DNA of 64,000 nt, from contig OZ024742.1 in assembly GCA_964016885.1 (NCBI GenBank), positions 208,878,001-208,942,000 of the forward strand, given 5' to 3'. The translations under genes and the position numbers were made by a program. The notes beneath the pieces were generated by a model. The model saw only the letters and a program-made list of their open reading frames with translations, searched no databases and had not been told where the DNA came from. Positions within the stretch are counted from its first letter, which is position 1. Each line of letters opens with the position of its first letter. The DNA comes from Eledone cirrhosa (taxonomy: Eukaryota). Shown here in pieces: positions 1-64,000 of the stretch.

Positions 1-283
1 TGTGTGTGTGTGTGTGTGTGTGTGTGCATGTGTCAATGCGTTTGTGTGTGTGTAACCATTCTCTCCAATGGATCTGCCTCACAATTTTCCTAAATGACTC
101 ATCATCTTAAGCACACTATTCTTTTAACCTTTTCCAAACAAGAACGAAGTCTGAAACATCAATAATTATTTTGCCTTCCGTGTGTCAAACTCATAAAATT
201 TACCGCTATCATATCACGTCCTCTATTTTTGGTTCACAATACATAAATACATACATACATATATACATACACACGCACGCACG

Positions 284-406
<123 letters not shown>

Positions 407-528
407 GGTGAGTAATATTGTAGAACAATAAAACTATGCATATATCACATAAGTAGCACTCAACTATTGGTAGAACTGGAGTATATATAATAAAGAAGAA
501 ATTAAAAGATGGTTAAAAGCGTTCCAAA

Positions 529-598
529 TATTTTATTATGCGCATTTCGAATACAATATCATCCTGGGACAAAAATTGTGTTCTCATCAGATAAAATA
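529..598 (-). ncRNA. Type I hammerhead ribozyme
   Basis: Minus strand: tattttat-CTGATGA-gaacacaat..attgtattc-GAAA-tgcgc-ATA-ataaaata; 8-bp stem I, palindromic stem III. Confidence 0.88.
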
Positions 599-1149
599 AG
601 GTAACATGATATGAGGCATAATAGCAGTTGTTTACAGGAAAGTGCTAAGTCTACATATGACAGAAATATAAGTGTTCAAACTATAGTAAGAAATAGATAG
701 GAAAATAGAAGAAAGGAAAGAAGAAGAGAAAAAGGAAAAAGAAAGAGAAGAAAAGAAATGAAAAAAGAAGAAAAAAAGGAAGAGAGAGACTTGTGATCAG
801 GAATGCTGTCAAAATGAAAACACCTGTAAATAACGGTTAAAAAGTAAATTGATGAGGTGTATTTGCGAATATTATAGACGGTATTCAAATATTAGAGGCC
901 TGAATATAGAAACTGGGTATATTATTTTATAGTGGGTTTAAATACTAAAAATTGGATTAAGAAGTGTAAAAATATATTAATAAAATAAAATTAAAAAAAG
1001 GTTTTTATAAAATATAATAAAAATAAAAGTAGTCTATCTATGTCAAAATTAATAATTTCTAGTAAAAATCTATATATGTGGGGTTACTATTTAATTTTTA
1101 TTTTATATCAACAAGTAAATAAAGAAAATTGCTAGAAAGATTTATAAAC

Positions 1150-3600
1150 GTAGAATCAGATGGATCGCTCATTTCCATGACCAGCGCTTAAAAGGAATTT
1201 TTTTATAGAAAGGAACCTTATAACCTCGATTCATTATTTAACTCCAGAAGAAACCCTCCCTTTAATAAAAACTTAGCACATTTTAAAACGAATTAACTAA
1301 AATTATACGAGGACTTAAATTCAAAAGAAACCATTATCGAGGCCAGGGACACCTTATTAACTTTAAGAATAAAATTAATGACCTTAATTCTTTTAAAAAA
1401 CGTTTTAGTTCATTCTGGCAAAACTAATAATTTATAAGCATAAGTAGGGATAAATATAATAACCTTATCCTTAAAGAATTAAGAAAAACTTATCGTAAAA
1501 CTACGCACGAATATCTGGATTCTATTAATAGGGAAGCATTTGAGATAGTAACCAACGTCGGAATTACGAAAAAAACAGAACCCTTTTTCCGAGGATTAGT
1601 CTGAAGGATCATTTAAGAAATTTTCGAGCGGACTTCCCCGTAACACTAATTGCCCCTTCTAAATCTGACCTAGGGATTGTTAGTAAATCCATCTTGGATA
1701 GAATTATCCCACAGGTTGGGTCTAAATCTCAATTAAATTTATGGTTGGGTTGATCTGAAGTAATAGACTGGTTCAACGACCTAAAAAATAAAAACGAACT
1801 GAAATGTATTCAATAAGACATCGCCAGCTATTACTCTTCTATTTCTCCTTCATTCCTAAACAAGGCTCTTTCATATGCATTAAAATATACGGACATCACT
1901 AGTGAATAAATAAACATCATTCTCACCGCTAGGAAAACCATCTTGGAATTTAACAATGAATATGGGACAAGAGCGGATACTTCCAACAATTTCGACATCA
2001 CCATGGGTTCGTCGGATTCAGCTCAACTGACCGACTTAGTTGGAATTTTCATCTTGAATTCTTTAAACCGGAAAATTCCCCAATTTCGCGGTAGGTTTTA
2101 TCGTGATGGTGCTCTTTTTACTGTCACTAATTGTAACAATGTAAAATTTAATATAATTAAGAAAAATATACTTAATCTATTTAAGCATCTTAACTTAAAA
2201 ATTGAATTTGAGAATAATGTTAAACTAGCAAATTTCCTTGATATATCCCTTAATCTGGATACCGGCCTATATTACCCATATCATAAGGATAACAAGAACC
2301 TAAATTACATTAACTTAAAGACATAAAAAATAAATGTTTAGGAATGAAGGAGAATAATTACGTTAACTTAAAGACATAAAAAATAAATTGTTTAGGAATG
2401 AAGGAGAAATAGAAGAGTAATAGCTGGCGATGTCTTATTGAATAAATTTCAGTTCGTTTTTATTTTTTAGGTCGTTGAACCAGTCTATTACTTCAGATCA
2501 ACCCAACCATAATAATGTTAAAACTGCTATAGTAAAAAGTGTAGAAAAAAGAATTTCTAAATTATCCTCTAATAAAGATATCTTCGAAGCTAATGCCAAC
2601 TATTATAATAATGCCCTATCTAGGGCTGGATATCTAGACAAAATTAGGTATACTAAAGATCTTAAACTTGGCAGAGCTTATAATAACTCTAGTAATGTAA
2701 CTAGTAATAATAATACTGCTCACAAAAGGAGGAGACCTACTTATAAAGATATCCTTTCGTACAACGCCCCCTTCTCTCTTTCCGTTATTAATAGTATCCC
2801 TAGATTATTGTTTATGTCTTTAGATAACAGCTTCCCCCTTCACATATATATAGCAAGATTTCCAATAGGCATACTATTAACTCCTCGTATTCTACTACTT
2901 CGAACATTTCTGAAATTATCTCAAGATATAATTCTAAAATGTTAAATAATAACTCATATGCATCCAACCATGAGAATCATAATAATAACACTATAAGGCC
3001 CGACGTCAATGTAAACTCTAGGCAAAATAACACAAGTATAAATACGACATCAAACGTAACTTTGAGGAATGCTTCAAATAGTAATGTAAATCTGGAAACT
3101 TTAGCACCTCCTTTAGTTAATTCCACCACTCCAGTTCCTAATATAATTAATTTGGGCCACTTGCAAATAACTCTGTAAATAATCTTTATCGTAAATGCAA
3201 ATGCCATATTAGAACTAATTGTCCCCTTAGTAATTCTGTCTTGATAAAAACCTAGTATACGAATGTAAAGCGGTAACTAGTACCAACACCTATACCTACA
3301 TTGGCTCTACTTCTACCTACTTTAAAGCAAGATTTTAAATTCATTCTTCTACATGTAAATCTCCACTTAAAAGGACCAGCACCGCACTCTCAGAACTTAT
3401 TTGGTCATTAAAAAACAAAAACATAAGTTACCAAATTTCTTGGCGTAGAATCTACAACGCATCTCCATACTCAAATGCTTCCATATATAGTGTTTGTAAT
3501 TTATGTCTAGTTGAACAATTTACCATTATCTTGAATTTCAACACAATAATAAATCGAAGAACCGAGTTATTTGTACTTTGTAATCACAAATCCTACAAGA
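1150..3600 (+). pseudogene. PLE reverse transcriptase + GIY-YIG endonuclease, frameshifted
   Basis: Motifs LKDH..NF..LIAPSKSDLGIVSK (~1600), FDITMGSSDSAQ, FYRDG (YRDD-like), NFLDISL, YNAPFS, YTYIGST (~3290), CNLCLVE (~3495). Confidence 0.9.
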
Positions 3601-4155
3601 CCTTTCACAATGTATATAGTGGATATCATATAACATATTCCAAGTGTCACGGTCATTTTTCATTATATTCTACAATCTTTAATTTGGTTTTCTCGTCATA
3701 TTTTAAGCCCTTGATCTTTTTTCCATAGCCTTAGATTTTCGCTCAAATCTTCGTAGAGTTTGTAAACCAAATATGATGTCATATGTTTTTTTACGGTTAT
3801 AAATCTTTCGAGCAATTTCCTTTATTTACCCAGTTTCTATAGTTAGGCCTCTAATATTTGAATACCGTCTATAATATTCGCACATACACCTCATCAATTT
3901 ACTTTTAACCGTTATTTACAGCTGTTTTCATTTTGACAGCGTTCCTGATCAAAAGTCTCTCTCTCTCTCTCTCTTCCTCTTTTTTCTTAAATTTTTCCAT
4001 TCTTTTCTCTTTCTTTTTCCTTTTTCTCCTCTTCTTTCCTTTCTTCTATTTTGCTATCTATTTCTTACTATAGTTTGAACACTTATATTTCTGTCATATG
4101 TAGACTTAGCACTTTCCTGTAAACAACTGCTATTATGCCTCATATCAAGTTACCC

Positions 4156-4225
4156 TATTTTATCTGATGAGAACACAATTTTTGTCTCAGGATGATTTTG
4201 TATTCGAAATGCGCATACTAAAATA
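4156..4225 (+). ncRNA. Type I hammerhead ribozyme (second pLTR arm)
   Basis: tattttat-CTGATGA-gaacacaa..ttgtattc-GAAA-tgcgc-ATA-ctaaaata; mismatch at the first stem I pair. Confidence 0.8.
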
Positions 4226-4340
4226 TATTGAACTCTTTTAACCATCTTTTAATTTCTTCTTTATTATATATATATATATATATATGTGTGCGCGTGTGTG
4301 TGTGTGTGTGTGTGTGTGTTTATATATATATATTTATATG

Positions 4341-4433
<93 letters not shown>

Positions 4434-5267
4434 GTATGCATATAGGTACGTATATGTGATAATGTATAAGTGTGTTTGTCTATGTAATTATCTCTTTATA
4501 TGTACACACAGAAATACGCATATCTAGGGAAAAAGAAACGTGGGGGAGAGAGGAGAGAATAATTGTTATATTCAACACATTCTTATCCATTCATGGAGAA
4601 ATATTATCTTTGGACACACAATTAGATGGTATTTTGAGTGAGAACTTGAGGGCTTCTACCAAATATTCGGTCTGATACATTTCAGAAGAAACAAAACAGA
4701 TGACAAATCACATGATTGATCATCTTATAGATATTGCTGAATAATTAAGTATGAATACAGAATGCTAAACGACGAACAGATTCCACAAATTATTGACTTT
4801 CAAAACAAATTTTACATTCAATACGAAAACCTTATAATTAACTTCTCAGACAAGCCTGAAATCGATTCTTTAAACTCGTTGATGTATCTATTGCTTTCTT
4901 AACTAACGTATATTGATTTTCAGCATAAAAAGGAAATATACTCATGTATCTACTTATTCCCATGTGAAAGCGAATACGCGTACAATTTTCTTTTCAAAAC
5001 CTAGAAAGATAACACTACTAATTACCAACTTTATAAAGTTCAAACAGAATATCAACCTCGCTTTCTTTGCATGAATTCTGCATACCTAATTTCCTCACTT
5101 TACATCAGAAAGACAAAAGTACGTTGAAAGTTTTAGCCATCAGTGATACGCAATACACGCAATACACGCAAACACGCACACATACATACATGGACACACA
5201 TATATATATATTTATTTATATATATATATAATAAAATATTATAGTTTACCTGAAACATTGTCTATAA

Positions 5268-6375
5268 TATATAACGTTGAAAGAGATAGAAGGCTAAACA
5301 ATGCAAAACGGACTGTAAGATGAGGTAACGAAAAGTAAAAGTAAGTTACCTGCTAATCTTTTTCTGTCCAATATTTCGGGACTTAAAAGTCCCTTCATCG
5401 GGGTTTAAGGAACTTTCAGTGGATAATGTTCCTATTTTCTCTATTTGGGATAAAATATAGATTTTGATTTAAATTTTTTCTAAGTCAAATTTCAAGCGTT
5501 TTTGATGGCATAAGACCTCCTCTAACGGGCTTCTTGAAATTACCACATTTCAGTGAAAGAATAACCACAGCTATCCACAGAGCTATCCGAAAAGAAGGAC
5601 TGGGCATACAGTTATCACATTCCGGCCCCTCACAGCATGGATACCTCTCTAAAAAGTAATCTAGAGACAACAACAATCAAAGCTCACTGACTAACTGCCC
5701 TATCTGCGATACAGGTATGTGCCAGCAGACACATGAGGTATACCGGATTGAATGCAACAAATGTAAGGAGTTCTACATTGGTAGCACTACTCCAGAACTC
5801 CACACTTGCATTAAAGAACGCCTCAACACATGCGCATCCTCATTCAAAAAACATATTCACAAATGTAGAAACATCAACCAAAATATTACCGTTACTATTG
5901 AAGCTCGTGATAGAAATGTGGGCAACTTAAGAATTAAGGAAGCCTTGCTCATACCCGAAAATAAGTAATAGATTAGACCTCAGCACACAGTACTTGACAT
6001 AAAAAGATACAGTCGCAGGCACACAAAATAAACATCTCATACAAAAAAGAAAATTAATTTCTCGAGATACTATATTGGCAATTGACACCATTCACGTGGA
6101 AAGCGAAATTACCATTAAAAAAATGCTTGCAAACGACATAGAAAAAATTTAAATCAAAATCAAAACGTTATCCCAAAGAGAGGAAATAGGAACGTTATCC
6201 ACTGAAAGTTCCTTAAACCCTGATTAACGGACTTTTAGGTCGCGAAATATTGAACAGAAAAAGAAAAACAACAGCAACAAACCAAAGACTACCAGGTAAC
6301 TTAGTTTTACTTTCGGTTACCTCATCTTACAGTCTTTTTTGCATTGTTTAGCCTTCTATCTCTTTCAACGTTATA
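5268..6375 (+). mobile_element. 5'-truncated PLE (endonuclease only) with inverted pLTR
   Basis: Inverted arms ~5268-5482 / ~6139-6375; HHR-like core in arms (consensus CTGATGAA gggac..gtccc GAAA; stem I unclear). Confidence 0.85.
5717..5968 (+). pseudogene. PLE GIY-YIG endonuclease fragment
   Basis: ORF has VYRIECNKCKEFYIGST...IKE...LRIKEALLI. Confidence 0.88.
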
Positions 6376-6477
6376 TATATATATAACGAAGGAATTGTGG
6401 TAAGGAACCAGATGGACCATAACGCACCAGAGTACTCATTACTTAGAGTAGTAGAGTGGGCAATTGGAAAAGGTATG

Positions 6478-6573
6478 ACCCCGACGGCAAAGCTCAAGCC
6501 GTTTCGACGGCTATTTTTAGACTAAATTAGAATTTTTAGCCCGGTAAATAAATAGCCGAACTTATCAAGGGGT
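6478..6573 (-). ncRNA. Type I hammerhead ribozyme, U3:A8 variant
   Basis: acccc-TTGATAA-g..cggctattt..aaatagccg..c-GAAA-cggc(ttgagcttt)gccg-TC-ggggt; all three stems form. Confidence 0.82.
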
Positions 6574-8419
6574 ACTTATATGAGAAGATTGTAATTGACA
6601 AGAGGGTTGGTCAAGATTTGTTGTAAAGCAAATAAATCTATCATGGCATTTGATGGTGGGGGGTAGGGGTGGGTGAATATGCCGGTAGAACAAAGAGGGA
6701 GTGAGTAAAGCCATTCAGACATTGAAAGTGAAATCTATACAGCAGATTCTAAGGATAGTGTATGAAAAGTCGAAAAATTGTTCTGGAGAAAAGAAGGAGG
6801 GGAGTTTAAAGAATAGGTAAGTCGAATTGGTGTAGGAGACAATGAAAATAAAAAAATATATATATAAAAATTAGATAGTGAGAAATGAATAAAAAAACAA
6901 AAACAGTAGAGTCTAGAAACAGCTGCTATAATTAGTAGGTGTTGCTAATACGGCAAAGCTATTGAAAAGTTTAATAAGTAGAGAATGGAAAATACTAAAT
7001 AAGAAATTGTAGAAGTGGGTAGTGAAAAATATAATGCAAACTGTTCAGGGGGTTTAACACAGCTGCTATAAATAGTTAGCAAACCGTAATCAGCCAATGC
7101 TATCTTACAGGTTAATAAGTTGAGAAAAGAAAATACTAAATGTTGAAATTGTAGAAAGGAGTAGTAACAAAAAAGAAGAAATTACAGGGGTCTAACACAT
7201 CTGCTATAAATAGTTAGTAAAGCGTAATCGGCCAGTTCTTTCTTAAAATGTGGGGGTACTGAGGCTACAGAGGACCGATGGGCGCATCGGGGTAGGCGAA
7301 AGGGGAAAACAGACGAGAGAGAAGATCGGGGGTGGAAGGAAGTGATAGGATGAGACGGGGGGAGGAAGGAAACGCAGAGGAAAAGAAAAGAGGTACGTAT
7401 ACCTATGTAAGCAGGGGTTTCCCCTTATTTATTCGGCAAGTGGCGGTATCAGTCCTTGTCTACCCACCCGGGTCGTTATGGGGTTTGAGGTCGAGGTAAG
7501 TCATATGCAATCTGTGTTTGCTGGCGGTTCCTCTTTCTTGTTTAGGAATTGGTCCTTCGAAAACAGCATTTTTAATGTTTCCTCCGAGCATAAGTTACAC
7601 GGACGGCGTCCTCCCGTGTAAGAGTTAGATCTGGACAGTAAGCTCCAAGTGAGATTGTAGTTTATATTATTATCTTTGGGGTTCCAGATGTGGCCGAAAG
7701 TGTAGTGGCATGTCGCCGGACCGTGTATCGGAAAGTATGTCGGTGTTGGTAGAGCCGCGTCTTGAAGTCACAGCAGATGTGTTAGACCCCTGTAATTTCT
7801 TCTTTTTTGTTACTACTCCTTTTTACAATTTCAAAATTTCTTATTTAGTATTTTCTTTTCTGAACTTATTAACCTGTAATTGTGAGATAGCATTGGCTGA
7901 TTACACTTTACTAACTATTTATAGCAGCTGTGTTAAACCCCCTGAAAAGTTTGCATTACATTTTTCACTACCCACTTCTACAATTTCTTAAGAATTTTCC
8001 ATTCTCTACTTATTAAACTTTTCTATAGCTTTGCTGTACTAGCAACACCTACTAATTATAGCAGCTGTTTCTAGACTCTACTGATTTTGTTTTGTTATTC
8101 ATTTCTCACTATTTAATTTTATATATATATATTTTTTTATTTTCATTGTCTCCTACTCCCATTCAACTTACCCATTCTTTAAACTCCCCTCCTCCTTTTC
8201 TCCAGAACAATTTTTCGACTTTTCATACACTATCCTTAGAATCTGCTGTATAGATTTCACTTTCAACGTCTGACTGGCTTTACTCACTCCCTCTTTGTTC
8301 TACCGGCAAGTTCAGCCACCCCTACCTCCCACCACCAAATGCCATGATAGATTTATTTGTCTTTACAACAAATTTTGACCAATCCTCTTGACAATTACAA
8401 TCTTCCCATATAAGGAAGT

Positions 8420-8515
8420 ACCCCTTGATAAATTCGGCTATTTATTTACCAGGCTAAACATTCTAATTTAGTCCAGAAATAGCCGTCAAAACGGCTTGAG
8501 CTCTGCTGTCGGGGT
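8420..8515 (+). ncRNA. Degenerate family C HHR copy
   Basis: Inverted copy of 6478-6573; GAAA mutated to AAAA. Confidence 0.65.
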
Positions 8516-8530
8516 CATACCTTTTCCTAT

Positions 8531-8610
<80 letters not shown>

Positions 8611-9210
8611 GGCGCATAGCTTAATGGTTTGAGCATTGGGTTTGAAATAATGTGTGATGGAATTTTAAAGAAAGAGTCAAGTGGCGAGGGAGTGTTGCTA
8701 GGTACAGAATATCCATGTATTTGTAGTCTGGCCGCCACATAGTACAAAGCATAGTAAAGGGTGGTCTGAAAATAGTAATTAGAATATTGAAATCAGTCAA
8801 ATTAGAGTTACATTGGTTTACCTATATAAAAACTGTCGAAAATTAAGACTTAATTGCTTTTGAGACGGAATAAATTGTAGAAGTCCTCCGAATTAGCTTC
8901 AGAATGAAAGCAAGCATCCGCTTCTGAAATCAATTCCCAGGGGAATTTATTTTTGTTTAAGTCAAATTAGTAATTATATTTGATATATATTGATTAAATA
9001 GAAAACCAATTTTAACGAAATATTGTTAAATTGTGCATAAGAAAATGTTTACGAAACATAATCAAAGTATCTCCTGAGATCTTTAAAAACTTTGTGGAGG
9101 AAGTTCGTCTTCATGTATATAAACAACAATCTGCAAAACGACTTTCCTAGTGATTTCAAAGGAACGAAACAGTTCTAATCCTATAGAAGTCAATGCTATC
9201 TTGAATAAAC

Positions 9211-9297
<87 letters not shown>

Positions 9298-9303
<6 letters not shown>

Positions 9304-9430
9304 AATAAGGCTGCCGGACGTATGTATGTAACAAACCTTTCGCCGCCAAACGGCCGGACCAAACAGCACCAAATATGCACCATAGATGTAACATTTTCTA
9401 AGTCAGAAGGTGAGGCTATTTTTGTCTATT
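9298..9430 (+). mobile_element. Possible non-autonomous Helitron 5' end
   Basis: tatattaataaggctg..gtatgtaac..aaacggccggacc..accaaat resembles invertebrate Helitron-N 5' ends (from memory). Confidence 0.35.
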
Positions 9431-9684
9431 AAATTTTGTTAAAAGATTAAAGATATTACTTAAATATTCACTTCTTTAAAATGTTTAAATATTCAACACT
9501 CCCTGTTATACGACATACCATCTCTTTCTTAGTTTGTCTTTGTAGATAGTTACATAGCCATAACGTCGCGCCCTTATAATATGTCTCAGTATATCTGGCT
9601 GTCTGCATTATGAAAACCATTCATTGACTTCGCTATGTGTGTGTATATATGTATATATAGTGTGTATATATATATATATATATA

Positions 9685-9789
<105 letters not shown>

Positions 9790-9804
9790 GAGAGAGAGAG
9801 AGAG

Positions 9805-10130
9805 AGAGAAAATTGAGATTGGTAATGGCACATGGAATATATAAGAGACAGAATACTTTTTTGTGAAAAAAACATATAATTTTATAAGGTAAGGCAAGAA
9901 TAAAGGGTATAAAAAATGACCGGTTTCGATGAGTCTGCAAAAGCCATCTTTTGATGGCTTTTGCAGACCCATCGAAACCGGTCATTATTTATACCCTTTA
10001 TTCTTTCCTTACCTTATAAAATGATATGTTTTTTCACAAAAAAGTATTATGTCTCTTATATATTCCATGTGCCATTACCAACCTCAATTTTCTCTATAAC
10101 CCTCGTTTTGTGTAGAAACTTACACTTTTC
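9805..10130. mobile_element. Fold-back pLTR mini-element, ~144-bp arms, 4-nt loop
   Basis: 9805-9948 is the reverse complement of 9953-10095; each arm holds the HHR 3' half gatgg..ccatc-GAAA-ccg-GTC. Confidence 0.85.
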
Positions 10131-10149
10131 ATATATATATATATATATA

Positions 10150-10498
10150 TCATCATCATCATCAACATCATCATCATTTTACGCCCGCTTTTCCACGCTT
10201 GCAAGGGTGGGACGGGAACTGATTCTGGCTTGATTTCTACAGCTGGATGTCCTTCCTAACACCAACCTCATTTACAGTGAGTGGTGGGTGCTTTTTTACC
10301 GTGGCGCCTACACGTCCACTTTACAGTGTGGGCTGTGTGCTTTTTTGCCGTGGTGCCTACACGTCCACTTTACAGTGTTGGCTGGGTGCACCTCCACGAC
10401 CACTTTGCAGTGAAATGATAGGGACCTCGGTCATCTCATTTCTACAGCTGACTAAACTGTAGCAATGTGAAATAAGGTGTCTTGCCCAAGGAAACAAC

Positions 10499-10500
<2 letters not shown>
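10150..10500 (-). mobile_element. SINE with RTE-like (GAT)n tail
   Basis: (cat)n tail, then ..cgcttttccac..tttctacagctggatgtccttcctaac..gtgtcttgcccaagg; internal ~45-bp tandem repeats. Confidence 0.6.
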
Positions 10501-10535
<35 letters not shown>

Positions 10536-10859
10536 GTGTTAGTATCATAAATAAGAGACATTTTAATTTGTATATTTTATTACAGCATTCCTTTATACGT
10601 ATATATACGTATATATATATATACATAAACAAGTTATTTACAGTTGTATAAAAAAGAAGTATAATTGTTTCTTCTTTTGGCACAAGGCCAGCAATTATCC
10701 CAGTAATTACTAGTACTTTATTATATATAATATATATAATACGACATTCCCTCTCTTCTTACTGTCTTTTTAGATAGATACATAACTATAACATCATAAC
10801 TATAAAGTTAATGCAGAAAGACAGACATACAGAGAGATATTATAAGCGTGTGACTTTAT

Positions 10860-12165
10860 AATTATGTATCTATTGTGCATAGACATTCTATGACTAATAG
10901 TAATCTATCAAATACAACAACTCTTGCCAGTAAAATATGGCAACTTATGAATGCAGGCACTAAATATGAGATCAGTTGGAACATATTATCATTTGTAAGG
11001 CCTATCAAACTGGTATGTCCCATTGTAGGCTCTGTAATATGGAACTCTTCCAAATTCTTAATTTTAGTAAAACCCTTCTTAACAGCAAAATTGAGCGAAC
11101 TATCTTTTGCCAGCATAAATCAGCAACGAAATTCCTGAACTTTAGACCAACTTAACTCCATTTTCTATTCCTTATTTTATACTTTTAGCACCTATTACGA
11201 TGTCACATTATTAAAACTTCATATTTACGTAAGAATAACCTAAAAACATTTGTATTAACATCATTGTTGGACGCCATGCTTTCTAGCATAGTTACGCCCC
11301 TTTACAGTCTGAGTTCAAATCCCGCCGAGGTTAACTTTGCATTTCATCCTTACGGGGTCGATAAAATAAAGTACCAGTAATGTACTGGATATTTGCTGGC
11401 CTTGTGCCTAAAGTAGAAACAATTATTTATATTTTTATTTGTATTTACATGATTTATTATCTTATATGTATACACCTCTCACCATTTGTCTTTGTATTTC
11501 TCCACTTAAACATATTTCATCTCGATTATTTTACCCTATAGTTTAATACATCTCAAACTAGCTATGGTGCGTAGTAATGTTTATTTCTCCGTCTGTTTAG
11601 TTTCTTTTCTCTCTTCTTCATATCCCCATATTCATGATGAATTTCTATCCTCTCTGCTTCCTCATCCCTCTTAATTGTCCTCTATTTCTTTCTCATCTTC
11701 TTTACTTATCCTTCCTCTCTGCCTATGATATATCCCCCCTTCTCTCTTCTATATATATTTTATTATTATTAATATTATATTTATTTATTTTGATGTGATT
11801 GTTTGATTTCGTAAATTTTACCGGTTATATATTTAACTATATCTGCGAACCTTCTTTCGTCATTTTCTTTCTTTCTCTCCCATTTTCATCTGTTCTCCTT
11901 CCTTTATTTATTTATTTATTTATCATTAATATTATTATTGATGTAGTAATTAAAAGTTTTAAGTTTACCGTTACGCATATATTTTATATTTCTTATTTGT
12001 CTGTGATGAAATTATGGTACTTAGATGTATTGTAAATTGAGTTGTACTGTCTCCAGTATTTAGCAATTTATAGACATTTCTATCATTTAAACAATTGTAA
12101 GACTGTAATTAAATATCATTGTTTTGTACTGTCAACTATGTTATTCTTCACTCTTTTATATATAT
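10860..12165 (+). mobile_element. PLE 3' fragment (endonuclease C-terminus + pLTR)
   Basis: TTLASKIWQL..YEISWNIL..CRLC..SFCQHK; decayed HHR-like trace ~11999-12103; SINE inserted at 11268. Confidence 0.7.
11268..11428 (+). mobile_element. tRNA/CORE-type SINE (5'-truncated)
   Basis: B-box-like gagttcaaatcc, ccgaggttaactttgc..gtcgataaaataaagtaccag, agaaacaattatt tail. Confidence 0.85.
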
Positions 12166-12301
12166 ATATATATATTAGGGTAAACATTGATGCAATTCAA
12201 TTCAAGCACTCAACGTACCTTTTCCACATAGGAGTGACGGAGTAAATATCGAATAAGGAAAAGCGAAGTAGTTTCAGATGTTCAAGTCCTTTAATAATAA
12301 T

Positions 12302-12375
12302 GCTGTGATATATATTTCAATGACGACACTGGCCACACTGTTCTGTGTGCGAGTGTCGTGTCATCATCAGACAGC
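12302..12375 (-). ncRNA. Type I hammerhead ribozyme
   Basis: gctgt-CTGATGA-tgacacgacact..agtgtcgtcatt-GAAA-tatat-ATC-acagc. Confidence 0.82.
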
Positions 12376-13479
12376 TTGTTACATAATAAGGTTATGTTTC
12401 CGAGGCAATTCAAATTGAATCGACATGGGAACGGATGAAGTTCGTGCTTTTGGGTTTTTCTTCCGTTCCCTTGTGAGTACCAATTCACCCCCACCGGTCT
12501 GCACAAGCGCATGTCCGAAGGAATTTGACCATTAGCCACCGCAGATTTCAACGAAATTCGCTGTCAGTTCACCCTCTCAGCCAAAACAATGGCCCACCTA
12601 TGCCTTACCAAAGTTTACTGCTACCCATCACGACTGTGGCAGTCAGCCAAAAGCCAGAGGGGATGGGAGGGTGTTAGGTTTTATAGGTCATAATACTACC
12701 TTTCACTAAGCGTTGACAGAAAGACTGACCATCAACTCATAAGGGAAAATAAACTTAATTCTAGGTACCATGGTTTTACATTGGAAGTTAAGAGTGAGAG
12801 TTGGAAATAAAAATTAAAAATTAAAATCCTAAATCAAATATCAGAGATTATAAATTAAACAATTAAAAATTAAAAAATGTTTCAAGTGATAATTCGGATT
12901 GAGTAAAAATATAGATTGAAGTGAGTAAATAATATGGAGCAAGATGTTTAAGTAATAAGTTCTGAGAGGGATTCTAGTGTCACAGTTACTCTATCCACAT
13001 ATTGAACGACAGTGCCGTACATTATAACGGAGGGCAGACTACAGGGTTCAAGGCATTAGTCAATCTGGTACAGTCATAATTTCCATCACATGGAACAAAA
13101 TCAAAGAAAAACAGACATAATGTACACAAAAGAAAAGAAAAGAAGAGAACCAACAGTGAATAAATGCAAAAACACAGAGTACATATATGCAAAATGATAC
13201 ATATGATTGTCCATCTGTCCATGTATAGATTGAATTGAGGGGGCTTCTGTTCAAATGCGATTTGGTGCAGGAAAATAGGGTTTATCTTATTTTTTGTTTC
13301 CGCGTATTTATCCTGCCGAAAGTTACTATTACGCCCGTCCAGTGTCAGGGATTTTCATGCAATTCAATTCAAGCACTCAACGTACTTTTTCCACATAGCA
13401 GTGACGGAGTAAATATCGAATAAGGAAAAGCAGTGTCGTCATTGAAATATATATCACATCATTATTATTAAAGGACTTG

Positions 13480-13655
13480 GATTGGCAGTATCGGTAGAGG
13501 GTCGGACGCCATGCTTTCCAGCATAGTTACGTCCCTTTACGATCTGAGTTCAAATCCCGCCGAGGTTGACTTTGCCTTTCATCCTTACGGGGTCGATAAA
13601 ATAAAGTAGCAGTAATGAACTGGTGATTGCTGGCCTTGTGCCTAAAGTAGAAACA
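13480..13655 (+). mobile_element. SINE with 19-bp target-site duplication
   Basis: TSD attattattaaaggacttg at 13461-13479 and 13656-13674. Confidence 0.92.
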
Positions 13656-14872
13656 ATTATTATTAAAGGACTTGAACATCTGAAACTACTTCACTTTTCC
13701 TTATTCGATATTTACTCCGTCACTCCTATGTGGAAAAAGTACGTTGAGTGCTTGAATTGAATTGCATCAATGTTTACCCTAATAATTTAGCTCCAATTAG
13801 TTGAGCGCTCTATGATGTAACCGATATGGTGGAGAAGAGAGGAACCAACCAAGAGCTACCCCGGAAATTCCCTCTACCATGGGGATGAAAACCCCTGACA
13901 CTGGACGGGCGTAATAGTAACTTTCGGCAGGATAAATACGCGGAAACAAAAATAAGATAAACCCCTATTTTCCTGCACCAAATCGCATTTGAACAGAAGC
14001 CCTCTCAATTCAATCTATACATGGACAGATGGACAATTATATGGATCATTTTGCATATATGTACTCTGTGTTTTTGCATTTATTCACTATTGGTTCTCTT
14101 CTTTTCTTTTATTTTGTGTACTTTATGTCTGTTTTTCTTTGATTTTGTTCCATGTGATGGAAATTATGACTGTACCAGATTGACTAATGCCTTGAACCCT
14201 GTAGTCTGCCCTCCGTTATAATGTACGGCACTGTCGTTCAATATGTGGATAGAGTAACTGTGACACTAGAATCCCTCTCAGAACTTATTACTTAAACATC
14301 TCTCTCCATATTATTTACTCACTTCAATCTATATTTTTACTCACCTCAATCCGAATTATCACTTGAAAATTTTTTTAATTTTTAATTGTTTAATTTATAA
14401 TCTCTGATATTTGATTTAGGATTTTAATTTTTAATTTTTATTTCCAAATCTCACTCTTAACTTCCAATGTAAAACCATGGTACTTAGAATTAAGTTTATT
14501 TTCCCTTATGAGTTGATGGTCAGTCTTGCTGTCAACGCTTAGTGAAAGGTAGTATTATGACCTATAAAACCTAACACCCTCCCATCCCCTCTGGCTTTCG
14601 GCTGACTGCCACAGTCGTGATGGGTAGCAGTAAACATGGGTAGGGCATAGGTGGGCCATTGTTTTGGCTGAGAGGGTGAACTGACAGCGAATTTCGTTGA
14701 AATCTGCGGTGGCTAATGGTCAACTTTCTTCGGACATGCGCTTGCGCAGACCGGTGGGAGTGAATTGGTACTCACAAGGGAACGGATGAAAAACCCAAAA
14801 GCACGAACTTCATCCGTTCCCATGTCGATTCAATTTGAATTGCCTCGGAAACATAACCTTATTATGTAACAA

Positions 14873-14946
14873 GCTGTCTGATGATGACACGATACTCGCA
14901 CACAGAACAGTGTGGCCAGTGTCTTCATTGAAATATATATCACAGC
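14873..14946 (+). ncRNA. Type I hammerhead ribozyme
   Basis: Inverted copy of 12302-12375: gctgt-CTGATGA..GAAA-tatat-ATC-acagc. Confidence 0.8.
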
Positions 14947-14993
14947 ATTATTATTAAAGGACTTGAACATCTGAAACTACTTCGCTTTTCCTT

Positions 14994-15031
<38 letters not shown>

Positions 15032-15070
15032 TATATTCGTGTACATATCTTCAACAGTAATACTATACTA

Positions 15071-15210
15071 TCTATATATATAAAACTGAGGATGTTTGTC
15101 TGTGTGCGAGTTTGAATCCCTAAAATTCGAGAACCACCCAACCGACTGTTTTCAAACTTTACACATGTAATACTTATGTTTCAGGGAGTTTTTAGGGGAA
15201 TTTTGAAGCG
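15071..15210 (+). mobile_element. Possible Helitron-like 5' end
   Basis: tctatatatataaaactgaggatgtttgtctgtgtg..caaccgact..caaactttacaca resembles Helitron-N 5' ends. Confidence 0.4.
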
Positions 15211-16136
15211 TTACATCAGAACGATTTCCTTGAAATTGTAACTATGTATTAGTCAGTCTCTTCTTCACACCGTGAGCAAAGAAAATCTAACTTTCCTATG
15301 GCCTAGGGCCGGCATTAGGTGAAAAACTTCATTTTTTCAGCTTCTAAGGGCTTTTTTGAGGCGTTACGTCTAGCCGATTTTCCCCACATTTCAAAGCGTA
15401 TTATGCACATAAAAGAATTCATTTTCTTGATCCCCTAGGGCCCGCATTATGGGAAAACCTGCATTTTTCCTGCTTCATCGAGGAAAATCTTAAAGATTAT
15501 CCAGCCATCAGAGTATTCAGTTTATTTTCTTTACATATTGTTCACACATGCAGTTTTTCCATGATTAGGTCTGTTGGCGGCCCGCGTTCCAAAATACCTT
15601 ATCCTGTCGTTTATAGTCAATAAGTGGTTGTTTGTTAAATGTAAATTCCTCCGAATTACTGACCATGTTGTTATTGTAGGTACATTATGTTATGCATTTT
15701 TTATCTGTAAATTATCTTTTCTAAGGTTTGTATTAACCATTATTAAGCTGTTGGTAAACCGTTAGGTTACTTAATTTTATAAGTTTACACAGGAAGTTGT
15801 AAAGGGGGTTAATAACAAAGAAGGTAATTAATGTTGTTCATAAAATAAGGGTTGTTATAATATTGTGGTAGTGATATAAATTAATCTATATAGAGTATAT
15901 AACATATAAAATATTCTTCGTTATATAATTGCTATCTTTTAAACTTGTGTGTGTGTTGTTTGGGGTTAAAAACGTTTTTTTAATTTAGTTTATTATAACT
16001 AGATAGATTTTACATAGTTAGTATATGCATGTATAATGTAAAGCATATACATGTGTGACGATGTATAAACATATATACACACACACTCACATCTGAACAC
16101 ACACACTTATACACACATATACACACATACATATAC

Positions 16137-16167
<31 letters not shown>

Positions 16168-16202
16168 TATACACATACATACATACATACATACACATAC
16201 AC

Positions 16203-16236
<34 letters not shown>

Positions 16237-16237
16237 G

Positions 16238-16303
<66 letters not shown>

Positions 16304-16344
16304 GGTAACATAAATCAATTGCATGAACTCATAATCCTTTATTG

Positions 16345-16400
16345 ACTGCTATATATATTTTAATGATAGCCATTGAATGGCTATGACCTCATCAGGCAGT
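16345..16400 (-). ncRNA. Degenerate hammerhead ribozyme
   Basis: actgc-CTGATGA-..atagcca ttcaa tggctat..-AAAA(for GAAA)-tatat-ATA-gcagt. Confidence 0.65.
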
Positions 16401-17064
16401 TAGTCAGTTCTTAGATATGCCAGCTCTGTGTTTATGGTGTTGATGGTATCAGAGCCTTGGGACATAGGAGCTTGTTAGGAATAATTTAATGTTGTCAGCA
16501 GGAATAATCTTAATTCTCATTGGTCAGTTTGTAGATGCTAGTAGGGTTGGTATTTGACTTCAAAGATGCAGGTGGTGTTGTAAAGTTCAAACCGTCAGGC
16601 AAGATGACAATAGTTCCATATGACTGATTTTCACAAAAAACATTCCTGGTCAGATATATATTCAATTGAGGTTTATAGTATGAAATCCGATACTACAGTT
16701 CATTCTTAAATTGAGGAATTTATGTGGGGTGGTACTACTGAAAATTATGATTAGAGTAGAATACTAGAAAATTTACATATAAAAAGACTTGCACATACAC
16801 TCACGCCCACCCCCACAGACACACACACACACATCCACACATACAAATTGAGGAATGTATGTGGGGTGGTAATACTGAAAATTATGGTTAGAGTCAAATA
16901 CTTAGAAAGTTTAAACATTTTAGAAATAAAAAGACTTATGTTAGTTGACTTGTACATACACTCACACCTACCCTCTCAGACACACACACACATCTACACA
17001 CACATATCCATACAGTTGTGTGTATATATATATATATGTACGCACAAGTGCATATATATATACA

Positions 17065-18545
17065 ACAGAGGCCCCCAAATCCAAGTATAAGGCAGATATA
17101 AAACTAGGTAGGTGTTATTTTTAAAGAAAAGTACAGTGGGTGTTTGGAAAAGTTATTGTTTAGACTAGACAAAAGTAGAGTGTGATATATTTCTTCACGG
17201 CAATAGCTTTGGGGCTTTGGAGCTTAGGCGAATCCCTTAGTACAGACATATATACCTACCGACACTTTTATACCTCTGGATGCGCGTGTATGTCTATATA
17301 GACATGTGTACTCATACAAGAAAGTATATACAAATATACTCTTAAGCATACACTCGAACATTTTTCAAATGCAACCTGGGGTATTAGTATTTCGTTGCGT
17401 TCACATGACTGTGTACATTCACGTAATCCGAGTATACACACACAATGCTGGGTTGCGGGCACTCATTCATGCGTATAGTGTTAGTACCAAGGGATAATTG
17501 TTCTTCCTGTGTGGGCCACTCCCTGCGGGGTTCCTCAGATTCAATAAACGTGGTTTGTTGACTCCCAACCTGTAGAGGATCCGGTGGCCACTCCACCGTA
17601 GGGACTACAAACTATGGGTACTTGTTGTTGTCCATTGGTCATTGGTACGGGGGGTAGTTGACCTACAAGGGGAGGGGAGGCTTGTGGGAGGCCATAACCG
17701 GGGTTTATAGCTTGACGAAGGTTCCCGTCCTTAGGTGTCTGCAGGCGCCGAATAAGTCGCCCCTTCTGTTTAATAGCTTGGTTCCGCCATGAAGTATCTC
17801 GCGTGTCTCACTAAAACAGAGGTTGCAAATACCTGACCCGCCTCTGTCTGGGGGAACCTTTCTAACAACGGACCATACCAGAGAGTGCGGGGCTTTTCAA
17901 GTTTGAGCTTCCAGATCAATTCAGAAAGGGACGTACATTTCCTCTTTTCTTTTCTGTTAAAGGAATGGCCATGGTTATACCACCTACATTTGAAGCTCGT
18001 CGCCGTGGATCCTATGTAGTGGTGCTCCGAGTTAGGGGTTGTGACCTTGCACATATAGACTACGTTTTTCGTCATGCATTCATTACTAAGGTGGCATAGT
18101 GAGGGGTCTCTGCAATTGCATGACTTCTTAAGCCCCAGCATATGTACCGCGTGGTTACCATCACTCGGGGTTGGCTGGGTAGCCGCCGCAATCAGCACAG
18201 GGTCGTTGGGTTCCGGTGTGCTAGTTGGGCCTGTCGGGGTCTGGTGCGTCTCGCGTGCTCGTTCCGTTGTGTGGCTCCGTGGTTTACGGTGGTATTAGAG
18301 GCAGTGAGCCTATTCCTATTTATGCCGGCTATGTGCTGGGCTACGGTACGTGTGGTTGAGTAGGAAGGTTTTACCGTGTGTCTGTTGAATATTTTATGGT
18401 ACTTGTGGGCCCTAGGGAAACATTTATCCAGTACTCTAAAGAATGTTCTAGCCAGGCTGGTACGTAGACCCACCGAGTACGGGGGGTTATACCATGAGAC
18501 CTTCCTGGTCCTATTCTTGCGGGGTTGTTGGGTGTCCACCGTGGT
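17065..18545 (-). mobile_element. 5'-truncated PLE (linker + GIY-YIG + 3' region)
   Basis: ORFs 18192-18581 (WYNPPYS..KCFP..HKIFNRHTVK) and 17770-18198 (CNCRDPSLCHLSNEC..VVYMC..YIGST..FK.RWYNH..LSELIWKLK). Confidence 0.9.
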
Positions 18546-18899
18546 CCATATATATATATACATATATATACACGCAAACATACTGATTGTGTAGAGATAG
18601 TTGAAGTTTCTTATGACAGGATAGTGAGTTGCATAATATATACTGGAGTAATTGGAGTTATATACACAGTTGTCTGCTATTTAGTTAGTGCTGTATATTG
18701 GGAATTTATTAGGGTGTCTATATTATTCTAATCTTTTCACTGTATAATGTAATAGATCAAACTGGTGTTTATTGACTGTATGTAGGTTAGTGTGGTCTTT
18801 TACTTAAGGTGTAGTCCTATTCATGAAGGTCTAGTTGGATAGATGAAGGTCTAGTTGGATAAATGAAGGTCTCATTGGACAAATTACAAGGTGGTGGTC

Positions 18900-20890
18900 T
18901 AGTGTTATCTCCGACATTGGTCTTTTATTTTTATTATTATTAGTTGCTAGGTTTAAAGTAGTGGAACGAGAATCTATGGTAATGCGGACGCGTGTAGAAG
19001 ATCTCTGATTTCCTATTTAGTAGGCTAAGGTTAGAGTGAAGAATATTTTTAGACTCGAGGATGCAAAGCTTACAAAATTTGTTAGGTGGTTTATATGAAG
19101 AGTGAATAATATTTTTAGACTCGAGGATGCAAAAGTTACAAAATTTGTTAGGTGGTTTATATGAAGAGCCTTAGCTATCTCTTCCAATTTTAAGGTGTAT
19201 GGTATATTACTTGAGTTTAATGAGTGTATGTATGTGGATATTGAGGTTACGTTGCTAAGTTTAGGGTTTCTGAACGAATTAAGGTGTGAATTATATCTGG
19301 TCTTAAAGCTATTCGATGTAGAGCATATATATACTTTCGAGATGTGATTGGCGGTTACAGTACCGGAGTAGACAATGTCTTTAATTAGGCAGTTCTTATT
19401 TAATGGACATGTCTTGTTAGGCCTACAGTTACAATTGTTTTGTTTAATAGTAGACTGGTTAAGTATACTGGCGCATTTGAGTGGTTGTTTCTGTTTCTAC
19501 TTCTAGTGTAATGATTATGGTGAGTATTATTACTATTTGTATTATTAGTATGACTTGTTGTATCGTCTTGTACTGTGTTGTTGTTCAGGTTATTTTGATG
19601 CTGGACATTATTACTTTGGTGTAGTTTGAAGTACTTTCAATCTTTCGATTGGTAATCCCATTGTTGGTGCTGGCTATATGGTCTGCTATGTTAGGTGTGG
19701 TGGAGTAGGATATTTTAATTGTGTTTTTGTTAAATAGGTTGTGGTATTTGTGGTTAGTTGGGAAGTTTTTGTAAAGTTATGAGTAAAGAAGAAAGCTTTA
19801 GGTATGCTTGTTGATATATTTAAGTTGAACGGAGGGTTAAAAAATGTGATACTTCTTCTTTTATTCTTCCTATGGTTGTTATTCATACTACTGTTTAATG
19901 TGGTGTTAGGTTCCTTCATATCTATATTTTTCTTTCTGTGGTGGTTTTTAGGGTTATTGCTGTGGTGTAATTTAACTTTTTTTATGGCGCCCTTTGTACA
20001 GAGTCTGGATTTTCAATACTTCAATCATATTTACTTTTATTCATGGCCATGTTGTGTGAAATTATATTAGGTTGTCTATGGGTGGTTGGCGATTTAGGTT
20101 TAAATTTAATTTTATCTCTATGGCCGGAACGGGCTAATGCTTCATTATAGTATTGGGAGTTACGATTAAATGTATTCTCGTTGTAAGTAAGGCTAGAGAT
20201 TCTATTGGATACCCCTTTAATGAGGAAGTCAGTGCAGATTTAGGGTGGTTAGAGTTGGTATTAACATAGAAAAGTTTTTCATTAGGTTTATGGTCTAAGT
20301 AGAGAGTGACGTCCAGGAAGTTAACATTTTTGGTGTTTTTATCTAAAGTGATACCTAAGTTATATATTTTATATATTTTATGTAATTGTTTCCTAGTTCT
20401 TTCTATATTGAATTTTTTATAGTCTAAGAAGAAGAGTGCGTCGTCTCGATAGAGACCACCGTTGAGGTAAGGTAGGTTCTTGTGTATTTCGTTTAAGAGA
20501 AATAGACCGACTAAGTCGGTTACCTGTGCTGTGTCACTAGATCCCATGGTGATATCGAAGTTGTTGGGTGTATTCTTGCGGGTCCATAATTGGTCTTCGA
20601 ATTTAATTATTGTTTTCCTGGCCGCTAGAATTATATCTAATGCTTTATTTAGAAGGATAGGTGAGATAGAAGTGTAGTAGGAATTAATATCAAATTGGTT
20701 GAATATCTAATTATTATTTTCATTAAACCATTCGATTACTTCACTAGTGTTTCCCCAGAGGTTAAAATGGATTTTTTGTTTAATTTGTGGATTATTTAAC
20801 TAAGATTTTTTTTTACTAATGATGCCAATCTCGGATCTGGATGGGCAGATAAGTCTAATTGATGGGTTAGTATTGAAGTCGTCCTGCTGG
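18900..20890 (-). mobile_element. Degenerate PLE RT + endonuclease
   Basis: MGSSDTAQVTDLVG..GLYRDD..NFLDVTL..SNHP (20134-20547), FFNPPF (19686-19919), CNCRPNKTCPL (~19400); ~68-bp tandem duplication ~19040-19170. Confidence 0.9.
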
Positions 20891-22434
20891 TTTATATAGT
20901 TTTTTCGTCTGTGTAAATGAAGTGATTACTCTCATTTGTATATGGAGCTGTATATGTTGTCTCAAATTATAAAAGAATTGAAATAGAATTAAGCTTTGAA
21001 CATAGCTTTATACAAATATGTATTTGAATTTCATAATTCTAAAGAAATACGGTATGTTTATAAATACACATTTAGGAAGAGTAAAGGGTAAAGAGTAAAG
21101 ACGCTCTTCGGTCACGAATGACCATGAAATTGGCACCTAGAGAGTTCGCCTCATATCAATATGTGTGGATGTTTATGTATGTGTATATGTGTGTATATGT
21201 GTGTATATGTGTTTGTGTCCGTGTATGTTTGGCTTCGAATAAAACAACAATATTACTCAATCACTAATATTTTCTCATAAAATAAATACAATAGATATAT
21301 CTAAGTATTATTCTGACTCATCAGAGATGTGTGACGTTCATATAAATTTTACAAATACATAATAATTTTCGTTACCGACATATGTGCAGAAACTGTGATT
21401 CCTGATAGTATGTTATAATATGAATGATTGCTCACATTACTTTATTTACAAAGCTCTTCCTTTTTATTTATGGCACTATGTGTTTCCATTTAAATAAAAC
21501 TGCATTCAATTATCTATGTATTTATGAGCCGTATTTCTTAAGTCATAAAATCAAACTCTTTTATTAGAGAGTATTTCTCCATGCAGTTTTATTTTTGAAA
21601 TTCTTGTTATTTATGAGTTGATAACGTTTTATTCATGAAGCAATATCGTTTTATTTATGAGACTTGTATTATTGCGAAATTCTATATCTTTATCCATGCT
21701 ACTACATTCATTTGTCGCTCATGTGACAATATAATGTTATGCTTTGGCCAATGTAGATATTATATTTCCAATGCAGTTTCTTTATCTTGTCAGGATCTTT
21801 TTTTTATTACGATTTATTATTGTTATATGTTGCATCTATATTCTAATTCCGTATGGAAGAAATACTTAAATACCCAATTAAAAATCGAACAAAATAAATT
21901 CTAGATACAATCAAGAATTTCAGTAAAGGTAGCACGAAATTTATTTCAATTAATTTTTATTTGAGTACATTTTGCTGATGTTTCCCAATTACTCTACCTG
22001 TTTCTTCTATGCTCTTACTTTCTGAATGTTGTAGGCCCGATCGAGCAAAGATATATGTTTAAATGGGTCCATGTCATAGCCACATCTTATTTTATCCAGA
22101 CAAAATATAGAATTGTATTCTTCAATGGGACTGTGATACATGTGGGATTTATAGGTATTTATCGAATGTTGATCAACAAGATAGAGGTTACGATTTAGGT
22201 TGGTGTAAGTCTGGTGTTTTTAAATTAAATTTTATCTAGTATATTGCTTGGCTTTTATTCCTAGCAAAATGGGTCGAATCCTGAAATTGATTACATTCTT
22301 TCTTTATTCTAAGTTTAAATGCATTAAGTCACCCATCGTCAACAGTTACTAATGTATTCAAACAAATGAAGCACACGAATATATTTGTAGTTATATACAT
22401 ATATAGTAAGTTATAATTATTACTTTGCGGTTAA

Positions 22435-22845
22435 AGGCGATAGATTAACAGTATCGGATAATCGTCGGATAACTTTACGGCATATAGTTATAATTCCTAA
22501 CGATCTGAGTTCAAATCCCGCCGAGGTTAGTTTTCCGTTCATCCTTACGGGGTCGATAAAATAAAGTACCAGTAACGCACTATTGTAGATTTAATCGAAT
22601 TCACACTTCCCCTTCAGATTGCTGCCCTTGTGCCAAATGTAGAAACAATTGTTACTCAGTGGTTAAAATCGATTTCTCCCACGCTTATTTATTGGTATTG
22701 TGCCTATATCAGAAATCATTATTATTACTTAGTGATCCCGCCGACGGATCCAGCCTTTCATCCTTATGGGGTTGATAAAATAAAGCACCATTAATGTACT
22801 GGGAATTGCTGGCCTCGTGTCAAATGTAGAAACAATTATTATTAC
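22435..22845 (+). mobile_element. Two tandem SINE copies
   Basis: SINE core at ~22500-22650 and ~22735-22845. Confidence 0.8.
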
Positions 22846-22946
22846 TTAATGATAGAAATATTCATTATCTTCTTTGATTTTGGTTAGTTCAACCGTCTTT
22901 AGTTGTTTAATCGTCATAGTAATGACGATAGTAATGAATTATTAGA

Positions 22947-23034
22947 TCTTCTTCTTCTTCTTCTTCTTCTTCTTCTTCTTCTTCTTCTTCTTTTTTTTCT
23001 TTTGCTTCTTCTTCTTCTTCTTCTTCTTCTTCCT
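22947..23034. repeat. (CTT)n microsatellite
   Basis: Directly visible. Confidence 0.95.
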
Positions 23035-23344
23035 CGGGAGTTTATCATTAAAAGAATTCTATTCAAACAATTCTGTACTTTCAAATTTGTCTAAGGCTAA
23101 ATTTACTGACCAACCAATTTTCCATGATGGTATTGTGTGGTTTGATAGAGATTTATCTGAGTTTTCTAACTGATCGTGTGACCACATATATCATCACTGT
23201 TTTTCTGGAAGCTATTGATGTTCGTGCTTCACTTACATAAACCATCTCTATATAAGCTAATGCAGGATACTCTCTGCGCTCTTTTAGATGGCTGCGACTA
23301 CCCACCAAAAATGCGATCAAATAAATGAAATATATATGAAAAAG

Positions 23345-23500
23345 AGGCGATTAAGAGGTTGAGTCATTAGAACGTGGGATAGAAGGCTTTGCAGTAGTCG
23401 TTCCGAATCTCTGCTCTCTGCGTTCAAATCCCGCTGATGTCAACTTTGCCTTTCATCATTTAAAGTCGGTAACAAATGTACCGTACTGGGATCGATTCTT
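23345..23500 (+). mobile_element. Diverged SINE
   Basis: gttcaaatcccgc..caactttgcctttcatc core. Confidence 0.65.
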
Positions 23501-24192
23501 CATCTATATCTCTTCCTAACTTCCTTTCTCTCACTCTATCCTTATCTGGAAGAAATCCGCCGTATTCAGCTCTGGAGAGGAGATGGCTTCCGCCATGTTT
23601 TAAAATGCCCTAGAAACACAATATATCAATATAGTAACCCCCCCCCCAACGACTCCATCAGGAGTTACGAGTCCATAGATACATCAATTCTCTTACACTC
23701 TTGCTTTTACAAACAAACTACTCTTACATCACCATTCTCAGCAATTATCTATCCAGTAAAGGCTAACGCAAGCTGGTGCCACTTTGTTCTATCCTTTGCT
23801 ACTTCGATCTATTCCGTTCATCTGTTGCTATTTGTCTGGGATACATTCAATGTCTACCATCAATGTCTGCCATCAAGTTTTATGATAGCATTTACTTTAG
23901 TCTGCTATGTTATCTTTTGACAATATTTTATATACTTTTTTTGTAATTTCTAACATTCATCTTCCATATTTCTTTATGTTATTCTAAGCTTCGGTTGTGT
24001 GCATGTTTTGCTCACATTTCCTATCCCATTAGTAGTAGTAGTAGTAGTAGTAGTAGTTACGATTATTTTTCTTTTTAGTATTACAGAATTTTGAAGTAAA
24101 CTACACTCGGTTTTCCCTTCATAATTCCTTAACCATTATCTTTTCTGAATCACTGCTAAAAGAGTTTCTTATTACCTCTCTTTGACATCTAC

Positions 24193-24299
<107 letters not shown>

Positions 24300-25738
24300 G
24301 GAGAGAGAGAGAGAGAGAGAGGCGGAGAAATGAGCTAGTGCAAGTCGGACTTAGCGCTAGATAAAGAATTACTAACAGAGCGTAAAACCAGACTTTGGAC
24401 GCCATTAGCTTCTTCGACGCAGTTTCTTTCCCGGCATCTCTCCAATGAGAGCCGCAGATGAAATCTGATGAGCACTGCTATGCCGCAGTTTCACGTATTT
24501 CTTCCAGTATTGCTTTTGCTACTGTGGTTACTGCCGTTATTTTTCTATCTCATGTGTGACCAAGTACCCACATAAAATAAAAATAATCTGACTTATTTTT
24601 ACCTCCGTAGAAGCAAGCACTATCAAAGTCGCTAGTAATAGGCGTTTCAAATCCAATCTAGGGTCACTCTTATTAAACGGGTCAAATGTTTTCCTCATTC
24701 AGCGTCACCTGACATGATATGGGGCTACCTTCGATGAATTTATTGATAATATTGCTGGATTGATCATGTTCAGAAGCAATTACACGTAACAAATAATAAC
24801 TACCACGCGTAACAGTCTATGCATGAAATATGAAAGCAATATTCACTTAAATAACAAAACGCATTAGAAGGAAATTTTACTCTCTTCCCATTTTCAATTA
24901 AACTAGAGATATCAAGTTGCTTATATTCCAATATGTGCTAGATATATCTTTAGTACCGTATATATTTAAGTTTTATTCGTCTTTCCTATTTATTTTCTTT
25001 TACTTTTTATTTACCAATTTCTGTGCCGCTCATATAGTTCTCTATGGAGTGATTTCCTAATGTTTTTATCCTTATTTTACTGATTCATATTTCAATAATC
25101 TTTAATCTTATGGAAGGTATATATGTTCTGATTATTTCGGGATGGGCGGGGGAGGCTATGTTTTTTTCTTTCTCAACTCTTATCTTCTATTCGTTTAGCC
25201 AAAAAAATACCAGAAAATGCCTGATGTTTATAAATATTCGTCAAATAAGTAGTTGGGAATATGAGGCATTGGCCCATATTTCTCTTCAAGTGAATCAAAA
25301 TGTATTTCGCCTATTTTTCTGAAGGAGGAATTCGTGTTTCATCTTATGTCTTCCCTCATTGCAAGATCAGTTTGTAACGTCATAGTTTAATAAGAGAGAT
25401 TCCACGATATCTAATCGTTCAGGTAAATTTGGAGGACTACATCTAGGTAAATAAATATAGGTGGATAAATTGGATATCAAATATGCAGAATAGAGGAAAA
25501 CAATAACATAACAATTATTCTCCACCCCCATAGCAAAATGTTTAATCAGGTGTCCACGATTCCCTGCCATTCCTATGGTAATTTACAACCACTACTAAGC
25601 CTTTAAGGCCCCATTGTCTATTGAATCCAAAATAAGCATAACATCTAATACGGAAATATACAAAACGAAAAAAACCGTAACAGAAACGATCAAACTAAAA
25701 CATAGTCGTACTTTCAATTGCTCTCCATTTATAAACAT

Positions 25739-25779
<41 letters not shown>

Positions 25780-25796
25780 ATATATATAATGTTATC

Positions 25797-26685
25797 TGAG
25801 TTTTTCAAATAGTAATAATATTCGATTCGTTTGCAATTATGCAAACAACCTCTTTTTTAAAACTATGTTAGTAGAATGAACCCCTCATTCTTGCTCTTGT
25901 GTTGGCATATAAACAGAACTGCAGACACTAATGTTTATGAGTATCAACCTCCATCAGTACTGTTCACCTGCCAACTATCAGAGCTAGTGAATATATATAT
26001 TTTCTAAAATAAACAGTGACTGATCGGCAGAATTGCATATCAGCAGACTGGCTGATTATTCAGATTTGCATATTAGCAGATCCACTGATCAGCAAGATTT
26101 GCATATCAGCAGACTGGCTGATTATTCAGATCTGCATATTAGCAGATCCACTGATCAGCAAGATTTGCATATTAGCACACAGGTCAGTCAGTTTCCTGTA
26201 TACGAGCGATTAATGGCCGGCTTTGCCATATTCAAATAAATGAGTTTTTCAGATATTAATAATAATTTTCGATTCGTTTGCAATTATGCAAACATCCTCT
26301 TTTTTAAAGCCATGTCAGTAGAAAACTCAGATTACCTTTATTGTATTCAGTCTTGTAGAGCGATACATTTTGTTCTATTTAATTTCTTTTATTTGAATAT
26401 GGCAAAGCCAGCCATTAATCGCCAATATGCAAATATGCAAATCAGGCCGATCAGGCCGATAAAAAATATCATATATTTTCACTAGCTCTGACAGTTGGCC
26501 GGTAAACAGTGAGCTGTACTGATGAAGGGTGATACCCAGAAACATTGGTGTCTGCCGTTCTGTTTATATGCCAACACAAGAGCAAGAATGAACTTGTTCA
26601 TTCTACTGACATGGCTTTAAAAATGAGGATTGTTTGCATAATTGCAACAGAATCGAATATTATTATTAATATTTGATAAACGCAG
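25797..26685. mobile_element. Fold-back pLTR cassette with internal duplications
   Basis: Arms ~25797-25998 / ~26472-26685; internal direct copy ~26241-26325; 66-bp tandem unit ~26033-26175. Confidence 0.8.
26513..26557 (+). ncRNA. Type I hammerhead ribozyme (minimal)
   Basis: gta-CTGATGA-agggt gat accca-GAAA-ca ttgg t-GTC-tgc; decayed inverted copy ~25921-25960. Confidence 0.75.
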
Positions 26686-27380
26686 TTTACATTTATAATA
26701 TTCAGCCATGTAGAGTGAATATTTTTTATTTATTATATATATGTATTTTTATATATATATGTATATGTGTGTTAAAGGATGTGTGTGTACTCCAAGTAAT
26801 TGTATGCTACATCGAGTGATATAGTAAAATTTATTTATTTCATGGGGATCCTACGTTGGCCGGGCGTCAAGCAGTAATTCCATGGCTAGTTGGAATTGCA
26901 GGTCTATACGGCTGGCAGCAGTTTATCTACAGAATCTACCGGAAGGAAGTCAGTGATTGAAATCAATCCGTCTTATGATATATAGATCAGCCATTTAATG
27001 TGTTTGTGAGGCAGTGTGTAAAATCTACTATGGAGGTATTTAAAGAGGAAATATCTCTGAAGACGCCGACATAATACACCACGCTATACAATCATATTTA
27101 CTAGTCGTTTGTTGTATAATATTTTTCTAGATTCAGTCATATATTAAGAACATGCTGGAGCATCAACTTGATTTAATTGATCATATCGACCTCAGTACTT
27201 ATCGTATCGATTTCTTTTCTGTCAAACCACTAATTTACGTAGCTCAATCGTAAAAGCGGACATAACAGGGCACACACACACAATAACACATACACACAGA
27301 CACGCACATTCAAACACACACATGCATGCACACGCAAACACAAATACACACACACACACACTCACACGCATATATATATA

Positions 27381-28142
27381 CAGTTGCCACCCGGTATTCG
27401 CGAGGATTTCGAGGGGTGAAAAACTGCGAAAATGAAACAATAATTGTTAATTTAAAAAAAAGGAGAGAATACCGTCCACTTGATAAAGTACGAAAGTGTG
27501 AGCTCATGCGATAGTTTGAATAATATATTTTTCAGGCTATTTTTGTTGAATGAAGAAGAAAAAAATACATAAATTTAATTGTGAATATTTAAAAACGTTA
27601 AAATTCTTTATTTTAATTTAAAGACGTTTCAGTAACCGTCTATCATCATGTTTTCACTTTTTATTTAAAAGCTTTCGCAATCCAAACTACCATTCAAAAC
27701 ATCTGCCGACATATTTCAATATAGAGGGATAATATATACAGCCGAAACTTAAGCAATTAATATACAGCTGTCCCCCGGTGCTCGCATGGGTTACGTTCCT
27801 AGAGCAACCACGAAGAGTGAAAAACCGTAAATGTTGGACGTGCTCCATGAAAATGCCTATTAACGTCAAAATATAATTTAAAATATAAGAAAGAACGAGG
27901 GAGTGTCTTCTGCGAAGGGGTGACAAATACAGTATATTCTTGGTAATAATCTAGCATTAAAATATGCATATATATTTCCATGAAAATATACATATATATT
28001 TCCATGAAAAATCGTGGAAGTTATTTAAGATTCCCCGAATATGCAGTGGTTTCCACGAACAATTATTAGTTAGATTCTAAGGAAAATTCCGCGAAGAGCC
28101 GGGACCGTGAATGCCAGGGCTGCGAATGTCGTGGGTACACTG
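27381..28142. mobile_element. pogo/Tigger-like MITE
   Basis: TA-CAGTtgccacccggtattcgc ... gcgaatgtcgtgggtacACTG-TA; imperfect TIRs, TA TSD, no ORF. Confidence 0.65.
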
Positions 28143-28304
28143 TATTTAATTCTCACAGATTTGACAGTATTATAAAGAATGCATGAAATACCCACGATTT
28201 CTTTAGTAATAACAAAAACATTTCACCAACACCAAGTCATACTCGATTAAGAGTGACTGCTGATATATGCATATATATATAAATGCACACGCACACACAC
28301 ATGC

Positions 28305-28362
<58 letters not shown>

Positions 28363-28454
28363 AAGCAAAAGGATATTTAATTTGTTGGTAATTCAACAAA
28401 TATATTTATAACAGATTCGAAGCACTCGACAGTTTTTCTGGAATATAATATCAA

Positions 28455-28589
28455 TAATTGTTTCTACTTTTGGAACAAGGCCAGCAATTACCCAGTACAT
28501 TACTGGTACTTTATTTTATCGACCCCGTAACGATGAAAGGCAAAGTTAACCTCGGCGGGATTTGAACTCAGACCGCAAAGGGACGTAAA
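28455..28589 (-). mobile_element. SINE inserted in pLTR
   Basis: Reverse complement of SINE core and tail. Confidence 0.85.
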
Positions 28590-28596
28590 CCATATT

Positions 28597-28657
28597 TATT
28601 CTATTATATATATTTCAAGGGTACCAAAACTTCTGTACGCCCTCATCAGATAAAATA
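28597..28657 (-). ncRNA. Type I hammerhead ribozyme
   Basis: tattttat-CTGATGA-gggcgtac..gtaccctt-GAAA-tatat-ATA-atagaata. Confidence 0.78.
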
Positions 28658-31171
28658 CAAAGTTTGTTTTATAAATAGTGACAAATCCAGAAATAAGACC
28701 TTAACGGTTCAAGTATATATTCATATATAAATATATATATATATTCATATATAAATATAAGTATGTATGTATGCATACGTACATACATATATGTATACAG
28801 ACATACAGTAGTATGTATATATATATACATACATGCACACATATATATATGCACGTATCGGTTTACCGAACATTTATTATAATGCTCGGTTTGTTTGCAA
28901 ACAAACAAACAGCCCGAATTACGCCGTACAGTGTTTAGGCAACCACGTCACCTTTTTGTTCAACACTGATACAGGAACGATGTACTAGTTTCACCCTTAT
29001 TAGCTATCGTCAGCATCGTATACCTTCCTGCCAGATGGTTGAACGTCTGAAAGTATATACTTTCCTCATGCATATTAACGGCTGAGCAGCCCAATTTGCA
29101 TATCGTGTGATTCCAGTCGGCTGGGCACGCCGAAAACGATAAATGGAATAGAATGAAACGAAATTTCATTTGTCACTCTTAGTACGGCACTAAACTTAAA
29201 TGTAAGTATGTATGTATGCATACGTACATACAGATAGACATACACACATAAAACATATGTATATGTATGTCAATACACATATATACATATATACACACAT
29301 ATAGAGAGAGAAGTATATAGTATAAAGTACATAGTATAATTGAAGTATATAGTATAAAGTACATAGTATAATTGAAGTACATAAAATACAAAAGAATTAT
29401 ATTACGATTTGGAAATATAATTATAAGCAATATAACTTTAAAAGCAATATAACTTTAAAATATTATAGAATATTGCAAGTTATAATTTCAAAATAATAGT
29501 ATGTTTAATAAATTTAGTATAGAAATTTTCTACGTATATTTAAGTTAATTTTATATCCATAAGAGAAATAAACAGAAACTTTGAAATGATAAACTTTCGA
29601 AAATAGGAGAAACTATCAAACAATAAAAAATAAAAAATATAAGAAAAATGTTCTCCTTTTAAGAGCCCTCAGTATATTTCTCTAGAATAGTTTATTATAT
29701 TTATTTATATTTAGTAAGAAAAATTATTTTTACTTGAGTGTATAATCAGTCAAAAAAGATGAAGGAATCTAATGATTTATTGACAGGTTCAATATATTAA
29801 TAGAATTAATTAATTAATTATATATTACATTTTAAATTTATATTTAAACGTTGAGTTTAATCTATGTATAAAGCAACTGAATAAATTATTCCTTAAGTTC
29901 AGGGAATTTTTGGTCTTTAATATAAAGAATATTTCCTCTATACAAAGATCACAATTTTCTGAAGAGGAGTTAAAAGGAGTAGCCTTTGAAATAATATTCC
30001 AAATCAACGAATATTCAACGTTCTTTAGTTTGAGGTCCCATAATAGGCTAGATAGAGAAGTTGAAGATTGTTTGTTTATGATTATTGAAGCGGGATTTAA
30101 ATTCTGTGGAAGTGGATCCCACATAATTAAATGAATTTAAATTAGTTTTTACATTACAATTATATACTATATTTTGAGCTAAGCAATTGTTATTTAACGG
30201 ACAGTTAGATTTATTTCTACAGTTATCAAATTGGAATTTGCTTGGGTTATTAGTGGTATTTTCGTTAGGTTTTAAATATCTATTATTAATTCTATTAATA
30301 TTTTGCGCTAAATTTTTGGTGGAAGAATAAGTTAATTTTATAGTATGTCTATTAAAAATTGAGTAATATCTATGTGTTCTAGGGAAGTATTTGTCAAGCG
30401 CTTTAAAAATAGTTTAGCAATAGGGGTTTTAATATTTAATGAGAAAGGAGGAGCGAACCATAATATGTTCCTAGTTCTATTCCTTTTTCCGCTTTCGGAA
30501 TTAATGTAAGGTTTTCTATTATAGTTGTTAAAATTGTTACGATAGTTAAAATTGTTACTCTTATGGTTAATTGTTATATTATTATTATTATCAATGTATT
30601 TAATTTTATTTCTATACCCAGCTCTACCTAACGCTTCGTTGTAATAATGTGCTTTTTCATCAAATATATTTATTAGGTGAAATTCTCGAAATTCATTCCT
30701 GTACAGAGTTCACTATAGTATTTTTAACGGATCTGGGGTGATTAGAGTTAAAATTGACGTAGTTTAAGTTTTCATTTAGTTTGTGAAATGGATAATGAAG
30801 ACATGTGTTAAGATTTAGTGTTACATCTAGAAAGTTAACTATTTTATGGTTATTCTCTATTTCTAATTTTAGATTAAGGTAATTAAAAAATTCTATAATT
30901 TGTTTTCTTTTCTATTTAGTTCACAGTTATTATTTTCTATAAGTAAAAGCATGTCGTCACGATATAAACCTCCGGTTATCTCAGGTATTTTCCTTTGTAG
31001 AGAATTATTTATAAAGAGGCCCACATGATCCGTTACCTGAGCGGAATCGGATGATCCCATAGTTATATCGAAGTTATTATTTCTATCTGCCCTAGTCCTG
31101 GAACTTCCAACAGTAATGGTTGCATTCTTTAAGGGTATGTCAATATTTATTTATAAAACTGATCTATATTA

Positions 31172-31236
31172 TATTTTATCTGATGAAAGAACACCATAAT
31201 TTAACTTGGTGTCCTTGAAATATGTATAATGAAATA
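31172..31236 (+). ncRNA. Type I hammerhead ribozyme
   Basis: tattttat-CTGATGA-aagaacacca..tggtgtcctt-GAAA-tatgt-ATA-atgaaata. Confidence 0.78.
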
Positions 31237-31463
31237 AATATGGTTTTATAAATATAGTTTCCATTTGTTAATATCGTATTTTTACTCCAAATATTTGTTG
31301 AGTGCTTTATATCAGTTATAAAAATATTTGCTTGTTGTATCCCAACAATTTAAATAGAACTTTACATATATGTATATATATGACCAAATATTAATACGGC
31401 ACATTGAATATAGTTTTACAATAGATTAAAAGCACTCTACAGTAAAGTTTTCTGGAGTTATTA

Positions 31464-31795
31464 TTATTCAGAATAATAATAAACGAAGACATTCACATAG
31501 TCAAAATATGTTTTATTATATATATTTCGAAGTTAACGTGCTGTTTTTTCAGTACGTCCTCATCAGATAAAATACATGAATTGATGTATGACATACGTCA
31601 ACGGTCTTGATGGTTCAATTCCAGTACTGCCAATACTGGAATTGAACCAAAAAACCGTTGAGGTATGTCATACATCAATTCATGTATTTTATCTGACGAG
31701 GACGTACTGAAAAAACAGCACGTTAACTTCGAAATATATATAATAAAACATATTTTGACTATGTGAATGTCTTCATTTATTATTATTCTGAATAA
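31464..31795. mobile_element. ORF-less fold-back element with an HHR on each strand
   Basis: Arms 31464-31626 / 31634-31795; HHRs at 31511-31572 (-) and 31687-31748 (+): ttttat-CTGAYGA-ggacgt..cttc-GAAA-tatat-ATA-ataaaa. Confidence 0.88.
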
Positions 31796-31869
<74 letters not shown>

Positions 31870-31943
31870 ATTCATAGATAAATATATATATATATTCATA
31901 TATAAATATATATATTCGTATATAAATATATATATATATATTC

Positions 31944-32068
<125 letters not shown>

Positions 32069-33289
32069 TATATAAATATATATGCTGTAGTATAAGTTTG
32101 GTAGCAATAGCCAAGGGTACGAGTACTTAGTCTATAGGGCGAATTAAGTATGATTAGTTACAACAGTGACATATACAGGCACTTATGTTTCGTTAGGTTA
32201 TACATACCAACTCATTATACGTAATTAGGGCCCTTATTGCTCTAATCAATCTACTAATCCTCAACAAATGCCCTATACCGAACGCCAACCTGTACCAATG
32301 ACTCCTGCCAAACAAACCGTACTGAACCTCCAAATTCGACAAATCAAACGTCTTTCTAAACTCGGTTTACGCAACCAGACCGTAATAGACATCTAATGGA
32401 GACTACAAACGTTATCATGCTGCAGCTGTCATATTACGTAGTTTCTATATAATAAAGCCAAAGCTATTAGTTAAATGAATTGATGTCTAGTTTTCATAAC
32501 ATAACATAAACGCCAACATTGATAATCAAGTAGATACCGAAGCCTTTAAAGGAATAAGTGAAAGTGAAGCAAAATGATAAACACAAGAAGTCTAGTTCCT
32601 ACAACAGAACATATACACGAAAATAGTAATAACAATCAACTAAATACCCAATCTATTTAAGAAATAAGCGAAATGTATCCAAGATGGAAAATATAGATAT
32701 GGTATCAGAAAATACAACAAAAAGGCGACGCATATATAATACTTCTTCAATACGCATATATTCTTATACTTCTGGTATTCTCGACCCCCTCCCTGTACTA
32801 CATCCCTACTCACTGCTATCGAAGTGGAGTTGGTTGCCCACAGGTGCAAGCCGCGTGAGGTGAGATGTCTCTTCCAACGCGTCTTCTACGCCGTCTTATC
32901 CATTTTGTCGGCTGGGACGACGAGGACGACGTTATATTATGTAGTAGTGTGGCAGTCTTCAAACGAAAGGTTAATAATGCTGATAGATACATTCACACAC
33001 AACAATGTAATTATCTTTAAAATATCTCAACATTTGTCTTATAATCATAGAGTATCAGTATATCCACACTGTGCAAATTGAGAATCCTAATGTATACGTA
33101 TTTTTATTGATAACCCCCTCACCTCTATATGTTCAAAGCAAACATAGCATCTATAAATACTACGTATAGACTTTCTTTATTCCTTACTGTTACACACGTG
33201 TTACACATATGCATATATTATCTACATTTTCATATTTAGTTATATCTTTATTTTTAATTGTTTTTGGTGGATTTAGGTCATGATTGCGG

Positions 33290-33420
33290 TTACTACTACA
33301 ACAACCACTACTGCGCACTGCTAATACTGCTGCTATTACTACTACTACTACTACTACTACAACTACTACTACCACTACTACTACTACTACTACAACCATT
33401 ACTGCGCACTGATGATGATG

Positions 33421-33467
<47 letters not shown>

Positions 33468-33480
33468 GCTGCTACTGCTG

Positions 33481-33547
<67 letters not shown>

Positions 33548-33582
33548 TACTTCAACCACTACACTGCACACTGCTGCTGCTG

Positions 33583-33643
<61 letters not shown>

Positions 33644-33678
33644 TACTTCAACCACTACACTGCACACTGCTGCTGCTG

Positions 33679-33731
<53 letters not shown>

Positions 33732-33752
33732 GCTGCTGCTGCTGATGATGAT
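33290..33752. repeat. Compound (ACT)n/(GCT)n microsatellite with higher-order duplication
   Basis: Spacer tcaaccactacactgcaca recurs between ACT arrays. Confidence 0.9.
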
Positions 33753-34972
33753 ATTTAACCCTTCTAATAGAACATTCTCTGACACTTGAAACTAAAATAT
33801 TAATACTGTAGTAAACAGCCTGGTTTTGTGTCATAAAATCAATCAAATGTGCAGAAAAACAAACCCATACTAAGAAAGCGAATCCTACGGGTACTGATGT
33901 CTAAAATACTGATCATTCTATGAACTGCCGACACCATTCTCCAATACCGATATCTCTAAAAGTTCTACTTTATTGGGGCAAATTAACCTTCAACCAAAAA
34001 TGGAATAATCAAGATGACTAAATATCAATTAATAGGATTGAACGAACCCACCCCACAAAGTGACGCTAGCTAGAATGTCTTATTGTGTCAGCTAGGCTTT
34101 GGAAGAGTAACATCAAAACCCTCCCAGGACGTATCACACGTTGAACAAACGATTACACAATTGCAGTCTGGTGAGATATCTATTTCATGATAGATACTAC
34201 TGAAATATATGTAACAGTAACAATGTAATCAATAAAATTATATAATAATCAAATACACTGACTTCTTCATTATATAATTCTAGTTGTTGGGTCTGTATTT
34301 TTAATAATACAAACTTGATTAAACTATTGAGTGAGTGAGAAATCGACCGAGGCCATTTCAGTTAAAACTGATTAACTTAATTCTTTAATTATTTATGCTC
34401 CTAGCCGACAAACCTTCATATACATCATAAGCTGAACGTTTCATTTGTTTATTTTAGTTCTATTCATTTATTATTTGCAGCTTTGTCTTTGTTTCTTTAA
34501 TGAAGCACCTAGATCAAATGCTTATGGCGAATTCACTCTTCACAATTTTTAATCAACGCGACTGTGTTCTCTGATTATAGTCAGGGCAGGCTTACCTCCT
34601 CTTTGATGTAAAGTCACGTGCCACTGAAAGTCGAGATTTACTACAACATCGCCGGTATGAGTCAAACGGATGTGCTATCTAGGGAAAATAGCTTTCAACA
34701 CCAGTAAGGTTACATCCCGTTGACGAAGCGATCGCTTGCCAGGTTACGTACCAATATATAACATTACCAATTTCTGGTGATTGGAATCACGGAAACTGCT
34801 GCTTTAGCCACGCGTCGGTCCGGGAGAATGGAAAATTTAAATTCCTATCCACACGAAATTGCTTTTGTCACTGTATAAGTCACTTAAGCTGTTGGTTCTG
34901 CATTTTTTGATAATACAAACTTCATTAAACTATTGAGCGAGAAAATTGCGCCTGACTAGCTTCGTTCATTAG

Positions 34973-35049
<77 letters not shown>

Positions 35050-35050
<1 letters not shown>

Positions 35051-36208
35051 GAACAAGTATGACCCACACGGCAGAGCTCAAGCTGTTTCGACGGCTAATT
35101 CTGGACTAAATATGAATGTTTAGCCTGGTAAATAAATAGCCGAACTTCTCAGGGGATAATTCCTTATATGGGAAGATAGTAATTGTCAAAAGGATTGGTC
35201 AAACATTTGTTGTAAAAGCAGATGATTCTATCATGGCATTTAGTGGAAGGTAGGTGTGGCTGAACTTGCCGGTAGAACAAAGAGGGAGTGGAGGAAACCC
35301 AGTCAAGCGTTGAAAGTGAAATCTATACAGCAGATTCTAAGGATAGTGTATAGAAGGTCGAAAAAAGTGTACTGGAGAAGAGGAGGGAGGGGAAGTTGAA
35401 AGAATAGGTAAATCGAAAGGGAGTAAACAAAAAAAAACATTATAAAAATAAGGAAATAAATAAATAAAAAACAATTTCTGGTTACTACTCCATCCCCACA
35501 ATCACCAAATCTCTCATTGGTATTGCTAAGCTATAGAAAAGTTTAATAGGTGGAGAAAAATACTAAATACGAGATTGTAGTGAAATAATTTTATAAAGCC
35601 GGCTTTACAGGGGTTCAAACAACACTACTATAGTTAGTAGTAATCAGCCAATGCTATCTTACAATGACAGGTTAATAAGTTGAGAACAAACATACTAAAA
35701 TACTACTACAAAAATACTAATACGAAATATTAATTCAGAATACTAATACATAAATACTAATACAAAAATACTAACAAAAGTACCACTAAGAAATATAGAA
35801 ATCACGGAAATGGAGCAGCAACCAGAAAGAAAACGTTTTACTGGGGTCTAACACATCTGCCATAAAAAGCGTAATCGGCCAATTCTATCTTAAAATTAGG
35901 AGGGTGGGGGTACTGATGCTACAGAGGACCGATGGGCTGCATCGGGGTGGGCGAAAAGGTGTAAAAACACAAGGAAGGAGATCTGGGGTGGATGGACTAG
36001 GAAGTGATGGGGGTAAGAAGGAACTATAGAGGAAAAGAATAGAAAGTTACGTCTACCTTTGTAAGCAAGGGTCACCCCTTACAAAATCGACAAGTGGGGT
36101 GTTTCAGCCCTAGTCTACCCCACGGGTCATTATGGGGTTTGAGGGCGAGATAAGTCCGAGCAATCTGTGTTTGCATGCAGTTACCAGTTCGTCTTTCTTG
36201 TTTAGGAG
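35050..36208 (-). mobile_element. Solo family C pLTR with decayed HHR (35062-35156)
   Basis: Colinear with 6466-7547; core CTGAGAA..GAAA, cleavage triplet mutated to GTG. Confidence 0.88.
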
Positions 36209-37191
36209 TATATATATTAACAGTATATGCATATTCTAATATATAGATTTTCTTAACAATATATACAAAACAATCGTAATTAACGTTGTAATAATTAACG
36301 ATGTCGTTGACGGAATTATGCCAAACAACGTAGAGAAAATTCCTATGATGGATAAATAGACGATCCAGACTGATTTATATGCATAATTATGTAGAAACCT
36401 GGTAATTTTACATTTCGGAAATAATTATTTTCTACATCATTTATTAATTGTTATCCATAGTTATGGGGCCAATTTCTCTTTTAGGATATAAACTACATAC
36501 ACTATGGGTATCTGCATAGGAAGTCTATGCAGGGACAATATACATATAATAATTCTAACGATGCCAGAGTTATTTTGATAATTATGTCATCACCTCTAGA
36601 GAGATACCTTTATACACAGACAGTGTCTAAATACATTCGAGTGCTTGCATCTTTATGGAGTTTGTTGAAGTATATAAAATCTCACTACAATATAAATATC
36701 TATGTATCAGCTCTTTATTTTATGACAGTATCCATGTAAAATCTCAACATTAATTTCTCTATGTTCTCATCTAACAACGCAAGATACCACATTTCAGAGT
36801 CTGCCTTCGGTTATATTTTTATTTTTATTTATTTTTATTTTTTTTTAACGTTTTTTGTGTTATATATGTATATATATATATTGGGGGTATTTTTCATTTG
36901 GGTAACGGAAAGTAGACCACAATAAGAATTGCGTCAATTTTTTTTCGTTTTATTTCAAAAACGTTTTGTAAAGAGACCTATGGAGAACAGCGCATAATCT
37001 GATCATGCTGGGAAAAATTATTTGTTACCGCGAGCAAAATATTGCAGTAAAAGGAATGGTTGAAAAGAGATAAATAAATATTTCTCAAATTACACTACAA
37101 AAGGAAACGAAAAAGTAACTGAAGACAAAGTATAAAAATGATAAGGACAAGAGTGTACACATATGCATATATTTAATATATATATATGTCT

Positions 37192-37261
<70 letters not shown>

Positions 37262-37442
37262 CAGCAGCAGCAGCAGTAGTAGTGGTAGTAAATATAGTGG
37301 GAAAAAATCTAGAATCACCCCATTTTTATCTATTCTTTCAGAAGTATTTTATTTTTCAGGCTGCAGGGAGGAGTGATTTTGAGTACATAGAAATTGTGAC
37401 ATGTATATAGCACAGTGTATATATATGTATATGAATGTATAT

Positions 37443-37792
37443 ATAGCATATTTCGCAATATACCGTATGTTTAATTAAAAACATTTAGAAGACTATACGC
37501 TATCGGTTTTAAAGTAGTGACAATGTCACTTACTTCTTTTCGCCAATCGCTCTGTATAATTAGCTCCTGATTATTACTAGAATTTTATAAGAATCCAGCT
37601 TCTATAACTTGCAGCGGAAGCAGGGGGTGCGGGGCTCTGATGATCGCCAACCAGCGTGAAACAGACTGTTAGCTTCTCTCTCTTCTTTTGCCTAAAAGAA
37701 GTAAGTGACATAGTCACTACATTAAAACCGATAGTGTAAGGTCTCCTAAATGTTTTTAATTAAACATACGGTATATTGCCAAATATACTATA
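37443..37792. mobile_element. Inverted-repeat mini-element with one central HHR
   Basis: Arms ~37443-37540 / ~37694-37792. Confidence 0.8.
37631..37676 (+). ncRNA. Type I hammerhead ribozyme
   Basis: ggggct-CTGATGA-tcgc caacca gcgt-GAAA-cagact-GTT-agcttc. Confidence 0.78.
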
Positions 37793-37833
37793 CATACATT
37801 TATGTATACATCGCTATTTCAGAGTACGAATCG

Positions 37834-37928
<95 letters not shown>

Positions 37929-37929
<1 letters not shown>

Positions 37930-38430
37930 AAAAGGTAACCAGAAATAACAACACAATCGTTACAGTATATGGAAGGGATATATTAGGTTAACGCTTGAAA
38001 CAGCAGGAAGAGCGTCTGGAGGTTTCCGACACTAGTCCTTCATCAGAAGAAAGAATGAGAAATAAGATAGATTGAAGGGACGAGCGGGGTGGAATTGGGA
38101 AAAATGTCTTTAGATAAAAATAACAGATCCATTGATGTTGAAATCTTTTGGAAAACTGTTGGTGCTGGCGATTTGTGTATGATTTATATTTTTATAAAAG
38201 AGGATGATGGAGCGCGTCTACCTTAAATGGAAAGAAACCGTTTTGTATAAAGAGTTATACTTGTGCACGTGCATAAGCATGTGTGTGTGCTATTATAAGC
38301 CCGTACGAAGCTAAAGACAAATGTGTGTGTATATGTAAGTTAAAGAGAATGTGTTGTGTTCGCTTATAAGTACGAAGCTATGAGCAAAAGTATGTTAATA
38401 TAAGGGTGTTTATGTGTGTATGCAGAGTTG
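37929..38430 (-). mobile_element. Solo pLTR of 'family M' PLE
   Basis: Reverse complement of ~60050-60540; HHR core at ~38020-38050; abuts (GT)n. Confidence 0.85.
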
Positions 38431-38439
38431 TATATATAT

Positions 38440-38519
<80 letters not shown>

Positions 38520-38780
38520 AAGAATGCAGTAAAAAACTGGTTAGAACATTACTCACCACAGTACTTGATAGTCGGGTAGTAGAGTATGGTTATATGAAAG
38601 AGTCCGGACACCGACAGCTGAGCTCTTCCCCTTTCAACAGCTAATTCCAATTATTCCAAATCAGGACACACAAATGGATGAATAATTTATGCCCTTATTT
38701 GAAAGAAATTGAACCTCCTGATGAAACAGTTTTTCCACCGCCAACACATCTGTGATTCAGTCTTGGATCCTGACTTTTTC

Positions 38781-38837
<57 letters not shown>

Positions 38838-39258
38838 TGTGTGTGAATATAACTAATGTGATCCAATCCAACAAGTTTAAGTAAATATTGTAGCTGGTGA
38901 CGTATCTAAATAATCTAATTGAATAAAAGTGTTTCTCTTATTTACAGAAATATAATAAAAGTATCATACTCTGGTGGCGGTTGTTAGTGTCTCTCAATGA
39001 AAATGCGAATATGATTCACAAACCTCATCAGCGAAGCATAATTTTCTGTTACGAAGAATTTCATCTAGTAATATTTGCATAATGAGAAAACGTTAGTTAG
39101 AAGAAATCGCAGATGTTAAGCAATGTCGGGAATATGAATACTTAATAGGATTAAAGATGATATACGCAAAGTATTATAAATATAGGAAATTTTAAATAAT
39201 ATAGTAGCGGCTTGTTCTTAATCAATACACCTACTAACTGAAATTTTAAATACTCACA

Positions 39259-39584
<326 letters not shown>

Positions 39585-39669
39585 ATATATATATATATAT
39601 ATATATGTATATTTTTCTTCCTCATAATCGTCTCTTTCTCCCTATTTTCATATATATATATATATATCT

Positions 39670-40189
39670 TTAGGTTTGTTGGTTCACCACTGGATAGAAA
39701 TGGTCATTCCGTATGGTCAATCCTAGTGTAATATTGTGAAGAGTACTCAACGCCGTGCAGTTCATCTTCGTTTGTGTAGTTGGTGGTGCGAATACGGGGT
39801 TAATTATAAATGAAATAACAGGAGGCTGGACTGGTGTATATCCTTGAAATGTTTATTATACTATGATCATTTCAATGACCAGGTTCCATATGAATACGGT
39901 GATATCATCAGGTATTGGAATATAACAAAGGAATATGTAAAAAGCCATGGATCCGAAAAATCAAAGACAGAGAGGACGGCTGACCAACTAGCTTCTCAGC
40001 CAGCCGCCCTCAAAGTCAGCCGTCTTCTCTGTCTCTGATCTTTCGGACCCATGGCTTTTTACATATTCCTTTGTTATATTCCAATACCTGATGATATCAT
40101 CGGATTTATATGGAACCCGGTCATTGAAATGATCATAGTATAATAAACCTTTCAAGGATTTACACCATTCCAGCCTCCTGTTATTTCAT

Positions 40190-40194
<5 letters not shown>
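39670..40194. mobile_element. ORF-less fold-back element with decayed HHRs
   Basis: Arms ~39806-39984 / ~40015-40194; caatac-CTGATGA..GGAA-cccg-GTC-attg at ~40082-40126. Confidence 0.8.
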
Positions 40195-40256
<62 letters not shown>

Positions 40257-40412
40257 TAAGAATTAAAATACTAGAGTGCGTTGGAGTAAAACACACTCGT
40301 CATATTATAGAAATGACAGTATAGGATATAGCTCAATGTAATACAACAGAGCCGAAAAATTATAAAAATTATAAAAATAGACAAAGAAGCCTTCAATACA
40401 TCAAAAGTCTTT

Positions 40413-40458
40413 ATTAGCCTACAATGTTTCGTCCCATTAAGGACTCATCAGGGCAATT
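40413..40458 (-). ncRNA. Type I minimal hammerhead ribozyme
   Basis: gcc-CTGATGA-gtcc ttaatg ggac-GAAA-catt-GTA-ggc. Confidence 0.9.
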
Positions 40459-40472
40459 AATCTTATCTGTTT

Positions 40473-40518
40473 AATTGCCCTGATGAGTCCTTAATGGGAC
40501 GAAACATTGTAGGCTAAT
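40473..40518 (+). ncRNA. Type I minimal hammerhead ribozyme
   Basis: Identical to the minus-strand copy. Confidence 0.9.
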
Positions 40519-40549
40519 AAAGACTTTTGATGTATTGAAGGCTTCTTTG

Positions 40550-40620
<71 letters not shown>

Positions 40621-41297
40621 TTATATGTGTTGTAAAATAAAGGAAATGCCTTGGTAAGTCAGATATATTTGAAAAAAAGAGAAGAATGACTCCACTACCG
40701 GTTGGTATTCTTTAATATTTCAAAATCTTTATAGGAAGTCGTTGTTAATATTAACTCTGGTAAGTCTTTGTTAACTTATGTGGATAACGTTAATTCCTAG
40801 TTCTGGAGGACTTCCTCGCATTCGGTGGCGCTTTTCAAATTTGTCTAATGAGGTATGTTGATGTACATATATAACTAGCATAGTTTTATTCGTTTATATT
40901 TCTGGGGTAGATAAAATATCATATCTGACCAATGTGCTTGAATGGTTTATTTGAAATCACCATACGATATGTGTAAAAATACACGAAGAAACTAACGGTT
41001 AAATGCTGAGACGATGCGGTCACATAATTAGTTCGCTCCCACCAAATGCACTTACATATACACACACTCACACATACGCAGACACACACATACATACAAC
41101 CACACACACAGACAGATACACACATAAGTAGACAGGAAATAATAAAAAAATTGCGTGGAGAAGAACGTGGGGCTGGAAACCGAATGCTCGTACAAGAAAC
41201 TCTAGAATAACATCTTAAATGATCGGCCACAATAAATTATACACACATACCGCCCATACACACACACATACACGCACGCACACAGACACACACACAA

Positions 41298-41338
<41 letters not shown>

Positions 41339-43240
41339 ACGTGAACGAACCCACAAAAGAAGCAGTACAATAAAGAAATATATTAGTTTAACGCTCGGTG
41401 TTTGTTTGCGTGTTCGTCTGTGAGTGTATGTATGTGTGTGTGTGTGTGTGCATTGGAGTGTGTACGTAGAATTTTCAAATTACAATTTCCTTTGTATATT
41501 TATACTACTTATATGTTTCTGATGAATACTGAATACGTGTATCTTTCCCCCGGGAGTGACCTCACACATACAAACTGTAAACAAACACAAATGCTTCGAG
41601 AATTTTAAACCCGCACGACTGCTGCAATTGTATAGGGAATGTCAAGTAAGTTGAAATAGGAGGACTATGTTGTTGCCTAGTTACATAAAGTTGGTAAACA
41701 GAGGAAACAGGAGAGACAGGAAGTTATTCACATAGTTGATCCATGTTGAGATATTTTTGACTTATGATATTACATTTCAGAGATATATTATTATTCTATT
41801 ATATTAGTATTCCATTCGATTTGTTATCGAAGTATTATAAATCAGTAATAATTTATTTAGAGGCTGAACTAACGTAAATTTCATGTTTATGTAGGCTTCG
41901 TGGTCATTGACGTCGTTGGCGTTGCTCTCGTCTAACTAAGGTCAGCCATAACTAAGAGGATCTATAATCAAAGACATATATATATACGTTATTATCGTAT
42001 ATTTGTGTTTATGTTGTGCAATTTATGATCCTTTTAAGACAGTCCAGTTCGTTTGATATATGAGAAAGATTTGGTGTTTATGTCTAGCAAATTTACGGAC
42101 CATGTATACATTCTCGCCTTGTGGTAATTCCACTGAAATCAACTCCATTTACAATACATTTTATGGACGCCTGTTGGACTTGAACATAGCGAATGGTGGG
42201 TTTAAAAAAATACTGTAACTGCAGAGAATACACACCATTTTTTTTTTCAAATTTCTAAGATTTAGTTTGTAGGAAATCACAATATCCAAGGTTTTCGAAT
42301 GACACCCGCGGCCTTTGAGTTTAATCATTGTATGTCCCATTTGAACAGATTGCGATATAACACCTGCAGATACAATATAGGCAGAGAAGGATCTTTATGA
42401 AGAATGTTCTGGACAGAAAGTACTTTGTGAAATGGTTAGTACGGAAATATAGGGACACAGCAAGAGTGACGTGAGAAGATTTAGTCAGGTCGATATCAAA
42501 TGATATGGCATGACATCAACAAATTCTGAGTAACAAGATCACTGATGTAAAGGTAAAATAAAAAATGAGAACTTAGAACATAAGATCCAAAATTTGGAAA
42601 GTCTTTTTTTCGGAATGAGGAAGGAGTCTAAAAATGAATCCTAATCAGTCAAATGCTTCGTTTAAATGTGTGATAGGATGTCCGTATATGTTCCCTACAC
42701 CATATGGTGAATCTCACGGGAACTTTGAATATGGGTTTGTTATTGATGTTTTCTTAAGTATTTTCTAGCTCGGTAGAGGAAACCGTCTTTCTTTGAATTT
42801 AGTTTTTATATTGTTGCTTATTTATTTAGCTTCAAACTGTTGTATCATTGGAAGAGAGTAAATAGATTCCATAGTGTTAAAGACTGCGTTAATATTGATT
42901 TCCTTTGGTCAGGCAGAATAGGTCTGATTTGGCGAAATAGGTTGACGTTCATGCCAACACTTTCCAATCGAGAATCGAGATCAGAGATATATCGGTGTGT
43001 GTTGGATGGGAGCTTTGTACATTATTTACGGTGTGTTTTGATAAAACTATCATAGTTCACAACTACGTACCACAATGGGTTTTGGAAAGTGAAAAATGTT
43101 GCTATATTTCAAGCGCTGCTTTGTCTTCTGTCTCTCTACTCATCTCTCTCTTCATTTATCGATCAGTCTATCTATCTGCTTGTCTATTGTCTCTCTATGT
43201 CAAGCTCTCTCTCTCTCTCTCTCAGCATGTATATATACAA

Positions 43241-43421
43241 ATAATTATTTCTACTTTAGGCACAAGGCCAGCAAATACCCAATACATTACTGGTACTTTA
43301 TTTTATCGACCCCGTAAGGATGAAAGGCAAAGTTAACCTCGGCGGGATTTGAGCTCAGACTGTAAAGGGACGTAACTATGCTAGGAAGCATGGCGTCCAA
43401 CCTTCTACCGATACTGCCAAT
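43241..43421 (-). mobile_element. SINE, near full length
   Basis: Reverse complement of SINE consensus. Confidence 0.9.
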
Positions 43422-43861
43422 GAATCAAAACATATCAAATATATTTAGAATAGTGTGTTTCTCAATAAGCAAGCTCAATAGACATTATGCAGAGCCATGA
43501 TAACTAAATAAAGAGATATATGTTTATAAATAGAGAGAAAGAACCATATATTGCACGAGAAACAGGGTATATTGTATATATACCAAATACATATTCTGTA
43601 GTAGAATACGTACAAAGGTGGAATCAAAAGTGAAACCTTATAACGTTATTTTATACCTTTACTTTTGTACGTATTCTTCTATAGAATATGTATTTAGTAT
43701 GTATACAATATACCGTGTTTCTCGTGCGATATATGGCTATTTTTCTCTTTATATATATTCATATATCTCTTTATTTGGTTATCATAGCTCTGGAAAATAT
43801 CTATTGAGCTTGTTTATTGAGAAACAATATTCTAAACGTATTTCATATGCTTTGATTCATT
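43419..43861. repeat. ~198-bp imperfect inverted repeat
   Basis: ~43419-43616 / ~43664-43861; no HHR core found. Confidence 0.85.
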
Positions 43862-43868
43862 ATTTGTA

Positions 43869-43981
43869 TTCAAATCCCGCCAAGGTTAACTTTGCCTTTC
43901 ATCCTTACGGGGTCGATAAAATAAGGTACCAGTAATACACTGGGTAATGTCTGGCCTTGTACCAAAAGTAGAAACAATTAT
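43869..43981 (+). mobile_element. 5'-truncated SINE
   Basis: SINE core and tail. Confidence 0.85.
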
Positions 43982-43994
43982 TTGTATTTAACGC

Positions 43995-44490
43995 CTCCAG
44001 GCTTCTTAAATTGTTGAGCTCGGACGCCTTGCTTCCCTGGGCGTGGATACATTGAAACTCCGACGCCTGGCAACTGACTTAGTAAACACCCACAAAATTC
44101 TTAAAAATCTTGCCAAAAACAACCCTGAGTAACTTTTTGATTTCTATGTGCCTAATGCACGTGGGCATGCCTACAAAGTCAGAAAACAGCACAGCTCCCA
44201 TGAAACATTTTTTCACGCTCAGAGTTGCTGAAGCATAGAACAAATTACCTGCATCGGTTGTTAGCTGTCAGGATACTGCATCCTTTAAAACGTCCATGCT
44301 TCCTGAAATTCGCCAACACTATACCTGATATCCCGCCTCCATACACACTCACATATGTATATCATGACACACACACTGTTCACTTCCTGAAATTTGTACA
44401 TTATTCTATTTACTATACATGCACCTTTTTCAGGAGTTGTAGTGCACCCGAGCACTGTACACAATAATTTCATTATTATTATTATTATTA
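43995..44490 (+). mobile_element. CR1-type LINE 3' end
   Basis: RLASLGVDTLKLRRLATDL..RGHAYKVRKQ..FTLRV..NKLPASVV..ASFK; (ATT)n tail. Confidence 0.8.
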
Positions 44491-44494
44491 TTTC

Positions 44495-47400
44495 ATTTAT
44501 CTTGATTTATGTTCATACGAGTTATCACCAAGTCACAACCAGTGACCTCAAGAGATAACAAGGTCCACCATGCTCAAGAAAGAACACATACACACATACA
44601 TGTATCTTTAGGTGTTTAGACTTGTGATGTATTTATATTGACAGAATACTTCCTTAGTATATGAGCAGTCCCATTTGTACTATATTTTGTATTTCTTCGC
44701 GGGTTTCCTGGGATTTGGGATAAGTAATCATTAGACCCTTTACGTATCATTCCTAGAGCGCCTACAACCACTGGTTTTGTCTTAGTTCTCAATTTCCACA
44801 TTTTCCCATTTTCTATCTCCAGGTCTTTATACTTGCTCAATTTTTCAAAAGTTTTTATAGATACATTCTTGTCTATTGGAACGGACATATCAATTAGCAG
44901 GCATACCCTCTTGTATACAATGTATGTATTGTGCAGCTCTGTCATGCCTGTTTAGGTATTCGGTTGGAGCTATAGGACTGCACATTGAAATTATATGGTC
45001 AATGGTCTCTGGTTGTTTTTTACATACACGACATAATGGGTTGCTTCCATTTTTTATTCTGTTGGCTTGGTAATTTTTGGTTGGCAGATGTGCTGATATA
45101 ATTAGTCCTTCAGTCTCCGATTTCATTCCAGAGGATGCCAATCACTGATGGGTTAAAGTGTTGTCAACATCAGGATTGTTAGCTCTTTCTGGTTTGTTTC
45201 CATACAGAGGCTTTTCTTGCCATTTCTTAGCCAGTTTCTGTAGCAGTTCTTTCTTTGCAGTTACTTTAACATGCCTTGCTTTTTCTGTGTTTTTCATTTC
45301 AGCAGTAAATGGAACTTCTGAAATTTGTAGTCCATTACTGTATCTTTGTGCATCTTTTGTAATGGAGTATGATCTTTTGATGCTTTCGTGTTTCATAACG
45401 AGTTTGATCATCCAATCATGTGATTCTCTTAGATGTGTAGATAATCCAATTGTTGCAGTTCTGCATTAACCCACGTCCTCCTTCTTTCCTAGAGAGATAC
45501 ATTCTATCTGTATCTTCCTTACGGTGATGCATTCTGTGCATGGTTAAGTATTTTCTAATTTTGGTATCGACCCTACGGATCTCTGTGCTTGAACAGTTGA
45601 TCACATTGTAACTCTAGCTTACTATTCGTATGGCAAGCGTTTTTATGGCATCGATCCTATTCCTTGCGTTCAATTCCGTTAAGATTACTCTGGCTCTGCG
45701 GTAGCATTCCTTCCTTATCCTTTCCCTCATTGTCGAGTGCTTGATTCCCTCTCCTTCACAAACACCTAGATATTTGTGTTTTCTCTTGATCAAGTTCTCT
45801 TATCACATTACCCCGATCAAGATTAATGTCTCTCCATCTTTCCTCTGGTGAACGTTGCTTTGGCATATTTATCTAGTCCAAACTCCATTTTAATGTCATC
45901 ACTGAACTACTTCACAGTGGATAATAGCCCTTGCAATTGTTCATCATTTTTTGCAAATAGTTTCAGGTCATCCATGTAGAACAAGTGATTAATGGTTTTG
46001 TCATAGACTTTATATCCATGTTTTGTTTCATTGAGTATTTTACTTAACGGTATAAGTGCGATGCAGAATAAAAGCGGTGATAAAGAGTCACCCTGAAAAA
46101 TTCCACAATTAATATTAACTTCTCCAGCTTCCAGTGATTTTTTTACACTATTCAAAAGGAGTGTCGTTTTCCATGTCTTAATACTGAATGACAAAAACCT
46201 CCTGACAACGGGAGATAATTTGAAAATTTATAAACATTTTTCAATCCAACTGTGTGGCCAACTATCGAATGCTTTTTTGTAATCTATCCAAGCAATTGAT
46301 AGATTTTTGTGTCTATTATGACAATCTTCCAGTATCATTTTGTTAACCAAAAGCTGATCTTTACAGCCATATGTGCCTCGTTTTCACCCTTTCTGCTCAA
46401 CGGGAAATAGGTCTTTTGTTATCAGGTGATCATATGTATATTCAGTTAGGACTGATGTTAAAATGTTATACATTGCGGTCAAGCAAGTTATCGGTCTGTA
46501 ATTTTGGGGTTTGCTTGTTTCATCATTCTTCGAAAGTAGGAATGTAATGCCGTTAACTAGCCATGATGTTATCTCTTCTGGCTCCTTAACTATTTCATTG
46601 TAAAGTTGGGCTAACATCTCATGAGACTCTGTGAAGGCATTTATCCAAAAATTTTGTATTTTGTCTTTTCCTGGGGATTTCCATTTGCTGGTTTTTTGCT
46701 GTTCAATGTTTGTTCCTCAAGGTGAGCTGTATCTTTCATTTGTCTGTCTATCCTTGGGGCCTGTATATTATGAACTTTTTCTTCGGCCCAGATCTTTTTC
46801 CAGCATTCTTGCACTTCCTCCTTGGGTGGTATTGATTTAGCAGTTATTGTTGACTTGCCAATTTTTCTGTAGAAGTTTCTTTGGTTGTTTTTGAACATAT
46901 TATTCTCCTTATAGAATCTAGATCGTTTTTCAAAGCGTCTTATACGAGCAGCTTTGGCCGACACTTTTTGCTTGATTATTTCTATCAGCATGTCTATGTC
47001 ACTTGTTGATTTTACACTGTATTTTCTTTTCAATTTCAAGTTTTCTATGTTTAACTGTATTTTCTTTTCAATTTCAAGTTTTGTTTGTTTAACATGTTCA
47101 CCTACTTTGTAGTTTGTTAAGATTTCTATCAGATGGGAGAAGGTTTATCTGGCGATTGATGTTCTCTTGCCAAGTAGGTTTCTTGTGGGAATTCCTTTGT
47201 CTTTTCACTTTCACTCCACATAAGTGAGTGGTAACTTTAGCCGATGCATAATAGAGATGATTTAGATCAGTAATGTTTAGTTTGTTTGTAATGATAATGT
47301 TTTTGAGAATTATGTTAGTCTTATGTATTATCTTTCAGTTCTGTTTGGTTTTCTGGATCTTAGGGAGAGAGTCTCGTTGCCCCATGTCAGATTCTTTTAT

Positions 47401-48260
47401 TTTCACCCATTCGATCATAATTTCATCTTTCAAGTTGGCAAGTTCATTCTCATTCATTTCTTTATCATTTACGATCTCATTGTTTTCAGTTGAGTTTCAT
47501 CTTGAGCATGCACTCCCTACACTTTTTCGACCCTTTCTTGTATTTGTTCTGCTGTCAGTGATTCCGCCCCAACTTTGGGATTCGAAGTGTTACAATTTAT
47601 CTCGGTTTTACTGACATATGTTTCATTTTCCCTTCGCTGACTTTGTGCTAAGTGCTTGATCTGATCACTTTCTATATCACTTTCTTCATATATTGGCTAG
47701 TTTGTTACTGTCAATATAGCCGCTGTTTTCGGGATGTTTCATTTTCCAGTTGATATATTTCTGTTCTGTATTCGATCCATTTGATGGGCAGTACATGGCA
47801 GTGTAGAAAGCCTCAAGGATTCTTTAGTGTCTTCCCTTGACCATTTTACTCTCTTTTTCTTTGGATTTCTTGGTGGTGAGCATGGAGGGCCAACAGTAGG
47901 AGTATTCCGTTTATGGGAGGTCTCCAGCTGCGAATTGATGGGAAGGTTTGAACCATTAGCTGATTTTTCGATCCCAGTCTGGTTTCTCTCTGAGGCACGC
48001 GGCCCTTTTTGACCCGGGTGACGGCCGATCCGGTATGACATTTTATCATTTGACATTGACTTTATTTTTTTTTGCGTTTTATCCATAACCGCCAAGGGGT
48101 AATCATTTCGTGTTACCACTCCTGGGACGAGTGTCAACCAAGACTAGAGGGGTCGTCGTCCCCTAGAAACACGGCTATTCCTCGTTGGCCGCCATCCCGG
48201 TATTTCTTGGTCACAGGGTTTGTTTTTTTTTTGGTTTTTAAATTGTTATTGTCATGATTG
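44495..48260 (-). mobile_element. Degenerate R4/Dong-clade non-LTR retrotransposon (RT + CCHC + RLE)
   Basis: NYRPITCL..EQKG; GIFQGDSLSPLLF; HLFYMDDLKL; CRVC..ETIDHIISMC; LIDMSVP..EKLSKYKDL; many stops/frameshifts. Confidence 0.9.
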
Positions 48261-49088
48261 GGTCCTTAATGTGAGCACTGCGTAGCTTAAGCATGAAATT
48301 ATTATTAATAATATATACTTTTTATTGAAGTTGCCTGTTGTTGTTGTTGGCTGTGTCGGTGGTGGTGCTGGGGCTTTTTCTATTGTTGGTGTTGAATGGG
48401 GGGGGGGCAATAGTGCCAAAGTTGTTGACGTTTGACCGAGTCACTAAGTCAGTCTATTTATATATTTTGCTAGCCTCTCCCTTGTCTAGTGATACCGCCA
48501 ACTTCCCCTTTCTTAAGTTAACAGAAGGTAGTGGGGTAGTAATTGTGGCTGCGGTGATGGGATAGTGGTAGCAATGATGGAGTGGTGGCGGCGGTGTCTG
48601 CAGTTATGGCGTTGTCGCTACTTAGTTCTTTTGAATAGACTGTAGCTATTATGCGTTTGATTGATCTGTATAACTATGCGGTTTGTCGCCTATGTTTAAT
48701 ATATATGTTGACATATTTCCTTAATATTTGAATTAAACATTTTGATAAAACTTGAGATACAATAATAGTAATTATTATTATTATGCTGGGATTGGTGGTG
48801 GCTGTTGTATTTAGTGTACACAGAGGGGTGGTGGGATAGGTGGTGTATCTAGGTTGTGGTGGTGGTGAAATTGCTGTTATTTGGCTGTTCTATTTAGTGT
48901 AGACAGAGGGGGTTTTCTTCCATTTATAACCATTTTTTTTAATGTAAAATTTATAATGCAAAATTAAATATCTGAGGCATATAACAGAATATTATGGGTC
49001 TCATTTCCTGAGAGCTAAGACTGGTGCCGTATCTCCCATTTGTACTAAGAATTGTTATATCACAATTGCGTCTTTATTATTATTATTA

Positions 49089-49279
49089 TGGATTGGCAGT
49101 ATCGGTAGAGAGTCGGACACCATGCTTTGAAGCATAGAGTTACGTCCCTTTATGATCTGAGGTCAAATCCCGCCGAGGTTAACTTTGCCTTTCATCCTTA
49201 CGGGGTCGATAAAATAAGTACCAGTAATGTATTGGGTGATTGCTGGCTTGTGCCTAAAATAGAAACAATTATTATTATT
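49089..49279 (+). mobile_element. SINE, near full length
   Basis: ggattggcagtatcggtagag..(att)n. Confidence 0.9.
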
Positions 49280-49462
49280 GAGTCTGAAGGACGTCTTTTT
49301 GCTCGCTCTCGTAAGTTCACTTATTTACCTGTCAAAACTGATTTATTGAATTTGTTGTTGTTGTGTAAGGCATACAAGCCCTTGGACTTTGCCCTGTGAA
49401 TAGGAGAGAATAATATTTGGACCTTTTAGCCCAAATATTTGAACTTTTTTACATTTTAAAAA

Positions 49463-51460
49463 ATGATCGAGAGAAAAAAACAAAATAAAAACATGGCTGA
49501 GCCGCGCCCCCCAGCGATATGTCTTCTGTCGTGCGACAACGACGCAAAAGTTGAGAGGAGCGCTACAGCGAAATTAACAGAAATTGATAACACAAACACC
49601 ACCACAAACAATGTAAACAAAGACACCAATGATACCAATGAAAACTCTAATTTTGAAAAAATGACAGTAACAGCAACAACCAAAATACTGATAGCAAAAG
49701 AAAATGCCAAATGCAACAACAATATCAACACCACTAACATGAAAAAAAATAGCGACAACACCAACAGCAACAATACCAACTGCACTGAGAACAACGGTGG
49801 CAACAAAGACAACAATGATAACAGCGACAGTGATAACAACAACAACAAAAAGAACAACAACAACGACAACAACACCCCCAACGACAACAAGAAGAACACT
49901 TTCGCTGCGGCAGCAAAAGAGGCCATGCTTCAACATGGACCTCTCAAACAAAGATGAAAAGTTGGCCCAGGCATGGAAGCTCATCAAGTAAGAGCAAACC
50001 TGGGTCAACTTAACTGTCCCGGTAGAAGCTATTGAGTCAGTGGAGCGCAGAACGGTGCAGTATAGATGCATCTCAGCACAAACCAAAAGGGCAGCTTTAA
50101 ATCCACAAGCAGATGTCGAAATCGCGCTGAAGTGCATTAGAGAAGACACCGAATACATAGCGTGGGGCAGACAGTACGGCACCATTTCTGTGCTGTTCAA
50201 GTCAGAAGCCCTCGCTATGAAACACGCTATGACTCCTTGCAAAACCAGCAAGGTCATAATGTACCCCTCCCACATGGGAAAAAGAACAGCCCGTCTCTGC
50301 ATTCCCAGAATCCCACCAGGACTTGACATGTGGTGGCTCTGGGATGTGCGATTGTGGTGGGAACGGATACCGTCTCGATAGAAGTGACCATAACGGCCAG
50401 AGAGGACTGGTCCGGGGTTGACATGGAGATCCTTCTCCAGATCAGACCGGAGAATGTGAAGACAATTCCAGACCACATCTGCCTTCAGAATGGGACGGTC
50501 ATTCATATTATGACCGAGGGCAAAAGGTCGCATTGTTTTGTTTGTGGGGAAAAAATCAATTTGCGAGCCTTCTGCCCTCAACTGCTGAAAGATGTAAGGG
50601 GTCGAAAGGCTCCATTGCTGCCGACGCCGGGGCGAGGAGTACAACCAACACCAGCACCGGCAAAACCACCAAGAACAACACCAATAGAAAGACCACCACC
50701 AACATTGACCAGCCAGGGGGGAAACGAGGAAAGTTGTCAAATTTCCCGTCCCCCCCAAAAAAAAATACACACACCAATATAACCATAAACACACACACAG
50801 ACACACTTACAGACACAGACCCCTCATCTACCAGTAGTGAAGATGAGGGAAAACCAAAATCCCCCAAAATACAAAAAAAGGAAACACAAAAAGGAAAAAA
50901 AAACTCAACAAAGCACAAAATCACCCACAATAAAAAATGCAGACACCACCCCCGCAAACATCTCTCCATCATCAACACCACCATCACCATCACCAGAATC
51001 CCCCAAACGCAAACAACCTAAACAGACGCAAGAACAAATACACACACAAACATCTGAAACCAAAGACACCGCACTCACAACAAACACAGACACAACCGAA
51101 ACAACACCACGAAAACCATCACCACCACAGCCACGCAAACAAATAAAATCACACCAACAAAACATACAAAACTTCGTGCTCGTCAGGAGGGCCAACAAGG
51201 GACTGATGGCCCTCGTTGCACGAAGTAAAAATATACAAAAAGAGGGGGAAATTTTTTAATCGAGCACATTTCGCCTGCCGGAAGATTTGGTTCTGGTGCG
51301 AATGTCGCTCGATTTATACAAAGAAATATAAGACAGCTTTCCTTGGGACGTGGGAACCTCGAACGTAAAACCCACTTCAAGACTTTTAAAAGGGTTCCCA
51401 AAAGAAACCCCACCAACTATGGAGGGCGAACCACCCGACCTTCACAAGAGCCCGGAAGGT
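49463..51460 (+). pseudogene. L1/Tx1 ORF1 (gag-like), disrupted
   Basis: Asn-rich N-terminus, FAAAAK motif, decayed knuckle CFVCGEKINLRAFC, Pro/Thr/Lys-rich tail. Confidence 0.65.
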
Positions 51461-51498
51461 AAGTAAACCTTTCCCCTCTCTCTTTTTAACCTGCCAAA

Positions 51499-54400
51499 AT
51501 GGCCGTATTACGAGTAGGAAGTTTAAACGTTCGAAATCCTGGGATCGTCCTGGAAGCAGGGTCACCTGCTCAAAGACCTCAGATTTCTAGAAATGGATGT
51601 AATTGCCGTCAGTGAGACTAGGATTTTCGACACGTGCGCACTAGCCCCCATTTTCAACGACTATCAGATCTTTGCATCTGTTAGCCGGCCGGGAATGAGA
51701 GGTGGGGTGGCAGTGCTGTTTAGGAAAGTCCTGGATCGAGGTAAGGTCGATCTTCCGGGACCCGGACGGAAAGTTGGTGGTCCTGGACGTGAACAATAAC
51801 GATGGTCGTGCCTTTAGACTGGTGGCCGTCTATGCCACTACTGGGGCAGGACTGCCGGACTTCTTTAGACGCCTGGAAGCATTTCTGGGTACGTCTCGCC
51901 CTTTACTGTTAGCGGGGGTCTGGAACGGCATCTTGGACGCACGCTGGGACTGTGTGGGAGTATCCGATAGGAGCGGGGGTGCAAAAGCCTCAAGAACCTG
52001 ATCAGCCAGTTCTAACTGTCTGACAGGTACCGACTAGATTTCCTAATGCGCCAGTGTGGACCTGGACTAACCGCATAGGGTCCTCTAGATCGTATATAGA
52101 CAGGATATTCATTAGGAAAATAGACAGAAATAGTGTAAGCTGTCCACGTTTTAAAACGGTCGCCTATTCAGATCGCAAGTTTGTGATCTGTATGGTCGAC
52201 CTAGATAAGACGCGTAGGTTAGGACCTGGTTACTGGAAGCTAAACATGTCATTTCCGGCACGTAAGGCTTACAGGGAACAGGTCAACAATTGTGTTAAGA
52301 AAAAGTTTCCAGAGGGAGTCGTCAACAATAGATGGTGGGGGACTCTCAAAAGAGATATTAGAGTAATGTCGATAGAGTTTAGCAAAGAAGTAGCGTTAGA
52401 GAAAAATAGAAAGGAGGGGGAGTTGGTAGATAAGTTAGACGAGGCTATTGTTAGTGGCATTGCAACTGACCTGCTAGCGGCGAGAATGGCATTAGACCAT
52501 TTCTTCAATGCGAAACACGAAGGTTGCATTGTCAGAGCTAAGGCGCGTGCTCTGAGAAACGAGGGAACCAAAGCTGTTCGATGGGCCCGCGTGGCAGAGG
52601 CGCAGCGTAGTAAGAAAACCACGATTAATAAGGCGCAAGTCACCCGGTTTGGATGGCCTGCCCTACGAGCTTTACGTAAATATGCCAAACTTGTTCTCCG
52701 AACTCCTCGAAGCACTCTACTGCAACTGGCAGCAGAATGGGAGTATTCCCAGTTGTGTGAGCAGGGGAGTGGTGACGCTGATAAGGAAAGACGAGAACAA
52801 GAGGGATACATTAGACAACTTCAGGCCCATAACTCTGCTCAACACAGAGTTTAAGATTTTGGCCAAGGTGTTAGCAAAGAGATTGGCGCTTGTCGTCGAG
52901 GATTTGGTTGGGGAGGCGCAAACTCTGCGCAATCCCAGCCAGGTCCATACACGACAATCTCCACCTCATGCGATACATCATAGTGAGGGTAGCTAGGGAA
53001 CCTGGCTTCGGTGGGGCACTGATCAATTTAGATCAATCGAAAGCATTCGATAGGGTCGACCATCGGTATCTGTAGTTTGTCCTGAAAGCAGCTGGCTTCG
53101 GCCCTGTCTTTAGAAACTGGATCGTTGCAATGCACACGACACATGCTCGGTGGTCAAGGTTAATGGCCATCTCTCGGAACCATTTAGGCTCTCCCGATCG
53201 ATCCGTCAAGGGTGCACTCTCTCTTCCTTTCTGTACGTATTGACTCTCGAGCCTTTACTGCGGAAGCTGGAGCTGTTGCAGGGCATCCCGCTCGAACCGG
53301 GACGTGGAAAGGAGGTGTCGGCTTATGTGGACGACATCACCGGGATGGTGTCGAACACCTCAGAAATCGAGGTGGTCGGCACCTTATTGAAGGAATATGT
53401 ATAGGTTGACAGGAGCCAAACTTAACCCGGAAAAGTCGGTGGGCTTGCAGCTCGGAACCTGGAGAGGCAAGCCCATGCCGTCCAACAGCGTCGTGGGCTC
53501 TGGACGGTGGGCCGGTAAAGTTGCTCGGGGTTTGGTTCGGACCAGACCTCCAGGTGGAAAAGAATTGGGACGAGGTAACGAGCAGAGTAGCCAGTCTCAC
53601 CCAAAAATGGACTGGGAGGAAGCTATCACTGAAAGGTCGCGCGGAGGTGGCGAATTCGTACATCGCGTCCGTCATCTACTACCGCCTGACCGTCGTGCCT
53701 TTCCCCCATCCGCGCCTCGTCAAGCTGGAACGGCTCCTCTTCAAATTCTTGTGGAGGGGACAAGTTCCGTTGGTGAGGCGGTCCATCTGCTGCCAGCACC
53801 CTCTACGCGGAGGGCTGGGCATGCCGTGGCTAATGATGCGCAGACATGCGTTGAGGCTGCGACATCTCCAGATATTCTGCCTCAACGGTGAACAGGTGTG
53901 GTCGCCGTTTATCAGACGGGCCTTTCCGCAGCTCATTTCTTTGACTGAGCTGCAGTCCTGGGTCAAGAAGAGACCGAGACTGGGTGACTGGCACCTGGAA
54001 TGTTGCCAGGCACTCACTGCCCTCTACCAAGCGGGCAATGCGATCAGTGGAACTTCCACTCTCGAGTTCTATAGAGGATTAGTGGTGGGCAAGTGCGATG
54101 ACGCACTCGGAGAAGCTTTGGGCCTCGACTAAGTCGAACTGACCAGTCTGTACCGGAGGACTTTTGAGCCGGGGACGATGGACAATTTCCAGAAATCCCT
54201 CGCTTGGCAGTGCTACCGGGGGGGGGGGGGGCCCTGCCGGTTTGGGATAAACTCTACAGGCACGGAAGTACTGTCAGACGGACCTGCCCAAGATGCGCAC
54301 AGAACGACGAAACCGTTCTGCACGCACTTGTCCAATGTCCATGTATTACTGACTTGTGGAGTTATGTCGAACAGTTACTGTCGCGTGTAGAACGAATCCG

Positions 54401-54698
54401 GCTATCGGCCGAGTCCATAGTGAAGATCGTTCCACCGCCTTCCTTAGGTCAAGAAGAGCAGGAAATTTTCCTCTGTCTGGTGGCAGTTGCGAAAGAGATT
54501 ATATGGACCATGTTGAAAGGACTAAAGACGGACACTTTTCTCTTCGGCCAATCCCTCATCAACTTCTTCAAGTTTCACCTGGAAAGGAAAGTGAGGGTGG
54601 AGAGAGAAGTGCTGCCCCCCAGTACATTTGCTAAAATGTGGGTGAATGTGGCGAGAATGGCTCGTGTGAATGGGCCTACTCTGACCATGCGCCTATAG
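51499..54698 (+). pseudogene. L1/Tx1 ORF2 (APE endonuclease + RT + zinc finger), frameshifted
   Basis: GSLNVR, VSET, SYIDRIF, GYWKLN, DGLPYE, NFRPITLLN, DQSKAFDRVDH, RQGC.LS, AYVDD, CPRC..ETVLHALVQC. Confidence 0.93.
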
Positions 54699-55177
54699 GC
54701 TGGCTAACTTGAGGAGAGGGGTGCTCTCCCTGGGTGCCCTAGAAGCGCAGGGTGGTTCAGGATTGGTGGGCTACCCGAATCACCCCAGGGTCGTCCACCC
54801 CCTATCGGGGAATTTATTTTGTTATATTTATGCATAGTTTATTTTATATTTTTATATTTTCATTGTTAAATTAGTCTTGCCATTGTGCACTTTTACTCGA
54901 CCTTATTGTAAACCCCCACTGTCCCTGTCCTTGTATTGTCCCCTACATGTCGGCCCTCGTGGCTAATAAATGAAATCATTATTATTATTATTATTAATAT
55001 TATTACCGCACCTATTTCTAGTGTATTTGTCCCCTTCTTTTGTGCCCCTGTGGCTAATAAAGAAACATATGTATCTATGTCTCTCTATCTATCTATCTAT
55101 CAACCTATCTACCAACCTATTTATGAATCTATCTATCTATCAATGTGTCTAAAATTCAGTAGTTCTATCTGACAGCC

Positions 55178-55590
55178 ATTTTACCAGTGCTTTCTTGAAG
55201 ACAATAATTTATGTCTGTTTTTATTCATTAGAAAGAATAATATAAAATATTTATTTAATATGGATTTTAAAAAATATTTTATGATAATGAAAGTGAGGCT
55301 GGAATAAAATAACGGGCAAAAAATTTGAGGGGAAAAATATATAAATAAATAAATATCCAAAAAATAAACATACACATACTCAAACTCACGTATATACGTA
55401 TTATTACGTAAACGTTATATATATTATTCTTTCTGATGAAAGAAGACAGACATAAATATCTGTCTTCAAGAAACCACTGGTAAATGAATTAATTATCTTA
55501 TGTTGTTTATTATATAACTAAAAAGCTCTGTAGCCTACATAGAGCACTCTCTTTCCTTTTACCTTTCCTACGGAAATACTTCACACACAC
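55178..55590. mobile_element. pLTR fragment with short inverted copy
   Basis: ~55180-55250 is an inverted decayed copy of ~55415-55484. Confidence 0.7.
55426..55489 (+). ncRNA. Type I hammerhead ribozyme
   Basis: attcttt-CTGATGA-aa gaagacaga..tctgtcttc aa-GAAA-ccactg-GTA-aatgaat. Confidence 0.72.
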
Positions 55591-55595
55591 ATGTA

Positions 55596-55650
<55 letters not shown>

Positions 55651-55753
55651 GGTGGGTGTTATGTGCCTGAGTGTGTGTGCTTTTCCGTTATACGCTGAGA
55701 TGACTCACGTTACACATTTGCTGATGTTATATTACTTGTACACACATACACAC

Positions 55754-55820
<67 letters not shown>

Positions 55821-56294
55821 TTTGTGTGTTCGTGATAGAGAAAGAGAGAGAGAGACAGAGAGAGAGAGGGGGAGTCTGGTGAAGCTGACTACGTGTGTGT
55901 ATAGTGTGTGGATAGAGTAAGTAATTCTGTTATCTCGGTTTCATGAGAAAATAAATGAACTATTCAGTGTAAAATAAGTACTAGGAGATGTGAGAGAGCA
56001 GTGAATGGTATTTCAGATTTTTGCTGATGTCTGTTTGTATCCCATAGGTGACCTCGTAATTAATCCTCTAAAGCTTGCCTAGCACGTACATTTCTACATA
56101 AACACAACCCTTGGGGATACTATCACTGTATTAAGATAATTTGAAAATTTACCAGTTTGTAAGATGGCTCCCTGGAGATTATCTCACATTTTGCTTGGAG
56201 CAGACACACATACACACAATTGCATCCTAGTGCACAAACATAAACACATTCATAAGCATACGTGCATATATGTATATATATATATATACACACA

Positions 56295-56390
56295 CGTTAA
56301 GACCCTCTTCCTGCTATATCAAGTGTTAACCTGATATATCCCTTCCATATACTGTCACGATTGTGTTGTTATTTCTGTTTACCTTTTACA
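56295..56390 (+). mobile_element. Family M pLTR 3' tip
   Basis: Matches 60446-60540. Confidence 0.85.
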
Positions 56391-56394
56391 TACA

Positions 56395-56429
<35 letters not shown>

Positions 56430-56842
56430 ATAATAAATGTGAAGACTAAAATCCAAAGAGGGCTCGATAAGGATAAATATATATCAAATATATAAGAACC
56501 CTAGCGCAATTATTTATTAAAATAACAGATTAAAATTTAAGCAAAGAATCGCTGCTTTCACTCTTAACGGGATCTTCTAAAACTAAAAAAATCAATCTGT
56601 GAACGCAGAAGTAAATATTTCGTAAAACGTTGCAAAGGAAAGAAAACAGGAAGACGATACTTTGGTTCGTGAAGACGTTCCCTGGCTATGAACGGAAAAA
56701 AGCGAAGATAATACGTCGTTATGTGGAGCTTTGAGAATAAATACACGCAAAGACAGAACCACGTTTATGGTATAAATGGAGTCGTAGACTAATATTCTAT
56801 TTAGGAAACCGAGTGATTCTCGGCTTCGGAGTTAAGAATAAT

Positions 56843-57027
56843 TGTTTCTACTTTTGGCACAAGGCCAGCAATTATCCCAGTGTATTACTGGTACTTTATT
56901 TTATCGACCCCGTAAGGATGAAAGGCAAAGTTAACCTCGGCGGGATTTGAACTCAGTCCGTAAAGGTACGTAACTGTGCTGCAAAGCATGGCGTCCGACC
57001 CTCTACCGATACTGCCAATCCACTGCC
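56843..57027 (-). mobile_element. SINE with 19-bp TSD
   Basis: TSD cttcggagttaagaataat at ~56824-56842 and ~57028-57046. Confidence 0.9.
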
Positions 57028-57069
57028 CTTCGGAGTTAAGAATAATGTAAATAAATTAGTAGAACGATG

Positions 57070-57180
57070 GGGGGTTTATTTTACATATAACACATTTCTT
57101 ATTAGTACAGTGGGTTTTCTTATAGGGGTATGTTTTGCTGATCAGGGATGCTATGGTAGTTCCTTGCTTTTCCACAGTGA
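57070..57180 (-). pseudogene. Fragment of the PLE family seen at 63038-64000
   Basis: EKQGTTIASLISKTYPYKKTHCTNKKCVICKINP vs EKPGTTIKSLISKTYPFKKTHCTNRKCIICKVNP. Confidence 0.85.
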
Positions 57181-57191
57181 GTGTGTTCTGG

Positions 57192-57580
57192 TGGATTGGC
57201 AGTATCGGTAGAGGGTCGGACGCCATGCTTTCCAGCATAGTTACGTCCCTTTACGATCTGCGTTCAAATCCCGACGAGGTTGACTTTGCCTTTCATCCTT
57301 ACGGAGTCGATAAAATAAAGTACCAGTAATGCACTGAAAAATTTCTGGCCTTGTGCCTAATGTAGAAACAATTATTTCTGGCAATAAGGGCGGTGAATTG
57401 ACAGTATCGGTAGAGGGTCGGACGCCATGCTTTGACGCATAGAGTTACGACCCTTGCCATTCTGAGTTCAAATCCCGCCGAGGTTAACTTTGCCTTTCAT
57501 CCTTACGGGTTCGATAAAATGAAGTACCAGTAATGTGGTAGGTAATTGCTGGCCTTGTGCCAATAGTAGAAACAATCATT
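57192..57580 (+). mobile_element. Two tandem SINEs
   Basis: Copies at ~57192-57376 and ~57387-57580. Confidence 0.88.
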
Positions 57581-57606
57581 ACAACAATATGACCCTCCCC
57601 AAGTAT

Positions 57607-57724
<118 letters not shown>

Positions 57725-58117
57725 ATTGTATTGCTTAGGCAGTAGTTAATTGAATGAGATTTGGGCCACAACCACGGGTACTGCCACCCATAAACGGAAG
57801 AGGAAATAGCAAAATACGGGGTCTTTCATGTCGCTCATTGTATGGACCCTCTGGTGCTATCGATTTCCGAACTGTTTGACGACGTAGCTCCATGAGATGG
57901 GGTTGCTGATCCACCGTGTTTCGCTTGATGTTCTTCACCGCAATGTCTTCGCCTCAATCTTTTCACCATCTTAACCGTGCGGCACAGCAGAGATATACCG
58001 TCTAGAATGGGGTACAAATTCTACCAATCTCATCTTTTCCTTTGCAATTTTTCTACATTTTCATTTTCTTTTCTATATATATATATATATATATATGCAA
58101 ACATTACTTAAGGAAAA

Positions 58118-58213
58118 CACGAGTCTGATGAGCTATTGATTCCAGAGTCGGCCGCGATAGATACTGATTGTAGCATGAGCTGATCGATCGTGAAACACGA
58201 CGCGTCACACGTG
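58118..58213 (+). ncRNA. Type I hammerhead ribozyme with long stem II
   Basis: cacgagt-CTGATGA-(60 nt)-GAAA-cacgacgc-GTC-acacgtg. Confidence 0.65.
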
Positions 58214-58294
58214 AATAAATATAATGATCATATTTTGACACCTCGTTCATACTGTTTAGTCTTATTATTATTATTATTATTATTTATTATTATG

Positions 58295-58571
58295 AGTATG
58301 TGTCTGTAAATTAAAGGTGGAAAACTGGGAGAGGGCACTTGCCCTGGTGGTCAGGGTCACTGTGGTCTTTTAATGGGCTTTCTCCACAAATGTCCCTCGG
58401 AAGTCTCCCCCCTATTGGGGAATTTTTCTTTGTTATTTTATTACATCCTCTGTTTTTTTTTACACGCAGAAATGCCCATTTGTACCGTCCTGTATTGTCC
58501 TGTACTGTCCTTAATATCTACTTTATGTAAACCCTTGTGGTTAATAAAGAAAACATTATTATTATTATCAT

Positions 58572-58575
<4 letters not shown>
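58295..58575 (+). mobile_element. 3' UTR fragment related to the L1/Tx1 element
   Basis: Shares gagaggg..ccctgg, cccctat.ggggaattt, tgtcc repeats, AATAAA + (ATT)n with 54710-54997. Confidence 0.7.
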
Positions 58576-58623
<48 letters not shown>

Positions 58624-58837
58624 TGTTTGATGAAAGTAACATCATTGATTTAAAGCAAAAAAATGTCACTTTGTGATAAGCTTTATCTACTTAATGATGC
58701 CGTAGGCTATATTTTGTGATACTACTTCGCCACGTTGTTTTGTTTATATGTGGCGGTCTTTGTATTACATACTGTCGTTTATGATGATATTTTGTGACAA
58801 ATGTGTACGGGGAACATGATTCTGTCAAAAACACCAG

Positions 58838-58939
<102 letters not shown>

Positions 58940-59466
58940 GCACACTCATATATATATATATATATAGGCGTAGGTACAGACATGCGTATACTCACATAGA
59001 TATATCTATACTAATGTATATATGTATGTATGTATTTATAGATAGATAGATAGATACATAGATATCCATAGTGAATGCTACTCCTTATCAAAAGCGTGCC
59101 ATCCTTTCATGGACATTGCAAGATCATTGGTACGTAGGTGACTTTTCACAATAGCTTTTGTTTTTCAGGCACGTTCTAAGATGTGACACATGATCTGTAG
59201 GTCTCTTGGCATTACTAGTTGGAGTTGGTCATCATAAATTCAACCATGATTGCTCGGTCCATGAGCTTACTTGTAAATTAAGCCACACTCATTGTCAATG
59301 TACCGCGAAGGGCATGGCCGTAGAACATTCACACATGTGGGTCGATTTCTACCTGGCTCGCGTGACTTTAGAAAGTTGACAAATGCAGCACTTGACAAAA
59401 GAAATCGTCCACACGCATTGCACCTAAATTCTAACTGAACCCATCCTGATTTATATATATATATAC

Positions 59467-60540
<1,074 letters not shown>

Positions 60541-60782
60541 ATACATATATATATATCAACGCTCACGTGGACCTCTCTAAACTCGTTGGATTTTCTGATT
60601 GGACTTTCACCTCGAAACTGGATACCAACCCGGAGTACACCTGAACTTCCACCAGGAAGTCTTTCGTATCTGTGAAATTTTCTTTGCTTCTTGCATTTAA
60701 ATATTCCACGACTCTCTACCACTTTTCCTCTACTACATTCTTCTCACCCTTCTACTTTTCAATCCCACCATAGTACCTTAAA

Positions 60783-61360
60783 TATGCCCTATCTCAAATC
60801 TTTTCTCCGCCAGCTCCATTCTACTCTCAAGCGATTCTTCCAACCTCTTCCCCCTATATGCATCCAATCCTCCCTGCATCTCTCCAACCTCATCTTCATC
60901 AAAACTCGATACAACAGTCATATCACATTTTTAGTCGCTGTCTCCCCTACCACCTCATTTCCGCCTCAAGTCTTACCCCACTTCTTACTTTGCTGCCACC
61001 ACTGAGCCCATCCTTACCCATTCCTCTCGCCAGCTCATACGGGCGACCATTCGATCAAATCTCGCCCAAATCTGTTCTCTCGACCGAGATCTCCCCAAGG
61101 CCTACCCCCATCTCTCCTCCACTTGCCACCCTTTCCTTGCGCAATCCCTTATCCAATTCATCCTTTACCTCAATCGCCTCCTTTTCAACTTCCTCACTTC
61201 CGCAAAAAACCATAAACTCGACTGTCTCCGCTCCCCACCATACTCATATCACCTCCAACCCTAACCCCTCTATCTCATCACCTACCACTGTATCTACCCA
61301 CGCTTTACCCAACGACCTTGACCCCTCGGCTTCCACCTCTTTCACTCCCCCACGTCCCTG
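60783..61360 (+). pseudogene. Probable PLE ORF N-terminal fragment
   Basis: TRYNSHITF/SRCLPYHLI resembles PLE N-termini; lies just downstream of a pLTR. Confidence 0.45.
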
Positions 61361-61362
61361 CA

Positions 61363-61439
<77 letters not shown>

Positions 61440-61589
61440 GGGGGTGTAACTTGGAGTTACTGCCGGTTCACCCGGGAGAGCACTCGATGTTTAGGTTCTT
61501 TTCTGTGATGAGGTGTAGAGCTATACAGAATGTAATATATTGAAAAGATAACAAGGACGATTGGTTACACCTTCATTACTTTTATTGGT

Positions 61590-61678
61590 AGGGGACGCGC
61601 GTTTCGCCACTAATCAGGTCAAGCTTGGATCTGTATCGATCCTACCCGACTCAATGAACGGCAGCTCGACGGACCCTT
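61590..61678 (-). ncRNA. Degenerate hammerhead ribozyme
   Basis: agggt-CCGTCGA-gctgc..gtggc-GAAA-cgcgc-GTC-ccct; two core mismatches. Confidence 0.5.
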
Positions 61679-61685
61679 TAAAATG

Positions 61686-61746
<61 letters not shown>

Positions 61747-61810
61747 GTGGAACACTGGAAGGTAATATCCGTAGTGGTAGAGCACTCAGTCCAAGGGAAG
61801 AGTCACCATA

Positions 61811-61851
61811 CCGAGAACAAATTGTTTCACCTTCGCGGATCTTCAGCTCGG
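61811..61851 (-). ncRNA. Type I hammerhead ribozyme in a ~50-bp fold-back (61803-61907)
   Basis: ccgag-CTGAAGA-tcc gcgaa ggt-GAAA-caattt-GTT-ctcgg; decayed inverted copy 61858-61907. Confidence 0.78.
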
Positions 61852-61926
61852 GATGTGTCCCGAGCGGGAGATACTCGAAGGTGAAACAATTGTTCTAGGT
61901 ATGGTGAACTAACTGTTGTGTAACCA

Positions 61927-62013
<87 letters not shown>

Positions 62014-62021
62014 GTATATAT

Positions 62022-62072
<51 letters not shown>

Positions 62073-62114
62073 TTTACGTATAGTATAATATATATATTAC
62101 ACTTGTGATTATTT

Positions 62115-62158
62115 ATGCCCTTGAGAAGCCCGACTGGGCGAAACGTACGTAGGTGATA
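62115..62158 (+). ncRNA. Hammerhead ribozyme, U3:A8 variant
   Basis: cc-TTGAGAA-gccc gact gggc-GAAA-cgtac-GTA-gg; stem I weak. Confidence 0.68.
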
Positions 62159-62245
62159 TTTTAAATAAACATGTTTTAACGGTCTATTCTCCGATTTTTT
62201 ACTTTCCCACGTATATATATATATATATGAATATATATGTATATA

Positions 62246-62295
<50 letters not shown>

Positions 62296-62308
62296 AGTAT
62301 ATATATAC

Positions 62309-62404
<96 letters not shown>

Positions 62405-62412
62405 ATATATGT

Positions 62413-62440
<28 letters not shown>

Positions 62441-62443
<3 letters not shown>

Positions 62444-62473
62444 AGCTCAGCCGTCGGGGTCCTACTGGTTCCT
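62441..62473 (+). mobile_element. 33-bp family C terminal fragment in (TA)n
   Basis: ttgagctcagccgtcggggtcctactggttcc matches 39472-39503. Confidence 0.8.
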
Positions 62474-62474
62474 A

Positions 62475-62535
<61 letters not shown>

Positions 62536-63037
62536 ATATTTGGGGAGGGTCATATTTGCGTAATATTGCCAGAATTAATAACAGAACACACTCACTGTTT
62601 GGTTGGTTTTCGCTTCTCGCTGTCTTTTATATATATATATCTGCGATCTAACTTACTCGGTCCTCAATGTTGCCATTGACTGACCGGTGGTCAAAAATAA
62701 AATAATACAGATACAATATAGACAAACACATATATATATAGTTTACATAAATCTTTCGTTGCACATCTGCAACATCGTCAGTGGTGTTATATTCATTGTT
62801 CCTCCTGTTGTGTTGTATGTCTACGCCATTTTTTTTGTTCAGTCCGTCTATATATTTATTTATTTGTTTGCTTGTTTGTTTATCTTATTTTATTTTGTCT
62901 TCTTTGCGCATGCGTTTGCGTGTGTGATGTGTGACTAGTGTGTATAGTGTTGTGTCTGCTGGGTGACTAGTGTGTGTTTATGTGCTTGTGTATGTATTTA
63001 TTTATCTTATTTTATTTAATTTAATTTACTTATTTAT

Positions 63038-64000
63038 TTATACTTCTCTTAGGTCAGTGTTGTTTGTTTGGGTGTTGTTGTTGTTCCACTCATTCTTTCT
63101 GTTTAGCTTTGGTCTTCTAATTTCTATTTCACTGGCCTCTCTGATTTGCCTATCTGCTGGGTCATTCCTATGTTTAGATATTATTCTAATTTCTATGTTG
63201 TCTATGTTACCGTCATGATGTTGTCTAGCATGTTCGTATAGTACTGACCCGTTTTTTCGTCCTTTTAGTTCCCCCCAGTGTTGGTCTATCCTTTCACCTA
63301 TGCTACGAGCTGTCTCACCTATGTATGTTGTTGTCGTGTTTCTACAAGTACCCTCTGTACATCTTATGCTATAGACTACGTTTCTAGTTTTACAGTTTAT
63401 CCGGGGGTTCACCTTACATATGATACATTTCCTATTGGTACAGTGGGTTTTCTTAAAAGGGTAGGTTTTGCTGATCAGGGATTTTATGGTGGTTCCTGGC
63501 TTTTCTACCACCTTTATTTTTAAGTGGGTCTTTCTCAGGGCCTTTCTACACTGGTTAGCTAATTTCCCTCCAGGGGTGGCGTCCACAAACATGACACTCT
63601 GATATCTCTGGTTGTCGTACCATGATGTGGCCTTCCCTATCTTATGTCTAGCCCTATCTAAGCTATTCCATGATTTGCTCCTGTATAGTGGGCAAATTCC
63701 TTTCATGTCCAGTTCTATGAGGGTCTTATACTTTTCCATGGCTCCTTCGTATACTCTGACTCTGTCTCTTTGGTTGTAGCCAGAGAACTGCATGCGGTTG
63801 ATGAAGTGTTGGATGTGTCCTTCCATTTCTGTTGGGTCGCACATGCTGGACACATTCTTCATCACTCGTACCAAATCTGCGATCAGAATATTAAACTTAG
63901 CACTACTGGACATTGCTGAGTTTTTGAGTATCAGGTATTTGGAGGCCATGGGTTTAGCATAGTGTGAGTGGAGAATTTGGGCTCTCTCGTCTATAGTGTT
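63038..64000 (-). CDS. PLE polyprotein C-terminal part (RT thumb/linker + GIY-YIG), open to window edge
   Basis: 303-aa ORF, open further upstream (..HSHYAKPMAS); CIICK..CKTRNVVYSIRC..YIGETARS..ER..QH..RQIREA..LNRKNEW; 3' non-coding region to ~62530. Confidence 0.9.
   Translation of the reverse strand, partial: NTIDERAQILHSHYAKPMASKYLILKNSAMSSSAKFNILIADLVRVMKNVSSMCDPTEMEGHIQHFINRMQFSGYNQRDRVRVYEGAMEKYKTLIELDMKGICPLYRSKSWNSLDRARHKIGKATSWYDNQRYQSVMFVDATPGGKLANQCRKALRKTHLKIKVVEKPGTTIKSLISKTYPFKKTHCTNRKCIICKVNPRINCKTRNVVYSIRCTEGTCRNTTTTYIGETARSIGERIDQHWGELKGRKNGSVLYEHARQHHDGNIDNIEIRIISKHRNDPADRQIREASEIEIRRPKLNRKNEWNNNNTQTNNTDLREV

What the first reader, a model, noticed from the sequence alone, without database searches (positions are those of the whole stretch)
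12175..14996. ~1.29 kb non-coding unit bounded by two HHR cleavage sites (large retrozyme-like element)
Seen: on the plus strand the HHR 3' half with ATC site (cut after 13455) is followed by unique sequence and a full HHR (cut after 14941). The distance is 1486 nt, or 1291 nt without the 195-nt SINE+TSD. An inverted near-identical ~1.1 kb copy lies upstream. I see no RT or endonuclease motif and only short ORFs. Known: animal retrozymes are HHR-bounded non-autonomous units, usually a few hundred nt, that form circular RNAs. Inference: an unusually long, young non-autonomous PLE partner.
Basis: partly seen in the sequence, partly recalled or inferred. Interest (0 to 1): 0.75.

Follow-up and report, generated by a model that had tools for sequence, protein, structure and literature searches.

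The report
Oversized hammerhead retrozyme with SINE hotspot
This is one of many hundreds of copies of a 1.3-kb protein-free jumping element that carries a predicted self-cutting RNA motif and is longer than any animal retrozyme unit in the papers read; it is likely pasted in by Penelope-type enzymes from a possibly circular RNA, and about one in five copies of its predicted cut site has a short repeat inserted five bases downstream, likely added later.

Summary
The coordinates hold, with one correction: the upstream 'hammerhead' here is only a 3' half. The 1291-nt unit is a dispersed, non-coding family (1087 exact plain cut-site junctions), found in tandem at several loci. A 66-73% identical sister family has colinear 1376-1411-nt units and no ORF, so it is unlikely to be an autonomous element's UTR. 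Insertions sit in (TA)n with two inverted arms; 52 of 53 have one end at +56 and the other at +132 after the cut site, a Penelope-type footprint. Arms of one locus share private variants and cDNA reads through the cut site, which fits a re-ligated circle but does not prove it; no RNA data were available. A tRNA-type SINE occupies +5/+6 in 278 of 1365 junctions (20%), versus 6/255 at an internal site, 11/129 background sites and 0/30 in the sister family. These look like independent later insertions at a preferred (ATT)3 target, not ribozyme-linked capture. The partner enzyme was not found. The scan noted shorter retrozymes (310-534 nt) with the same two-armed footprint before. Verdict: oversized variant of a known kind.

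The parts
10875..12175 (+). Host site: 3' end of an older Penelope-like element with C-terminal endonuclease (frame 10970-11152, long 3' UTR), ending in the (TA)n into which the retrozyme inserted; carries its own SINE at 11266-11427
   Evidence: (26159 candidates); 'Neptune-type' is my reading of the Cys motif and domain order, and Pfam gave no hit for the 576-aa relative
12175..13358 (-). Inverted arm: 5'-truncated unit, full hammerhead (12375-12302, predicted cut between 12307 and 12306), 'long' 3' end at +132 running into (TA)n
13354..13430 (-). Short inverted piece of the tail (unit positions +44 to +120) at the joint between the arms
13431..13460 (+). 3' half of a hammerhead only (helix II 3' strand, GAAA, ATC at 13453-13455, mutated helix I strand); 5' end of the forward arm
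13461..13479 (+). Left copy of the 19-nt target-site duplication of the SINE
13480..13655 (+). tRNA-type SINE, slightly 5'-truncated, with a B-box match and an A-box-like stretch read by eye; about 105 copies per Mb in random samples
   Evidence: ARAGORN finds no tRNA gene
13656..14946 (+). One full 1291-nt non-coding unit (38% GC), starting 5 nt after the cut position
14778..14821 (+). 13-bp hairpin upstream of the ribozyme, kept with changes on both strands in the sister family
   Evidence: pairing read by eye
14873..14946 (+). Type I hammerhead motif: helix I GCUGU/ACAGC, CUGAUGA (14878-14884), long helix II with U-U at its base, GAAA, palindromic helix III, predicted cut after 14941
14947..14997 (+). 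Tail up to the 'short' 3' end at +56, followed by (TA)n from 14998

Best explanation
This is one two-armed insertion of a multicopy, protein-free 1.29-kb repeat unit with a predicted hammerhead ribozyme, likely copied into (TA)n microsatellites by a Penelope-like element's enzyme from an RNA that is likely cut and re-joined into a circle. Shown: copy number, tandem units, no ORF, (TA)n flanks, two fixed 3' ends (+56 and +132) used one per arm, read-through of the cut site, relatedness of arms. Inferred: the enzyme nicks both strands of (TA)n; each 3' end primes on an AU-rich patch of the RNA 56 or 132 nt past the cut site; both cDNAs run back through the ribozyme junction, sometimes for more than one unit, and join where they stall. 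Since both priming sites lie just downstream of the cut, a cleaved linear monomer could give at most 132 nt, so the template must be a circle or an uncut multimer (circle about 55%). The SINE is not part of the unit: it was likely inserted afterwards, many times independently, by ordinary target-primed insertion at the ATTATTATT that happens to follow the cut site.
For: Copy number and anatomy. Tandem units. End asymmetry 52 of 53 two-armed insertions, P 1e-14 against independent choice. Same-locus pairs share private variants in 26 of 53 pairs (99 over 41.7 kb of columns; 35 come from two near-identical pairs in L061) versus 38 of 600 sampled between-locus pairs (40 over 423 kb); the window's arms are each other's nearest of 64. 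Read-through: of 102 junctions not classed as SINE, 93 have hammerhead sequence upstream and 4 of the 9 others are mutated SINE ends. Ribozyme: among 131 copies, N7 is the only core position with a subfamily-level change; helix II has AU-to-GC in 10 and GU-to-GC in 11 of 85 distinct copies. Sister family keeps the first 400 nt at 73-95% and the last 200 nt at 83-87%, against 53-78% in the middle. SINE: 278/1365 vs 6/255 internal, 11/129 background, 0/30 sister with ATTATCATT; duplications 0-20 nt with modes 14 and 17-19 (n=56); polyphyletic, at least 4 changes forced; units on both sides of an internal SINE rank nearest in 5 of 12. Penelope anatomy as in PMC8557442 (passages).
Against: No autonomous partner sharing the ribozyme or tail was found. 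The hammerhead lacks the G10.1-C11.1 pair (U-U), the window's subfamily has lost one more helix II pair (col 23-63 unpaired in 46 of 85), and the minimum-energy fold sequesters the core. Only 1 of 9 Xenopus retrozymes cleaved in vitro (10.64898/2026.07.22.740005, parts 1-3 of 5 read). The circular monomer folds no better than 12 shuffles (-302.8 vs -295.6 +/- 10), unlike the highly self-paired circles described. The same-locus partner is nearest in only 45 of 106 comparisons, and some arms (L061 inverted arm, third unit of L011, L016) clearly come from other templates. L061's five units include two near-identical pairs (0.2% and 1.0%), so part of that array is likely later DNA duplication. Covariation counts reflect few events among related copies. 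One locus joins the unit at +24 to the 3' end of an RTE-like LINE (L062).
Confidence: 0.78

Rival explanations
1. Same non-autonomous Penelope passenger, but the template is a linear uncut read-through transcript of tandem copies, with occasional jumps between RNAs; the ribozyme is weak or has another role and no circle forms.
For: Atypical helix II base and sequestered core; no special fold of the circle; some units within a locus come from different templates; tandem source arrays exist.
Against: Core and helices are kept over 30% divergence. Adjacent tandem units often share private variants (L018, L021, L242, L064, L005). A purely linear route can only shorten arrays unless jumps add units (inference).
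Confidence: 0.3
2. The unit is only the long pseudo-LTR or UTR of an autonomous Penelope-like element.
For: Ribozyme type, tail and tandem/inverted anatomy are those of Penelope-like elements (PMC4209133, PMC8557442, passages). Only 40 of 2439 candidates were scored, so a rare parent could be missed.
Against: Ribozyme-to-ribozyme units are closed without an ORF in many loci and in the sister family. Penelope ORFs near the unit are nested insertions of another family with its own ribozyme (L196 with a duplication, L197, L257).
Confidence: 0.07
3. The SINE is captured during reverse transcription, because the ribozyme-cut RNA end makes the enzyme switch onto SINE RNA.
For: The site is 5 nt from the cut. 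Occupancy is 2.4 times background (P 6e-4), and higher still if only young SINEs count (22/33 vs 5/32 in the youngest, weakly supported clade). If one junction of a locus has a SINE, the next has one in 11 of 22. Some arms end inside or at the SINE (L031, L058, L261, L267, L268). L273 has the same breakpoint twice.
Against: Duplications stop at 19-20 nt, as for background copies. The sister family has the same ribozyme, one changed target base and no SINE. Paired SINEs in one locus differ in sequence and mostly in 5' joint. Flanking units stay same-template. An unrelated site in a Penelope 3' UTR holds the SINE in 3 of 15.
Confidence: 0.1
4. The unit is mobilised by an RTE-type LINE that also inserts at (TA)n.
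For: L062: cut site plus 24 nt joined to a 420-nt RTE-like 3' end that runs into (TA)n.
Against: One case. Two fixed internal 3' ends, tail-out inverted arms and partial tandems match Penelope-like elements, not LINEs.
Confidence: 0.06

Closest known systems
Metazoan non-LTR retrozymes (Cervera and de la Pena 2020, PMC7229834, passages and Discussion read; review PMC7761336, passages; Li, Clavereau and Pollet 2026, 10.64898/2026.07.22.740005, parts 1-3 of 5 read)
   Same: Non-coding tandem units, each with a type I hammerhead; low GC; U-U at the base of helix II as in axolotl HHR_Amex2; proposed dependence on Penelope-like elements.
   Different: Unit 1291 nt (sister 1376-1411) versus 150-450 bp and 51-972 bp reported; the 2026 screen capped the repeat period at 1000, so such units were invisible to it. 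Mostly dispersed two-armed insertions with fixed ends. Expression, cleavage and circles untested here. Supplements of these papers were not read and may list longer units.
Endonuclease-bearing Penelope-like elements (Neptune, Naiad, Penelope/Poseidon; Craig et al. 2021, PMC8557442, passages; Cervera and de la Pena 2014, PMC4209133, passages)
   Same: 5' truncation, partial tandems, inverted 5' copy, a tail at one end only, (TA)n targets, hammerhead with short helix I, long helix II and palindromic helix III.
   Different: No RT or GIY-YIG ORF. The two ends differ by 76 nt, against the 30-40 bp tail described. G10.1-C11.1 is absent.
tRNA-derived SINEs with microsatellite-like 3' ends (octopus SINEs of Ohshima and Okada 1994, seen only as a citation in PMC4758252; the family name was not established here)
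   Same: B box, ATT-type 3' end, duplications of about 10-20 nt, repeated insertion into the same target.
   Different: Here it fills one fixed site of another mobile element in about 20% of copies. A search for retrozyme + SINE + insertion + hotspot found only an unrelated sugar beet paper (listing only).

Membership tests
Metazoan non-LTR retrozyme | Type I hammerhead motif in each unit | tested here: met
   (by sequence; atypical helix II base; not found by Rfam)
Metazoan non-LTR retrozyme | [quoted passage not shown] | tested here: met
   Family level: L011, L061, L063, L065, L201, L212 and others. Not met by the window copy, whose upstream motif is a half.
Metazoan non-LTR retrozyme | No protein-coding capacity | tested here: met
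Metazoan non-LTR retrozyme | Low GC (under 45%) | tested here: met
   38%
Metazoan non-LTR retrozyme | Small unit (150-450 bp; up to 972 bp reported); descriptive rather than mechanistic | tested here: not met
   1291 nt, sister family 1376-1411 nt; hence filed as a variant
Metazoan non-LTR retrozyme | Highly self-paired monomer RNA | tested here: inconclusive
   Circular fold within 1 SD of 12 crude shuffles
Metazoan non-LTR retrozyme | Self-cleavage of the RNA | not testable with these tools
   needs in vitro transcription
Metazoan non-LTR retrozyme | Expression as linear and circular monomers | not testable with these tools
   no RNA reads were available to lay
Metazoan non-LTR retrozyme | Absence of LTR, PBS and PPT | not tested
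   No LTR-type structure is seen in the alignments; PBS and PPT were not searched
Autonomous Penelope-like element | ORF with RT and GIY-YIG endonuclease | tested here: not met
Autonomous Penelope-like element | Partial tandem and inverted 5'-truncated structure | tested here: met
Autonomous Penelope-like element | Tail extension at one end only | tested here: met
   52 of 53 two-armed insertions; 76-nt difference
Autonomous Penelope-like element | Microsatellite (TA)n target (Neptune, Naiad) | tested here: met
PLE minimal hammerhead | Conserved G10.1-C11.1 pair | tested here: not met
   U-U in nearly all of 131 copies
PLE minimal hammerhead | Palindromic helix III / loop 3 | tested here: met
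   AUAUAUAU; the sister family's AUAUGUAU pairs with G-U

The most novel reading that the evidence does not exclude
A 1.3-1.4 kb class of animal ribozyme circles, missed by screens capped at 1 kb, has persisted without coding through 30% divergence and is written into DNA by a Penelope enzyme priming one circle twice at fixed sites. Its cut-site junction is a real landing pad for a SINE beyond sequence preference (for example because nascent retrozyme insertions are targeted), making a three-way parasite system.
Probability: 0.15. Interest if true: 0.75.

Novelty: new variant of a known kind. Interest (0 to 1): 0.5.

Why it matters
Animal retrozymes are described as small, and their link to Penelope-like elements rests on co-occurrence and pLTR similarity. 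This family extends the size range past the 1-kb ceiling of the one systematic screen read. Its insertions give hard numbers for how Penelope-type integration makes inverted arms and one-sided tails: two priming sites 76 nt apart, one per strand, both downstream of the ribozyme cut. That makes the circle-versus-multimer question testable with a defined RNA. The SINE hotspot, with a natural one-base control in the sister family, is a clean read-out of SINE target choice.

Tried and rejected
No RNA holder listed; this says nothing on expression. Two listed runs of unknown kind, one sample, cover all 30 bins of the locus as contigs, which shows presence only. Rfam at E<=1 misses this hammerhead. 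Partner search: the window's Penelope relic and relatives (15 + 4 loci), a hammerhead scan of about 0.85 Mb and a profile search showed no family sharing the tail or body. ORFs next to copies (L184/L196, L186/L197, L157, L170, L257) were rejected as separate or nested elements. My first private-variant counts (small set, overlapping loci not merged) are superseded. RNA-editing scars: no A-to-G excess (singletons A>G 47 vs T>C 57; shared 1 vs 2). A template switch at the SINE looked possible from two loci but failed on 12 loci. 'C before ATTATT' does not explain the hotspot by itself (C|ATTATTATT 3 of 36). Occupancy of internal versus terminal junctions could not be counted genome-wide. 7 of 92 distinct hammerhead rows were left out of alignment A1 because they looked shifted or partial. 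Paper searches: retrozyme+octopus, hammerhead+Penelope+octopus (18), retrozyme+SINE+insertion+hotspot (64), Penelope-like+twin priming (65), non-autonomous+Penelope+hammerhead+microsatellite+tail (78); none of the listings or passages seen describes this family. Look-up of earlier scan notes by sequence found nothing.

Full report
Observation. Reading left to right: (TA)n; an inverted arm at 12175-13358 with a full hammerhead motif; a 77-nt inverted piece; 25 nt of hammerhead 3' strand ending in ATC at 13455; a SINE with an exact 19-nt duplication; one full 1291-nt unit; a full hammerhead motif with ATC ending at 14941; 56 nt of tail; (TA)n. The upstream motif is a half and cannot cut in cis. 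The insertion lies in the (TA)n at the 3' end of an older Penelope-like element. The host is a 3.0-Gb animal genome. That it is a cephalopod is my recalled impression from the SINE and the wording of earlier scan notes, and was not tested.

Family. A DNA search gave 2439 candidates, of which 40 were scored, at 91-100% identity, nearly all 5'-truncated and sharing the 3' end. Exact patterns count 1087 plain cut-site junctions and 278 with the SINE, with 0 for reversed controls. Tandem ribozyme-to-ribozyme units occur at several loci. L061 has five, but two pairs are near-identical, so part of it is likely later duplication. A sister family (1516 candidates, 40 scored) is colinear at 66-73% with units of 1376-1411 nt and no ORF of its own. 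Its first 400 nt are 73-95% identical and its last 200 nt 83-87%, against 53-78% in the middle. In 30 loci picked by the unit's 5' part and 34 picked by the cut site, the unit never led into its own ORF; nearby Penelope ORFs were separate or nested. These are samples, so a rare autonomous parent is not excluded.

Ribozyme. Among 131 copies only N7 of the core shows a subfamily-level change. On 85 distinct copies the proposed structure is 90% paired, with AU-to-GC in 10 and GU-to-GC in 11 copies; these reflect few events among relatives. It resembles the Penelope minimal type (short helix I, long helix II, palindromic helix III; PMC4209133, passages), but has U-U instead of G10.1-C11.1, as in axolotl HHR_Amex2 (PMC7229834, passages). 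Against activity: the window's subfamily lost another helix II pair, the lowest-energy fold sequesters the core, Rfam misses it, and 8 of 9 Xenopus retrozymes did not cleave in vitro (10.64898/2026.07.22.740005).

Insertion mechanism. 3' ends cluster at +56 and +132 after the cut, each beside an AU-rich patch that can pair with (TA)n. Of 53 two-armed insertions, 52 have one of each (P 1e-14); the window's insertion also does. This is the one-sided tail and inverted 5' copy described for Penelope-like elements (PMC8557442, passages). Same-locus pairs share private variants in 26 of 53 cases against 38 of 600 between loci, and the window's arms are mutual nearest neighbours; but the partner is nearest in only 45 of 106 comparisons and some arms come from other templates. 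Copies read through the cut site: 93 of 102 junctions not classed as SINE have hammerhead sequence upstream, 4 of the rest are mutated SINE ends, and one (L235) may be a jump from a cut end. A cleaved linear monomer primed at +56 or +132 could give only that much cDNA, so the template is a circle or an uncut multimer (inference). I put the circle at about 55%. The partner enzyme was not found, although Penelope-type hammerheads are abundant in random samples of this genome.

SINE hotspot. Occupancy at +5/+6 is 278 of 1365 (20.4%). Controls: 6 of 255 at an internal ATTATT of the same unit, 11 of 129 ATTATTATT sites in 703 kb of evenly spaced genome samples, and 0 of 30 junctions in the sister family, where the target reads ATTATCATT (that set was picked by another method). 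Fisher P values are 7e-16, 6e-4 and 2e-3. The junction SINEs are polyphyletic and younger than background copies (5.7% vs 10.2% mean distance). Their duplications run from 0 to 20 nt, stacks of two or three occur, and units on either side stay same-template in most of 12 loci. This fits repeated DNA-level insertion at a preferred target. Left unexplained: a 2.4-fold excess over background, clustering within loci (11 of 22 neighbouring junctions; older loci could explain it), arms that end at the SINE, and the twin breakpoint in L273. An unrelated Penelope UTR site is filled in 3 of 15 copies, so such rates are not unique to ribozymes. A SINE promoter is unlikely to transcribe the unit, because a T4 run lies about 45 nt downstream (sequence; established polymerase III termination).

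Comparison. It works like a metazoan non-LTR retrozyme and meets the sequence-level criteria, except size: 150-450 bp in PMC7229834 and 51-972 bp in the 2026 preprint, whose screen was capped at period 1000. The Discussion of PMC7229834 mentions circRNAs 'from 150 to >1000 nt' without tying the upper figure to an animal monomer. Supplements were not read. Earlier notes of this scan describe 310-534 nt families with the same two-armed footprint; they are unchecked and were seen after I had mapped the two fixed ends, but before I counted the pairing.

Verdict. Real, and a new variant of a known kind. What is new here is the size, the long non-coding history shown by the sister family, and a quantified SINE target site. 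Cleavage, expression and circularity are untested. Interest 0.5.

Noticed in passing
window 10875-12175 (+): 3' end of an abundant Penelope-like element (26159 candidates for its endonuclease end) with a decayed hammerhead near 12000-12105; its UTR holds the same SINE at one site in 3 of 15 copies.
   Followed up: partly
window 40415-40515: Near-perfect palindrome made of two inverted hammerhead-like halves (weak Rfam Hammerhead_3 match, E 0.05; fold z -20).
   Followed up: no
window 31179, 31692 (+), about 31570, 28650 and 590 (-): Further minimal hammerhead motifs of other families; random genome samples carry roughly one per 15-25 kb.
   Followed up: no
L062:81-620: Unit joined at +24 after the cut site to a 420-nt RTE-like LINE 3' end that ends in (TA)n; the position equals the usual far end of the SINE duplication.
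   Followed up: partly
L196 and L197: A Poseidon-like Penelope element with its own hammerhead, nested in one copy with a duplication of about 22 nt and joined to the 5' end of another; a fragment of a similar element follows L257.
   Followed up: partly
L273:1440-1580 and 2792-2935: Both junctions of one locus have the cut site replaced by a SINE fragment at the same breakpoint, yet the fragments differ at 6 of 60 bases.
   Followed up: partly
L281/L282 (one locus): Head-out inverted pair in which each arm has an internal SINE-bearing junction followed by a nearly full unit.
   Followed up: no
unit positions about 1245-1265 (window 14900-14920): Several arms stop or invert within helix II of the ribozyme (window, L039, L046, L163, L174, L182, L190, L259), suggesting a stall point for reverse transcription.
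   Followed up: no
window 482-754/4000-4272, 6629-6870/8118-8359, 39805-40194, 31459-31800: Other near-perfect inverted repeat pairs, probably other mobile elements.
   Followed up: no

What the first reader, a model, noticed from the sequence alone, without database searches (positions are those of the whole stretch)
40250..40556. Youngest, cleanest example: 86/86 perfect palindrome with canonical HHRs on both strands
Seen: identical arms, 10-nt loop, textbook CTGATGAgtcc..ggacGAAAcattGTA core, ~125-nt unpaired left tail, no ORF. Implies very recent insertion (or arm homogenisation) and is the best experimental handle on the system.
Basis: partly seen in the sequence, partly recalled or inferred. 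Interest (0 to 1): 0.72.

Follow-up and report, generated by a model that had tools for sequence, protein, structure and literature searches.

The report
Stub of a Penelope-like jumping gene
This perfect DNA palindrome is a tiny back-to-back stub of an abundant Penelope-like jumping gene, likely made when both cut ends of a TA-repeat each primed a short copy of the element's RNA; the layout is already known for this class, and this copy is no younger than many others in the genome.

Summary
In detail: 86/86 arms, a 10-nt spacer and a hammerhead (HHR) core on each strand. The interpretation mostly does not. This is the shortest form of insertion of an autonomous 4.5-kb Penelope-like element (PLE) with RT and C-terminal GIY-YIG endonuclease, bearing Hydra-clade motifs; its HHR motif has 2,293 exact matches. 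The 'loop' is the element's own upstream sequence. Copies end at two fixed sites, about 52 and 152 nt after the predicted cut, and 43 of 46 head-to-head insertions use one of each. That fits priming from both target strands, as in the one PLE studied in vitro; a single fold-back cannot make this copy. 'Youngest' is unsupported: 18 of 44 pairs have identical arm cores. Helix III is minimal, and a transcript across the locus is predicted to bury the HHR in an 86-bp duplex, so it is a poor experimental handle. No read spans the locus. Inverted 5'-truncated copies with a one-sided tail are published for PLEs, and this scan noted the same architecture on other DNA of this genome.

The parts
40192..40254 (.). 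(TA)n target, left side
   Evidence: sequence; all family ends examined abut (TA)n
40255..40460 (-). Arm with the 'long' end: element sense on the minus strand, from 9 nt upstream of the HHR core to the L site (cut +155 in reference numbering)
40255..40374 (-). Unpaired tail: mostly the ~100 nt between the two fixed end sites S and L, plus a 9-nt duplication also seen in L010
40411..40457 (-). Minimal type I hammerhead, minus strand; core starts at 40451; predicted cut between 40420 and 40419
   Evidence: cleavage untested
40461..40470 (+). 'Loop': the element's own sequence upstream of the HHR, in sense on +; it belongs to the right arm. Junction at 40460/40461 with no overlap and no insert in my alignment
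40461..40556 (+). Arm with the 'short' end: from 19 nt upstream of the HHR core to the S site (cut +50; a few nt shorter than most copies)
40474..40518 (+). Minimal type I hammerhead, plus strand; core 40480-40486, helix II 40487-40500, helix III 40504-40510; predicted cut between 40511 and 40512 (GUA)
   Evidence: cleavage untested
40557..40627 (.). (TA)n target, right side

Best explanation
The palindrome is a doubly 5'-truncated, head-to-head copy of an autonomous Penelope-like retrotransposon with Hydra-clade motifs, likely made by target-primed reverse transcription from both strands of a cut (TA)n tract. Shown: the parent element (4.5-4.6 kb HHR to HHR; RT, CxCx5C linker, GIY-YIG), two fixed 3' ends about 100 nt apart, one of each end per insertion, and freely varying inner junctions. 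Inferred: the RT-endonuclease, probably as a dimer, cuts both strands; one 3'-OH primes at site L and the other at site S of the element RNA; both cDNAs read through the uncut HHR; their 3' ends are joined by end-joining and filled in. Here the two cDNAs stopped 9 and 19 nt upstream of the HHR core, so almost all of the insert is mirror-symmetric. The arms are identical from birth because both copy the same (or sibling) RNA. The HHR is the element's standard pLTR ribozyme, predicted to need a dimer or protein help, and likely does nothing at this locus.
For: Copies that carry this 3' end continue upstream into a ~1.7-kb 3' UTR and an ORF with YRDD, CNCRVSNNC, YIGST, CNLC and CPH (637-aa open piece P0001 from L033). 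L033 has the same HHR loop variant as the window copy (13 exact hits). N-terminal RWR and DKT motifs are in L078/L079. Ends: 43 of 46 distinct head-to-head insertions pair one short with one long end, 1 is short/short, 1 long/eroded, 1 unresolved, none long/long (47 rows, one a second row of L079). Among pairs picked only by the HHR motif on C1 it is 16 of 16 (P = 1.5e-5 if ends were independent at 0.5). In a second sample, 12 of 13 visible inverted partners are of the other type. Tandem copies run on past L into the 5' UTR and ORF, so both sites are internal to the RNA. Either arm can be the longer one (L083: 8 against 2,848 nt; L073: 40 against 665 nt), and resolved junctions show 0-10 nt overlap or short inserts. 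Raw reads of another individual show both fixed ends followed by (TA)n (228 reads at L; 206 + 191 at S) and two strand-switch joints. Frangieh et al. 2024 (PMC11167929, parts 1-2 of 4 read): a PLE protein cuts and extends both strands, starts at two internal sites that delimit the tail, is predicted to be a dimer, and uses uncut RNA.
Against: No step of the reaction was observed for this family; the in vitro work is on a Poseidon-clade element with a 30-40 nt tail, against ~100 nt here. Two short/short cases exist (L080; L206). My chaining failed to resolve the junction in about a quarter of the long copies and in 2 rows altogether. Own-partner arms are strictly closest in only 4 of 44 pairs (joint closest in 29), so the data do not show that both arms come from one RNA molecule. 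Pfam finds nothing in P0001; the RT and endonuclease calls rest on motifs. No phylogeny was run. No read spans this locus.
Confidence: 0.85

Rival explanations
1. Same mechanism, but the junction marks the RNA's 5' end: many templates are short RNAs that start about 40-60 nt upstream of the HHR, and both cDNAs run off that end and are trimmed. (Lead from earlier notes of this scan; compatible with the best explanation.)
For: 5' ends are denser in the 62 nt upstream of the core (21 of 102 arms) than in the next two 62-nt bins (6 of 81, 9 of 75; Fisher P = 0.017, bin chosen after seeing the data). A pile-up at 39-52 nt in the major subfamily (6 of 59; 0.56 expected) partly repeated in the window's subfamily in the window fixed beforehand (4 of 48; 0.74 expected; P = 0.007). 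10 loci have both HHRs within 30 nt of spacer. D. virilis Penelope has an internal promoter (PMC2377424, abstract).
Against: In the second sample 8 more ends lie at under 39 nt, so there is no sharp stop, and this copy's ends (9, 19 nt) are outside the 39-52 window. Long arms often stop 35-120 nt from their start, well before the HHR (10 cases), so early termination is common anyway; a length-only model is not rejected (6 of 38 against 3 of 45, P = 0.29). No RNA data.
Confidence: 0.4
2. Fold-back of a single cDNA (snap-back self-priming), guided or not by the ribozyme.
For: Perfect arms and a tiny spacer look like a hairpin product; it could account for copies in which the long-end arm reaches further.
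Against: In this copy the spacer is antisense only on the strand that starts at S; copying that strand back cannot add the 100-nt tail beyond S, and the strand that starts at L does not contain the spacer's template. Junctions range from 5 nt to over 4 kb from the HHR. 5' ends exactly at the predicted cut are not clearly enriched: 13 pattern hits (about 9 true truncations) against 8 (about 5) at one control site.
Confidence: 0.06
3. A distinct non-autonomous palindromic element (MITE-like or retrozyme) that moves as a 300-nt unit.
For: About a dozen loci share the ~290-nt asymmetric palindrome outline.
Against: Each has a different junction and they belong to different subfamilies; no two share the spacer; there is no tandem array of HHR monomers; sizes form a continuum up to full length.
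Confidence: 0.04
4. Assembly or library artefact (fold-back chimera), or later homogenisation of the arms.
For: No contig spans the locus; long-read libraries can make inverted chimeras (recalled).
Against: The right arm ends at the family's S site and the left at L, as in other copies; an artefact would mirror flanking DNA too. Strand-switch joints of the family occur in raw reads. Short-spacer pairs are no more alike than long-spacer pairs.
Confidence: 0.05

Closest known systems
Hydra clade of C-terminal EN+ Penelope-like elements (Craig et al. 2021, PMC8557442; passages, section 11, supplement part 2 of 59 read)
   Same: RT then GIY-YIG in one ORF; RWK-like motif (RWR here), DKT, CxCX5C linker, CxxC and CxH around the end of the endonuclease, (TA)n targets, HHR with a short self-complementary stem III. 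Penelope-13_HM is listed with a 5'-truncated inverted copy and an HHR on each strand; a cephalopod family is listed too.
   Different: The unit here is 4.5-4.6 kb (Hydra families are 'generally <3 kb') because of a ~1.7-kb 3' UTR and a low-complexity insert; the tail is ~100 nt instead of 30-40; stem III is ACA-T-TGT, at the short end of those listed.
PAc, Poseidon element of Anolis carolinensis (Frangieh et al. 2024, PMC11167929; parts 1-2 of 4 read)
   Same: Two internal RT start sites 3' of the HHR define the tail; both target strands are cut and extended; AT-rich target; uncut RNA is the substrate; predicted dimer; HHR needs protein.
   Different: Other clade; its HHR overlaps the ORF start, whereas here the HHR lies ~250 nt upstream of the ORF; the paper as read does not report a one-site-per-end rule in genomic copies.
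Animal non-LTR retrozymes (bioRxiv 10.64898/2026.07.22.740005, part 1 of 5 read; PMC7229834, listing only)
   Same: Short non-coding sequence with a type I HHR related to PLE pLTRs.
   Different: Retrozymes are tandem arrays of HHR monomers; this is a truncated piece of an autonomous element with no repeat unit of its own.
LINE-1 twin priming (recalled; no call)
   Same: 5' inversion made by priming from both target strands.
   Different: In L1 the two pieces do not overlap and the second primer anneals at variable sites; here both start at fixed sites and copy the same stretch, which gives a palindrome.

Membership tests
Penelope-like element, EN+ | Single ORF with RT and C-terminal GIY-YIG endonuclease | tested here: met
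   Parent copies: YRDD at 143 and YIGST at 522 in one 637-aa open frame; 718-aa open piece in L065. By motifs; Pfam blank. No fully intact ORF among the copies read.
Penelope-like element, EN+ | Partial tandems (pLTR) and inverted 5'-truncated copy | tested here: met
   L060, L078, L079 have an inverted arm plus two direct HHRs; L063, L064 direct tandems
Penelope-like element, EN+ | Tail present at one end only | tested here: met
   43 of 46; length ~100 nt rather than 30-40
Penelope-like element, EN+ | HHR motif in the pLTR | tested here: met
Hydra clade | RWK motif and DKG changed to DKT | tested here: met
   RIRWRA and VPADKTKN in L079; RWR rather than RWK
Hydra clade | CxCX5C linker instead of CX2-5CxxC; CxxC and CxH near the C-terminus | tested here: met
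Hydra clade | CCHH motif absent from the endonuclease | tested here: inconclusive
   Only one Cys near the GIY-YIG core by eye; no alignment to CCHH-bearing endonucleases
Hydra clade | Insertion into (TA)n | tested here: met
Hydra clade | Groups with Hydra RTs in a tree | not tested
Type I hammerhead ribozyme | Conserved core with helices I and II | tested here: met
   the fifth pair of helix II varies U-A/U-G and position 17 varies A/C/U between subfamilies
Type I hammerhead ribozyme | Stable helix III as a monomer | tested here: not met
   2 bp and a 3-nt loop; active monomer -5.9 against MFE -10.6 kcal/mol, P = 5e-5; swapped dimer -21.5 against -24.0
Type I hammerhead ribozyme | Self-cleavage after GUA | not testable with these tools
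   No RNA holder listed; needs an in vitro assay
Non-LTR retrozyme | Tandem HHR monomers forming their own non-autonomous family | tested here: not met

The most novel reading that the evidence does not exclude
One asymmetric RT-endonuclease dimer bound to a single RNA primes at two fixed sites 100 nt apart, one per target strand, so that nearly every insertion is born as a palindrome with one long and one short end; short capped RNAs starting about 60 nt before the hammerhead give stubs such as this one. Thousands of genomic copies would then be a readable record of PLE integration geometry and of the RNA's 5' end.
Probability: 0.35. Interest if true: 0.55.

Novelty: new member of a known kind. 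Interest (0 to 1): 0.27.

Why it matters
The locus itself is ordinary: one stub among roughly two thousand copies. Its family is useful. How PLEs make their tandem and inverted ends is still open, and here the near-strict pairing of one short with one long end (43 of 46; 16 of 16 in the sample picked only by the HHR) is genomic support for two-strand priming at two fixed sites, so far shown in vitro for one element of another clade. A Hydra-type protein with its ~300-nt pLTR RNA and a (TA)n target would be a direct test. Qualitatively the layout is in print, and the scan has reported it for other families in this genome.

Tried and rejected
Rfam: no hit in the window. Pfam: no family for P0001. 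Sequencing runs: no RNA holder listed; three runs guessed to be RNA, from other organisms, laid only 0-3 short pieces on the element: no evidence on expression either way. Locus check and empty-site allele: Logan contigs break at the (TA)n tracts and none spans the locus; the right flank 40625-40800 is itself an older repeat (192 candidates, 40 scored, ~80% identity). Pile-up at the HHR cut site: weak, one control only. One search mislabelled ends through a faulty motif; replaced by alignment. One search stopped at L144; redone. Rows dropped: L144 (wrong side fetched); 4 of 64 single hits not fetched; 10 of 58 single hits left out because they were already held (9 found with the long-tail query), which inflates the 34:12 short:long ratio there and was not recomputed; 5 arms with other end types left out; L141 taken as 42 nt because overran into a microsatellite. 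One search lists only its first 100 places, all on C1. L001-L030 were found with the query itself and are biased towards its shape. Paper searches: (Penelope + twin priming + inverted + GIY-YIG) found 0 papers, which covers only the open library. Lunse et al. 2017 (dimeric PLE hammerheads) and Cervera and de la Pena 2014 are recalled, not read. bioRxiv supplements were not available. No protein database search, structure prediction or tree was run.

Full report
Observation. The arms 40375-40460 and 40471-40556 are exact reverse complements over 86 nt around TCTTATCTGT; a hammerhead core starts at 40480 on + and at 40451 on -. The left 120 nt are unpaired and (TA)n lies on both sides. This is far beyond chance (z = -25). 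Rfam finds nothing.

The family. The window lies in a 3.0-Gb genome. The 299-nt query gave 1,822 candidates, 40 scored, of two shapes: whole asymmetric palindromes, and copies that match only the left 206 nt. The latter continue past the HHR into shared upstream sequence that ends in TCTTATCTGT, so the 'loop' is element sequence in sense on the + strand. Further upstream lie a ~1.7-kb AT-rich 3' UTR and an ORF with RT and GIY-YIG motifs. A 34-37 nt HHR pattern has 1,147 + 1,146 exact matches and none for the reversed control. The window's subfamily accounts for 86 + 13; the 13 with the same loop II include L033, which has a 637-aa open frame. Full units measure 4.5-4.6 kb from HHR to HHR. RWR, DKT, CNCRVSNNC, CNLC, CPH and (TA)n targets match the Hydra clade as described by Craig et al. 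2021. Pfam is blank and no tree was built, so the clade rests on motifs.

Two fixed ends. Copies stop about 52 nt (S) or 152-155 nt (L) after the predicted cut and pass into (TA)n. Tandem copies run on past L into the 5' UTR and ORF, so both sites are internal. Of 46 distinct head-to-head insertions, 43 have one S and one L end, 1 is S/S, 1 has an eroded end, 1 is unresolved, none is L/L. The 16 pairs chosen only by the HHR motif are all S/L (P = 1.5e-5). Among 59 single hits of the major subfamily 30 end at S, 26 at L and 3 otherwise. In the window's subfamily 12 of 13 visible inverted partners are of the other type. Raw reads from another individual show both ends running into (TA)n and two strand-switch joints.

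The junction. Inner ends vary from 5 nt to over 4 kb upstream of the HHR, and either arm may be the longer. Resolved joints show 0-10 nt of overlap or short inserts; about a quarter of the long copies were not resolved. In the window copy the L arm reaches 9 nt and the S arm 19 nt upstream of the core. A fold-back of the L-primed strand would leave the spacer in antisense on +, which it is not; a fold-back of the S-primed strand could not add the tail. Two separately primed cDNAs are therefore needed (inference from the sequence). Ten loci have exact head-to-head HHRs within 30 nt, each with its own junction, so this is not a unit that moves as such.

Mechanism. Frangieh et al. 2024 show that a PLE protein cuts and extends both strands of AT-rich DNA, starts at two internal RNA sites that delimit the tail, uses uncut RNA and is predicted to be a dimer. 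The pattern here is what that predicts if each target strand takes one site. Shown: anatomy and counts. Inferred: two-strand priming, the dimer, end-joining. Whether both arms copy one RNA molecule is open: arms of one insertion differ less than arms of different insertions (1.1 against 2.7 and 1.6 against 2.4 differences), but the partner is strictly closest in only 4 of 44.

Where the cDNAs stop. Earlier notes of this scan propose that such junctions mark the RNA's 5' end. I found about twice as many 5' ends in the 62 nt before the core as further up (21 of 102 against 15 of 156, P = 0.017, post hoc). A cluster at 39-52 nt (6 of 59) partly repeated in a second sample (4 of 48, with 8 more below 39 nt). 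Early termination is common too, and a length-only model is not rejected (P = 0.29). Ends at the ribozyme cut itself are not clearly enriched. I leave this at about 40%.

Age. The long arm has 0 substitutions and 2 indels against its nearest relatives, so it belongs to a young cohort. Identical arm cores occur in 18 of 44 pairs, and short spacers are no more alike than long ones. Its S end is a few nt shorter than most. 'Youngest' and 'homogenised' are both unsupported. No contig spans the locus, so neither its presence in reads nor an empty allele could be checked.

The ribozyme. Core and helices I and II are in order. Helix III is A-U and C-G with a 3-nt loop, the short self-complementary form listed for Hydra PLEs. 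The active monomer is rare in the model (P = 5e-5), while the swapped dimer lies 2.5 kcal/mol above the dimer MFE. RNA read through this locus is predicted to be one long duplex. No RNA data exist here.

Comparison and verdict. Craig et al. describe inverted 5'-truncated copies, a tail at one end, HHRs and (TA)n targets for PLEs, and list Penelope-13_HM with an HHR on each strand. What differs is the ~100-nt tail, the longer unit and the counted S/L rule; a search for twin priming in PLEs found no paper in the open library. The scan has noted the same architecture many times in this genome, though not this sequence. Verdict: real, explained, a new member of a known kind; interest 0.27.

Noticed in passing
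window 39805-40194: Adjacent 180-nt-arm palindrome (94%) of another, very high-copy family, with an HHR-like core (helix III TGATCA) on both strands and (TA)n on the right.
   Followed up: partly
window 31464-31795: Palindrome (95%) with an HHR core on both strands and a longer left end; related HHRs at 31180 (+), 28649 (-) and 590 (-). Likely another PLE family.
   Followed up: partly
window 9805-10095, 39392-39585, 43419-43861, 61691-61997: Four more palindromes; 39392 and 61691 sit between (TA)n tracts, 39392 has an unpaired ~80-nt right tail, 61691 has one HHR-like core on the minus strand, and 9805 folds next to a GATGAG..GAAAC motif.
   Followed up: partly
window 39360-40800: At least four different repeat ends are strung along successive (TA)n tracts, as if each insertion leaves a fresh target for the next; 40625-40800 is an older family at ~80% identity.
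   Followed up: partly
window 11266-11432, 13478-13666, 28447-28588, 43235-43432, 49089-49279, 56832-57030, 57184-57580: A ~185-nt dispersed repeat at about ten places, 85-95% identical, possibly a SINE.
   Followed up: no
window 12243-13358 / 13885-15005 and 6463-7205 / 7772-8530, 365-922 / 3824-4375: Long inverted repeats (97%, 92%, 86%) with spacers of 0.5-2.9 kb.
   Followed up: no
L033 (G000:C1:75442500-75452400): A second PLE-type ORF of 619 aa from another family lies ~3.5 kb from the studied copy; the studied copy ends in an 830-nt palindrome of two short ends around a long (TA)n.
   Followed up: no
L099, L100, L102, L103, L104, L106, L108, L109, L101: About nine copies begin within one base of the predicted HHR cut, some joined to unrelated DNA; possibly copies of cleaved RNA, but only about twice one control site.
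   Followed up: partly
L021, L024, L097: Three insertions have a long arm that starts at the same place, 720-721 nt upstream of the HHR core: a possible second stop point, or an edge of my reference alignment.
   Followed up: no
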